Positions 1 to 64,000 of a DNA stretch of 64,000 nt are shown here, piece by piece; position 1 is the first letter of the stretch, and each line of letters begins with the position of its first letter. The notes under the pieces are model-generated. The model did no database searches, was not told the DNA's origin, and was given only the letters and a program-made list of their open reading frames with translations. The stretch is from the human T2T-CHM13v2.0 reference genome, Homo sapiens. Location: NCBI RefSeq assembly GCF_009914755.1, contig NC_060927.1; one strand, 5' to 3'. Made by a program: the position numbers and the translations under genes.

Positions 1-529
1 TCTATTTCCCGTTTCCACAGCTCCTTTACATCATTCCAAACCCCTTTAATAGTCACAACATCTTAGCTTAACAAACAGTGATTTAATGATTTCATCCTTA
101 TACATGAAAATGTGATGTCTTTCATTGAAAGAAAAGAAATTTCATTCACCAAAAGCAAAAATTAGTTTTACTAAAAATAAAAAAATGCAAATCTAAAATT
201 TGAAAAAAATAAAAAATGTCTTCATATCTAAGCCCTCTAAAATAAAATGCTAATCACATAAAGTCTATAAAGCCAACAACTGCATTTAAACTTACATATT
301 ACTCTCAAAACGTGTGTTTCTGTGTTGTCCATCTGCATCTCACTCAACTGAGCTATTTGTCGAAATCAAGATTTCTGAGATGCTTGCCAAAATGCCTGTT
401 ACTGGACTCAATTTTTGGACACAAGGCCTACAAATAGACATATAAACAAAAAACCTTTTCATATAATTAGTATGTACACTAAACTCTTTTAAATGTCTGC
501 TGGTAGACGTGTTGCTTCTGTACTCTACT

Positions 530-1263
530 AAAGGCTTTATACACACTGTCACAGGCTACGCTAAATTTATATTTAAACATTTTTTATTCTTCAATAATAA
601 ATTAACCTTAGCTTACAGTAACTTTTCTATTTTATAAACTTTTTAATTTTTTCTTAACTTTTGGACTCTTTTGTAATAATATGTAGCTTACAACACAAGC
701 AAGTTGTAAAGCTGTACAAATATATTTTCTTTCTTTAAATTTTTATTTTCTTTCCTTATATCTTTTGGCCTACCCCGGGTCAGGATTATCAATATCACTG
801 TCTTCCACCTCCATATCTTGTCCCACTGGAAGGTCTTCAGGAGCAGTAACACACATGGAACTGTCATCTCCTATGATAACAATGCCTTCTTCTGGAATCC
901 CTCCTGAAGAGCCTGCCTGAGGATGCTTTATAGTTAATTAATTTTTTAATATACATAGTAGTAGTACACTGTAAAATAACAATTTAAAGTATAGTATAAT
1001 AAATACATAACTGGTAACATGTATTATCATTATTAAGCAGTATATACTGTATATAATTGTATATGCTCTACTTTTATATGACTGGGAGCACAGCAGGTTT
1101 GTTTTCATCAGCATCTCTAGAAACACATTAGTGCATTGCACTATGGCATTATTGGTGATGTCACTATGTGATAAACATTTTTTCAGCTTCATTATAATCT
1201 TATGGAACCACCACTGAAGATGTGGTCCATCATTGACTAACAAATCTTCAGTGGTTATAACTG
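530..1263. mobile_element. Tigger3-family (TcMar) DNA transposon fragment
   Basis: Characteristic CCCACTGGAAGGTCTTCAGG...CATCTCCTATGATAACAATGCC and terminal TTATAATCTTATGG.ACCACC...TGGTCCATCATTGAC. Confidence 0.75.
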
Positions 1264-1970
1264 CATATAGAAGATTCTAAGCAACACTGGGGCATGACAT
1301 GAGCTGTGTTTCAAGCTTGTACCAACAGAGGGATTCTTCCAAATGTTCCAAGCAGTCATTCCCCAGAGTTGATGATGCTCTCTTGGCTTTGGGCACCCAA
1401 CAAAGTGATGCCCAAAAATGCTCAACATATTTCTTCTTAATAAAGGTTACTTAAACTGATAATCAATAGGCCTTTTTTTTTTTAGCTTTTTAGAGGAATA
1501 TGAACCACATTAATAACTCAGTTTTACATGGTGTCCCAAGTTTGATAAAATTCAATTATATGTATTTTTCATAAGATCATATTTCTCCTTTCAGGATTAG
1601 AATCTCTAACAATACATCCCCCTTCAATCCCCCTTCAGGATGTTGCTCTTGAGGGTGTGGGAGCTGGGCTTTTGTGCTTTGGTGGTAACCAGGCTTAGAG
1701 GAGAATGAAGATGAGTACGTCATGCTTCAGTGCCACTGCTTTTAGTATTTATTGTTTGTGAGCGTGGTTTTGAGAATGTTGCTGGAAGTAAGAGGGAGAC
1801 AGGAAATGGTTATTGAAACAAACAGTAATAAAACAGATCTATCACTGGGACTCTCAGTGTAACAGGCAGTGAAGTAATTTAAGATGTATTTCACTGTTTT
1901 TATTTTTTTTAAGAAAAAAATTTAAGGTGAAAAAATTAAATGGTGTATCTTATTGTACTTTATTTGGTAG

Positions 1971-2300
<330 letters not shown>

Positions 2301-4269
2301 GATATTGCAGACTTCTTTTTAAAAATTACTTTCATTTAATACCAAGGATATGTGTCAGTTTCTGGGGTGGGGCTGACATTTTGATTATGGGTCTACGTCA
2401 TGGTGACTTATTCAAAGTTAGTAATGATGGGTGGAGGAGGGTATGGGGTCCTGTTTCCTTTTGTTCTCTTCCCTAAGGCAGAAATGATACCCATAGTAAC
2501 ATCCAGTCAACCTAATTTCCACACTGAGACAGTTCAATGTCCAGGATACTTGATATTCCTTCATAAAAATATGAAAATGCAAACATGCTTAATTCCTGGG
2601 CAAAATTCTCTTCATAATTCCTTTAATCCTGCAAATGTTACACATTTTCTTCCCTTGGTGCAATATTTGTAAAACTTCCTAAAAGGGATCCACGGATCTT
2701 ATCACTATTGAAGAATAAACAAAAGAGTCACAAATTACTAATCTACCATGAGAAAGGGGAAAAAATCATTAATCATATGGCATCAGAAGATCTCTAATCC
2801 TACAGATGAGAATTTGACCAAGGCATTCCTAGAACAGCTACTTTTTAAGAAGGGTTATCAATCCAGACTTGTTAAATTTCTATACTTTTTAATTTGAATT
2901 GTTATAGATTTTGGAGGCACAAGTGCAGATTCTTACATGCATACATTGCACAGTGGTGATGTCTGGGCTTTTAGTGCACTGAACAAATTTCTGTAGTTAA
3001 GTGTTTACAATTAACTAATTATGAATCAGCTGTCAATTAGCATTCATTGCATAATGTAAAGCCAAATGTCTCCAGTGCAATTCTTCAAATTATGAGAAAC
3101 TTTAACAAATTTCAAGCTAAAGTACAAAAGAGAATATGAATGTCAATATAAAATGAGACTCCAAGTAAAAATAGGGAAAAAGTAGGCAGTATATTTTTAA
3201 GCTTCTTTTGGAAAATAAATTCATGCTGAATAAATTGAAGTGACATTTGGTTTCTCATAATTCCAGCCTGTCCTGATGGCCTCCAAAGTAACAGATTCTT
3301 AAATGTAGCCTTCTTTCTCTAAAACTGACACCTAGCCAGAATTGCCAAGGCAAAAGATTATTTTTAAAGCTGCTCCTATAATATTATTTAGAATCAAATT
3401 ATATAATTATATAGAATTATCAATTAACCCTCCCAATTACCAAAAAGTCAGCAATAAAAATTGGTTGCCTGGCAGTACCTATTTTATTTGTATACAGATT
3501 AGCTGTTCAATCATTAACATTATAAAACATGACAAATGAACCAAAAGATATAATAATACTGAGGGTAAAAAAAACGATGTCAAACTTCCTGAATTTAAAA
3601 TGTCTCCTTGAGCAAGAATCTGCCTCATATACATATCATAGAATCAAAAACGTCTGTCATCCTAAAGATAAGTAAATGTATTGAAAGTAATTTAAACTCT
3701 GTAAAAGGAAATACAAAAACTTAGTAATTTCTGAAGTAGGACTCCTATAGAAAGGCATAAGGAGGAACTATAATAATGCAAAAAATGATATAATCAAATT
3801 ATAGTTATATACTTTCTAGTTACTCTGACCACAGATCTATCCTAACAGAGATAGATAACAAAAATAATGCAAAATCACATCATCCAACTTTTCCTCTAAG
3901 AGCCAAGAGAGGCAGGTAATAACAGAAAAGAAACTGGACACAGTAAATGTGGCTAGCAGTGGATAACCAGTCTAGTCTAGAGCTGAGACCTTTAGTTTAG
4001 CCATATATTGCAATGGATTATACAACAAAAATATATTCTAATTACTACTGGAAAGAGAGGAGGAGGAGAGAGGGGAGAAGAGAGAGTGAAAAAAGGACAA
4101 GAAGAAAAGGAAAAAGAAAGAAAAATCCCTGACAAAAGAAAAGTACAATGTGAAAGATCAATACAATGAAATTAAATCAAATTCTAATCCCAAATCAAAT
4201 CACTACTGCTGCCTTCTTATACACAAAGATGTATAACAGAAAAGCTAATTAAATGTTTCTCATTAAAAT

Positions 4270-4410
4270 TCTTCAGTGTTCAAAGTCTATCAAGTATCGT
4301 CCATCTGCCCCTCCAAATTCACCCCCCCTTTTTTTTTTGCACACCACTCTCTGACTCAAGAAGCTGGTATGTGGGGACTGCATTAGAGTATCCATGCTTT
4401 TCTCTGTAGA
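4270..4410 (+). mobile_element. LTR33-like 5' fragment
   Basis: CTGCCCCTCCAAATTCAC...GGACTGCATTA resembles the start of LTR33 and of the copy at 6500. Confidence 0.5.
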
Positions 4411-4419
4411 CAGCTACTC

Positions 4420-6480
4420 TCTCTGAAAAGCAGTTTTTAGCTTACTAGGTGCTAGCAGAGATTAACAGCCTGCCCATTAAATATTAAGTGACTATTTAAA
4501 CTGCCTGTTTGGAACTGATTATTATCTGTTCTATCAAACAAACCCTCAAAATGAACTTGCAAAATGGAATTCCACTATAAAATGGAAATAGTATATACAA
4601 GACCAGACCAAAGCATGTTTAGAAGGCACAAGTAAACTAAACTACCCAAACAAGTGACTTGAACTCCAAAGTCACTTGTTCCTACTGTTTCCGCCTCTCC
4701 CTTAAACCCACAGGTTTGGTGTCATGGGCAGGTCCCAGTGGCCAGGAAGTTAAGAAGGAAAATGCATGAGCCTGTAGAACAGCTCCATCTGCACAGTATG
4801 CCTGCATAAGCTAGGAGTGAATTGTAAGCCCACTCAGTGACAGCCTCTCCAATGAGCAGAACTAGGTTGTACATGTGGTTTTCCACTTTGGAATAAAAAG
4901 TAACTAGAAGTACAGTTCTACATTGACTTATGAGCTAGTAAGTGCAAGTTCTGGCAAACAGGGCATAATCTTGGGAAGAAAGTAACTTAGAAATCAGTGA
5001 CAGGTATTGACCTCTAGGAAGAAGTACAGAGTAGGATGATATTCATGCCCATATAAATACCCATCATAGAACACACAGGCAGGAGTGGCCTCTTAGACAT
5101 CAGATGAACACTGATGGTCAATTCAGTGGATGTCAGTCAGCCAGTTTCCCCAGCCAATACATGCTTTGCTTATGTACAAAGCTGCTAGGGTTGCAAGAAT
5201 GGATGCTATCCATGGGTTCATGGTCTTTCCCTCACCATGTTCTTCCCCTCACCATATCTGACTACCATATATGCTAAGCATGCAGCCAACAAAGAGCAGG
5301 ATGCCCCCATAAACCTCAGAATGTTACCATTCTATGGACTGATCAACCAACTGTGTGGGAGCAGGCTGATACCACTGGATACCCCACATGAAGGAAGGGG
5401 AATATTTGTGTCCTCCCAAGAAGAAATACTTATTCTGGGTGTAGATTTGTCTTTGTTGCCTACAGTGTTTCCAATGCCATCAACAGACTTAACTTATCCT
5501 TTGTCAATTGCTGTGTTACATGACACAACAGGGCCTGTGACCAGAGGGCATACTATATAGATGATGAGCTTACACTCAAGTAATTCACTGGTATTACTAT
5601 GTGCTCCATCACCCAGAAACAGATGGCTTTATAAAATGGTAGAAGAGTCTGCTGAAGTCTCAATTATAATGATATTGGGTAGGAAACAGCTTGACGGGTT
5701 GAGGTTCTGACCAGTAAGATACAGTATATGCTTCAAACTAGCAGCAAATATATAGTGTTATCTCCCCATAGGCAGAATGTGGGTCCAGGAATGAAACAAA
5801 AGAGGTGGGACTAGCCCTTTTCACTGTAATAATTGATAAGCTACTGGAAGAATTTTGCTTCACTCCCCAATTTTAGGCTTGGTGAGTTTGGAAGTCCTCA
5901 TGTTCAAAGTGGGGAATTCTTCCACCAAGGAACATGATCATATTTTCAGTTAATTGAAAGCTAACACTACTGTGTGGCCATTTTGTGTTCTTCATGTCAC
6001 TGAAGCGTGGAAAGAAAAAAAGCAAATTGGGTGGCAGTTTCACAACAGAAGCCAGGAGGACTGCTGAGAATCAGAAAATATACCAGAAAGCCTTCTAGTT
6101 TCAGTAAAGGAAAACTGCAGCAACCTAATAAAAACACAGCCGAAGACTGAGATCCTGTAGGAATGAAACTCTTAAAGGTTAACTTCATAAAGAACCCCGT
6201 GTAGCCAATACGGAGGCAGCTGTGATTACAAACTGAGCCTTGTGACCATCTACAGACATGGAGTCTGTAGCAAATATGTTTATATGACTTAAGCCAGTTA
6301 TTTTCTCTGTTTTGCTGTGCTACCTTATATGAAGAGTACCAGTGGTAGCCAATATGTTATGTTTCAAGTAAGGTATAACCGGTTTTACATCACTTGATGA
6401 TAGGGTAGCTGATGGGACTTTGTGGATTACCTAAGTCAGGATCCCAAACTTTTAACCCTGAAAAAAGGTAATATAGGCTG
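4420..6480 (+). mobile_element. Decayed ERVL-class pol (RNase H-integrase) internal sequence
   Basis: Residual peptides KWK*YIQDQTKACLEGTSKL (~4580) and IHWYYYVLHHPETDGFIKW*KSLLKSQL (~5583) match ERVL pol motifs (IIKWKWYIRD..GTSKL; IHWSYHVPHHPEAAGLIERWNGLLKSQL). Confidence 0.8.
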
Positions 6481-6499
6481 AGAGGCAAAGTAGAAAGGC

Positions 6500-7350
6500 T
6501 GTACCATACATCTTTAATTTTACATCTTTAATTCCAACATCCTATACCATTTTCTGCCCTGGGAACCCAACCTCTATGGACTGTATCACAGACCTCTGGC
6601 CTGAGCAGGGTTTGGCCATTTGAAAGGTCCAGGAAGAGATCATGGAGAAGTGGAGTAGATCACGACACTTATTCTCCAGGTCCCTCCCTGCAATTGAGTT
6701 GACTATGTCCCCTGAACTAAGATCACTGCTACTATCAAAATGGATGACTGTACATGATTTTCTTGTTTCACATTAGGTGAATGGCTCCTTCTTTTATTCC
6801 TTCAGGCCTACAGGTATTAGCAACTCAAAAGCTAAGCCACTGGAATTATCCACTATGGATTCCCTATTACCATATCTTTACAAATACTCACTTTATAAAT
6901 TAATACTCCTTAGATGATAACATTTTGATTGTCATTTGCCTCCTGTTGAAGCCTGATATGGTTTGGATTTGTGTACCCACCCAAATCTCATGTCAAATTG
7001 TAATAATACCTAATGTTGGAGGAGGGGCCTGGTGGAAGGCGACTGGATCACAGGGGCAGATTCCCCCTTCCTGGTCTCATGATAGTGAGTTCTCATGAGA
7101 TCTGGTTGTTTTAAAAGTGTGTAATACTTCTCCTTTCACCCTCTTCCTCCTGCTCCAACCATGTAACACATGCCTCCTTCCTCTTCACCTTCCGCCATGA
7201 ATGTAACTTTCCTGAGACCTCCCCAGCCATGCTTCCTGTACAGACTGCAGAACCATGAGCCAATTAAACTTCTTTTATTTACAAGTTACTCAGTTTCAGG
7301 TATTTCTTTATAGTAGTGTGAGAACATACTAATACAAAACCCTACATACA
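6500..7350 (+). mobile_element. LTR33 (ERVL) 3' LTR, interrupted near its end by MSTA
   Basis: CTGCCCTGGGA..ACCTCTATGGACTGTATCA, GGGTTTGGCCA, CCTTCAGGCCTA; terminal remnant at 7337-7350. Confidence 0.7.
6954..7336 (+). mobile_element. MSTA-type MaLR solo LTR
   Basis: TGATATGGTTTGG...CTAATACA termini; 5-bp TSD AAGCC/AAACC. Confidence 0.88.
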
Positions 7351-7929
7351 TAAGTCTAAAATCTCTTCTTAATTCCCAAAAAAACACTAATTTTTGTTTC
7401 TAATTATTATACAAAAACTATTGTAATGGGAAAAACAAAAACAAAACAATAACAAACAAAAACTTCAGACAATGATTACATCACCATGAAGACAATTGTC
7501 TGCTTTGTTTATTCCTATAGCCCAGCACCTAACACAATGTCTGACATATACTAAGCATTAAAATATAGTTGTTAAATCAACGAATATACATAACACTATG
7601 AGAATTACATTAAGCCACGTCAAAAAATAAAATGAAATAGAAAGGCTGCTATTAATCAAGATGACTGTCCCTCAAAAATATGATATACTAGACTATAATA
7701 CAGCATATTTTATATTAGGCAAACATATGCAGCAAGTCCACATCCGACTAAAATCCCAGATTCACATATATTAAAAAATTCCAAATAAGTGTGGTCTTTG
7801 TCCTTACAATCTATGAGATTTATGCATTTAAATCTGCAAGCTATAAATATTGAAATCCAAGCTATAGTACTGTCCCTATATCTAACTAAATGATAACCCG
7901 GGCCCAGGTCACTTAAATTTTTTCCTATT

Positions 7930-9325
7930 GTTCATTCCAAAAACTTTGAAGTCACCCTTGATTCTTCTCTTTCTCTCACATCCAATCCACCAGGAAGTGC
8001 TTTTGACTCAGCTTTCATAACAGAATCAGAATGAATTCAATTTTATAATTTCTTACCATCACTCCTAAGATACTGATTCAAGTCACCATCATCTCTCATT
8101 TGGATCACATAATAGCCATAACTAGTCGTCCTGTTTACATCCTTGCCTCCTACAATCTATTTTCAATATAGTCACCCAGAGTAATCATTTTAAGTCATAA
8201 GTTCATGTCATTTGTCTTCTCAAAACGCTTCAGTGGCTCCCCATGTCACTCACAGTAAAAGCTAACCAAAGTCTTTACAGCAATCTACAAGTATTTGTGG
8301 TGTCATCTGATCCTTCCTCCCTTATCTTTCTTAATGTCCTTTCTTACTGCTCTGTCCCTAGCTCATTCTGTCCCATACAAACTCTTCTATTTGCTGTTTC
8401 CTGAATACTCTAGGCCAGGGGTCCCCACCGGTCCATGGCCTGTTAGGAATTGTGTCGCACAGCAGGAGGTGAATGGCAAAAATAAACACAAAGAAGCTTC
8501 ATCTGTATTTATAGCCACTCCCCATTGCTTGCATTACTGCCTGAGCTCCACCTCCTGTCAGATCAGCGGTGGCATTAGATTCCCATAGCAGAATCTAACA
8601 GGGTTCACATAGAACCCTACTGTGAACTGCACATGCAAGGGATCTAAGTTGCGTGTTCCCATGAGAATCTAATGCCTGATGATCTGTCACTGTCTCCCAT
8701 CACCCCCAGACAGGATCATCTAGTTGCAGGAAAACAAGCTCAGGGCTCCCACCAATTCTACATTATGGTGAGTTGTATAATTATTTCATTATATATTACA
8801 ATGTAATAAAATAGAAATAAAGTGCACAAAAAAAATGTAATGCACTTGAATCATCCCAAAACAATCCCCTGCCCCCCATTCATGGAAAAATTGTCTTCCA
8901 CAAAACCAGTCGCTGGTGCCAAAGTTTGGGGACCCCTGCTCTTGGCAAACCCCTGTGTAGAGGCTTTTGCACTGGCCATTTCTTAGGTCTGGTACACTCT
9001 TCCACCAGACAGTGCATGACTAATTCCCCTGCAGGTCTTTCCACAAATGTCAGCTTCTCAATAGTTCCTAACCTGAAATACGCCTATTTAAAACTGCCCC
9101 TCCACACTCAATTCCCGTTTTTATTATATTCTTCTATGTTTTCTTTTTGCCATGGCATTTATCATCCAATATTTGTGATGTTTATTGTGTATCGCCTGTC
9201 TCCTGCTGCTGGAAAGTAAGCTCCTCAAATGTATGAGCTTTATAGTCTCCTTGTTCACACCTATATTCCAATTATCTACAACAGTACCTGGCTCATAGTA
9301 AATACTCAATAAATTGCTGGCATGG
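7930..9325 (+). mobile_element. L2 3' region, interrupted by MER1A
   Basis: L2-typical GTCACCCTTGATTCTTCTCTTTCTCTCAC and 3' end GTACCTGGCTCATAGTAAATACTCAATAAAT. Confidence 0.75.
8416..8938 (+). mobile_element. MER1A (hAT-Charlie)
   Basis: TIRs CAGGGGTCCCC / GGGGACCCCTG; 8-bp TSD CTCTAGGC/CTCTTGGC. Confidence 0.9.
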
Positions 9326-9929
9326 ATTCTGTTTCTACACTTGAACAAAAGGTGAGAGTTGTACAAATTTGCCTTTCCTATCTATATAAGTACTTATTTT
9401 CTGAAGCCATCTATTATTTTGCTAAATACAAACAAGATTTTATTTGATTAAGAGCATTAGGTATAATCAATCATAAACAACTTGAAGGCAAAAACTCTGG
9501 TTTATTTCTAAAGTTTTCCAAAATAACTTTTATTCTTACTTTTATATATAAAGCATTAAACTACAGAGTTGTATTTGTAAATGTTATGTTAACTTTTACA
9601 TATGAAAGTATGTGTGTAAAATAAATACACTAAATTTCCTAAATGTATTTTCCAGTTGAAAAACTTCAATTAAAAAAATCTCCATTCAAAAATGAAGCTC
9701 AAGTCAAAACGCTACAGAGAAATTTGTATTTTAGAGGTCTGATACTGTGTAAGTTGTTCAAAGCAAGTACCTTCTTTTCAAATTACTATCAAGTTCTTTG
9801 TTTTCCTTATTTAATTAAACACAAGTCATTTGGGGAAAAAAACCTATAGACTCAATAGTGTTGAATCAATATTTGAACACAGTATTAAATTAAGTTTTGC
9901 AAGATTACCAACTTTAAAGCACAGAGTTT

Positions 9930-12050
9930 ATCATCCAACATCTGGCACGTGTGAGTCCTACTAAACCACCTACTTGCTACTTCCTGATCATCAGATTCAA
10001 AAGCATGTTTGCTTTAGGGTACTAGTTTGAGATGTTTTCTACATATCTAGATGGTCAAGGTCTCCATGAGCCATATTATGATGAGATCAGAAGACTTTTA
10101 TCACCCTGCCCTAAAACAATGAAGGTGTTCAGTTCTTCTCACTAGCTGAAGACAATGTGCCTCTAATCTAACTGGCACAGCAAGAAAAAAAAGATGCCGT
10201 ATCAGTTGTGGCATTCCAGGTGCAAAGGACTACAGGAGTCACCCACTTTCTGTAGTTTTAGTTACCTGAGGTCAATGTGGTACAAAAATATTAAATGGAA
10301 AATTCCAGAAGTAAACATTCATAAGTTTTAAACTGTGTGTCATTGAGAATAGTGTGATGAAATCTCACACTGTCCCAGCTCCATCTCACCTGGGATCTGA
10401 ATCATCCCTTTATCTGATGTATCTACACTGTCTATTTTACCTGCCACTTAGTCATTTAGTAGCTATCTCAGTTATCAGATCAAATAAATAGTATATGTAG
10501 GGTTCAGTACTATCTGCAGTTTCAGGCATCCACTTGGGGGCCTTGGAACATATCCCCCATGGACATGGGGTGACAAATGTATACTGATACTACATTTTGG
10601 AAAGCAAAGCAACTAAGAGTCACTCTCTGATTAGGATTATGTTACTCCATATTTGATCTCCAAGATCCATTCATCCAATCAGCAAATCAAAAAGAGATGT
10701 TATATTCTCCACTGAGATTGAAGTCTTTGAAGGTAGCCCTGCTCTGTGCAATGTTTGTAGGGATGTAGCACTGCTTAAAGTTTTGTCTTTTGTTAGTGAA
10801 GGGCAGTTTCAGGGGCTTCCACTTAGTCTTCCTAAATAGTCCTCACTCCACAAGGGGTCAATGTGAAAATTCTGCCAATTTCCAGGCTTGATGCAATCAT
10901 GCATTCAGGAAGTGGGAAAATCACAGGACTAGTCAGCCAAGCCACTGGACCCATGGCGATGCGGATGCAGCTGGAAGTCAATTTTCCAGGCGACTTCCAT
11001 AAGCCTTGACTCGAACTGATATGCCAGAGTGGCACTGCGGTCCCCCCAGGGATTAATCCAGGACCCATTTTTATTAATTTTCAAAAGTCTGGGCTTTTTC
11101 CCAGTAAACAGCAAGTCCCTTTAGGAAAGCCTTGGAAGATTTAAAGTGTACATTTGTGGTAGTATTTCATGTCCTTTCTCAAGGGAAATCAGTCTCACCT
11201 TCAATCAAGGGGCTCCAAAGGGCTCCTATTATCAGTAGCAAATGTCAAGTTTCTACTCCACACAGCTAGAATTTCCCCAGTTATAGAGATCAAGTAAAAA
11301 TATGTTAAATGGCCAATTTATTGTATGCTTAAGGACATTATAACCAATTAGCCACGACCACTAAAGGCTGCATTTCAAAACACTGACTGCCACTCCACAT
11401 CTAAGCCTACTATGAAAATGATAGCTACCTTATCCATGAAGCCAAAGCACTGCCAAAAAAGCCCTTTGCCACTCCAGAGCCCCGTGATCCCCACTGAAAT
11501 CAATTCTAGCTCAATGGCAGCATATCCCAGTAAGATTTCCCAGCTGAGAGATACCATACAGGTCTGCTCCCCTCACCAAGACATTTCTCAATTCTTAATC
11601 ATGGGTATGTCCTCTGGAATCTCAGAAGGGTTGGAGTGAGGAGGTACAGGAGAGGACTGCATATAATAAATGTATTGTGCCATTTCACTTTCCTCCTACC
11701 TGCACAGCTAGAAACGTTAAGGGATCTCAACCACATTGAAATGTTGGCCATTGCTGAACCCAAGTTTGAATCAAATAACCAGGCAAATTGCTGGAGCCAT
11801 TTCCAGGTGCTGAAGTTAACACATTAAATCCAGACTCCTGTTAACAACACTCCTATACATAAATTTGGCTCCATCTGAATTAAGTACACACATATTTGTA
11901 TGTTGCATCCTCCTTAGTCTACTTAGAATTCAACCCCACAAGTTACTTCCAGATTGCTGCTAATACAAATTAGCCTGCTACCTGATATGTCAATTATCCC
12001 CGTGAAAGACTGGGATCTGGCTCAGTTTTAAACCGGAAGGAAATGAGAGG
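9930..12050 (-). mobile_element. Decayed ERVL-class gag-pro-RT internal sequence, interrupted by MER44A
   Basis: Minus-strand remnants: gag-like PEDIP; protease-like LIPGG..GPV...PVIFPLPECMI...TPCGVRTI..K.KWKPL; RT-like KQCYIP..ATFKD..GSWR and FVFS..LNTFIVLGQG. Confidence 0.8.
10232..10579 (+). mobile_element. MER44A (TcMar-Tigger)
   Basis: AAAATATTAAATGGAAAATTCCAGAA core, CAGGCATCCAC.GGGGG.CTTGGAAC end, TA flanks. Confidence 0.8.
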
Positions 12051-12359
12051 TAAATGTACAGTTAAAGCACTAAGAGAATAGTATCCCTTTGGCTACAGGG
12101 CTTCCTAAATATCTCCAGCCTCTGATTTATTCCTTCTTAATCTTAATATCTGGCAACCTCTCAAATCAGAATTTTTAACATTTACACAACCACCACCCCA
12201 ACTAAGCTATTAAACCACCCATCTAGAGTACTGCCTCTCAACGACTTGAAAATGTAATTGTTACATACCATTCACCCAAGGAAACTGTAATTAAAACATG
12301 AAGCCAATAAAATGTTATAAACAGATTTACCTTTTTAGAAAACTCATTCTTGTAACTCT

Positions 12360-12655
12360 ATGCAGAATGGAAGAAAGAGGATGGAGTAGTAGAAGCAGGA
12401 AGGCTGGTATTAAGTTGTATCAGACATTGGTGGCTTTGGACTAAGAAGCTAGCAGTAAAGATGTACAGAATAGCAAAATTCAATAGGACATAAATGATGG
12501 ATTGGTTGGACAGGTGAGGAGGAGAAAGAGATAATAATAACAGATTTCTCCTGAGTAGAAATAATGCCATTAACTAAGAGAGAGATGGTAATCTCCACGT
12601 GTAAATCAGAAGGCCAGAGAAATGGTCTGGGGTATAGATATAAATTTTGAAGTAA
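12360..12655 (-). mobile_element. L2 fragment
   Basis: Degenerate antisense L2 motifs (GGTGGCTTTGGACTA, GGTCTGGGGTATAGATATAAATTT). Confidence 0.5.
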
Positions 12656-12885
12656 ATGAATATTTATATATATATTTATATAAATATATATATTCATGTA
12701 CTTCAAAATAAATATTTATATAAATATATATTTATATATATTTATATATATTTTTATATATATTTATATAAATATATATTTATATATTTATATATATTTT
12801 TATATATATTTATATAAATATATTTTTATATATTTATATAAATATATATATTCATTTACTTCAAAATTATATATATATAAAAATT
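12643..12885. repeat. AT-rich low-complexity tract with inverted arms
   Basis: (TA)-rich block flanked by AATTTTGAAGTAAATGAATAT and its reverse complement. Confidence 0.9.
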
Positions 12886-12903
12886 TCATATTGATATTTA
12901 AAG

Positions 12904-13992
12904 CAATACTACTCAAATGTGTGCCACAGACCACTGCTGAGTCGCCAACTGTTTGTCACTGGTCCATGATAACATAAGTACTGAAATTGAGAGTAAGCAT
13001 TTAGAGACTTTTATAGCAGTTTTACAGAGAATTTTTGTATGTGTTGAATCTAATTTAAAAACTGGTACTTTTATGTCTTCTTTTTTTAAGTTAATTTTTC
13101 TAGTAACTCATTTTTGTTGAATTTTATGTATCAGTCTCTCGTAGATTAAAAATGTGTGTTTTTTATTTTTTTATTTTTGTTTATTATTATACTTTAAGTT
13201 TTAGGGTACATGTGCACAATGCGCAGGTTAGTTACATATGTATACATGTGACATGCTGGTGCGCTGCACCCACTAACTCGTCATCTAGCATTAGGTATAT
13301 CTCCCACTGCTATTCCTCCCCCCTTCCCCCACCCCAAAACAGTCCCCAGAGTGTGATGTTCCCCCTCCTGTGTCCATGTGTTCTCATTGTTCAATTCCCA
13401 CCTGTGAGTGAGAATATGCAGTGTTTGGTTTCTTGTTCTTGCGATAGTTTACTGAGAATGATGATTTCCAGTTTCATCCATGTCCCTACAAAGGACATGA
13501 ACTCATCATTTTTTATGGCTGCATAGTATTCCATGGTGTATATGTGCCACATTTTCTTAATCCAGTCTATCATTGTTGGACATTTGGGTTGGTTCCAAGT
13601 CTTTGCTACTGTGAATAGTGCCGCAATAAACATACGTGTGCATGTGTCTTTATAGCAGCATGATTTATAGTCCTTTGGGTATATACCCAGTAATGGGATG
13701 GCTGGGTCAAATGGTATTTCTAGTTCTAGATCCCTGAGGAATCGCCACACTGACTTCCACAATGGTTGAACTAGTTTACAGTCCCACCAACAGTGTAAAA
13801 GTGTTCCTATTTCTCCACATCCTCTCCAGCACCTGTTGTTTCCTGACTTTTTAATGACTGCCATTCTAACAGGCGTGAGATGGTATCTCATTGTGGTTTT
13901 GATTTGCATTTCTCTGATGGCCAGTGATGGTGAGCAAAAAATGTGTGTTTTTTTTTTAAAAAAAAAGACTCTTCACAGGTTGGAAGGCACTG
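12904..13992 (+). mobile_element. Charlie18a-like hAT MITE, interrupted by L1PA2
   Basis: CAATACTACTCAAA...GGAAGGCACTG termini; 8-bp TSD ATTTAAAG/ACTTAAAG. Confidence 0.7.
13165..13935 (-). mobile_element. 5'-truncated young L1 (L1PA2-like)
   Basis: ORF2p C-terminus (13391-13909, [17 protein letters not shown]...) and 3' UTR with GAG rather than the Ta ACA diagnostic; TSD AAAAATGTGTGTTTTT at 13148 and 13937. Confidence 0.93.
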
Positions 13993-14109
13993 ACTTAAAG
14001 CTATTGTAATGAATGTAATTACTTGCAGAAATAAATCTAAAGAAAAATTCTAAAAAAATTCCATACCCTGGAATGTAATTCCTTGGGTCATTTTATTTTC
14101 CGTATCTCC

Positions 14110-14725
14110 TAATCACAATTAATAATATTTACAGAGCACGTACTTCTTGCCAGCCAGTCTTTACATGGATTATCCCATTATTTAATCCTCATAAAATGTT
14201 GATAAAGCTGGTATTATTATCCTCATGTTATAGATTACAAAATTAAGGGTTAGGAAAGTTAAATTACCCATAGTGTCAGTCCATTCAGGCTGCTATAACA
14301 AAATACCTTAGACTGGGTAGTTTATAAACAAAAGAAATGTATTGCTCATAGTTCTGGAAGCTGGTTAGTCCAAGATCAAGGTGCCAGCAGGTTCCATGCC
14401 TGGTGAGGGATCTCTCATAGTTTCATAGTTGGTGCCTTGTTGTTGCTTCTTCATGTGGTGGAAAAGGTAAATGAGCTTCTTCGTGCCTCTCTTATAAAGG
14501 TACTAATCCCATTAATGAGGGTAGAACCCTCAGGATCTAAACACCGCTCAAAGGCCCTGTCTCTTAATATTATCATCTTGGGGGTTAGGATTCCAATATA
14601 TAAATTTCGGCAGAGGGAATACAAACATTCAGACTGCAGCACATAGCAAATAGTTAGGGAGCTAGGATTTGAACTCAGGCCAGCTGACCCAAGTCTCAGC
14701 TTTTAACCACTGCAGGATACACTGT
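14110..14725 (-). mobile_element. MIR, interrupted by MLT1A0
   Basis: TTTAATCCTCATAA...ATTATTATCCTCAT core and GGATTTGAACTCAGG B-box. Confidence 0.7.
14274..14641 (-). mobile_element. MLT1A-type MaLR solo LTR
   Basis: AGTCCATTCAGGCTGCTATAACAAAATACC...CATTCAGAC; perfect 5-bp TSD CATAG. Confidence 0.85.
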
Positions 14726-15364
14726 CAGCCTACCCAGCAGTGATTTTATATATGTAAAGCAAAATATTTCATGTGAAACTCATTAAAACTTCTAACTGTG
14801 TGATATCCAGACCCAGAAATTTGAGTGTATAACATCTTAGTTACCAGGTAAATTTTATATACTACAATTTATCACTGGATTATTCCTATTACCTCCAACT
14901 AGCCAGTAAATTACTCAAGAACAAAAGACAGGGGTGCACTTTCTAGAAGACAACATATTGCCTGGCAAATATTGAGTGAGTTAACGCCTGTCTCAAGAGC
15001 ACTGGGACCTAGGAATTGATCTTTCCTTAATAGAAAAATAAAATATCTTACCCTGTTCATCAGCTTAGGTAACACAATAATGTGGTCACGGATTCTCTAG
15101 TTACCTTTTTTTATTGAGAGGTTTCATTACTGACTTGAGTTTTTCCATGAGGCTTCCAAAACTGGTTAAGCCAATTTTACCTTGGCTTATCATCCTTTGA
15201 AAATTGACATATATTCTATTCCTTTAGAAAGTATTTCTGCTAATTTTCTTACATTTTTTAACCAAAAACACATATCCAAACATTAAATAAATTACACATG
15301 CCTTTGATTAAGTTTCTACAATTCCTTTCCAAAGTCCATAATAAACAATTAAAAATAAAAATCG

Positions 15365-15662
15365 GGCCAGGTGTGATGATCACACCTGTAATCCCAGCAA
15401 TTTGGAAGGCCAAGGCAGGAGAATCACCTGAGCCCAGGAGTTCAAGACCAGCCTGAGCAGCATAGCAAGACCCCATCTCTACAAAAAATTTAAAAATCAG
15501 CCAGGAGCAGTGGCATATGCCTGTAGTCCCAGCCACTCAGGAGGCTGAGGCAGGAGGATTGATTGAGCCTAGGAGTTCAAGGCTGCAATGAGCTATGATC
15601 TTGCCACTGCACTCCAGCCTGGGCAACAGAATGAAACCCTTTCTCAAATAATAATAATAATA
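15365..15662 (+). mobile_element. AluJ
   Basis: GAGCCCAGGAGTTCAAG and GGCTGCAATGAGCTATGATC J-type diagnostics; (AAT)n tail. Confidence 0.92.
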
Positions 15663-16187
15663 GATTAACCAATACATATTACAGTGTATTGGTTATTTAT
15701 TATTTAATCTATTCTTTTCCACTTTTGTCTAATTCACACCTGAATTTTGTCTTAGCACCAAGAAAATAAGATTTTCAGCTATACATAGAGGATCTCTCTC
15801 TTTTTTTTTTAAGCTGGTATCTACCCATATGTAAAGCTGGCCTTTAAGAAAAGCCAAAACAAAACAAAACAAAAAACAAATAATCATGAATTACATGGTC
15901 TCATGTTGGAGACCACTTAACTTCTAATTATTATTTTTCTCATAAACGCAGTACGGAAAAGAGAACTAAACCTGAGGGAAATGGCTACAATAACCAGCAA
16001 AGGCCAGTCAATAAGGCCCAGAATTGAAAATGAGGAGTATGAAATACTTAAAGCCATTATAAGATTTTGCTGTCTTTCTCCAACTATACAAACTGCTAAG
16101 AATAGTGCCTCCGGATCACCTGTTTAGTGGCTGAATCTGGAAATTACAACAAACTCCCACTGTACTGCCTAAGAGTGTTAGAAAGTG

Positions 16188-16211
16188 CACACACACACAC
16201 ACACACACACA
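16188..16211. repeat. (CA)n microsatellite
   Basis: About 12 CA units. Confidence 0.9.
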
Positions 16212-17149
16212 ATTTATTTAAAATCAAATTTTGTCTAAAAGAATCCATCACAAACATTAAAAGCTAAAAGGAGTCTTAGGGAATTCACCCTCTCAGTAAC
16301 TGAACTGAGGTCCAGACCACTAATTATTCAGCCCCAAAATCTCTCTCTCATACACACCCGTACAGAAAATGCCAACTGACAGGGATTTAAAAGGTTAAGA
16401 AAAAATAGAGCACAGAGCCAACATAAGTCATACAGCACCAAATCTGGCTATTTATGGCTTATTCAAATTTTTAGTATTTCCTGGGTTATAATTGAGCCTT
16501 AACTAAAAACCAAAATAAAATTAAACCACAATGTCATTAACAAATAACAATTAACAATACCGTCTATATAAAAACATCTTTGATGCCATAAAATATTAAG
16601 TGTCTAAAACCTTAATATTTATCATTGTATTTTCAGCCAGATCTTTCCATTAATGCAAAAGTGGTTGTTAATAATGTATAATAATCAGTAAGTTTGCAAG
16701 CTTGAGAAATATTTAGTTCAACAAACCATTTGATTTTTTTTTAAGCCAAAGAAAAAGTATTCAGACCTGGAGTGAATCACAATGCAATAGAGCCTTGGTT
16801 GTATTTAAAAGTGTAAATTCTGTTTTAAGCATTTCCACTCCACTTGAGAAAGAGCAACCACAAAATTCCCAAATGTCAACACAGATGGAAGTCGAGAGGA
16901 ACAGCAATGAAATCTAAAATGCAAACTATAACCTAAAAAAGAAGTACTCTTCCTTTCTCCTTAATGTTATGATGAGTATCCCCAAAGAGAGGAAAAGCCC
17001 CATTTTCTCCCATGTTTGTACACAGAAATCAGCATAATTAATGGGAAAACATTCCAACTAATACAAGGCATAATATAAAAGCCATGCATACATCACACAA
17101 GTTCTATGTATATGTGGTGTGTATACAACACAAATATACACACATATAA

Positions 17150-17310
17150 CATGTATGATATATAAAAAGTATAATACTCTATATAATATATAACACTCTA
17201 CATAATATATAGAGTATTATACTCTACATAATATAGAGTATTATACATATTATATAGATTATATATAATATATAGTTTTTTATATATAATATATAATATA
17301 TATTATAACT
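17150..17310. repeat. AT-rich low-complexity tract with inverted repeats
   Basis: ATAATACTCTATA / TATAGAGTATTAT units. Confidence 0.85.
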
Positions 17311-18568
17311 AGAGTTCTAATTTTAGTTTAGCCCTCCACCTCCCCATCTATATTCCCTAGAATCTCTTGAAAATCTTGATACTATAAAAAGATATTTCAA
17401 AACCTACCTCAATGTAAACCAGTAGTGCCTTAAAATAAGACAGCAAAGGGTTTCTCTTGCATGTTTCTGTTTGCCAGACTTCCCCCCATTAAAAACCTAA
17501 ATCCTTCTAGATTATGTCATTATAGCCAATTTCAGACCCAAAGAGTAGCTTCGAGAGCCTCTACTTAAAATGCTATCTCCTCTCAAGCCAAAAATTATAC
17601 CTAATTCATATTCATTTGGGATGGAAAGGAAGATAACCTGTTTCATTCACTTTTAAAATAGCACTTTAAAAAGAGAATTTGCTACCTACTAAATGAACTT
17701 GAACGTTATAAAAAAATCAGCAAATCAGTCTCTTATTCTAGTGTGAATACTGCTGTTCAGGAAAATGCTATGAACAACTTTAAAAGTTCAGGTGGACAAT
17801 TAAAATTCTATTCATTAAAAAAGGATGGTTTATGACATAAATAACTGAAACAGATTTGAAATAAATATGAAAACTGGGCATGCATGTCTTCCCCTTAGTA
17901 ATAAAAATGAAATAATATTTTTGTGAACCAAATAATATCAAAGAAGGCATAGGCGCCCCATCATTTGCTATGCCATAAACACAAAAAGGAAACCTTCTTA
18001 GGAAATCCACATCGAATTTTAACAGTGAAGGTGAATGAAGCCAGGAATGATAGAAATTACTACTGGCCTGGCTGGAAAATCATGTTGGGCCTGAGGCGAA
18101 AGAAGTTTTTTAAATAGGAGAATGTTCTGAAATAGAAAGCATGTTAAACAGAATTGCCCGAGGACTGTTAGGAAATGAAAAATTACACTAACTGCATTGG
18201 GAACAGCAACCTGATAAAAGCACAATGCACAAATTACAATCTTCTTCATGAGTAGTATTAGACACGAGAAAGGTTAAGCGGTATGTGAGAGAGGTTTTGC
18301 CCACCACAGGCCACTACATGATAAAAGAATTACTCCCAACTGTTTCTAGGGACCCTCCAACAACGACAGTAATAAATATTTCTAGATTCCTAATATTACA
18401 GAACAAGCTAGACCAGACCCCTAGTCAATACACATTTGCAAAACACCCCTGAGTACAAATCTCTATTCTAAATTCTATAGAAAATACCAAAAGACAATAA
18501 TGTGTCCCCTAACTATATTCTTCTCTTCTTAAATTCAAAACACACAGCCAGCATCCCAAAGATGCTCA

Positions 18569-18583
18569 GTGAGTCAGCACGTA
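18569..18583. promoter_or_regulatory. Overlapping ARE/MARE (GTGAGTCAGCA) and HRE (TACGTG on minus)
   Basis: GTGAGTCAGCACGTA in non-repetitive intronic sequence. Confidence 0.45.
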
Positions 18584-18977
18584 CTAAACAGCATAGTGTG
18601 GAAAACACAACATGGATGAGAGCAGGAAAACAACATTCCACTGGAAGAATGTGACTGATTGCTCATGAAGGCAAATACTTCTAAAAATGGCAATGTTTTC
18701 ATTATGAGTATGAGGTTAACTATTATTTAAAGTTATATATGCAAATATAAATAAAAAGTATGAACACTGAAGAAACTACCATCTAGAGAAAACAAGAAAA
18801 GCAAGTCATGAAGAAAAGAATATAAAAAGACACAAGGCACACACACAATCATGAACACACATACACCCCCACAATATTATCACTAGTTTTAAGTTTTAAC
18901 AGAGAATCAATCTTTCCAACCCCCCTCTCTTACAGGCAAAGACCAACTCAAAAATAATGCAAGTCATAATGAGTCAC

Positions 18978-18997
18978 CTCACTTTAGCAAGATTCAT
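18978..18997 (-). CDS. GBE1: Candidate alternative GBE1 first coding exon (MNLAKV-R)
   Basis: Minus strand reads ATG AAT CTT GCT AAA GTG AG|GTGACT, ending in the same phase-2 AG as canonical exon 1. Confidence 0.55.
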
Positions 18998-19558
18998 GGG
19001 ACAACGAAGTTAGAAACAGCTGTTAATCTGGGCCGAATCCAAGTGAAATTGGAACATCCAGAAAGGTCTAGGGCTATTAAAGCAGACAGCAGTCACCTGA
19101 TCTCAGTCATTTTATCAAGAAAGACCAGATTTACTTTGTCTGGCCCATGTTTTTGTTTTGTGTTGTTTGTGTTTTTGCTTTATAGGACGGACATGATGCA
19201 TTTAGCATTAAAAAAAGACATGAATAAGAATTACCTCAATGAAAAGGTCAACGTGGACTAGCCATGCCAAGTAACTTAGGGCAAACATGACCACCTACTT
19301 AGCCACTGTTAAGTATGTGGCATATCTCCATGTTTACACTTAACATATCATCTACTTATTTATCTTCAAATATAAAAAAGTCACTGGTCAATAATTGCAG
19401 AGTCCCTATCTTAGGCTAAGTCAGAATTTCTTTGGGTCTAATTACCTCTGTTATGAACACAGGGCTGACTGAACCATTCTCCCTCCTTAATCTTCCCCTT
19501 GAATCTCTTTGTGGAGTGATACCAACTTTTTCCAAAAGCTGTTATTTCAAATACCCAC

Positions 19559-19856
19559 CTGCACTGTCTAATATGGTAGCCACCAGCCAAACATTATTAT
19601 TAAGCACTTGAAATATGACTAGTCCCAACTGAGATGTGCTATAAGTGTAAAATACACATCAGATTTCAAAGACTTAGTACAAACGACAGGTAAAATATCT
19701 CATCAGTACTCTTAAGTTACATGTTGAAATGATACTTTGAATACATTAGGTTGAATAGTGTAAAAATTAGTTTTCTTTCTACCTTTTTTAATGTGGCTAC
19801 TAGAAAAGTTTAAATTACCTGTGTGATTTATATTACATTTCTATTGGATAACATTG
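19559..19856 (+). mobile_element. MER33 (hAT-Charlie)
   Basis: GCACTGTCTAATATGGTAGCCAC...GAGATGTGCTATAAGTGTAAAATACAC...TTTCTATTGGA. Confidence 0.82.
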
Positions 19857-20837
19857 GTCTGGGCAGGACACCTAACATGGAATCAGGAGGAGCATGAGCA
19901 TTCAGTACTCATTTGCTTTTCTGGAAACCTCTCCAGATAACACTCATAATGTCCCTTGACTCACTCAGGAATGCAGCCACTTAGCTTACTCAGGAATTGC
20001 CTCATTCCCATTAAAAACAGCCCACTATCCCTTCCAAAATGGGCTTATCTGTTATAAAGAAACATGTTGCTGTGTTTTCAGATATGATTTGCAAGCTATT
20101 TTAGAGGCTTCAGTGCTCACACAATGTGGCAATTCTTACACAAGCACATTTTCCAACTGAACCAATTTTGCAAGTAAACTTTCACTGTAACCAAAGCTGT
20201 ATAAAAGTTCAAATGATACCTTCATTAAATGTTTTAATGAAGATTAATGTCTTAGCTCTTACATTATTTATTTCCACAAAACCCACAGACTTCCACATTC
20301 TTAAAGACTCATTCTAATTTTAATAGAGAAATAATTTTGAGAACTTAAAGCAATTCAAAAGAACTTCTTTGTCATATATGTATTATCCCCTTCCTTAATA
20401 GAAGAAGATATGCTTTCATCTGTATTACACTGAACTTTGTGATTAAATATCTACTCTGTGTTTATTTGCCTAACTGAGCTCCTGTCAGGTAGGACGCCTA
20501 TCTTACTCATATTTGTTCTGCTATCATATAGAAAAGTGCCTGTGCCAAAGAGAGTGTTAGGAATAAACTTCTTACAAATCTGCAACAGTAAAACTCATAG
20601 TACAGATGTAAGAAAAAGCAACTTTGATAATATTAACAATAAAACCCTTTTTACCTATAATAAGAGTTAGAAAACTTACTGTGACCACCAAAAAATTAAG
20701 TAACTTGGTTAACCTCATCAGTATATACATGTATTACTTATTTTTAAAAATTTGAAATACATACTTATAGCTTACATATTTACAGAACAAAATTTAGCCC
20801 TTTGCTAACTCCATTTTGAACAGAGGTATGGGACTAC

Positions 20838-20915
20838 CTACTACTGAAAGTATCCTCTGGGAAACAGCAGCATCAGCATCACCTGGAAACTTCTTAGGAA
20901 GGCAGACTCTGACCC
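20838..20915. mobile_element. MER5A fragment
   Basis: CAGCAGCATCAGCATCACCTGGAAACTT.TTAG. Confidence 0.6.
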
Positions 20916-21690
20916 CAATGCACATAAAATGATGTATATGTAAATTATAACAATAATAATTATTGTAATGATGGTGATGATTATTATTATTATCAGTAAA
21001 CTTGGTAGAGATCACTTTTGGATGTTTAGTGCTTCAAATTCATTATAATGAGTTACAATTGTAGAATAAATATTTCCTCAAAAACTTAGCACAAATGACA
21101 GGTAAAATATCTCATCAGTAATCTTTTAAGTTACATGTTGAAATGATAATTTGAATACATTAGGTTGAATAGTGGAAAAATTACTCCACTTTACCTTTCT
21201 GTTTAAAGGCAGATAAATTTTTAGCTATATTATTCATAAATTTTCTAAATTTTGCCAAATAAACGTACAAACAACTTCCATCTCTCAACAACTAATCAAT
21301 TTCTATTTGGAAAGTGGCATGCTATGATTTCTAATATATTTATAAGATAATGAACCCTGATAAATATCAAAGAAAATATTAATATTGGAATAAACTAAAG
21401 GCTAATTTCATTTAGATAAAAGAAACTAATTTTGTAAAATACTGACATTAGTTAAGATTTAACCAATTCATTCTTACAAATAAAATTATAACACAAAATA
21501 TTAGATTTACTTGTCATTTAAGTCAAATAAACAGACAAAATGAATGAAACTTATTTTTAAAGTAATAGGTGTTTGTTTTTTCTCTGTACTTCAATGTATA
21601 TAAATAAAGGCAATCGTTTTCATAATGTAGAAGTGAAGACTGATACTGTGAAATGAGAGGGTTCTGAGACTAAAATATAAAACGTTTTAA

Positions 21691-21981
<291 letters not shown>

Positions 21982-22819
21982 AAGAAATGAAATTTTTAAA
22001 AATAAAAAATCAAATTAAAATGATAAGTCAAATTAAAATGATAACCACTACAGTTATGCAGTATACATGAACATATACATTCATACAGATTCATATGAAG
22101 AAATATTTGGAATATAAATCAATAATGTGACACGACAGAAAAATATGAAAATCAAAAACTGAAAAGAAAAAACCTTAACATGAGGCACCTACTTGAGAAT
22201 AAATTCCCATATATATCACAAATTTTTGCCTGGCTTCCTAAAGTTTAGGGTTTGTCAAAGCTTAAAATGAGATCTCATAAATAAGAAAACTGACAGTTTG
22301 TTTCCATGCTTTCGATAACCTATAATATGTGTAAAAATTTTCATTGCTTGTACCTTTCAGTGACACCTGATTAAAGATGAGGGTAATTTTGGTCAGGTCG
22401 CTTCTCAATACAAGTTTGTCAGTTTATGATCATTAAAAGGAAGCAAACACACATAAGCAATAAAATAAACCTGGACTTAAACCTAAAACATTACACAAAA
22501 AATTAATGCACAATGGATCACAGACTTAAATGTAATATGTAAAACAACAAAACTTTTAGAAAAAAAAATAGAGAAAATGTTCAGGTCCTAGAGCTAGGAA
22601 AAGAGCTCTTAGATATGGCAACAAAAGCATGATTCATCAAAATAAATGAAAAAATTGAAATTTTTAACTTCACTAAAATTTAAAAATTTTGCTCTGTGAA
22701 AGACTCTGTTTAGAAGATAGAAAGACAAGCCACAGACAGAAAGAAAATATGTGTAAACCACAAATCTAACAAAGGATTTATGTGTAGAACATATAATGAA
22801 CTCTCAAAACACAAAAATA

Positions 22820-23550
22820 GGCCAAGCTCAGTAACTCAAGCCTGTCATCCCAGCACTTTCGGAGTCTGAGGCAGGCTGGTCATTTGAGGTCAGGAGTTGG
22901 AGACCACACTAGCCAACATGGTGAAACCCCATCTCTACTCAAAATACAAAAATCAGCTGAGAGTGGTGGCACATGTCAGGTCTCTGAGCCCAAGCCAAGC
23001 CATCACATCCCCTGTGACTTGCACGTATACGCCCAGATGGCCTGAAGTAACTGAAGAATCACAAAAGAAGTGAAAAGGCCCTGCCCCGCCTTAGCTGATG
23101 ACATTCCACCATTGTGATTTGTTCCTGGCCCACCTTAACTGAGTGATTAACCCTTTGAATTTCCTTCTCCTGGCTCAGAAGCTCCCCCACTGAGCACCTT
23201 GTGACCCCCGCCCCTGCCCACCAGAGAACAACCCCCTTTGACTGTAATTTTCCATTACCTTCCCAAATCCTATAAAACGGCCCCACCCTTATCTCCCTTC
23301 GCTGACTCTCTTTTCGGACTCAGCCCGCCTGCACCCAGGTGAAATAAACAGCTTTATTGCTCACACAAAGCCTGTTTGGTGGTCTCTTCACACGGACGCG
23401 CATGAAAGCACGCACCTGTAATCCCAGCTACTAGGGAGGTTGAAGCAGGAGAATCATTTCAAATGGGGAGGCAGAGGTTGCAGTGAGCCGAGATCACGCC
23501 ACTGCACTCCAGCCTGGACAACAGGGCAAGACTCATCTCAAAAAACAAAA
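22820..23550 (+). mobile_element. AluSx-like element split by an LTR7 insertion (22820-22973 and 23408-23550)
   Basis: Left arm through GTGGTGGCACA; resumes GCACGCACCTGTAATCCCAGC after the LTR. Confidence 0.9.
22974..23407 (+). mobile_element. HERV-H solo LTR (LTR7Y/LTR7B-type)
   Basis: TGTCAGG.CTCTGAGCCCAAGCCAAGCC...CACACGGACGCGCATGAAA; TATAAAA 23271, AATAAA 23343; TSD GCACA/GCACG. Confidence 0.95.
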
Positions 23551-23750
23551 ACCGGCAAGTGAAAAAAGAAAAATCAATCCAGTTAGAAAATGGGCAAAAG
23601 ACATGAATAAACATTTCACCAAAGAAAACGTACAAATAGAAAATAATACTTTAAAAGATCTTTAAATGTAATTAGGCATTAGAAAAATGCAAATTAAAAC
23701 CACAATGACATAGCACTATATACCTATTAGTTAACATAAAAAATAGTGAA

Positions 23751-24507
<757 letters not shown>

Positions 24508-25919
24508 CTATCACAGCATTCTGTGCATTTATCTCAGAGAAATAAAACCTATACATAAATATTCATATCTTAGGTTTACTGTAATATTTGTAATAGCCAA
24601 AAACTGGGAACAATCCAAATGTCCTTCAACAGGTTAATAAACAAACTGGATGGATGGTACATCCATACAATGGAATACCACTAAGTGACAAAAAGGAACA
24701 AACTATTGATATATGCAACGTGGAGAGATCTCAAGGGAATTATGCTGAATGAAAAAAAAAGGCCAAAAAAGCCACTGTCAAAAACTGATATATGATTTCA
24801 TTCATAGAACACTCCCCAAATGAAAAACATTACAGACATGCAAACCATATAACTCACTGGTTGCCAAAAGTTAGGGATGGGTGGGGGAGGGGCAATGTGA
24901 GTATAAAGGAATAGCAGGAGAGCATTCCTTCGTAGTGATGTAACAGTTCTATATCTTCATTGCAGTGTCAGTTACATTAATATACACATGTGATAAAATT
25001 GTATAGAAGTGTAGACACACACAAATAAGTATATGTAAAAACTGGAGAAATGTAAATAAGGTCTGTAGTTTGCACCAATGTCAATCTCCTGGTTTTGATA
25101 CAACCACTGCAGTTATGCAAGATATTACCACTGCAGCAAACTTAGTGAAGGGTAGAGGAGCCTTCTCTAAACTCTGTTTGCAACTTTCTGTGAGTCTGTA
25201 ATTATTTCAGAATGATTTTTTTTAATACGGTCTAACACAATTTACAATTGTCTAAACAATCTCCACTATGTTTTCAAATGTCCTCTGACTTTATAGGTAC
25301 TTGGAACCTGCTAAAACCAACCCTTAGGTTTGATACTACTCTTATTTCTATGTACTTCTTGTTTATATGTTGTATTTGTGAGTAGAGGTTTGCCTAATAC
25401 TGCATGGGTACCATACAGTTTTTAATTAAAGGCACTTTGGAGAAGTAAAGCAAAAAGAAGCCTGTTAGTTTCACTACACTCCTATTACTAGTAAGCACAA
25501 CTTAAACCACAAAAATAACACTGCCAATCAAAATGGTCAAGAGGATGGAAGACTCCAAGGTGTAGGCAAAAAGCAAACAGGTAAACAAAAGTGTCAGAGT
25601 ATTTTAATGCAGAAAGAGAAAAGCTGAGACAAAATAATAATAAAAAGCACAAAAATGACAACCATGAAGACTGATAGTTACACATCTTAAGCTTTAAAAA
25701 GAACAGCACGGAAAGGTACAATGTTAAAGCCTCATAAGCTTGTGTGTAGTTACGTAAAAAAATAATTCATGCTTTAAAGACTTAGCATAAATTAATGGAC
25801 ATTTTTAATTTTGTTCTCCTTTTCTTTTTAATCACACAAATTTTCTATTCTCCAAATAACTGAAAACTGACCATTTTTTCATGAGCCCAAGATAAGATGA
25901 AAAAATTATTAGTAATTAA

Positions 25920-26395
<476 letters not shown>

Positions 26396-26499
26396 AACAT
26401 TCTTATATTTTCTAAGAATATTCATGAAATTAAAAAAAGAAGATAGTGGAGCTAGGGCCAAGTAGCTGAAGTGACTGAATCACCTTAAGACAGAGCAGT

Positions 26500-26827
26500 G
26501 AAAAGTCTCTGTATACCCCCGGCCCTCCGCCAAAAAAAAAGAACCCAGAAAAACAAAGATCAGGTCTAGCAAAGTAAAATCCATAACCAGCGGCTGGTAA
26601 TACTGAGGGGTGTTACTATAGACTCCTCTCAGGAACAGTAGAATGCCTGGATCCTGCACAGAATGATTTGTGCATAGATGTGATTTTAGAGGACTACAGC
26701 ATGATCTCACTGGGCTTTTCATCTTCTGCCAGATGTAGTTTCCTCTTTGGAGAAAGGAAAAGAGCCCTGGGAAGTTGTGATGGATGAGACAAAAGGATAC
26801 ATTTCAGGAAGATGTGTGTGCCACTGA
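26500..26827 (+). pseudogene. Processed KRAB-domain pseudogene (KRAB-A joined to KRAB-B, no zinc fingers), antisense within GBE1 intron 1
   Basis: 26591-26640 RLVILRGVTIDSSQEQ*; 26641-26727 ECLDPAQNDLCIDVILEDYSMISLGFSSS; 26729-26827 PDVVSSLEKGKEPWEVVMDETKGYISGRCVCH*. Matches KRAB-A ([33 protein letters not shown]..SLG) and KRAB-B (PDVISLLEQGKEPW) with no intron; has a stop and frameshifts. Confidence 0.9.
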
Positions 26828-26974
26828 AAGCCTTGATGATCCAGGCTCACTTTCAGCTAAGGATGACCATGGGACAATTCTGATCAATAACCTGTAAATG
26901 GGAAGAACCAGTTGAAGTTTACAAGAAAGCTAACATATGCTTCACTAAAAAAGACATAGTAAGCTAGCACGTGT

Positions 26975-27220
26975 TCCAGCTAGAAACATGGATGTGGTGC
27001 CAAGCTGTGCCCAATCAACCTCTAAGCATAAGAAAGGAGACCATATGCTAAGGATAATATAGCAGAAGATAAAGAAGGATGTATTTAAGCTAAAGCCCAA
27101 ACCACTGACCTTCGCTTTTCTTCACAAGCCTCTATTTCTATAATTCATTGCTTGTGGGATATTCTGTTAATTGAAAGTGTGCTGGGTTTTCTATGACATG
27201 AACCTAAATGCATAACCAAT
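26975..27220 (+). mobile_element. Old MLT1 (J/K/L-type) LTR fragment
   Basis: CATGGATGTGG...CCATATGCTAAGGAT..AGCAGAAGATA...GGGTTTTCT. Confidence 0.5.
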
Positions 27221-29364
27221 TTTATCATGTTTCTGTACTGGTGTGTATATCTGTATTGTGCAGTTATTCATAATTAAATATAACCTGTGGCTAGGTGTTA
27301 TTAATGGAAATGAAAACAGATTGATGACACTGAGTATCATGTGATATCACCGGTAAAACAAACAGTTAATTCTTTTTGCTGGGTATTTGGAAAACTTCAA
27401 CTTTATGCAAGAAATACATTTGTATATTTGGTTTCTGATTATCATATTTTGGGTTGTAGAACTAGTGTATAAACCCAGAGATTGTGTCTCATTAAAATTA
27501 ATCATTCAATGGATCTACTAAAATACATATGAATATTCTATTCATTTGTTTTATGCATCTTATGGCAAAATCAAACCCATTGAAAATAACTGCAGCCATC
27601 AAATATCAAAAAGCAAGAGAGGAAAAAAAAGAGAAGGCAGAATATTGGATTTATAACTTTTTCTAATTAATATGCACATATCATATGTTCAGACTCCACT
27701 AGAATAATTATTTCATTTTCAAACTTTTATGCTGCTATTATATATTTTTTCTTCTTCTACATTAGTCTTATTTTCAAAGTTACTCCTGCTATTAGTAAAC
27801 TCAGTATGACCATTCCTCTAACCATCTACAGTTCAGGAGGAAGAAAATCCCTGCAGCTGTTTGATGCCCAAGAATATGAACACTTAGCAGTCAGATGAAA
27901 GAAAAGAAAAAGACAGAAAAGGAAGATCAAGAGAACAGTGATTTTGAATTTCTGCAGGCTAGCATTTACCTCTCTCAATAAAAGGAGCTTTGTGCTCATT
28001 ATATCCCAGGACTCATCTTGCCTTCAGCTTATAGTAAACTGGCAATTTCTTTATCATTTCCTCTCTAAATTAAGGATCAAAGTTTAAACATATTCCTTTC
28101 CTTCTCTATTAGATTATGATTAAAATTACCACCTGCCTCACCTCATTCACACAATCACTCCTACTAACAAAAAAAAAGAAGGAACCCCCTAAAGTAAGGC
28201 ACAGTTAACTAGCAAAACAAAGAGTTGTGGGGAATTTCTGGTCATGGTATTTATCTGATGATTGATTTCAGAATACAGTGTTAAAGAAGCAAACAGTAAA
28301 ATCTTCTGAAAGTAATATCCTAGTAAATATTTAACTTGATATATTAGTTTGCTAATAATATTATCATCAAACTATTATTTGTTTACTGAGCATCTTCACA
28401 TGTATTCTTAGTCCTCAAGACACCCTACAAAGTGGATTCTATCCAACTTTTATGGATGAAGAAATAAGTTCACAGAGGTTGATTAATTTTCCCTAGGACT
28501 CAAAGCTATTTAATAGTTATAAGAGCTAAAATTTAATTGTATAATAAATCAATGAATGTAAGATGTATAACATATTTTAAAACTCTACATAATCATGTGT
28601 TTAACATAGAGTCTTACCTTTTGTCAAGGTACCGGGTTCCTGTTGCCCTAAACACAAAACACAATGGGGATTCTTCTGGATATTAAACACAAAGGAGCCC
28701 TGGATTCAAAACAGTGGTGAACATAAACTGATGAGCTCATATTGCCATAAGAAGAAAATCAGCTCACTTTACAATGAAAGGTACCTGGTAGTAGCAATTT
28801 TCTCCAAAGAATACACTTTCATATTTTCCTTTAATACCTATAAATGTATAATCAAAGTTTAATATGTGCTTTCAAATAACAGCAGTATGATATACTTATC
28901 AGTCTAAAACTATAGCATATTTCACAGAGACAATATTATCACCTCACTAGCTGACCAAGGCCCAGTTTGATGAGAGCTGAAAGGAATCCTGTAAGTTACA
29001 ACACACACAGTCATTTCTCAGGAGGTGGTGCAGCAGGTGCCAGAGCCTAAACTAAACCAAGATGCTCCACGAAGTCATTTGAAGGCACTTTGAAAATGAG
29101 AAGAGGTCAGAGCCTGTTGACCATCACTGTAGAGAATTCAGGAATGACTGGAGTTAGTAAAGATCTCAGCTGCAAAGGGCAAATGAATCTAGTAGTGCAG
29201 AAGAGCAGGTCATGTACATCTTGTCATCTTCAGATTCTTCACTGCCTTCTACAGTCACTGACATCTGACTTCCTTCAGAGCCCACAACTTGGCCAGGCAC
29301 TGAGAAAAAAGTACCCCATTCCACTGTGATATAAAACTTCTGCGCTGTGGGAACCAATTTTTGG

Positions 29365-31355
29365 TGTGGTTGGCCAGAGCAATTAGGCAAGAGATACAGC
29401 TAAAGGGCATCAAAACTGTAAAGGAAGAAGCCAAATTAGCCTTGTTTGCAGACAACATGATTATATACCTACAAAAACATAAAGACTCCACCCAAAAGCT
29501 GTTAGAAGTGGTAAACAAATTCAGTGAAGTTGCAGAATACAAAATCGAAATATAAAAATCTGTATGATTTATATATGCCAACAGAGAACCATCTGAAAGA
29601 TAAATCCAGAAAGCAATCCCATTTACAATACCTACAACGAATACAAAATACCTAGGAATCAATATAACCAAAGAAGTGAAAGATCTATACAAGGAAAACA
29701 ATAAAACTCTGATGAAAGAAATACAAGAGGACACCAAAAAATGGGAAGGTATTCCATGTTTACGGATTAGAAGGATTAATATTGTTAAAATGACAATACT
29801 AGCCAAGCAATTACAGACTCAATGCAATCCCTATCAAAACGCTGATTATCATATTCTTCACAGAAATATAAAAATAAATCCTAAAGTTTAAATGAAACCA
29901 CAAAAGACCCCAAATAGCCAAATAAATCTTAGCAAAAAAAAAAAAAGGAAGAAAGAAAAAAGCTGGAGGCATCATACTACCTGGCTTTAAAATGTATTAC
30001 AAAGCTATAGAAACCAAAACAGCATGGTACTGGCATAAAAACAGACACATAGACTAATGGAACAGAATGGAGAACTCAGATCTAAATACACACATTTGCC
30101 ACCAACTCATCTTCAACAAAGGTGCCAAGAACTTAAAATGGGGAAAGGACAGTCTATTCAATAAATGGTGCTGGGAAAACTGGATAACTATATGATGAAG
30201 AATGAAACTAGACCCCTAATATCTCATCATACACAAAAATCAAATCAAATGGATTAAAAACTTTAGTCTAAGACCTGAAACTATGAAAATTGTAGCAGAA
30301 AACACTGGGAAAATGCTCCAGGGCACTGGTCTCTCACATAAAGATTTCTTGTGTAAGACCTTAACATAGGCTATCAAAGCAAAAATAGACATCAGAGTAT
30401 AAATCAAGCTAAAAAGCTTCTGCACAGCAAAGGAAACAATCAACAAAGTAAACAGACAACCCATAGAATAGGAGAAAATATCTGCAAACTATCAGATAAG
30501 AGATTAATAACCATAATGTACAAAGAACTCAAATAATCAGATAGCAAAAAAATCTGACTTTAAAATGGGCGAAAGATCTGAACAGACATTTCTCAAAAGA
30601 AAACATATAAATGGCCGACAGGTGTATGAAAAAAATGCTCAATATCACTAATCATCACAGAAATGCAAATCAAAACCACAATGCAATATCATCTCACTAC
30701 AGTTAAAATAGCTTGTATCAAAAACATGGGCAGTAACAGATGCTGGTTAGGATGTGCAGAAAGGGAACACTCATACACTGTTGGTGGGAATGTAAATTAC
30801 CATAGCCACTTGGAAAAAAAAACAGTATAGAAGTTCCTCAAATAAGTTAATATATGACTATGATATAATCCACCAATGCTACTACTGGGTATATATCCAA
30901 AAGAAATAAAATCAGTATGTTGAAAAGATATCTGCACTCCCATGTTTATTGCAGCCCTATTCACAATAGCTAAAATATGGAATTAACCTAAGTGCTTATC
31001 AACGGATGAATGGATAAAGAAACTACAGTATATATACACAATGGAATATTATTCAACCATAAAAATTAATGAAATCCTATCATTGCAGCAACATGGATGG
31101 AACTGGAGACCATTATGTTAAGTGAGATAAGCCAAGTACAGAAAGGCAAATATCACATGCTCTCACTCATATGCAGAAGCTAAAAAAGTGTTTCTCAGGA
31201 AGACAGAAAGTAGATTGGAGGTTACCAGAGGCTGGGAAGGACAGTGGGGAAGGAAGATAAAGGAGGAAAATATATATAAATTTATTTATTACCACTGAAC
31301 TGTGGTTAAAAATGGTAAAAATGGTGAATTATATATGTACATTTTACCTCAATAC
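29365..31355 (+). mobile_element. 5'-truncated L1MA-type element
   Basis: ORF2 RT remnant LARAIRQEIQLKGI..KEEAKLALFADNMI through the 3' UTR ending TTTTACCTCAATACA. Confidence 0.9.
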
Positions 31356-31839
31356 AATTTTTTTTTAATTTCTTGGAGTGGTTGCTAACGTACCAAATCC
31401 AAATTACTTTCTAATTTTAATAGATACCAATGTGAAAATTATTTTATTTCTAACCAAGTAGAGCTCTTCACTGTAATTGTAATACTTAACATATAATATT
31501 TATCATAAAACCCCTTCTCCCATTCTTGGACACACAGCTACAACTTGACATCAGATTCTCTCAAACTGACTATTCCTTCAGAGATCAAACTTTTAGTCTC
31601 TGATGAGTATGAAAGTATCTAATTAAGAAGCTATTTTCTTGATTTATTCTGGTCATCTTTAGCTCTTTAATTGAGCATATATTCCCCTTACCCAGATTGT
31701 CACATGAAACCTCTAGTAACTACTCCTGTTCCCTGTTCATCTACCCTAGTAATCCAGACATTTTTAGCTCCAGGTGAATTGACCATAGACTCACTGGTAT
31801 GGCACAAAGGAAAAATGAAGTCAGAAGATATTCACTCAG

Positions 31840-33530
31840 CCACTGGCTCATTCAAGTATTACACTAAGTATTTACTGTGAGGCAGGTCCAGTTCTACAGA
31901 CTGAGGAATACAACAGTGAATAAATAATATAGACATAGTACCCACTTATGAGAGCAAACAATCTAGTGGGGGATACAAAGAGTAGAAAGACAACTGTATT
32001 ACAGTGGATGAGCATGCATAGGATAGTGGTCCAAGGTGGCAGAAAAGAAGAGGGACCCCTCAACCAGCCCAGAAGAAGCTTTGAGACAGGGCGAAGTCAG
32101 AGAAGGCATATAATATATCTCTAAGCTGTGTCCCAAAACATGTATAGGAACTATCCTAAGGTAGAAGCAAAGAATGCTTAGGCAGAAGCAATAGCATGTA
32201 CAAAAGCACAGCTTCACTGAGGGCTAAACCAAAACATGTGGCATCCAAGACAGGATAATATGATGTCACACTTTCCAGCTGATACTCAAACATTTGTTAA
32301 ATGTTTCTCTTTCATGGGGTAGAGAAATTGTTTTATATTAAGAAAATATTAAATACAGGAAAAGATTCACTTATTTAACCCACTCCTACTAAGCTAAATC
32401 TGTCACTCTTCTGATAAAGATTAGAAAATTTTTCTAATTCTTCATCTTTCTTATCTTTTATTCAGTGATTTTTCCAGATGCCCCAATTTCTTGTGTGTGG
32501 ACAAAATAAGAAATGAAAATCTTCAATATTCAAGAAAAAAGGAATGCATGTGGGAAATGGATATCATGTTTCTAATTTATTTTACTGGTATTCTGGTACC
32601 TTTACAGAATGGTCCCCAGAGATCCAAGCTGCCCTCTCCCTTTATGGCCCTCTGGTTAGATGGTACCGAGAGGGAGGCTGAAAAGGTCAACAGGGACCAG
32701 ATAATGCAGAATCTTCTAAGTTATGGGAAGGAGGCTGTACAGAACTCAAGAGAAATGAGGAATGGTTGAAAGGGTTTAAGCAGAGGAGTACCATGATCAG
32801 ATTTGTTTATTTCAAAATCCATTCTACTTACTCTGTTTGGAATGAAGAGGAGTGGAGAAGTTAGAATGGAGTGAAGATTTGAAAAAAGAACAACAGCTAT
32901 GAGGTTGTTTCTGTAAACCATACTAGAGATGCTAGCAACCTGAACTAGGATGGCAGCAGTAGGAAGGCAGCATGCTACATACTTAAAAGTTAGGGGCTAC
33001 AATTGACTAGACTCAAAGGTCTAGGAGGAGACGGGAGTAATTAGAAATCACTCGTTACCTTTTAGGTTTGAGCAGCTGGTAGAGGAAGATTCCAGACACT
33101 GCGATTGGGTTGACAGGGACAAACATGTTTGGAATGAAAATCTGTTAAGTTCAGTTTTATACATGTTGAGATTTGTATTTATAAAACATCAAAATGAAGA
33201 TATAAATAAGTCCAAGATAAGGAGAAAGATCTAGAGTGGAGACAGATGTGGGCAGCCTCAGTAGATAGATGGAATCCATGGGATGGATGAGAATGTCTAG
33301 GGAGAAAATATACAATAGAAATACATAAATGATCCCAGGGAAGAACCTTGAAAATCTCTTACATTAAATGGTCAAAAAGAGGCTGAGAAAATGAAAGAAA
33401 AGCAAGATTATGGCTTCAAAGAGCCAAGAAATAGTCCAACATGTACAATGCTAGAGATAAAGAAAAGAGGGATCCCTAAATTATCATGAAGTTGTCTGTG
33501 AACTGGTTGAGAACAGTTTCAGTAAAGAAA
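31840..33530 (-). mobile_element. L2 fragments
   Basis: Antisense L2 motifs (GAATACAACAGTGAATAA, GGGTTTAAGCAGAGGAGT, GTTCAGTTTTATACATGTTGAG). Confidence 0.65.
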
Positions 33531-33559
33531 GATTAATCACAGTTGCAGCACTTACTTAT

Positions 33560-33720
33560 GCCATATATGCTCAAGCCCATCACTTAGTTTCTTCATCTGC
33601 AAAACAGGAAAAATGCCCACCGTCTGTCTACCTCATGGTTTTGTTATGAGGATTACATTAAATACCGGATCTGAAAGTACTTTATAAACATTAAACAGAG
33701 GGTATAAAGTAGTATTATTA
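33560..33720 (+). mobile_element. MIR fragment
   Basis: CTTAGTTTCTTCATCTGCAAAA...GTTATGAGGATTA. Confidence 0.6.
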
Positions 33721-34260
33721 AATTGTGTTGTTTTGACAATGTTCACAAATGCCAATTCTCTGTTTCACCCACATGGCAAGCTGATGGGCACTGGCCAATG
33801 TAACGTATCAGCAGAATGGACTCACTGCTAGGCAAAAGCTGTAAGAAATAGTGCATAGTTCAACATGCTTCTCTTTGCACTGTGACCACCTCTACAGAAG
33901 CATGTTTCAAAACAAATCCTTCATAAGCCTAGATTTTTGAGTGACTGCCATGAGGAGGGCCCTCTGGCTGACTCATGCTGACATGTAATATGGGAACAAT
34001 TAAATGTTGTTTTAAAGCACTAAGATTTTGGAATTATAACAACTAATTGTAGTGTAACAACAAGTAAATAACTAAATAAAAGGTAGAAAAATCAAGTGGA
34101 AAATGCTATTTTGGGAGGTCATCAATGAGACAACATGGAGGTGGTCAGTCATGCTAATAATGTACTAATTTTTATTTTATAGCAGAGTAACTCATTAATC
34201 CTCTACACTTGATTCAAAATTCTCACAGGTACAGAAGGTGAAAAGAACAACTAATGAAGG

Positions 34261-34604
34261 TGATATGGTTTGGTTGTGTCCCCACTCAGATCTCATCTTG
34301 AATTCCCACGTGTTGTGGGAGGGACCTGATGGGAGGTAACTGAATCATGGGGGCAGGTCTTTCCCACGCTGTTCTCCTGATAGTAAGTAAGTCTCACGAG
34401 ACCTGATGGTTTTAAAAAGGGGAGTTTCCCTGCACAAGCTCTCTTCTCTTGTCTGCCACCATGTGAGACATGACTTTCACCTTCTGCCATGATTGCGAGG
34501 CATCCTCAGCCACTTGGAACTGTAAGTCCAATAAACCTCTTCCTTTTGTAAATTGCCCAGTCTCAGGTATGTCTTTATCAGCAGCATGAAAACGGACTAA
34601 TACA
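34261..34604 (+). mobile_element. THE1A/B solo LTR
   Basis: TGATATGGTTTGG...GGACTAATACA; perfect TSD GAAGG. Confidence 0.93.
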
Positions 34605-36385
34605 GAAGGGGAAAAGGCCAAGGTAAAGAAGGGAAGGAACATCCAAAACATCCTAAGGGAACATCCAAAAAATTTCAAATCAAAAGATATCTGTTGGGGA
34701 AGGATGAGACAGTCCATCAAAGAGAAATTTCCTTCTTCATCACCTTAATTATATACTGTTGTTTGTACCTCAAATTTTCTTCACTCCTTAGTAAGCATAC
34801 TTTGCACCTAAGTGTTTGACTGGTTATGTATTTGTGTTAGGCCAAAGACACACAGTCCAAATGGATTATCAGAAATAAATGGAAAATTGGACAAGGAACT
34901 AAGACCAGATTGTATGAAGGAAAAATGTTTTATTCTTCAAGTGTTAACAATAGAAGTTACCACTAACAAATGCCAAATTACTATTTGATATGCCTAAATG
35001 GAACATGTATGCTAGCAAATGGCCATTACTCAGAACCAAGGACAAAAGTAAAATCCGGGTCAGAGTGAGGCATGAGGGCCCACTGGACGAGACTTTTCAC
35101 CAAGCACACTGGATTCTCTTCCCTTCTTTATCTTGGCCTTTGTTCCCTTCATTAGTTTTGGCAAACCATGAAAGAAGATTATAAATGCTTCAATCCCAGT
35201 GGAGTTGGAAATAAAGTACATGAAAGAAACACTTAATAAAGAATGTTAATCTGTTTGTGTCATTTAAAAAAAAAAGGAAGGGGGTGTAGATAAAACATTT
35301 CCACAACTCTTCTTTAATAAATATCTTAAGTGTCCTTTTACAAAGCACACAGGTAAATTAATGTCATGGTTACAAGGACATCAAAAAAAAAATCTAACCA
35401 CTACCTTTAATCACTATCTTTTGTTCTAAATTTTTTCTGACTATTTCTAAATCAAATCCAACCTTAAACCTATGACGATTATGCACTAAGTTTCTCTGAA
35501 AGCATATACTGTAAATTCTGAAAACAATTTCACAAGGCTGCTCCTCATATGGTTTATATAAGAGCATAATCATCTGATTAAGTGAGGGACAGCTCAAGGT
35601 GATTATTTTACAGAGGCCTCATTCACTACTATATACAAGCTCAAGAATGAAACTTCACATCCCTTACAATCCCTAGAGCAGTGTTTTATTTATAGGAGTT
35701 CCTCAATAAACACTTGCTGATTTGAATGCATTTAATACCTGAAAATGCTAGGACACAAACAATTTGCTGGGCTTTTTTCAAACTCCAAATCAACCCATTT
35801 TCATTACTCTCAACGCTCCTTCATGCCAGTTAACTAGTTGGATGTTTTCCATCACTCGAAAAATTGGCCATGTATATTCTGTTGCCAGGATAGTTTCCAT
35901 TCTGCAGTGTCTCTCCTAAAAGGGGAGAAACTATTAAATCAAAATGGGGTAACCTCACAAGTATAACTATTACAACTTGTATAATAGCTCTTTTACTTCA
36001 AACAACAACGACAACAGAAAAAGACCTGTACCTTTTTAGTGGAACTTATGAATAGAATTATTAGCCCAGTAACTAAAGTTGTATGGTACACAATGGTAGA
36101 AGACAAGCTAAAACGACATTGGCCTGTAAAAGTTGCTTTCCTGACCTTTCTCCCTCTTCAAGATGGTTAAAGTCACACACGGACAAATGTTGATGTACAT
36201 TTAACTTCTCAATGTTGATCCAAGGGGAGAAAAAATTGATCAATGTAGGTGTAATCTTCCCCTAAATGAGGAATATTAGCAAGGAAAAAACAAAAGGATA
36301 TAGTGTCTGCCTGAAGGAATCCTCTTAGATATAAAATCACAACATTTGCTATGAAATAAACTAGAAAGTTTTAAATGCGTAATTA

Positions 36386-36518
36386 CACGTGCCAGGAGTT
36401 ATGCCCACGTTACTCCACAGGCCCACGCTAGTGGGTGCCAAAGTCAGAAAACCTGCAGCGGCGGTGAGTCACTCCCCAGCAGCACTCTGGGGAATAAGTG
36501 TTGGAGCCACAGCACGTA
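36386..36518 (-). promoter_or_regulatory. Cluster of RCGTG (HRE/E-box) cores plus an AP-1 site at the start of intron 1
   Basis: CACGTG 36386-36391, CACGT 36406-36410, CACGC 36424-36428, TGAGTCA 36465-36471, CACGTA 36513-36518. Confidence 0.45.
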
Positions 36519-36765
36519 CCCTATGGCGCAAGACCGCTGATTAGAACAGAGGGGAAAGGGGATGAGGAAAGAAGTTTCTTCAGCGCCCGCTCCGGGCACC
36601 AGCGCTGTCAAACCTGCCACTACGGAAGCCACAGAACCCGGTTACCCGAGTCACCCCGAGCCCCGCCCACTCAGGTTCCTCCCCGCCTGGGGCGGGGTTG
36701 GCGCGCGAGGGCCGAGGGGCGGCCCGTGTCCCGAGACGGCTCCTGGGAGGCGGGCTGCCTGTCTA

Positions 36766-37097
<332 letters not shown>

Positions 37098-38369
37098 GCC
37101 GGGACGGAAGGCCTCCTGCCCTTTCTCCCCCCGCCAGCGGGGAGGAGCGGATCCCGGGGTGATGCCGGGACGCACGTCCGGAGCGGGTAGGAGGCACCGA
37201 GGCCTCTCCGCCCACTCACGCGGCTGGCACCTGGAGGCCGCAGGGACCTGCCCTTTCCTCCCCTTAACGGTTTTTTCCTGCTGGCGGAGGTCATTCTAGG
37301 AGGTGGGTCCCAAGCTGACCTCGCTCAGCCTTGGCCTTCCTCACCCTGACATATTCTTGGCTTTTCTTTACCCACTTAAGCACCCACTGACAGCGACCCC
37401 TTCAAATTGGACATAAGGGGTTTTTTTGGAAAGGACCGTATTTCTCAAAGTTCTGAGACTTTTGAGGGGCAGTATTTCAAACATATCATGTAAATTCACA
37501 GAGAGGGGAACAGTCAAGTGTAGCTAGAGTACTACTGCTGAAAATGTTAATACCTCTTACAACCAGGACTCTCCTAAGTTTGCCAGGTCACGTGAATTTA
37601 AAATTAACCAAGACACAGAATCCTGGAATACCGTTGGAATTCTGCTGTTCTGGTACTCTTTTCTGCATTACCAACAGCTAAGAATTTTAGCCATGGGAAG
37701 AACTTTTCTCATTCTCCGTAAGGCCAAAAAGGAAAAGGCATTTGCCTGTGTTTATAATTGTTAACAAGCTTTTCAACGATTAAACTACCTTTGATAACAC
37801 AAATGATATCATTGAATTGGAACTCCACTCTGCCACTTACAGTGATAAGGCAAGAAACCTCTCTTCCTCTTGGCTTGGGAAGCTCCCACTTGGAATTCCC
37901 TTCTTTTATTGCCATTAACTGACTAGCTTCTATTTCAATAATTGCTTTTTAGGAATACAGAGTTGGACTCCAAGAGAGATGGACCCACCAAACCCAGGAG
38001 GGTCCAAGCTGCTTTACACCTAGAAACTAGAGAGGATTGAGGATATTTTTCTTGTTAAAACCCAGAACTGGAGGATCCTAGGGGTTATGGAGGAGAAACA
38101 GTATTAATCAGCCGTGGGCCTTGAATTTTAAAATATTTCAAAGGAAAGTTTTTATAAGGGGTTTCATAGACTTGAAAGATAAGTGGATATGAAGACAGAC
38201 CTCAGTGTGAAAAAGTGAAGGACTTGAACGACTTTAAGACGTGCCTTGTTTTCCATAAAGATGACAAAAAACTGCTGCAGACATTTGTAAAATATAAAGC
38301 ACTAAAAAAGGAAGAAAATTAAAAAAAAATAAAAACCCGAAGCAGGACAACTATTAATAACAGACCCAC

Positions 38370-39250
38370 AGATCTACATCTCCAAGCCTAAACTTTTTTC
38401 AGAAACCCAGGCTTGTATCACTGCCTGTCTACTGAGATTTCCATTTAGCTGGCTAGGAGACCTAAACAAACTGTCTGCAAAACGTGACCTAGAATCCGTC
38501 TTCTCATCCTTCCTGCTGTCACTCTTATGCAGGCCACTGTTTTCCTTCACTTGGACCAGAATGTAGCTCTCTAACTGACTTCCCCTCTTCTACTCTTTCT
38601 CACCTCTACTCCATTCTCTGTACCAGTGTTTCTCACACTTTAATGTGCATATGAATCACCTAGGGATCTTAATTGAGTTCCGATGTGGTGCTTCAGATTG
38701 CATTTTTAACAAGCTCAGAAGTGATTCTGATGCTGGTGGTTGGGGACACAGTTTGGTGAGACTCTACACTGAGTAAATCAGACGATGTCATTTAGCAACT
38801 TAAATAGCATAGTATTTCACTTAGGGTAAAATAGAAACAGCTTATCATTCTCTAACAAGGCTTGTATAATCTGGACCCTGACTACCTTTCCAGCCACTTT
38901 TCTCATCATTTTCCAGTTTTACTATGCTCTAGTCACACTGACTTTCCTGGAACTCAGTGAATTTGTTGTATAATAGCCTCTAAGATTATTTGCTTGCTGT
39001 TCTCTCTGTTGGAAATTTTCAGGGAGCTGAGCTCTACTTGCTTAATTTTTTCCAAGCCTTCATTCCAGCCTCAGCAAAAATGTCACCTCATACCTGAGAA
39101 ACTTCTGATTATAGACTCCTCAGTGTCTTCTGTATAACTTCAATCTCTTCTATGCAACAGTTAACAGAATCTAGGTGTTTGTTTTTCTCCTATTTATTGA
39201 CCTTTCCCTTTAGAACCTAAGCTCCCCACGAGCACGATCCTAGCGTACAT
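38370..39250 (+). mobile_element. L2 fragment containing a MER5 insertion (~38624-38761)
   Basis: L2 motifs; CAGTGTTTCTCACACTTTAATGTGCATATGAATCACC with TSD-like CTCTGTAC/CTCTACAC. Confidence 0.6.
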
Positions 39251-39269
39251 ATCTGCCTACCTAGGTGGT

Positions 39270-39960
39270 TCACCATTGAGCACATATTTATTGAAGTCCC
39301 ATGTGCCGGCCATTTTCCCACGTACTGTGGATAAATGATAAGACAAGTCCCAGTTGTCATACTCTATTGGGGGTAGGAGGGAGAGGAGACACAATTACCA
39401 GTGAAATACATAAAATAATACAAAACAATGTCAGATAGTGGTAAGTGCATTGTCGAGAATTAAAACTGAGCAAATATCTGTGTTAGTTCCGGTCGTCAAG
39501 AAAGGCCGTTCAGAACTGACATTTAAGCTGAAGTGTGATGACAAGAAGAAATGAGCCATGAGAGGAAGAGCATTCCAGAATGGCAGAGTTCGTGCAATGG
39601 AGGAATTGAATTGGTCTTTTAAAAAAAAAAAAAAATCTAGCATACCCGGTGTGTAATGAGGAGTGGCAGGAATTGTGGTGCAAGAGCTAGGCAGCTGTTC
39701 GTTCATATAGGCCCTTTAATGTCCATTTAAGGGATGCTATTGGAGAGTTTTCAGCAGAACACTGATATGATATGGTTTAATTATTAAAATATTCTATGTG
39801 GCAAATGAATTATAAGGATACAAGAATGGCAATAGGGGTGCCATTCTTGTGGGAGACAAGGGAGACAATTAGGAGGTGATTAACATTGCCTAGGCATGAA
39901 ATGATGATGGCTTGGTCTGGGGTAGCAGATAAAATGATGAAATAAAGATTTGGGATGCAT
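39270..39960 (-). mobile_element. L2 fragment
   Basis: ACATATTTATTGA..CCCATGTGCCGG and GACATTTAAGCTGA antisense L2 motifs. Confidence 0.65.
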
Positions 39961-40002
39961 GATATAATGAATGCCTAAACTATTATGAAGTCATTTAGTG
40001 TC

Positions 40003-40463
40003 TGTATTAGTTACCTAGGGCTGTAGTGATTAAGTACCACACACTAGGTAATTTAAGCAACAAAAATTTGTCACCTTACCCTAGTTCTAGGGGCTAAAAA
40101 TCAAGGTGTCCACAGGTTTGGTTCTTTCTGGGGGCTCTGAAGGAGAATTATTCCATGCCTCTCTCCTAGCTTCTGGTGATGGCCAGCAATCTTTGGCATT
40201 TCTTGGCTTATAGTTGCATCATTTGGATCTCTGCCTCCATTGTGACATGGCATTTTCCTGTGTCTCTGTCTCTTCACATAGTGTTCTTTTTATTAGGTCA
40301 CCAGCCTTATTGAATGAAGGACACACCCTATTTCAGTATGACCTCATCTTAACTAATTATATCTGCAATTATTATATTTCCAAATAAGGTCATATTCTGA
40401 GGTAATGTTAGGTTAAGACTTCAGTGTATCTTTTTGTGGAGAAATACAATTCAACCCATAACA
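40003..40463 (-). mobile_element. MLT1B/C solo LTR
   Basis: TGTATTAGTT...AGTATGACCTCATCTTAACTAATTA...CAATTCAACCCATAACA. Confidence 0.85.
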
Positions 40464-40859
40464 TTTTTGACACACCAAAACAGAGAAAATATTTGAGAAA
40501 TAGAGTTTATAAGATTTGGTGACTGATTGGATATGAAAGTGAAAAGGGAATTAAAGATTGAACTTCTGAGCCTGGGGGAATTCTGTCTAGCAAAAATAAA
40601 GAAGGCCTTGAAAGAGGGAGAACTAAGTTCAAGGTGTCAGCTCCTGGATACCCAAGTCAATATGGCAGCTGGAAATGTAATTCTGGTGCCTAATAGATCA
40701 TGTAGGAATGAAGATAACAATTAGAGAATGATCCATATGCGTTTACTAGCTAACGGTGGCAAATAGGAGATCCTCAATAAATATTTTGAAACCTTTCTTT
40801 CTTGGTATTTGAGTCTCATGTCACATGTTTGCTTTTCAATAGTTTGCATTACAAAGCCA

Positions 40860-41205
40860 AAGAGTTACTGATAATGTGCTACATCACAGTTGAACCTTAA
40901 AAACATAGCAAGTGAAAGAAACCACTCACAAAAGACCACATATTATATGATTCCATGTATATGGAATGTTCAGAATATGCAAATCTACAGAGAAAGAAAG
41001 CAGATTTTTAGCTTCCTAGGGCTGGAGGGCAGGGGAAACGAAGAGTGAGTGCAAGTGGATATGCGATTTCTTCTTGGTACACATTTTCTAAAATTAGTTG
41101 TGGTTATGGTTTCATGGCTCTGTGGATATACTAAAAACTAATTGTACACTTTAAATGGATGAATTGTATGGTATGTGAATTATGTCTCAAAGCTATTTTT
41201 AAAAA
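40860..41205 (+). mobile_element. L1MB-type 3' end
   Basis: CACAAAAGACCACATATTATATGATTCC...GTATGTGAATTATGTCTCAA. Confidence 0.8.
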
Positions 41206-41340
41206 GATTCTGAAGGATAAAATAATACTAAATATGCTTTTTAAAAGGCAAATGATTTATACCAACTAAAGATAAACTAGACTATATAAATATACCTTTT
41301 AAAATTACATATCCCCCTCGTTGAAAATCATTAGCAATGA

Positions 41341-41672
<332 letters not shown>

Positions 41673-41915
41673 AAATAAGTAACTTTTAAGAACAAGGAGT
41701 AGTGTTAAAGGGGAATGTGGCTTCTGACAAGAAAAAGGAGAACTTTCAGAAAAAAAGAGAGTGATCGGTGTTAGCCCTACTATCTTTTAAAATGTGATGG
41801 AGGACCCAGGGTCTATGGTTCTTTCATTTTCTCATCGTATGTGCTTTTGACCTCAAGTTTGTCTCCTTATGGTCATAAAATGGCTGCCACAGCTCTACGC
41901 ATCACTCTCCTATAA

Positions 41916-43370
41916 TGTGTCCGGAACCGGTGGGTTCTTGATCTCACTGACTTCAAGAATGAAGCCGTGGACCCTCGCAGTGAGTGTTACAGTTCTTAAA
42001 GGTGGCGTGTCCGGAGTTTGTTCCTTCTGATATTCGGATGTGTTCAGAGTTTCTTCCTTCTGGTGGGTTCGTGGTCTGGCTGGCTCAGGAGTGAAGCTGC
42101 AGACCTTCGCAGTGAGTGTTACAGCTCATAAAGGCAGTGTGGACCCAAAGAGTAAGCAGCCGCAAGATTTATTGCAAAGAGCAAAGAAACGAAGCTTCCA
42201 CAGTGTGGGAAGGGACCCCAATGGGTTGCCACTGCTGGCTCACAGCCTGCTTTTATTCTCTCATCTGGCCGCACCCACATCCTGCTGATTGGTCCATTTT
42301 ACAGAGAGCCAGGTGGTCTGTTTTGACAGGGCGCTGATTGGTGCGTTTACAATCCCTGAGCTAGACACAGAGGTTCTCCACCTCCCCACTAGATTAGCTA
42401 GATAGGGAGTGTTGATTGGTGCATTCACAAACCGTGAGCTAGACACGAGGTGCTGATTGGTGTGTTTACAAACCTTGAGCTAGATACAGAGTGCCAATTG
42501 GTGTATTTACAATCCTCAGCTAGACATAAAGGTTCTCCAAGTCCCCACCAGAGTAGCTAGATACAGAGTGTCAATTGGTGCATTCACAAGCCCTGAGCTA
42601 GACACAGGGTGCTGATTGGTGTGTTTACAAACCTTGAGCTAGATACAGAGCACCGATTGGTGTATTTACAATCCTTACCTAGACATAAAGCTTCTCCAAG
42701 TCCCCACCAGACTCAGGAGCCCAGCTGTCTTCACCCAGTGGATCCCGCACTGGGGCCACAGGTGAAGCTGCCTGCCAGTCCTGCGTCCTGCGCCCTGCGC
42801 CCTTCGCCCGCACTCCTCAGCCCTTGGGTGGTCGATGGGACTGGGCGCGTGGAGCACGGGGCGGCGCTCGTCCGGAGGCTTGGGCGGTATAGGAGCCCAC
42901 TGAGCAGGGGAGGCTCAGGCATGGCGGGCTGCAGGTCCTGAGCCCTGCCCCGCGGGAAGGCAGCTAAGGCCCAGCGAGAAATCGAGCGCAGCACCGGTGG
43001 GCCGGCACTGCTGGGGGACCCAGTACACCCTCCGCAGCCGCTGGCCAGGGTGCTAAGCCCCTCATTGCCCGGGGCCGGCGGGACAGACCGGATGCTCCGA
43101 GTGCGGGGCCCGCCAAGCCCACGCCCACCCGGAACTCCAGCTGGCGCGCAAGCGCCACGCGCAGCCCCGGTTCCCGCTCGCGCCTCTCCCTCCACACCTC
43201 CCGGCAAGCTGAGGGAGCCGGCTCCGGCCTTGGCCAGCCCAGGAAGGGGCTCCCACAGTGCAGGGGCGGGCTGAAGGGCTCCTCAAGTGCCACCAAAGTG
43301 GGAGCCCAGGAGAGGAGGCGCTGAGAGCGAGTGAGGGCTGTGAGGACTGCCAGCACGCTGTCACCTCTCA
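41916..43370 (-). mobile_element. LTR12C (ERV9) solo LTR inserted in an old MLT1
   Basis: Minus strand starts TGAGAGGTGACAGCGTGCTGGCAG; tandem CCAAT repeats 42285-42665; TSD ATAA at 41912-41915 and 43371-43374. Confidence 0.95.
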
Positions 43371-44080
43371 ATAAGGCCATATAAAAGGTAAAGAAAAATG
43401 CATTTCTCCTGTGTCTTTGCCAAGAGGAAAACTTTTCCCAGATGTCACTATCAAACTTCTTGTATCTCTTTGGCCAGAACTAGGTCACATGCCTACCCTG
43501 AAACAAGTGGCATAGAGTAATGTAACTTTTATGAGTAGCTTAAACTAATTGTCATTCACTGCTTGAGTTGGGACCACCTTCCATTACTGTCCAACATATG
43601 AATAAAATGGTGGTTCTGTTCCCATGGAAGAAAAGGGATGGCTAATCAACATGTGTGCCACATTTTTCTTTTCTATTCATCATAGATTCCACTACCCATG
43701 AAACTTGCCAGTGCTGTTAACTAACTTGTCGCCTTGTGATTTTGCCATACTCACATGACAAAACCCCAATCTGGGACCAATCAATTTGCCTTCTCCATTC
43801 CTGCATCCAGAGTACTATGAATGTCACACATACACACACAGAGATGCACACAGACACACACACTATAATTGTAGGAACTAATTTCATTAAAAATTTACCT
43901 TAGCTTTAAAAATCCTCTCCTCACACAAGGCCACTACAGTTTTACAGGCCACATACTACGTGAGCTATGCCCAGCAATTGAAAGCATTCACTCTACTCTC
44001 AGAGAGGAGCCTTCCCTTGCTCCACCACAGAAGTGCATCCTGCTTCTCAAGACATGAATTCCTTAGAAGTGTATTAACCT

Positions 44081-44770
<690 letters not shown>

Positions 44771-45269
44771 GTGATAACACTCTTCTTTCTTCATTTCCAG
44801 GCATTTGAGATATTATCCTATTTCAGTTTTTAGTGCACTGTGGGCTGTCTGGGCTGTGGCTATGCATGGCCACTGTGGGAGAGGATAAAGAAAACAAAAC
44901 AGAAGATTCCTGAGCAATGGGGAGAGCCCAGCTGAGACTGGACATCAAACACCTCAAATAGTGCTGTGTGGCTGTACCGTTAGATTTTGTTCAGCATTGC
45001 TTAATAGACTGAGTATGTAAGCACCAAGTATAAATATTTTAATGAAGTTAGGGTTAGAAATGCACAGGATGAGTACAGCAGAAGGTCAGTAGGGCTGAGA
45101 AACTTCTGGCACTCGTGAACATGCCATACAAATGCTTAGCCATGGAATTCAGCTAGTGAGGATGGTTAAAACAATAAAGGAATTGGTGAAAATCTTTATT
45201 AGCGCTGGACCATTGATTTAGCAAGGATAAGAAAACTGGTTGGTAAATGAAAGTTGTTCTTAGATGTTA

Positions 45270-45480
45270 ACAAAGACTCTGGATCCAGACTGCCTAAATT
45301 CTGATTGGCGCTTCATCATTTGTAACCTTGTCAAGTTACTTTATCTCCCTATGGCTTCGCTTTCTTAACTGCAAAATGTGATAAGGATTAAATAAGAATA
45401 TTTAATAATTTAATAAGTTCTTAGGATAGTGCCCAGCATATTGTAGATACTATATAAGTGTCAGCTATTATTATTATTAA
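45270..45480 (+). mobile_element. MIR
   Basis: CTCTGGATCCAGACTGCCT...CAGCTATTATTATT. Confidence 0.75.
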
Positions 45481-46759
45481 TGGACTATGAACTTACTTTA
45501 AAAGGAAATGTGGCTTTTTCAGCAATGCATATATAACAGACACTCAGATTTTCCTATAATAGTATTTAAATTTATTCAGTGATTCTGGATATGAAATACT
45601 TAAACATGGAGGAATTATGAGGATGGATAACTTTATTTAATATTAAGTACTTAATATTAAATACTAAATGAAATATTGAAGTACCTACCGTGCGTATGGC
45701 ATAATGTTAAAGCATTATGATGATATAAAGACCTGTGATATGATCCACTAAGGTCTTCACAATATGAAACATTTTGTAAATAAAATGTCAACAATGACAG
45801 CTCCAAATCCTATACAGTTGTATTAAAATTGTATTTTAAGGTGTAATCATAATTTTTAATCCCATTATTTATCTCTCTCTTGCTCTTTTGTTCCCCTCCC
45901 TTTCCCAAATGTATTAACTTCTTTGAAATTAAATAATTTGAGTATTTATTCCTTCACATTCCTCCACGAAAAGATCTAACACTGGATAAGGCAGTGGTTA
46001 CACAATTCTATAAATTTACCAAAAATCATTCCATTAGACATGTAAAACAGGTGAATTTTATGTATGTAAATTATACCTCATAAAGCTATTTGTAAAATTT
46101 AGCCATGAAACTATCTCAGAATCTCCATTGAAAGGTAGATTTAATGCCTAGTAAGTGTTGGTTCCCCATCTACAAACTAACAGCCACTTATTTTCTTAAT
46201 CCAGCAGAGGTTGTGACCACCTAAACTTCCTCTCTAACCTTCCCCTCTTAGCACCTACCCAGCTTCTCAAGAGAACCCTGGGGAAAGAGACTGTCATTCC
46301 GTCTTGAGACCTATTCATCCTCTAACATCTCTACTTAGATGGCCAACTGACGAGTGTTCAGGGTGATGGGGATTTTTGCCACCCGAAAACCAGAGTAAAG
46401 CAAACAGCCTTTTCCTGAGATGGTACTGAATAGTTTTTAAATGATAATGATTTTCAATTACTTTTGTCCTACATTGAATGAGAACCAGTAACCTCAAGGT
46501 GAAAGCCTCTAACTGTCAGGACAAATCCTCTGAGCATCTAGTCCTTTCCATTAGAATAGAAACAACTTCCCTGAATCTCAAACCTACCTGAAAAAACTGG
46601 CAATTTTTATTTCACTCAAAGTAACAGGCTTCCTTTATGCCTCTATGTTATCTCTAGTAATCATTTTATATCTGAAATTTTAAGTACTCCTTGGTTGTTC
46701 CTTATTTGAAATATTTGCAAACATTTTAGGCATAAAATTATGTAAGAATGGATTTGATA

Positions 46760-47120
46760 ACTGAGCTTATCAAGAAGAAGCTATTTTGGAAGGAGACTAG
46801 AGTGACTCTTTAGAATAAAAGCTAATAATACACAGTGTCTTCTACAATCTGTGCACTGTTCAAATGTGTGTGTGTGTGTTAATATGAAGTTATGTATGTG
46901 TTTGTGTATTTTAATATAAAGTTGTATTTGTGTGTGTATTTTAACATAAAAAGGTGTGTGTGTGTATGTGCATGTGTGTATGTATGTGTAAAATCCTATG
47001 AGAAAGGTACAGAGCCAAAGAAAATTGCGCAAAGTGGTGCACCTAGCAGGAGTCAGGATTTGAACCCAGGTAGATCTTTTGCACAGTGCATGCTCTTAAG
47101 AACTGTTTTATACTGCCTCT
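46760..47120 (-). mobile_element. MIR with internal (TG)-rich expansion
   Basis: GGATTTGAACCCAGG B-box; TG-rich 46865-46990. Confidence 0.6.
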
Positions 47121-47296
47121 CAGAAAGATGAATATGAAAGATAATAGCATGTTTGCTAAGTATTTAAGACAAAAGTCAGACAAGCAAAATTTAAAAGACT
47201 ATGAATCTATTAACTTTACCTGAGTGAAACCCAGGTCCCTGACAAACTCAACCAATCCAGAATAAAGCAAAGATCCAAGAAATGTGGTGGTGACGA

Positions 47297-47339
47297 TGTG
47301 TGTGTGTGTGTGTGTGTGTGTGTTGGGTGGGGGGGGGGG
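47297..47339. repeat. (TG)n followed by a poly-G run
   Basis: About 13 TG units, then G11. Confidence 0.9.
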
Positions 47340-47436
47340 CGGTGAATTATCACATAAAATTTAAGTCATGAAGCCCATGGATTAAATCTTCATTCAATGT
47401 ACTAATCAGAAGACACTTCCAACTATTGTCACTTAT

Positions 47437-47873
47437 TGTGTAGCTGGAATGATGATCCCCTCAAAATATATCCAAGTTCTAATTTCTAGAACCTATGAAT
47501 GTTACCTTGTTGTTTAAGCCTCCATGGAGTCAAATTCTTACCTTATTTGGTATAAAGATGTAATTAAGTTAAAGATCTGGAGATGAGATCATTTTGGATT
47601 ATCTGGGGTGGTCTAAATCCAATGACAACAGAAGAGACATGCAGAGGAGACAGTTACAGAGAAGACTAGGAGACAATCAAAGATTGAAGGGGTGCAGGTA
47701 CAAGTCAAGAAATGCCAACAGGCACCTGAAGCAAGAAGAGGTAAACAACAGGTTCTCCACTAGAGTTTCCAGAGGAAATGTGGCACTGATAGCACTTTGG
47801 TCTCTGACTTTTGGCCTCCGGAAGTATGAAAGAATATGTTTCTGTAGTTTGGCAGCCTCAGCAAACTTAATAC
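47437..47873 (+). mobile_element. MLT1C/D solo LTR
   Basis: GAACCTATGAATGTTACCTT...GTAATTAAGTTAAAGATCT.GAGATGAGATC...TAATACA. Confidence 0.75.
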
Positions 47874-49320
47874 ATGTGTTTAGTCTTTTTGAAATGAGTT
47901 CTCAGTGATTGTAAGACAATCTGTAGAAGTGTACCAGCTCAAAGCAACTCAGTGAATTTAGGAGGGAAAAGCAGAGTTGCCCTATTATAGCTATTAATAT
48001 ATCTAATAAAAGTCACAGCAAGTAATCTTCCTCGTCTCTTGCTTCACCCCAATAGGAGGATTCGATGTAGTGCTCTAATTGGCCTGCTAAAAGGACAAGC
48101 AGCTCTGATAATATTGAGATGAATTATAATTATGATAGATCAAAATGTGTTAGAATACTGCTTCTGTGAAAAATGAATCATAATCATCTCCAGAATCAAC
48201 TTTCGAACATTACATTTCTAAATTCCACATAGCTTATAGTAGTGTTTTGCTCAAGAGAATTCTCTTTAAAACTATATTATCACTGGAGTGGAGAAAAAAA
48301 AGCTGACCAAAGTAAACTTTGGAAAACAGTGTTTTGACTGGATACTGGAAGGCTAAAAGCAAGAAGAAATGTACATAAACACTGTATTCTAATTGGCAAA
48401 TTTAGTTTTCACAGGGGTATGGGCTAGGAATTCAGAAGCTACTCTTCAAGTATACTACAGTTGAACAAGTAAGATGGACATGACAAATAAGCAATAGGAG
48501 AAAAATATTATAAACCCTGTGGTGCTAAATTAGAATCAGATAGCTGTATTAACTCACATACACACAAATAGGTAAATACAGAAATATGTGTGTGCATGTA
48601 GGTGGATGGGTGGGTAGGTGTGGCTGTGTGTACATGGGTTTGTATAGTACGAATATTTCTTAGCTCTGTCTACTGAGACAGTATAGAAGCAGTGACGAAA
48701 CAGTGAAAAGAAGCATACCCAGCGCCCAGCCCTTTACACCATATTCCATTAAAGGAAATGGCTAACTCTAGGGTGAGGTAAGGAAAGTGAGAGATGAGTT
48801 TGGATTTTATAGTGACAGAAAGTAAAACTAAAAAGTGTTTATATATATTTATGTATATCTTCCATTTGGACACATGGGGCATGAACACAAGAGTCAACCC
48901 AAAAGAGTCCCCATGGTCCAAGCAGAAATCATTTGAATAACAAAATAAATAACAGTAGTATTAGATTATAGCCTCGAGAGTAAAGTAAATATCTATGAGT
49001 ATACCCTAATATAAATAATAGATTAAGCACATCAGTAAATTGGGGAGAAAGAAAAACAATTACAGAAAAATTCCAAATTTATATAGAGCCTCCCCGCTCA
49101 GGAGATGGAGCTTAATTCTCCTCCACTTGACTGTGGGCTGGACTTAGTTATATGCTTTCAAATAATAGAATATGGAAATAGGAAAACAGTAAATTTATAG
49201 GGGAGAAACCTGTCAGACTCACCTTAACCAAATGTCAATAGCACCAGTGATAAGACATGATATGACATAACCTTTGATGTGATGAGAAACACATTTCGCC
49301 TCTGAGATATTCTCCCTTGA

Positions 49321-49581
<261 letters not shown>

Positions 49582-49663
49582 GTGTGAGACAATATCAGAC
49601 AAAACCAGACTGAGGGAGATTATGCAAAACACATAACTAGTACTCTTAAAAATAGTCAAGTTC

Positions 49664-50014
<351 letters not shown>

Positions 50015-51744
50015 CTAAGGATGCATGATGAGTAAATGTGAAGCACTGTCCTGAAATGGATCCTGAAAGAGAAGAATGTTAGTGTTGAAATATAAATAAA
50101 GTCCATAGTTTACTTGATAGTATTGTTCCAATGTCAGTTTCTTCATTTTGACAAATGATTAAGGTGCTAGCAGAAAAAAAGTTGTGTGAAGGGCATATGG
50201 GAACTCTGTGCTATCTTGCCAACTTTTCTGTAAATAGAAAATTATTCCAAAATATATTTTAACCTATAATATTAACTATGACAAAATCTTAATATTTATC
50301 GATTTTGGAGAAAATACATGCAGGTTTAGAAAAATATTATTTCATGTATTTTTCTATAATTTTTTCTTAAACAAAAGATATTATAATACTAAGTTCCCCC
50401 CTTTTTCCAATGATAGTTTGTCCTTACATAAACCTTAGTTAATATTTAAATGAAAAATATACAATAATATTTTAATAATGTCATAGTTAATCAAAAATTT
50501 CTCTCTTCTTGCGGAATTAAGTGTAATGGATTTTCTGAGTTTCTATTAACTCTTTTGAGTTTACAAGGCTGCCACTTAGTTATCCGGTGGCATAGTGTTC
50601 TGAGAAATTTAAAGGAACTGCTACAAGTACCTAATTAATCCTTACAAAGTTGAGATAATCTGATTCATTAAAAGAACAATGTGTGCCTCGCACTGAACTA
50701 GAAATTTTTAATTACCATTTTGTACTTTGCCGATAACTTGATCTTCAGTGAAAGAAAGTGACTGTCTCTAGGTGATATACCAAAATGTTTAAGGCGCTGA
50801 GCTGCAGGAAATATAGCAAATCACAGGTAAATGACCTAAATTTTAAGAACTTATTTTTCACATGTTGAAATTGTATTCCTAGGCTATTTGATTCTTAAGA
50901 CACTTCGAATAAGAACTCATTCTACCTATCTTTTTAAACAGTTATTTCATTTTAATAGTTGATACAAAATTTTCATAACATTGAATCACTTAAGTCATTG
51001 AACAATCTGACGTTACTTTCCAGTCTGAATTAATTCTTCCACTGTTTGCTTCCACCTATTTTTATTAAAATGTTTTCTTCTTTTCTAGAAACATTTCCCA
51101 CTTGTTTAAGATTTTTTTTATTATTAGCAGTTGTAATAATGCCTTTTAAACTTGAAAATATTTAGTGTGCTCAAAGAGAATGCAGTGAAAACTAGGATAT
51201 TGGTCTTGATATTGAATATTAAAGGTTTTTTTTCCCCAAAGATTCTGTTCTTACGTAAAACTAACAATCTAGGTATAAATTTACCTATATCAAAACTTCT
51301 TTCAAGAACTTTTTTAGAGATAACTAATTTTGCAGATATTCCTGCATAACCTACATTTAAAAACACCTACCAAATTAACTCTCATTGGTAAGATAATATT
51401 TCAGGAGACGGCTTATCATTTTACCTGAAAGAGTACCTGAAAGAATTACACTGTACTTTTGAGAGAAAAAAATGTTTGACAGAGGAAGGTTGAAACTTTT
51501 CTTCAGTAGGATGAAGTCAGAAAATTCAGTAAGATCTAAGAATAGCTCTCATATAAAAGGATCACAGAGGCTGGATTTGAGGTACACATTTCTGTGAAGT
51601 TCTCACTACTTATTAAATGGCAGATACTCTTACAGTATCTGTTTGTTTGTTCTTTCTTTAGTGAACAGTTAGGATTAAATTTCTTGCTTATTAAAACTGA
51701 TACTTCACCAGAGTATGGGATTGTAATTAAATTAAAATATATAT

Positions 51745-51750
<6 letters not shown>

Positions 51751-51793
<43 letters not shown>
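51751..51793. repeat. (TA)n microsatellite
   Basis: About 21 perfect TA units. Confidence 0.95.
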
Positions 51794-51796
<3 letters not shown>

Positions 51797-51916
51797 TGTG
51801 TATGTAGAAGAAACTTTGATTCAGTATTTTACCATAAGCTGGATTTTCTACCCAAGACCTATATATAGAGTGTCTTGACCTGCCTATAGCTCATTTCCAT
51901 TATTAAGATCAGCTGA

Positions 51917-52990
51917 GACTTCAGCTTTCAGCCAAGATGGAGTAATAAGGACAGGATTTATCCTACTGCGTAAAAAACAACAACAAAAATATCAAATCAA
52001 GGTATCAGACAACCAAAGACTGTGATTTCCGGGGGTGGAACACAAATGAGGTGAGTTGTGTAAATGTCTTAGCTTACTACAGTGAGAGAATTTCAAGCTA
52101 CCGTTCAGGGAAGAGGAACATAGGGAGAGCCTGGCCTAAGGAGATGGAAGCTAAGAGTTCAGAGAGAACAAGCTAACTAGAGTTCATAGGACAGACTATC
52201 AGAAACGAGAAAACTTCACAGAGAAATAACCTTAGAGTCATGCAGAAAGTACCCACTAAGTATTCATCATAGTACAGATCACTGTATTCATTTGAGGAAA
52301 CTGCCAGAAGCTGTGAAAGAACCATCCAAAAGAATTAAAGAGAACAGTGCTTAACATTCACACAAGGCCAGACAAAGTACCTCTTCCCTACAGCCAGACT
52401 GGAGGATTGGATAGAGTACTCAAAAAGGTCTTGTCTCAGTAGTTGAAAGTAATTTGCTCCAGACTGGGTAATATTCTGAACCCACCAAACAAATCTTAAA
52501 GAAAGTCCCTAAAGGACCTGATTCCATGTAACTTAACTGCATATAAGTTACAAAGTTTAAGAATATTTGTTGAAATATAAAATATCTACTCAACAAATAA
52601 AATCCACAAGGCATGGCATTTAATCAAAGATTTACAGACCTACAATTAAACAGGAAGATATAACTCACATTGAGGAGAGTCAATTAAAAATGACAGAGGT
52701 GTAAGAATTAGCAGATCCAAAGACGTAATTATTATACCTGGTTTCCATATGTTTAAAAAGTTAAGTAGAAATATTGAAGACAGGAAAAAAATCAAACTTT
52801 TAGAGATGAATGCTATAATATCTGAAATAAAAATTCAGCGTAGTGAAGAAATAGCAGTAGATAATTATGAGATATTATCAATGTCTCATAAGTTTTATTG
52901 ATGATGTTTGTCAGATTGGATGAAACAGGAAGACCCAGCTCAATGCTACTTAAAATGAATTTACTTTAAATATAAAGATACAAAAATGAT
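51917..52990 (+). mobile_element. Ancient L1M 5' end (5' UTR/ORF1 region)
   Basis: GACTTCAGCTTTCAGCCAAGATGGAGTAA..GGACAGGATTTA start motif of L1M/L1ME 5' ends. Confidence 0.65.
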
Positions 52991-53039
52991 GCTACTAACA
53001 CTATTCAAAAGGAAGATAGTTTTTAAGAGCATGGGTTCT

Positions 53040-53347
53040 GGCCAGGGGCAGTGGCTCACGCCTGTTATCCCAGCACTTTGGGAGGCCGAGGCAGGTGGAT
53101 CACGAGGTCAGGAGTTTGAGACCAGCCTGGCCAACATAGTGAAACCCAGTCTCTACTAAAAATACAAAAATTAGCTGGGTGCGGTAGCACATGCCTGTAG
53201 TCCCTGCTACTCAAGAGGCTGAAGCAGGAGAATTGCTTGAACCCGGGAGGCAAAGTTTGCAGAAAACTGAGATAGCGCCACTGCACTCCAGCCTGGGTGA
53301 CAGAGCAAGACTCCATCTCAAAAAAAAAAAAAAAAAAAAAAAGAAAA
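53040..53347 (+). mobile_element. AluS inserted in a MIR (~53018-53550)
   Basis: Full-length Alu; TSD ATGGGTTCT; MIR sequence on both sides. Confidence 0.92.
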
Positions 53348-55160
53348 GAATGGGTTCTGAAATCAGATTGTCCCGGTTTGAATACTGGTTTCATCTTTTA
53401 AAACCCTGGCAACTGTGGGCAAATTTTTAAATCTTTCTGTCCTAATCAAATGGGGATGGTATAATAACAACTGCATCATGAGTTCTTGTAAAGACAAATT
53501 AAAAGGTTATCATGTTGTAAGAGTTGAATAAATATTAGCTATTATTAAAATCCGTACATCTGCTTGAGAAATTTGGCCCTGAAAGGCAGGAGAAAAATAG
53601 ATATATTTCTCCTTTTTTCTGGGTCACACAGTTACGGAGAAATTAAAGGACTTATGATGTTATAGTAACAGATATCACACCCTAATTAGAATTTTTTAGA
53701 ATTGAGATTAGTACTTCACCAGACTCCTTCCTTTCTGTCCCTGACTTCTGAATCAGGAGGAGAAATTTGTCTGTAGCCCAGGTGCCTCACCAAGTTGCTA
53801 TCCCTGCTGTTCCCAACCCTACACATGGGTGCCCATGATTCTCATAATTGCTGACCACCAAGATAAGGGCATGCAGAATGAAAGGTATGAGAAGGCTGTA
53901 CTAGTAAGAGCTTAATTTTGAATATAAATATTCCTATTTATATATCATTTTCAATAAGAATCAAGAATATATTCTTTGTTACTATATGTATTAAAATATA
54001 TTCATAAGAGAAATATATTTACAAAAGAATACATTTATTCTTTTGATTATACCATTTTTGGCCCCTCAATCTTTCTTTGTATTTCAGTCTCCCACTGCAG
54101 CAATAGAGATAAGAACAGAGATAAAAAATAAACATCCTTGAAAATACTTTGTGTAATTAAAGTAACATCTGGCGAACTAAAACGAGAGTTAAACAAGCAC
54201 ATTTGGTAAGTTAATCAGTGAATTGGATTCTGGCCAATTGTGACCTCTGACCTTGGGTTTGTTGAGATTCCTTTGCATACTGTTGAGAAATTTCTTCTTT
54301 TTACCTAGACTAGTTTGAAGTGATCCTTTACTACTTGCTTTCAAAAAAAGCTAGACTGACACACACTCTCCTCCATCTGGCTCCTTTCCATATGCGTGTA
54401 AACATGTTTCACATCTTCCCTTTCACTGTAAAGCTTCTTAAATGAATTTATAGTCTATAGTTTCATTCCAACTCATTCTCAGTGGTTTTTGCCTAAAATC
54501 ACTGCCAAAACTGGCAAGTGAGTTCCCCATGAAACCCCCATGAGGTCCACGACAATAGCTGTAGTAATACAATCCCAGTTTTCATCTAGCTTAAATTTTT
54601 TTTCAGCAGTATATGACAACACTGACCCTCACCCCAAAAACTCTGCCCTTAGTTTCTTTAATAAAAAGTTTTCTGGATTTTCCTTTTCCTGATTTGACTG
54701 TACCTTCTTGTTCATCTCTTCTGTCACCTCTTTCTTTCCTAACTTATCCTTAAATGTCAGAGATCTGGAATTTCTTCCCTTTTTTCTTTGTTTTTCCTGC
54801 TTTTAATTTTTTTTCAGATGGTATACCACTGTATTAGTCTGTTCTCACACTGCTACAAAGAACTGCCTGAAACTGGGTAATTTATAAAGGAAAGAGGTTT
54901 AATTGACTTACAGTTCAGCATGGCTGGAGAGGCCTTAGGAAAGTTACAATCATGGCAGAAGGGGAAGCAAACACATCCTTCTTCACATGGTGGCAAGAAG
55001 GAGAAGGGCCAAGCAAAGAGGGAAATGCCCCTCATAAAGCCATCAGATCTCGTGAGAACTCACTCACTATCATGAAATCAGCGTGAGGTAACTGCACCCA
55101 TTATTAAATTACCTCCCACCGAGTCCCTCCCACAACACATGGGGATTATGGGAACTATAA

Positions 55161-55622
<462 letters not shown>

Positions 55623-56790
55623 TAACCAAAAAGTCCAAGTCCAAAGTCTCATCTAAGAGAAGGCAAGTCCCTTCCACTTATGAGTCTGTAAAATCAAAAG
55701 CAAGTTAGTTACTTCCTAGATACAATGGGGGTACAGGCATTGGGTAAATACCCCCATTCCAAGTGGGAGAAATTGGCCAAAGCAAAGGGGCTACAGACCC
55801 CATGAAAGTCCAAAATCCAATAGGGCAGCCATTAAACTTTAAAGTACCAAAATGATCTCCTTTGACTCCATGTCTCACAGCCAGGTCATGGTGATGCAAG
55901 AGGTGGGCTTTCATGGCTTTGGGAAGCTCTACCACTGTGGCTTTGCAGGGTACAGCCTCCCTCCTGGGCTGCTTTCATGGGCTGGCATTGAGTGTCTGTG
56001 GCTTTTCCAGGCACACAGTGCAAGCTGTCATTGTATCTACCATTCTGGGGTCTGGAGGACGGTGCCCTCTTCTCACAGCTCCACTAGACAGTGCCCCAGT
56101 GGGGACTCTGTGTGGGGACTCCAACTCCACATTTCCCTTCTGCACTGCCCTAGCAAAGGTTCTCCATGAGGGCTCTGCCCCTGCAGCACACCTCTGCCTG
56201 GACATCCAGGCATTTCCATACATCCTCTGAAATGTAGGTGGAGGTTCCCAAACCTCAATTCTTGTCTTCTGCATAGCTGTAGGACACATGTAGTCATGTG
56301 GAAGCTGCCAAGGCTGGGGGCTCATATCCTCTGAAGCAATGGCCTGAGCTGTACTTTGGCCCCTTTTAGCCATTGCTAGAGTGGCTGGGATGCAGAGCAT
56401 CAAATCCAAGGCTGCGCACAGCATGGGGGTCCTGGACACAGCCTGTGGAAACAGTTTTTCCTCCTAGATATCTGGGCCTGTGGTAGGAGGGGTTGCCTGG
56501 AAGGTTGGAGACATTTTTCCCATTGTCTTGGCAATTAACATTTGGTTCCTCATTACTTATGCAAATTTCTGCAGCCAGCTTGAATTTCTCCTCAGAAAAC
56601 GGGTTTTTCCTTTCCATTGCATCTTCAGGCTGCAAATTTTTCAAACTTTTATGCTCTGCTTCCTCTTGAATACTTTGCTACTTAGAAATTTCTTCCACTA
56701 GATATCCTAAATCATCTCTCTCAAGTTCAAAGCTCCACAGATCTCTGGGGCAGGGGCAAAATACTGTCAGTCTTTTGTTAAAGCAGAGTA

Positions 56791-56982
56791 AGAGTGACCT
56801 TTACTCCAGTTCCCAACAAGTTCCTCATCTCCCTCTGAGACCACCTCCACCTGGAGAGTGACCTTTACTCCAGTTTCCAACAAGTTCCTCGTCTCCCTCT
56901 GAGACCACCTCCACCTGGAGAGTGACCTTTACTCCAGTTCCCAACAAGTTCCTCATCTCCCTCTGAGACCACCTCCACCTGG
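56791..56982. repeat. 3 x 64-bp tandem repeat
   Basis: Units start at 56791, 56855 and 56919; two mismatches in total. Confidence 0.95.
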
Positions 56983-57351
56983 TCTTCATTGTCCATATCA
57001 CTATCAGCATTTTGCTCAAAGCCATTCAACAAGTCTTTAGGAAGTTCCAAACTTTCTCACATCTTCCTGTCTTCTGAGCCCTTCAAACCTCTAGGAAGTT
57101 CCAAACTTTCCCACATTTTTCTGTCTTCTTCTGAGCCCTCCAAACTGTTTCAGCCTCTTCCTGTTACCCAGTTCTAAAGTTGCTTTCACATTTTTGGCTA
57201 TCCTTACAGTAGCATCCCACTCCCAGTACCAATTTACTGTATTAGTCTGTTCTCATGCTGTTATAAACAACTGCCCCAAACTGGGTAATTTATAAAGGAA
57301 AGAGGTTTAATTGACTCACAGTTCAGCGTGGCTGGAGAGGCCTCAGGAAAC

Positions 57352-58113
57352 TGAGAGAAAGGACTAGCTGGATTTTCTAGGCCGACTAAGAATTCCTAAG
57401 CCTAGCTGAGAAGATGACTGCACCCACCTTTATACATGGGACTTGTAACTCAGCTCACACCCGACCAATCAGGTAGTAAAGAGGGCTCACTAAAATACAA
57501 ATTAGGCTAAAAGCAGGAGGTAAAGAAATAGTCAAATCATCTATCATCTGAGAGCACAGGGGGAGGGACAATGATTGGGATATGAACCCCAGGCATTTGA
57601 GCCGGGAGTGGGCAACCCCCTTTGGGTCCCCTCCCATTGTATGGGAGCTCTGTTTTCACTCTATTAAATCTTGCAACTACACACTCTTCTGGTCTGTGTC
57701 TGTTCCGGCTCAAGCTGAGCTTTTGCTCACCATCCACCATTGTTGTTTGCTGCGTGGCAGACCCACTGCTGACTTCCACCCCTCTGGATCCAGCAGAGGA
57801 TCATAGGCGCTCCTGATCCAGTGAGGTGCCCATTGCCGCTCCCGATTGGGCTAAAGGCTTGCCATTGTTCCTGCATGGCTAAGTGCCTGGGTTCATCCTA
57901 AGCAAGCTGAATACTATTCGCTGGATTCCACGATTCTCTTTCATGACCCACAGCTTCTAATAGAGCTAGAACACTGACCGCATGGCCCAAGGTTCCATTC
58001 CTTGGAATCTGTGAGGCCAAGAACCCCAGGTCAGAGAACAAAAGGCTTGCTGCCATCTTGGAAGCAGCCACCACCATCTTGGGAGTTCTAAGGACAAAGA
58101 CCCACCCTTAACA
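57352..58113 (+). mobile_element. LTR17 (HERV-W) solo LTR inside the THE1 LTR
   Basis: TGAGAGA.AGGACTAGCTGGATTT.CTAGGCCGACTAAGAAT...GCCATCTTGGAAGC...TAACA. Confidence 0.9.
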
Positions 58114-58705
58114 CTATAATCATGGCAGAAGGGGAAGCCAACACGTCCTTTTTCACATGGTGGCAAGAAGGAGAAGTGACAAGCAAAGAGGGAAATCCCC
58201 TTGTAAAACCATCAGATCTCATGAGAACTCATGCACTATCATGAGAACAGCATGGAGATAACTGCCCCCATGATTAAATTACCTCCTACTGGGTTCTTCC
58301 CACGACATGTGGGGATTACAGAAATTGCAATTCAAGGTAAGATTTGGGGGGGAACACACCAAATCATATCAGCCATGTACTCAGTTGCTCAAGAGAGAAA
58401 AAGCATCCATGACTCCTTTTTTAATAGCCCACATAAATCTTAATAATTCTACTTCCAAATAACTCTCAGGCTTATCCACTTTTCCCAGCTCTACTGCCAG
58501 CCACCCTGCTCTGATTCCCATCATCATTATCTCACCTGGACTACTGCAATGGCCGTCTAGTAGCCTACTGTATACAACTCATCTCTTTTCTAATCAATTC
58601 TATACTCTCCAGGTAGACCATTATAAAAAATAAAACCTAAATGAAAAACATGTGTTTAATCACATTAATAGCTTTCCATTTCTCTTAGAATTAAGTCCAC
58701 ATTTC

Positions 58706-59137
58706 TTTTTTTTTTTTAATTATACTTTAAGTTTTAGGGTACATGTGCACAACGTGCAGGTTTGTTACATATGTATACATGTGCCATGTTGTTGTGCTGC
58801 ACCCATTAACTCATCATTTAACATTAGGTATATCTCCTAATGCTATCCCTCCCCCCTACCCCCACCTCACAACAGGCCCCGGTGTGTGATGTTCCCCTTC
58901 CTGTGTCCATGTGTTCTCATTGTTCAATTCCCACCTATGAGTGAGAACATGCAGTGTTTGGTTTTTTTGTCCTTGCGATAGTTTGCTGAGAATTATGGTT
59001 TCCAGCTTCATCCATGTCCCTACAAAGGACATGAACTCATCATTTTTAATGGCTGCATAGTATTCCATGGTGTATATGTGCCACATTTTCTTAATCCAGT
59101 CTATCATTGTTGGACATTTGGGTTGATTCCAAGTCTT
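58706..59137 (-). mobile_element. 5'-truncated L1PA (about PA3-5) 3' end inserted in an L2
   Basis: TTATACTTTAAGTTTTAGGGTACATGTGCACAACGTG... Confidence 0.9.
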
Positions 59138-60570
59138 AAATGGCTTAGGAAGAAATGGTTTCCCACAGCGTGGACAGTCCCCACCAGTATCTTCAAGCTT
59201 ACCCCTTATGCATTTCCCTCTCTGTGTTTTATTCATGTTTAATCTTTTTCAGCTTTAGCCCATAGGCTAGAGAGCTAGTAGTAGTAGTATGGGACCTCCA
59301 ATGGACTGATTCTTTCCTGAGCTTGGAAACTCTAAACCATTCCCTACTTTTCCCTAGCTAATATGTACCCATCTTTCAGGTCTTAAATAAGATGTCATCT
59401 CCTTGACCACTGCCAAACACTAGGCAAGGTTCTACAGCATCTTTTGCATACCCTTTATAATACCTATAACACATAAGTATCTACTTAATGTCTGTATTCT
59501 CTGCTATATTATAAACTCCATGAGGGCAGAAATCAAATCTATTTTATTTCTATATTCCTAACTGATCACAGGCCAGGTTGATATTAAATGCTAAAAAGTA
59601 TTAAATGAATGAATAAACAATAAATGACTTTTTCCCCATCATCTACTGTATGACTATTATAAACATTTTGAGATTAAGCAAATGCATTCCCCAAATCTGG
59701 GCTGGTTCTTGGCATTACTGGATTAGAGTTCTAACTATATACTGTGGACAGATATAAGGCCCACCTTTCCCCAAATATCTTACCTGGTAACCTGTCATAA
59801 CTTCTTTTTCTTGCTATTTGTTCTAAAACTGCCCTGCCTCTACCCACACTCACCTGGCTTCCATAATTAAAGATTAAAAATATTAATTGCCTTCCAAAAA
59901 ACCAGTGTTAAGTGCATGTCATTTTTTTTCCTGGGGACAGAGTACTACTTCCCTTTCTTTGGCCAATTGGAAGGATTATATTATCAGATTTGCTAATTGC
60001 TGAACTACTATCCCTCAGAAGATGAGAGAAAGAACACACAGCTATTAGTAAGGGCTGTGGTCTTCACCTAGAATAATAGGGCACCCTCTAATCTTTGCTA
60101 CTTTGGAATATGAAGAAAATTGTTCATCAGAAAGAGAGATGACACTGAAGAATTTTCCTCCTCCACAATTTTGTGGAAGTAGTCCAAATGTGTTTAAAAT
60201 TGATAGGTATTTTTGGGATAATCCTTTTAACCTGGAAAAACAGAGTGGTTCCAAGATATTGAACCCATATGCTAGCTTCGCTGATATCTGTTGTTCCGTG
60301 TCACTGGCCAAGTAAATGCAGAATGAATGAGATTAACTCCGCAGGTGTAAATGGTGCCCAATTCTATGACATAGGTTGGAGGGAACCCAAACACAGGCCT
60401 TAAGCTACATACTAAAATCAAGGCAGAATTAGCAGAGTTACTTGCACATATATTTGACTTGAAAAAAAGTAGAGAGGAAAAAAAGGCAGTAAATTAAATA
60501 TAATGATCTTGATAGTTACACTAAAAGTAATAGAAGGGGAAAAGGCACATAAATGTATATAAGCTAACCA

Positions 60571-60742
60571 CATTATATCAGTTCTGCGGTGCTCCCCTTC
60601 TCCACATTTTTCATCCGTGAAATTGGAATGCGTGGTACAATTCATGTTTTGTCCAATTTAATTAGAAACACGTTTTCTTTCTTAGTAGTACACATAATGG
60701 TGTGCCTTTTAATCAACGACATCTTAGATTGATGAAATAGAG
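60571..60742. mobile_element. MER104 (TcMar-Tc2)
   Basis: GAAATTGGAATGCGT..TACAAT...CATCTTAGATTGATGAAATA. Confidence 0.65.
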
Positions 60743-62266
60743 TATTTGCTTATAAATATACGCTGATAGCATGGGCTCATTACCACATTTTCAAATCGCG
60801 TTACAATTGGCCAACTTTTGTATTTGGCAGACTTTCTGCATAAGTTATAGCCTGAGAAAGAGATGAGAAATTTACATAATAGGTATGTCTGATGGAGAAT
60901 TATAAAATGCCAAAAACCTCCATGGATAGCAACAACCTAGAAAAGGATAATAAACTTTGCAGCATCAATTATCATTGCATAGGTTAGTAAAGACCCTGTA
61001 TGCTACAGAAACAAGTCATTGAAGAGACAGAGATAGAGACAGAGACAGATGGAAGTTGAGATATGGGTTTGGGTTGGAAGGAAGAGAGGTGGGAGGGGAG
61101 AGACATGCAAAGAGTGAAGGAGAAAGAGAGTGAAGAAGAGAGAAAAAACATGATTTGCAGATATGTAAAAGCACAAATATACTTTTCTTCTATTTAAAGA
61201 TGATAGGAATATCTATGTCGTTAGGCAGAAGAAATTCAACACTTTTTTTTAACTGAGAACTTTCTTTTTAAAGTTTACATTGAGTGATAATGTAATTAGT
61301 TGAGTGGGAAAATGCCAAATGAAAATGAAAATTCTAAGACATGCTATATATGAATGTCTTGGGAAATTCTTGCAGATTCCTTTTTCGTCTCAAGCCGTGT
61401 ATGTCAGTGAATTGTGCCTAAAGAAAAAACTATCAAACTGGTGGCACCAAAAATAATCAAAATATGTCCAGTGGTGCTTGAGAATTTCAGAGGAAGGAAG
61501 AAGAGCTTTTTGTTTAAAAAAATAAGTTTTGAAAAAAACTAATCTTTTGATGAACACAAAACAAGAACTATTCACCAAAAAAATCCTTCTATACTGCGAT
61601 ACCACAAATGTTCCTTACAATGCAGTGTAACATTACAAGTTACTATTATTCAAAAGTCACTTTCAGTAAGGTATACTATAGCTGACAAATGGCTTACCCT
61701 AGTAGATTCTTGGTTATTTGTGTATATTTTTTTCTGAAAAACAATGGCGAGTTTCTTAAAATATTTGTTTCACATACTGCAGAAAGCTCCAGAATCGGGC
61801 AGAGGAATTGAGTCCAGGGGAAAACAACTTGCTTTTTTCCAGTCAGATTAGATTAAACACTGATTATAAGCCTTAAAAAAAATAAAGACTCTGTTCGGGA
61901 TGCAGAACACCAAGAAGAGAATGGTGGCACCTGCTGTCCATTATCCCTAATGTCCTCCCTTTGGTTGCAATGCATGATACTCCAATGCATGAGGCATGGT
62001 CTTTGCCTCACTGTGCATGTGGCTGGTGACTGCTTTGCTGGCCATAACTCCTGTTGGACCATGGATCAGCTGCTTGCTTGCAGTTCATTTACTTTTTTCT
62101 GTTTTTCAAATTAGCAACATCACCCTGTATGGATATCACTTCCTGACCAGGAGAGCAGGATTCCATTTTTGTATATACTTGTAACCCTAATTTTTCTCAC
62201 TGGAAGAATGGGCTTCTCGTCATATCACATATTCATCTCCCAGAATGTTTTAGGTAGGAAATGAGG

Positions 62267-62571
<305 letters not shown>

Positions 62572-62950
62572 TTATATAAGTACTAAGTATACTTATATAA
62601 GTGTGCTAAGTATTATAATAACATTTTTTAGAAGTGAAGCCCTTAATTTTATTTGTTGTTTCAATTGATTTATCTCGCCCAGTGAAACAAAGTTTAGGAA
62701 TATTAGCAAATAAAATATTCTTTGTAATCAGCCTTTGTCAACCAATATAAGGTTGTTACTTTGTTTTTTTTTTAATCAAAATGCTTGTTATCCATAATAG
62801 TTTGGTATATATGTTCTCTTTTTCTCGTGTTTATCAAAGACATAACACCAAAAAAAGTTTTAAAATCCCCTATACAGATGCAAACTTTAAATTTCAAATG
62901 TGTTAGCATCAATAAAGGAATAAATACCATCATTAAATTTTGTAATTTAA

Positions 62951-63331
<381 letters not shown>

Positions 63332-64000
63332 CATGCGTGGCTACTTCTTATAAGAAGGAAGAAAGATCACACAGAGCTTTTTAGAAAAATTAATTTTAAT
63401 GGCAATTAGCCCCAAATAGTAGTTAATTCAGATGAAATTGTTTTGACATCACTTTTCAACTTGCTAGGCTAACATAATAGGGGCCAGCTTACCGTCAGTC
63501 AACTTTTGGAATTTTACTGGAAAACTCTGGAAACTAACCTAGCCCTTGGATTGTAACATCACCTGTATATTAGCCTCCAGGATTTGCTGAGCTAATGTCT
63601 CAGCAGACCTACTCTGTAAACTGTTACTTTTCCATTGCTGAAGACTAATGTTCTTGGCCAGCACCATATGATATAGATTAATGATTAGACTCAGCATCCT
63701 CTAACTACCGTATATGTAACACAGCCCTTAGTTGGCAAATCCTGCTTTTGACAATTGAAAACATAAACATAACAAATAGGATAATAATACACACAAATCA
63801 ATTAAATTGATTTGAGCTTGCAAAGTTGATGCATCATTTAGTTTTTCATACAGATATCCTTAATCAGACAGTGCAAGAGCATCTTCTGGTTCCCAGTGAA
63901 CTTTTTCTTAGAGCACTGAATCTCAAATATACTTTAGCACTACATTCATTTTAATAGTCATTGATGATGCTTGGATTTAAAGAGTGCGAGCATTCAGTTG

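What the first reader, a model, noticed from the sequence alone, without database searches (positions are those of the whole stretch)
26500..27520. Fossil retrocopy of a KRAB-only (zinc-finger-less) transcript hidden antisense in GBE1 intron 1
Seen: a + strand segment that the ORF track does not capture in these frames decodes, across a stop and frameshifts, as QRLVILRGVTIDSSQEQ*/ECLDPAQNDLCIDVILEDYSMISLGFSSS/PDVVSSLEKGKEPWEVVMDETKGYISGRCVCH*. A decayed start context (AAAATCCATAACC, ~26577-26589) precedes it. Established: in KRAB-ZNF genes the start codon, KRAB-A, KRAB-B and the zinc-finger array lie on separate exons. Here they are contiguous, so this is a processed mRNA copy. At the expected end of the KRAB-B exon (..TCAG|, ~26807) the sequence does not enter a linker or C2H2 array. 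It runs into a 6-codon tail, TGA (26825-26827), UTR-like sequence with an MLT1 remnant, and ATTAAA at 27491. Inference: the parent gene made a spliced KRAB-O isoform that was expressed in germline or early embryo. Such proteins can bind KAP1/TRIM28 without DNA-binding fingers. From memory, the SLGF..LEKGKEPW...DET.G pattern resembles 19q13.1-cluster genes such as ZNF790 (unverified). The parent isoform may be extinct or unannotated.
Basis: partly seen in the sequence, partly recalled or inferred. Interest (0 to 1): 0.8.

Follow-up and report, generated by a model that had tools for sequence, protein, structure and literature searches.

The report
Dead fingerless KRAB gene retrocopy
A decayed, intron-less copy of the front end (the KRAB repressor domain) of a zinc-finger gene lies in the first intron of GBE1; it is an ordinary dead pseudogene that may record a finger-less transcript of a gene that can no longer be identified.

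Summary
The middle one passes Pfam's KRAB cut-off (E 4.6e-5, 23.4 vs 20.4 bits). The DNA matches KRAB-A and KRAB-B exons of chr19 zinc-finger genes at 73-88%. In 19 of 23 paralog loci these two exons are 172-1255 nt apart. Here they abut exactly at the exon borders, so this is a processed copy. It is dead: one stop and two frameshifts.

No zinc-finger remnant exists anywhere in the 64 kb (best tblastn E 0.5). A chr5 retrocopy used as control gave 3e-67.

The "KRAB-only isoform" reading is plausible but not shown. 26808-27600 matches nothing else in the genome and no parent can be named. A candidate unit 26551-27623 ends in an A/G-rich tail and is flanked by a 16/19 direct repeat. That repeat alone is not beyond chance. 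The MLT1 and ZNF790 claims could not be verified.

Both KZFP retrocopies and KRAB-only isoforms are already described. Low interest.

The parts
26532..26550 (.). Candidate 5' target-site duplication (AAAAAAAAAGAACCCAGAA)
   Evidence: Matches 27624-27642 at 16 of 19 positions. It is the best ungapped match between 26449-26588 and 26808-28300. A score this high arises in 22% of 1245 control placements, or 2.4% if an A-rich stretch must precede the 3' copy. Suggestive only.
26551..26590 (+). Leader: remnant of the exon(s) upstream of KRAB-A (5' UTR, perhaps the start codon). The true 5' end is uncertain, anywhere from 26399 to 26590.
   Evidence: Where paralogs have a pyrimidine tract before the acceptor, the window has A-rich sequence (GCAAAGTAAAATCCATAAC). 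There is no other genome match. The assignment is an inference.
26591..26713 (+). Copy of a KRAB-A exon (123 nt against 127 in paralogs). TAG at 26639-26641 stands where paralogs have the conserved Trp codon. There is a 1-nt gap there and a 3-nt gap near the 3' end.
   Evidence: Pfam KRAB E 4.6e-5. 73% identity to chr19:23802614-726 and chr19:42903318-430. 76.4% identity to the consensus of 19 paralog exons, which average 83.4%.
26714..26807 (+). Copy of a KRAB-B exon (94 nt against 96), joined directly to KRAB-A. It is 2 nt short at its start, which causes the second frameshift, and it is kept to its last bases (..TTTCAG).
   Evidence: 88% over 52 nt to chr19:39080526-577, and 77-79% to chr19:40625362 and chr19:40509679. 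70.2% identity to the consensus of 23 paralogs, which average 75.7%. In 19 of 23 paralog loci the A-B intron is 172-1255 nt.
26808..27600 (+). 3' segment of unknown origin. It could be the alternative 3' end of the copied transcript (retained intron or alternative last exon), or a remnant left after an internal deletion. It is non-coding.
   Evidence: Only self matches in the genome. No Pfam family reached its curated cut-off (only chance matches at E 0.096-0.16) and no Rfam family matched. No zinc-finger similarity. No alignment to the intron or ZNF exon of four paralog genes beyond noise. It starts G-AAGA, one deletion away from the GTAAGA donor of paralogs, but profile and anchored tests are not significant.
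27491..27496 (+).
   Evidence: Present, but no A-rich tract follows within about 100 nt. Probably not the signal used.
27585..27590 (+). AATAAC, a possible decayed AATAAA, 10 nt before the A-rich tract
   Evidence: Read. Inference.
27601..27623 (+). A/G-rich tract, the candidate decayed poly(A) tail
   Evidence: It opens the only tract in 26808-27700 where 20-nt windows hold at least 13 A; the windows listed start at 27601-27625 and so run on into the candidate 3' duplication. The 25 nt before the 3' repeat copy are 56% A and 76% A+G.
27624..27642 (.). Candidate 3' target-site duplication (AAAAAAAGAGAAGGCAGAA)
   Evidence: as for the 5' copy.

Best explanation
This is a dead processed pseudogene. 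An mRNA of a KRAB zinc-finger (KZFP) gene was reverse-transcribed and inserted, most likely by the LINE-1 machinery, antisense into GBE1 intron 1.

Shown:
- The copy holds a KRAB-A and a KRAB-B exon joined exactly where paralogs have an intron.
- It carries a stop and two frameshifts.
- It is not followed by any zinc finger.

Inferred:
- The inserted unit is about 26551-27623: a short leader, KRAB-A, KRAB-B, about 790 nt of non-coding 3' sequence and an A/G-rich tail, between 19-nt direct repeats.
- LINE-1 copying starts at the 3' poly(A) end. A copy that keeps the 5' exons but has no finger exon therefore most likely came from a transcript that never contained that exon. That would be a KRAB-only transcript, ended either by read-through and polyadenylation in the intron after KRAB-B or by an alternative last exon.
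- It has no function now.

The processed-pseudogene core is about 0.9 sure. The KRAB-only template is about 0.55-0.6, and that is the figure given as confidence.
For: KRAB identity:
- Pfam PF01352 above cut-off.
- DNA matches to chr19 KRAB-A and KRAB-B exons, with a reciprocal hit.
- A weak match to the ZNF93 KRAB chain 7z36_D (E 0.46).

Processed:
- The A|B junction sits at the exon borders. The intron is present in 19 of 23 paralog loci, at 172-1255 nt.
- The locus is on chr3, away from the chr19 genes it matches.

Dead:
- One stop and two frame changes.
- Identity to the paralog consensus is 76.4% and 70.2%, against paralog means of 83.4% and 75.7%.

No fingers:
- tblastn with a 487-aa, 12-finger chr19 ORF against all 64 kb gives a best E of 0.51, on the opposite strand 9 kb away.
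- The same query gives 3.5e-67 on the chr5 retrocopy.

Unit boundaries:
- The only A-rich tract in 26808-27700 begins at 27601; its first 23 nt are read as the tail. AATAAC lies 10 nt before it and a 16/19 direct repeat flanks it.
- 2.4% of 1245 control placements give an equal match that is also preceded by A-rich sequence.

Background:
- KRAB-only isoforms are common in human KZFP genes. One preprint reports 310 expressed isoforms without a DNA-binding domain from C2H2 genes, with ZNF470, ZNF530, ZNF571, ZNF208 and ZNF302 as examples (passages read).
- Retrotransposed KZFP copies are described in mouse (passages read).
Against: - No parent gene and no homologue of 26808-27600 were found, so the 3' segment is not shown to come from a KZFP locus.
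- The direct repeat is A-rich. Its score alone is reached in 22% of controls, and the A-rich criterion was added after seeing it.
- A poly(A) tail and target-site repeats would also survive an internal deletion of the finger array, so they do not separate the two readings.
- The linker after KRAB-B is not conserved among paralogs, so 26808 onward could be decayed linker.
- Intron-start profiles built from 27 paralog introns do not hit 26808 onward. An anchored extension test gives only p 0.07-0.14.
- The 5' junction (leader|KRAB-A) is compatible with splicing but not proven.
Confidence: 0.55

Rival explanations
1. An ordinary full-length KZFP retrocopy (KRAB, linker, finger array, 3' UTR) later lost its finger array. 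The loss could be an internal deletion, leaving part of the 3' UTR and the tail. It could also be a deletion or rearrangement that replaced everything after KRAB-B with local intron sequence.
For: - Full-length KZFP retrocopies exist. The chr5:107.05 Mb copy has KRAB-A, KRAB-B and a decayed finger array in one piece.
- 26808-27600 is unique in the genome, as local intron would be.
- Its G+C (0.40 falling to 0.30) is close to that of the flanks (0.31-0.36).
- The target-site repeat is not beyond chance.
- Homology with paralogs would stop at the KRAB-B exon end in any case, because the linker is not conserved.
Against: - Not one finger remnant is left in 64 kb, so the deletion would have had to remove the whole array of 1 kb or more cleanly while sparing KRAB-B to its last base.
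- From general knowledge, not a call: kilobase deletions within a given few kb are uncommon in mammalian neutral DNA over tens of millions of years.
- An A/G-rich tail with a flanking repeat lies about 800 nt downstream. This fits a short unit, though an internal deletion would also keep it.
Confidence: 0.27
2. A chimeric retrocopy. The reverse transcriptase started on another polyadenylated RNA, which gave 26808-27623, and switched template to a KZFP mRNA, which gave the KRAB part.
For: - The 3' segment shows no relation to any KZFP locus tested.
- A listing of a paper on LINE-1 recombination with diverse RNAs appeared (PMC13174262; title and abstract start only).
Against: - The 3' segment matches no other place in the genome, so no donor RNA gene is seen either.
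- A switch exactly at the last base of the KRAB-B exon would be a coincidence.
- Nothing in the 3' segment reaches a curated Pfam cut-off (only chance matches at E 0.096-0.16) and no Rfam family matches.
Confidence: 0.06
3. Not a retrocopy. It is a chance KRAB-like reading, or a DNA-level fragment of a KZFP gene.
For: Only one of three frame pieces passes Pfam, and modestly. A 29-aa protein search of the genome found only itself at E <= 0.001 (58 candidates scored).
Against: - Independent DNA matches to both exons in several chr19 genes, with E down to 1e-9 genome-wide, plus the reciprocal hit.
- Both exons are in the right order and orientation and abut at the exon borders, which a genomic fragment would not do.
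Confidence: 0.03

Closest known systems
Processed pseudogenes / retrocopies of KRAB zinc-finger genes (described for mouse KZFP units in PMC5363842; passages read)
   Same: Intron-less, away from the gene clusters, with a candidate poly(A)-derived tail, and homologous to intron-containing cluster genes.
   Different: This copy has no finger array at all, and no donor gene can be named. The mouse examples were paired with donors. The chr5:107.05 Mb human copy seen here keeps its fingers.
KRAB-only (DNA-binding-domain-less) isoforms of human C2H2 genes, e.g. ZNF470, ZNF302 (bioRxiv 10.1101/2024.11.28.625692; passages read). From recall only: the mouse KRAB-O protein and the KRBOX genes.
   Same: The architecture is KRAB-A + KRAB-B, a short tail, a stop, then untranslated sequence.
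   Different: Here it is a dead DNA fossil, not a transcript. The link to such an isoform is an inference from the missing fingers and the 3' anchoring of LINE-1 copying. It is not shown by homology.
KRAB domain of ZNF93 in its solved complex (PDB 7z36 chain D)
   Same: ECLDPAQNDLCIDVILEDYS.MISLGF aligns to [27 protein letters not shown].
   Different: The match is weak (E 0.46). Several conserved positions are changed in the window copy (R to N, Y to C, M to I, N to D), and the frame is broken on both sides.

Membership tests
KRAB box (Pfam PF01352) | Profile match above the curated gathering score | tested here: met
   23.4 bits against a cut-off of 20.4, E 4.6e-5, profile positions 17-38 of 42, on the 26587-26787 frame.
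KRAB box (Pfam PF01352) | N-terminal half of box A (VTF.DVAV.F..EEW) present | tested here: inconclusive
   The 23-aa piece alone gives no Pfam hit. At DNA level the stretch aligns to paralog exons from their first base. The motif spelling is recalled.
KRAB box (Pfam PF01352) | Open reading frame (a working domain) | tested here: not met
   TAG at 26639-26641 and two frame changes. It is a relic, not a domain-encoding gene.
KRAB A+B type KZFP gene | KRAB-B exon following KRAB-A | tested here: met
   26714-26807 matches KRAB-B exons of chr19 genes at 77-88%.
KRAB A+B type KZFP gene | C2H2 zinc-finger array downstream | tested here: not met
   tblastn best E 0.51 in the whole 64-kb window, against 3.5e-67 on the chr5 control.
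LINE-1-mediated processed pseudogene | Introns of the parent family absent, with junctions at exon borders | tested here: met
   The A|B junction is exact. The intron is 172-1255 nt in 19 of 23 paralog loci. The leader|A junction is compatible but not proven.
LINE-1-mediated processed pseudogene | Poly(A) tail at the 3' end | tested here: inconclusive
   The A/G-rich tract 27601-27623 opens the only A-rich tract in 26808-27700. It is decayed and cannot be told from a chance A-rich run.
LINE-1-mediated processed pseudogene | Target-site duplications | tested here: inconclusive
   16/19 repeat at 26532-26550 and 27624-27642. Controls reach this score in 22% of placements, or 2.4% with the A-rich criterion.
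LINE-1-mediated processed pseudogene | Identifiable intron-containing parent gene | tested here: not met
   The best matches are ordinary paralog level (73% for A, 77-88% for B) and lie in different genes for A and B. The 5' and 3' parts match nothing.
   No parent is available. There is no alignment to four paralog genes. Intron profiles give no hit. The anchored test gives p 0.07-0.14.
A one-off AATAAC at 27585-27590 is well placed, but it is not a canonical signal.
MLT1 (MaLR LTR) remnant inside the 3' segment | Similarity to the repeat family | not testable with these tools
   No repeat library is on hand. Genome searches of 26808-27640, 26808-27210 and 27211-27600 found only the stretch itself, and that search skips very common words.

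The most novel reading that the evidence does not exclude
The copy is a fossil of a KRAB-only messenger made in the germline or early embryo of an ancestor, by a KZFP gene that has since been lost or changed beyond recognition in humans. The messenger would have had a leader, KRAB-A, KRAB-B, a short tail and about 790 nt of 3' UTR. It was probably produced by read-through of the KRAB-B donor site, since the window reads CAG|G-AAGA where paralogs read CAG|GTAAGA. If so, finger-less KRAB transcripts were abundant enough to be retrocopied tens of millions of years ago, and this copy preserves intron or UTR sequence of an otherwise vanished gene.
Probability: 0.5. Interest if true: 0.25.

Novelty: new member of a known kind. 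Interest (0 to 1): 0.15.

Why it matters
It matters little. The copy adds one unannotated, dead KRAB-only pseudogene to the human map; the RefSeq table supplied with the finding lists only GBE1 in this window. If the KRAB-only template were confirmed by cross-species alignment, it would be a small, datable piece of evidence that finger-less KRAB transcripts are old and were made in the germline. Nothing suggests any effect on GBE1. The copy overlaps none of the enhancer or silencer intervals listed in the hub table.

Tried and rejected
I used a tblastn finger scan in a script instead, and single open frames for Pfam.
2. A 29-aa KRAB-A protein search of the genome scored 58 candidates, and only the window itself passed E <= 0.001. 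The query is too short to rank paralogs.
3. Intron read-through idea. Nhmmer profiles of the first 70 and 150 nt of 27 paralog introns after KRAB-B gave no hit at 26808 onward; the best E values, 3.5 and 0.49, were elsewhere in the window. The 400-nt profile hit only repeated elements, at places the hub table lists as masked. Scored as one of 1591 and one of 791 segments, the real segment got no score at all. In an anchored extension test against 23 introns and about 400 control segments, the fraction of controls reaching the real value was 0.14 (maximum), 0.085 (top five) and 0.068 (mean). I keep this as a lead only.
4. Sensitive blastn of 26440-27720 was run against four chr19 paralog genes (10-16 kb each: intron, finger exon, part of the 3' end) and the chr5 retrocopy. 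It found only the KRAB exons and A-rich noise. The reversed-query control reached E 0.03.
5. Pfam on 10 open frames of the 3' segment gave only chance matches (E 0.096-0.16, all far below their cut-offs). Rfam on 25800-28800 gave nothing.
6. A PDB sequence search with the KRAB-B frame gave nothing. The top hit of the KRAB-A frame is a designed repeat protein matched through the out-of-frame part, which is an artefact.
A smaller fetch of four stretches was granted, so only four paralog genes were compared in depth.
9. I ran no further search on naming the chr19 genes or ranking KRAB proteins. The decayed 27-29 aa pieces cannot discriminate among hundreds of KRABs. The ZNF790 idea therefore stays untested by name.
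10. Literature searches (the last for GBE1 + KRAB + pseudogene: 3 papers, all unrelated by title) found no description of this locus. Supplementary tables of the two papers read were not looked at.
Full report
**Observation.** The frames are 26570-26641 (QSKIHNQRLVILRGVTIDSSQEQ), 26587-26787 (with ECLDPAQNDLCIDVILEDYSMISLGFSSS) and 26705-26827 (with PDVVSSLEKGKEPWEVVMDETKGYISGRCVCH, then TGA at 26825-26827).

Pfam's KRAB model hits the middle piece above its curated cut-off: E 4.6e-5, 23.4 bits against 20.4, profile positions 17-38 of 42. The other two pieces give no KRAB hit; the match here covers box A only, and the first piece is just 23 residues long.

At DNA level, 26560-26830 searched against the whole T2T genome found six places besides itself:
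- chr5:107048665-845, at 71% over 175 nt.
- Five chr19 places.

Searched separately, the KRAB-A part matches chr19:23802614 and chr19:42903318 at 73% (E 4.7e-9 and 1.6e-8). The KRAB-B part matches chr19:39080526 at 88% over 52 nt, and chr19:40625362 and chr19:40509679 at 79% and 77%. A search started from a chr19 KRAB-B exon found the window again at E 2.8e-6, among 29 matches. The KRAB reading is real.

**It is a processed copy.** Local alignments place the two boxes 0.85-1.2 kb apart in three chr19 genes, whereas in the window they are contiguous.

I collected KRAB-B exons of paralogs and dropped four near-identical duplicates plus the rows that repeat loci already held. Both exons were found within the held DNA in 19 of 23 loci. 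The intron between them is 172-1255 nt (median 701), and GT opens it at 18 of the 19 predicted donors.

In the window the KRAB-A copy ends ..CACTGG at 26713, and the KRAB-B copy begins at once (GCTTTTCATCTTCTGCCAGATG). This matches the exon ends and starts of the paralogs. Upstream of KRAB-A the paralogs have a pyrimidine tract and CAG. The window has A-rich sequence before its CAG, which fits an upstream exon rather than an intron, but this junction is not proven.

The chr5 match is another intron-less copy. It has a decayed finger array about 300 nt after its KRAB.

**It is dead.** An alignment to the paralog consensus shows:
- T-AG where paralogs have the Trp codon TGG, that is a stop plus a 1-nt deletion.
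- A 3-nt deletion in box A.
- A start of box B that is 2 nt short.

Identity to the consensus is 76.4% (A) and 70.2% (B). Functional paralogs, each compared with the consensus of the others, average 83.4% (n=19, range 74.0-91.3) and 75.7% (n=23, range 60.4-86.5). The excess decay of 6-7 points is a lower bound on neutral divergence since insertion, and the 24-30% distance from the consensus is an upper bound. With a neutral rate recalled as about 2e-9 per site per year, this means tens of millions of years, perhaps 30 to over 100. It cannot be dated without orthologues.

**No zinc fingers.** A 487-aa open frame with 12 fingers from the chr19:39.07 Mb gene was run by tblastn against the whole window on both strands, with permissive settings. 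The best hit is E 0.51 at 35478-35585, on the minus strand. The same query gives E 3.5e-67 on the chr5 retrocopy. Fingers decayed to the degree of this KRAB would be seen, so none is present within 26 kb upstream or 37 kb downstream.

**What follows KRAB-B.** The KRAB-B copy is kept to its last bases (..CATTTCAG, 26807), as in paralogs that end ..TTTTCAG..GTTCAG or ..GTACAG before the donor. From 26808 on, nothing could be assigned:
- Genome searches with 26808-27640, 26808-27210 and 27211-27600 found only the stretch itself. So did a search with the 5' flank 26449-26600.
- Ten open frames gave only chance Pfam matches (E 0.096-0.16, far below their cut-offs), and the region matched no Rfam family.
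- Sensitive blastn found only the KRAB exons and A-rich noise. The targets were four paralog genes rebuilt from fetched pieces (10-16 kb each: intron, finger exon and beyond) and the chr5 copy. A reversed query reached E 0.03.

Because the best KRAB matches are only at ordinary paralog level, and differ between boxes A and B, no parent gene is recognisable in the human genome. If neutral divergence is near the upper bound, a non-coding parental segment would by now be about 65% identical, below what these searches see. The silence is therefore uninformative, and 'parent extinct' is not shown either.

**A lead that did not reach significance.** Right after the exon end the window reads G-AAGATG..., where chr19 paralogs read GTAAGA or GTAAGT. 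About 21-25 nt further it has GAAAGCC, where several paralog introns have GGAAGCCAT. This would fit read-through of the donor and polyadenylation inside the intron.
- Profiles of the first 70 and 150 nt of 27 such introns do not hit this place.
- The segment gets no score when ranked among 1591 or 791 control segments.
- In an anchored extension test, 7-14% of about 400 control segments do as well.

**Ends of the unit.** In 26808-27700 the only A-rich tract (at least 13 A in 20 nt) begins at 27601, and its 20-nt windows start at 27601-27625. ATTAAA occurs at 27273 and 27491, and neither is followed by such a tract. AATAAC lies at 27585-27590.

The best ungapped match between 26449-26588 and 26808-28300 is 26532-26550 against 27624-27642, at 16 of 19 positions. 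The 3' copy starts directly after the A/G-rich stretch 27601-27623. In 1245 control placements on both strands of the window, 22% reach that score. Only 2.4% do so with at least 50% A in the preceding 25 nt, and I added that criterion after seeing the case.

The 16/19 identity fits the lower estimate of divergence. I therefore take 26551-27623 as the likely inserted unit, with moderate confidence.

**Explanation.** The shown facts are the KRAB identity, the intron removal, the disablements and the absence of fingers.

The inference runs as follows. LINE-1 reverse transcription starts at the poly(A) end and often fails to reach the 5' end; this is established knowledge, not a call. A copy that has the 5' exons but lacks the large last exon most simply came from a transcript without that exon. 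Such KRAB-only transcripts are common today. A preprint reports 705 annotated isoforms without a DNA-binding domain, of which 310 expressed ones come from C2H2 genes. It names KRAB-only isoforms of ZNF470, ZNF530, ZNF571, ZNF208 and ZNF302 (passages read).

The main rival is a full-length copy that later lost its fingers through a deletion. That would require a clean kilobase loss sparing KRAB-B to its last base, but it cannot be excluded. The tail and repeats would survive an internal deletion, and the linker after KRAB-B is not conserved among paralogs.

My odds:

| Reading | Probability |
|---|---|
| KRAB-only template | about 0.55 |
| Later deletion | about 0.27 |
| Chimeric copy | about 0.06 |
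| Not a retrocopy | about 0.03 |
| Unassigned | the rest |

**Comparison and novelty.** Retrotransposed KZFP copies outside the clusters have been described in mouse. They are recognised by missing introns, a poly(A)-derived end and homology to cluster genes (PMC5363842, passages read). KRAB-only isoforms are also described. This locus is one more member of a known kind.

The RefSeq table supplied with the finding lists no pseudogene here, and GENCODE could not be consulted. Four literature searches turned up no description of the locus. There is no sign of present function.

Noticed in passing
L002 / L012 (T2T chr5:107047594-107048845, minus strand): Another processed KZFP pseudogene. KRAB-A and KRAB-B are contiguous (70-71% identity to the window copy) and are followed about 300 nt later by a decayed zinc-finger array (tblastn E 3.5e-67 to a chr19 finger ORF). 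It has no intact finger frame.
   Followed up: partly
window 25937-26408: A long (TA)n/(TATG)-type microsatellite (about 25950-26113) abuts the poly-T end of a minus-strand Alu (about 26114-26395). The pair is flanked by a direct repeat, AACATTCATAT (25939-25949) and AACATTCTTATAT (26396-26408). The microsatellite therefore seems to have grown out of the Alu's A-tail. Read by eye.
   Followed up: no
loci L003, L005, L006, L007, L017, L023 (chr19 KZFP genes), first ~35 nt of the intron after KRAB-B: Several paralogs share a motif ..GG(A/C)AGCCAT.. about 23-30 nt into the intron after the KRAB-B donor. This stretch of intron is conserved among duplicated genes. It was not examined further.
   Followed up: no
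window 35478-35585, minus strand: The best, non-significant zinc-finger-like tblastn match in the window (E 0.51, several finger registers). It lies about 1.2 kb from GBE1 exon 1. I take it as chance.
   Followed up: no
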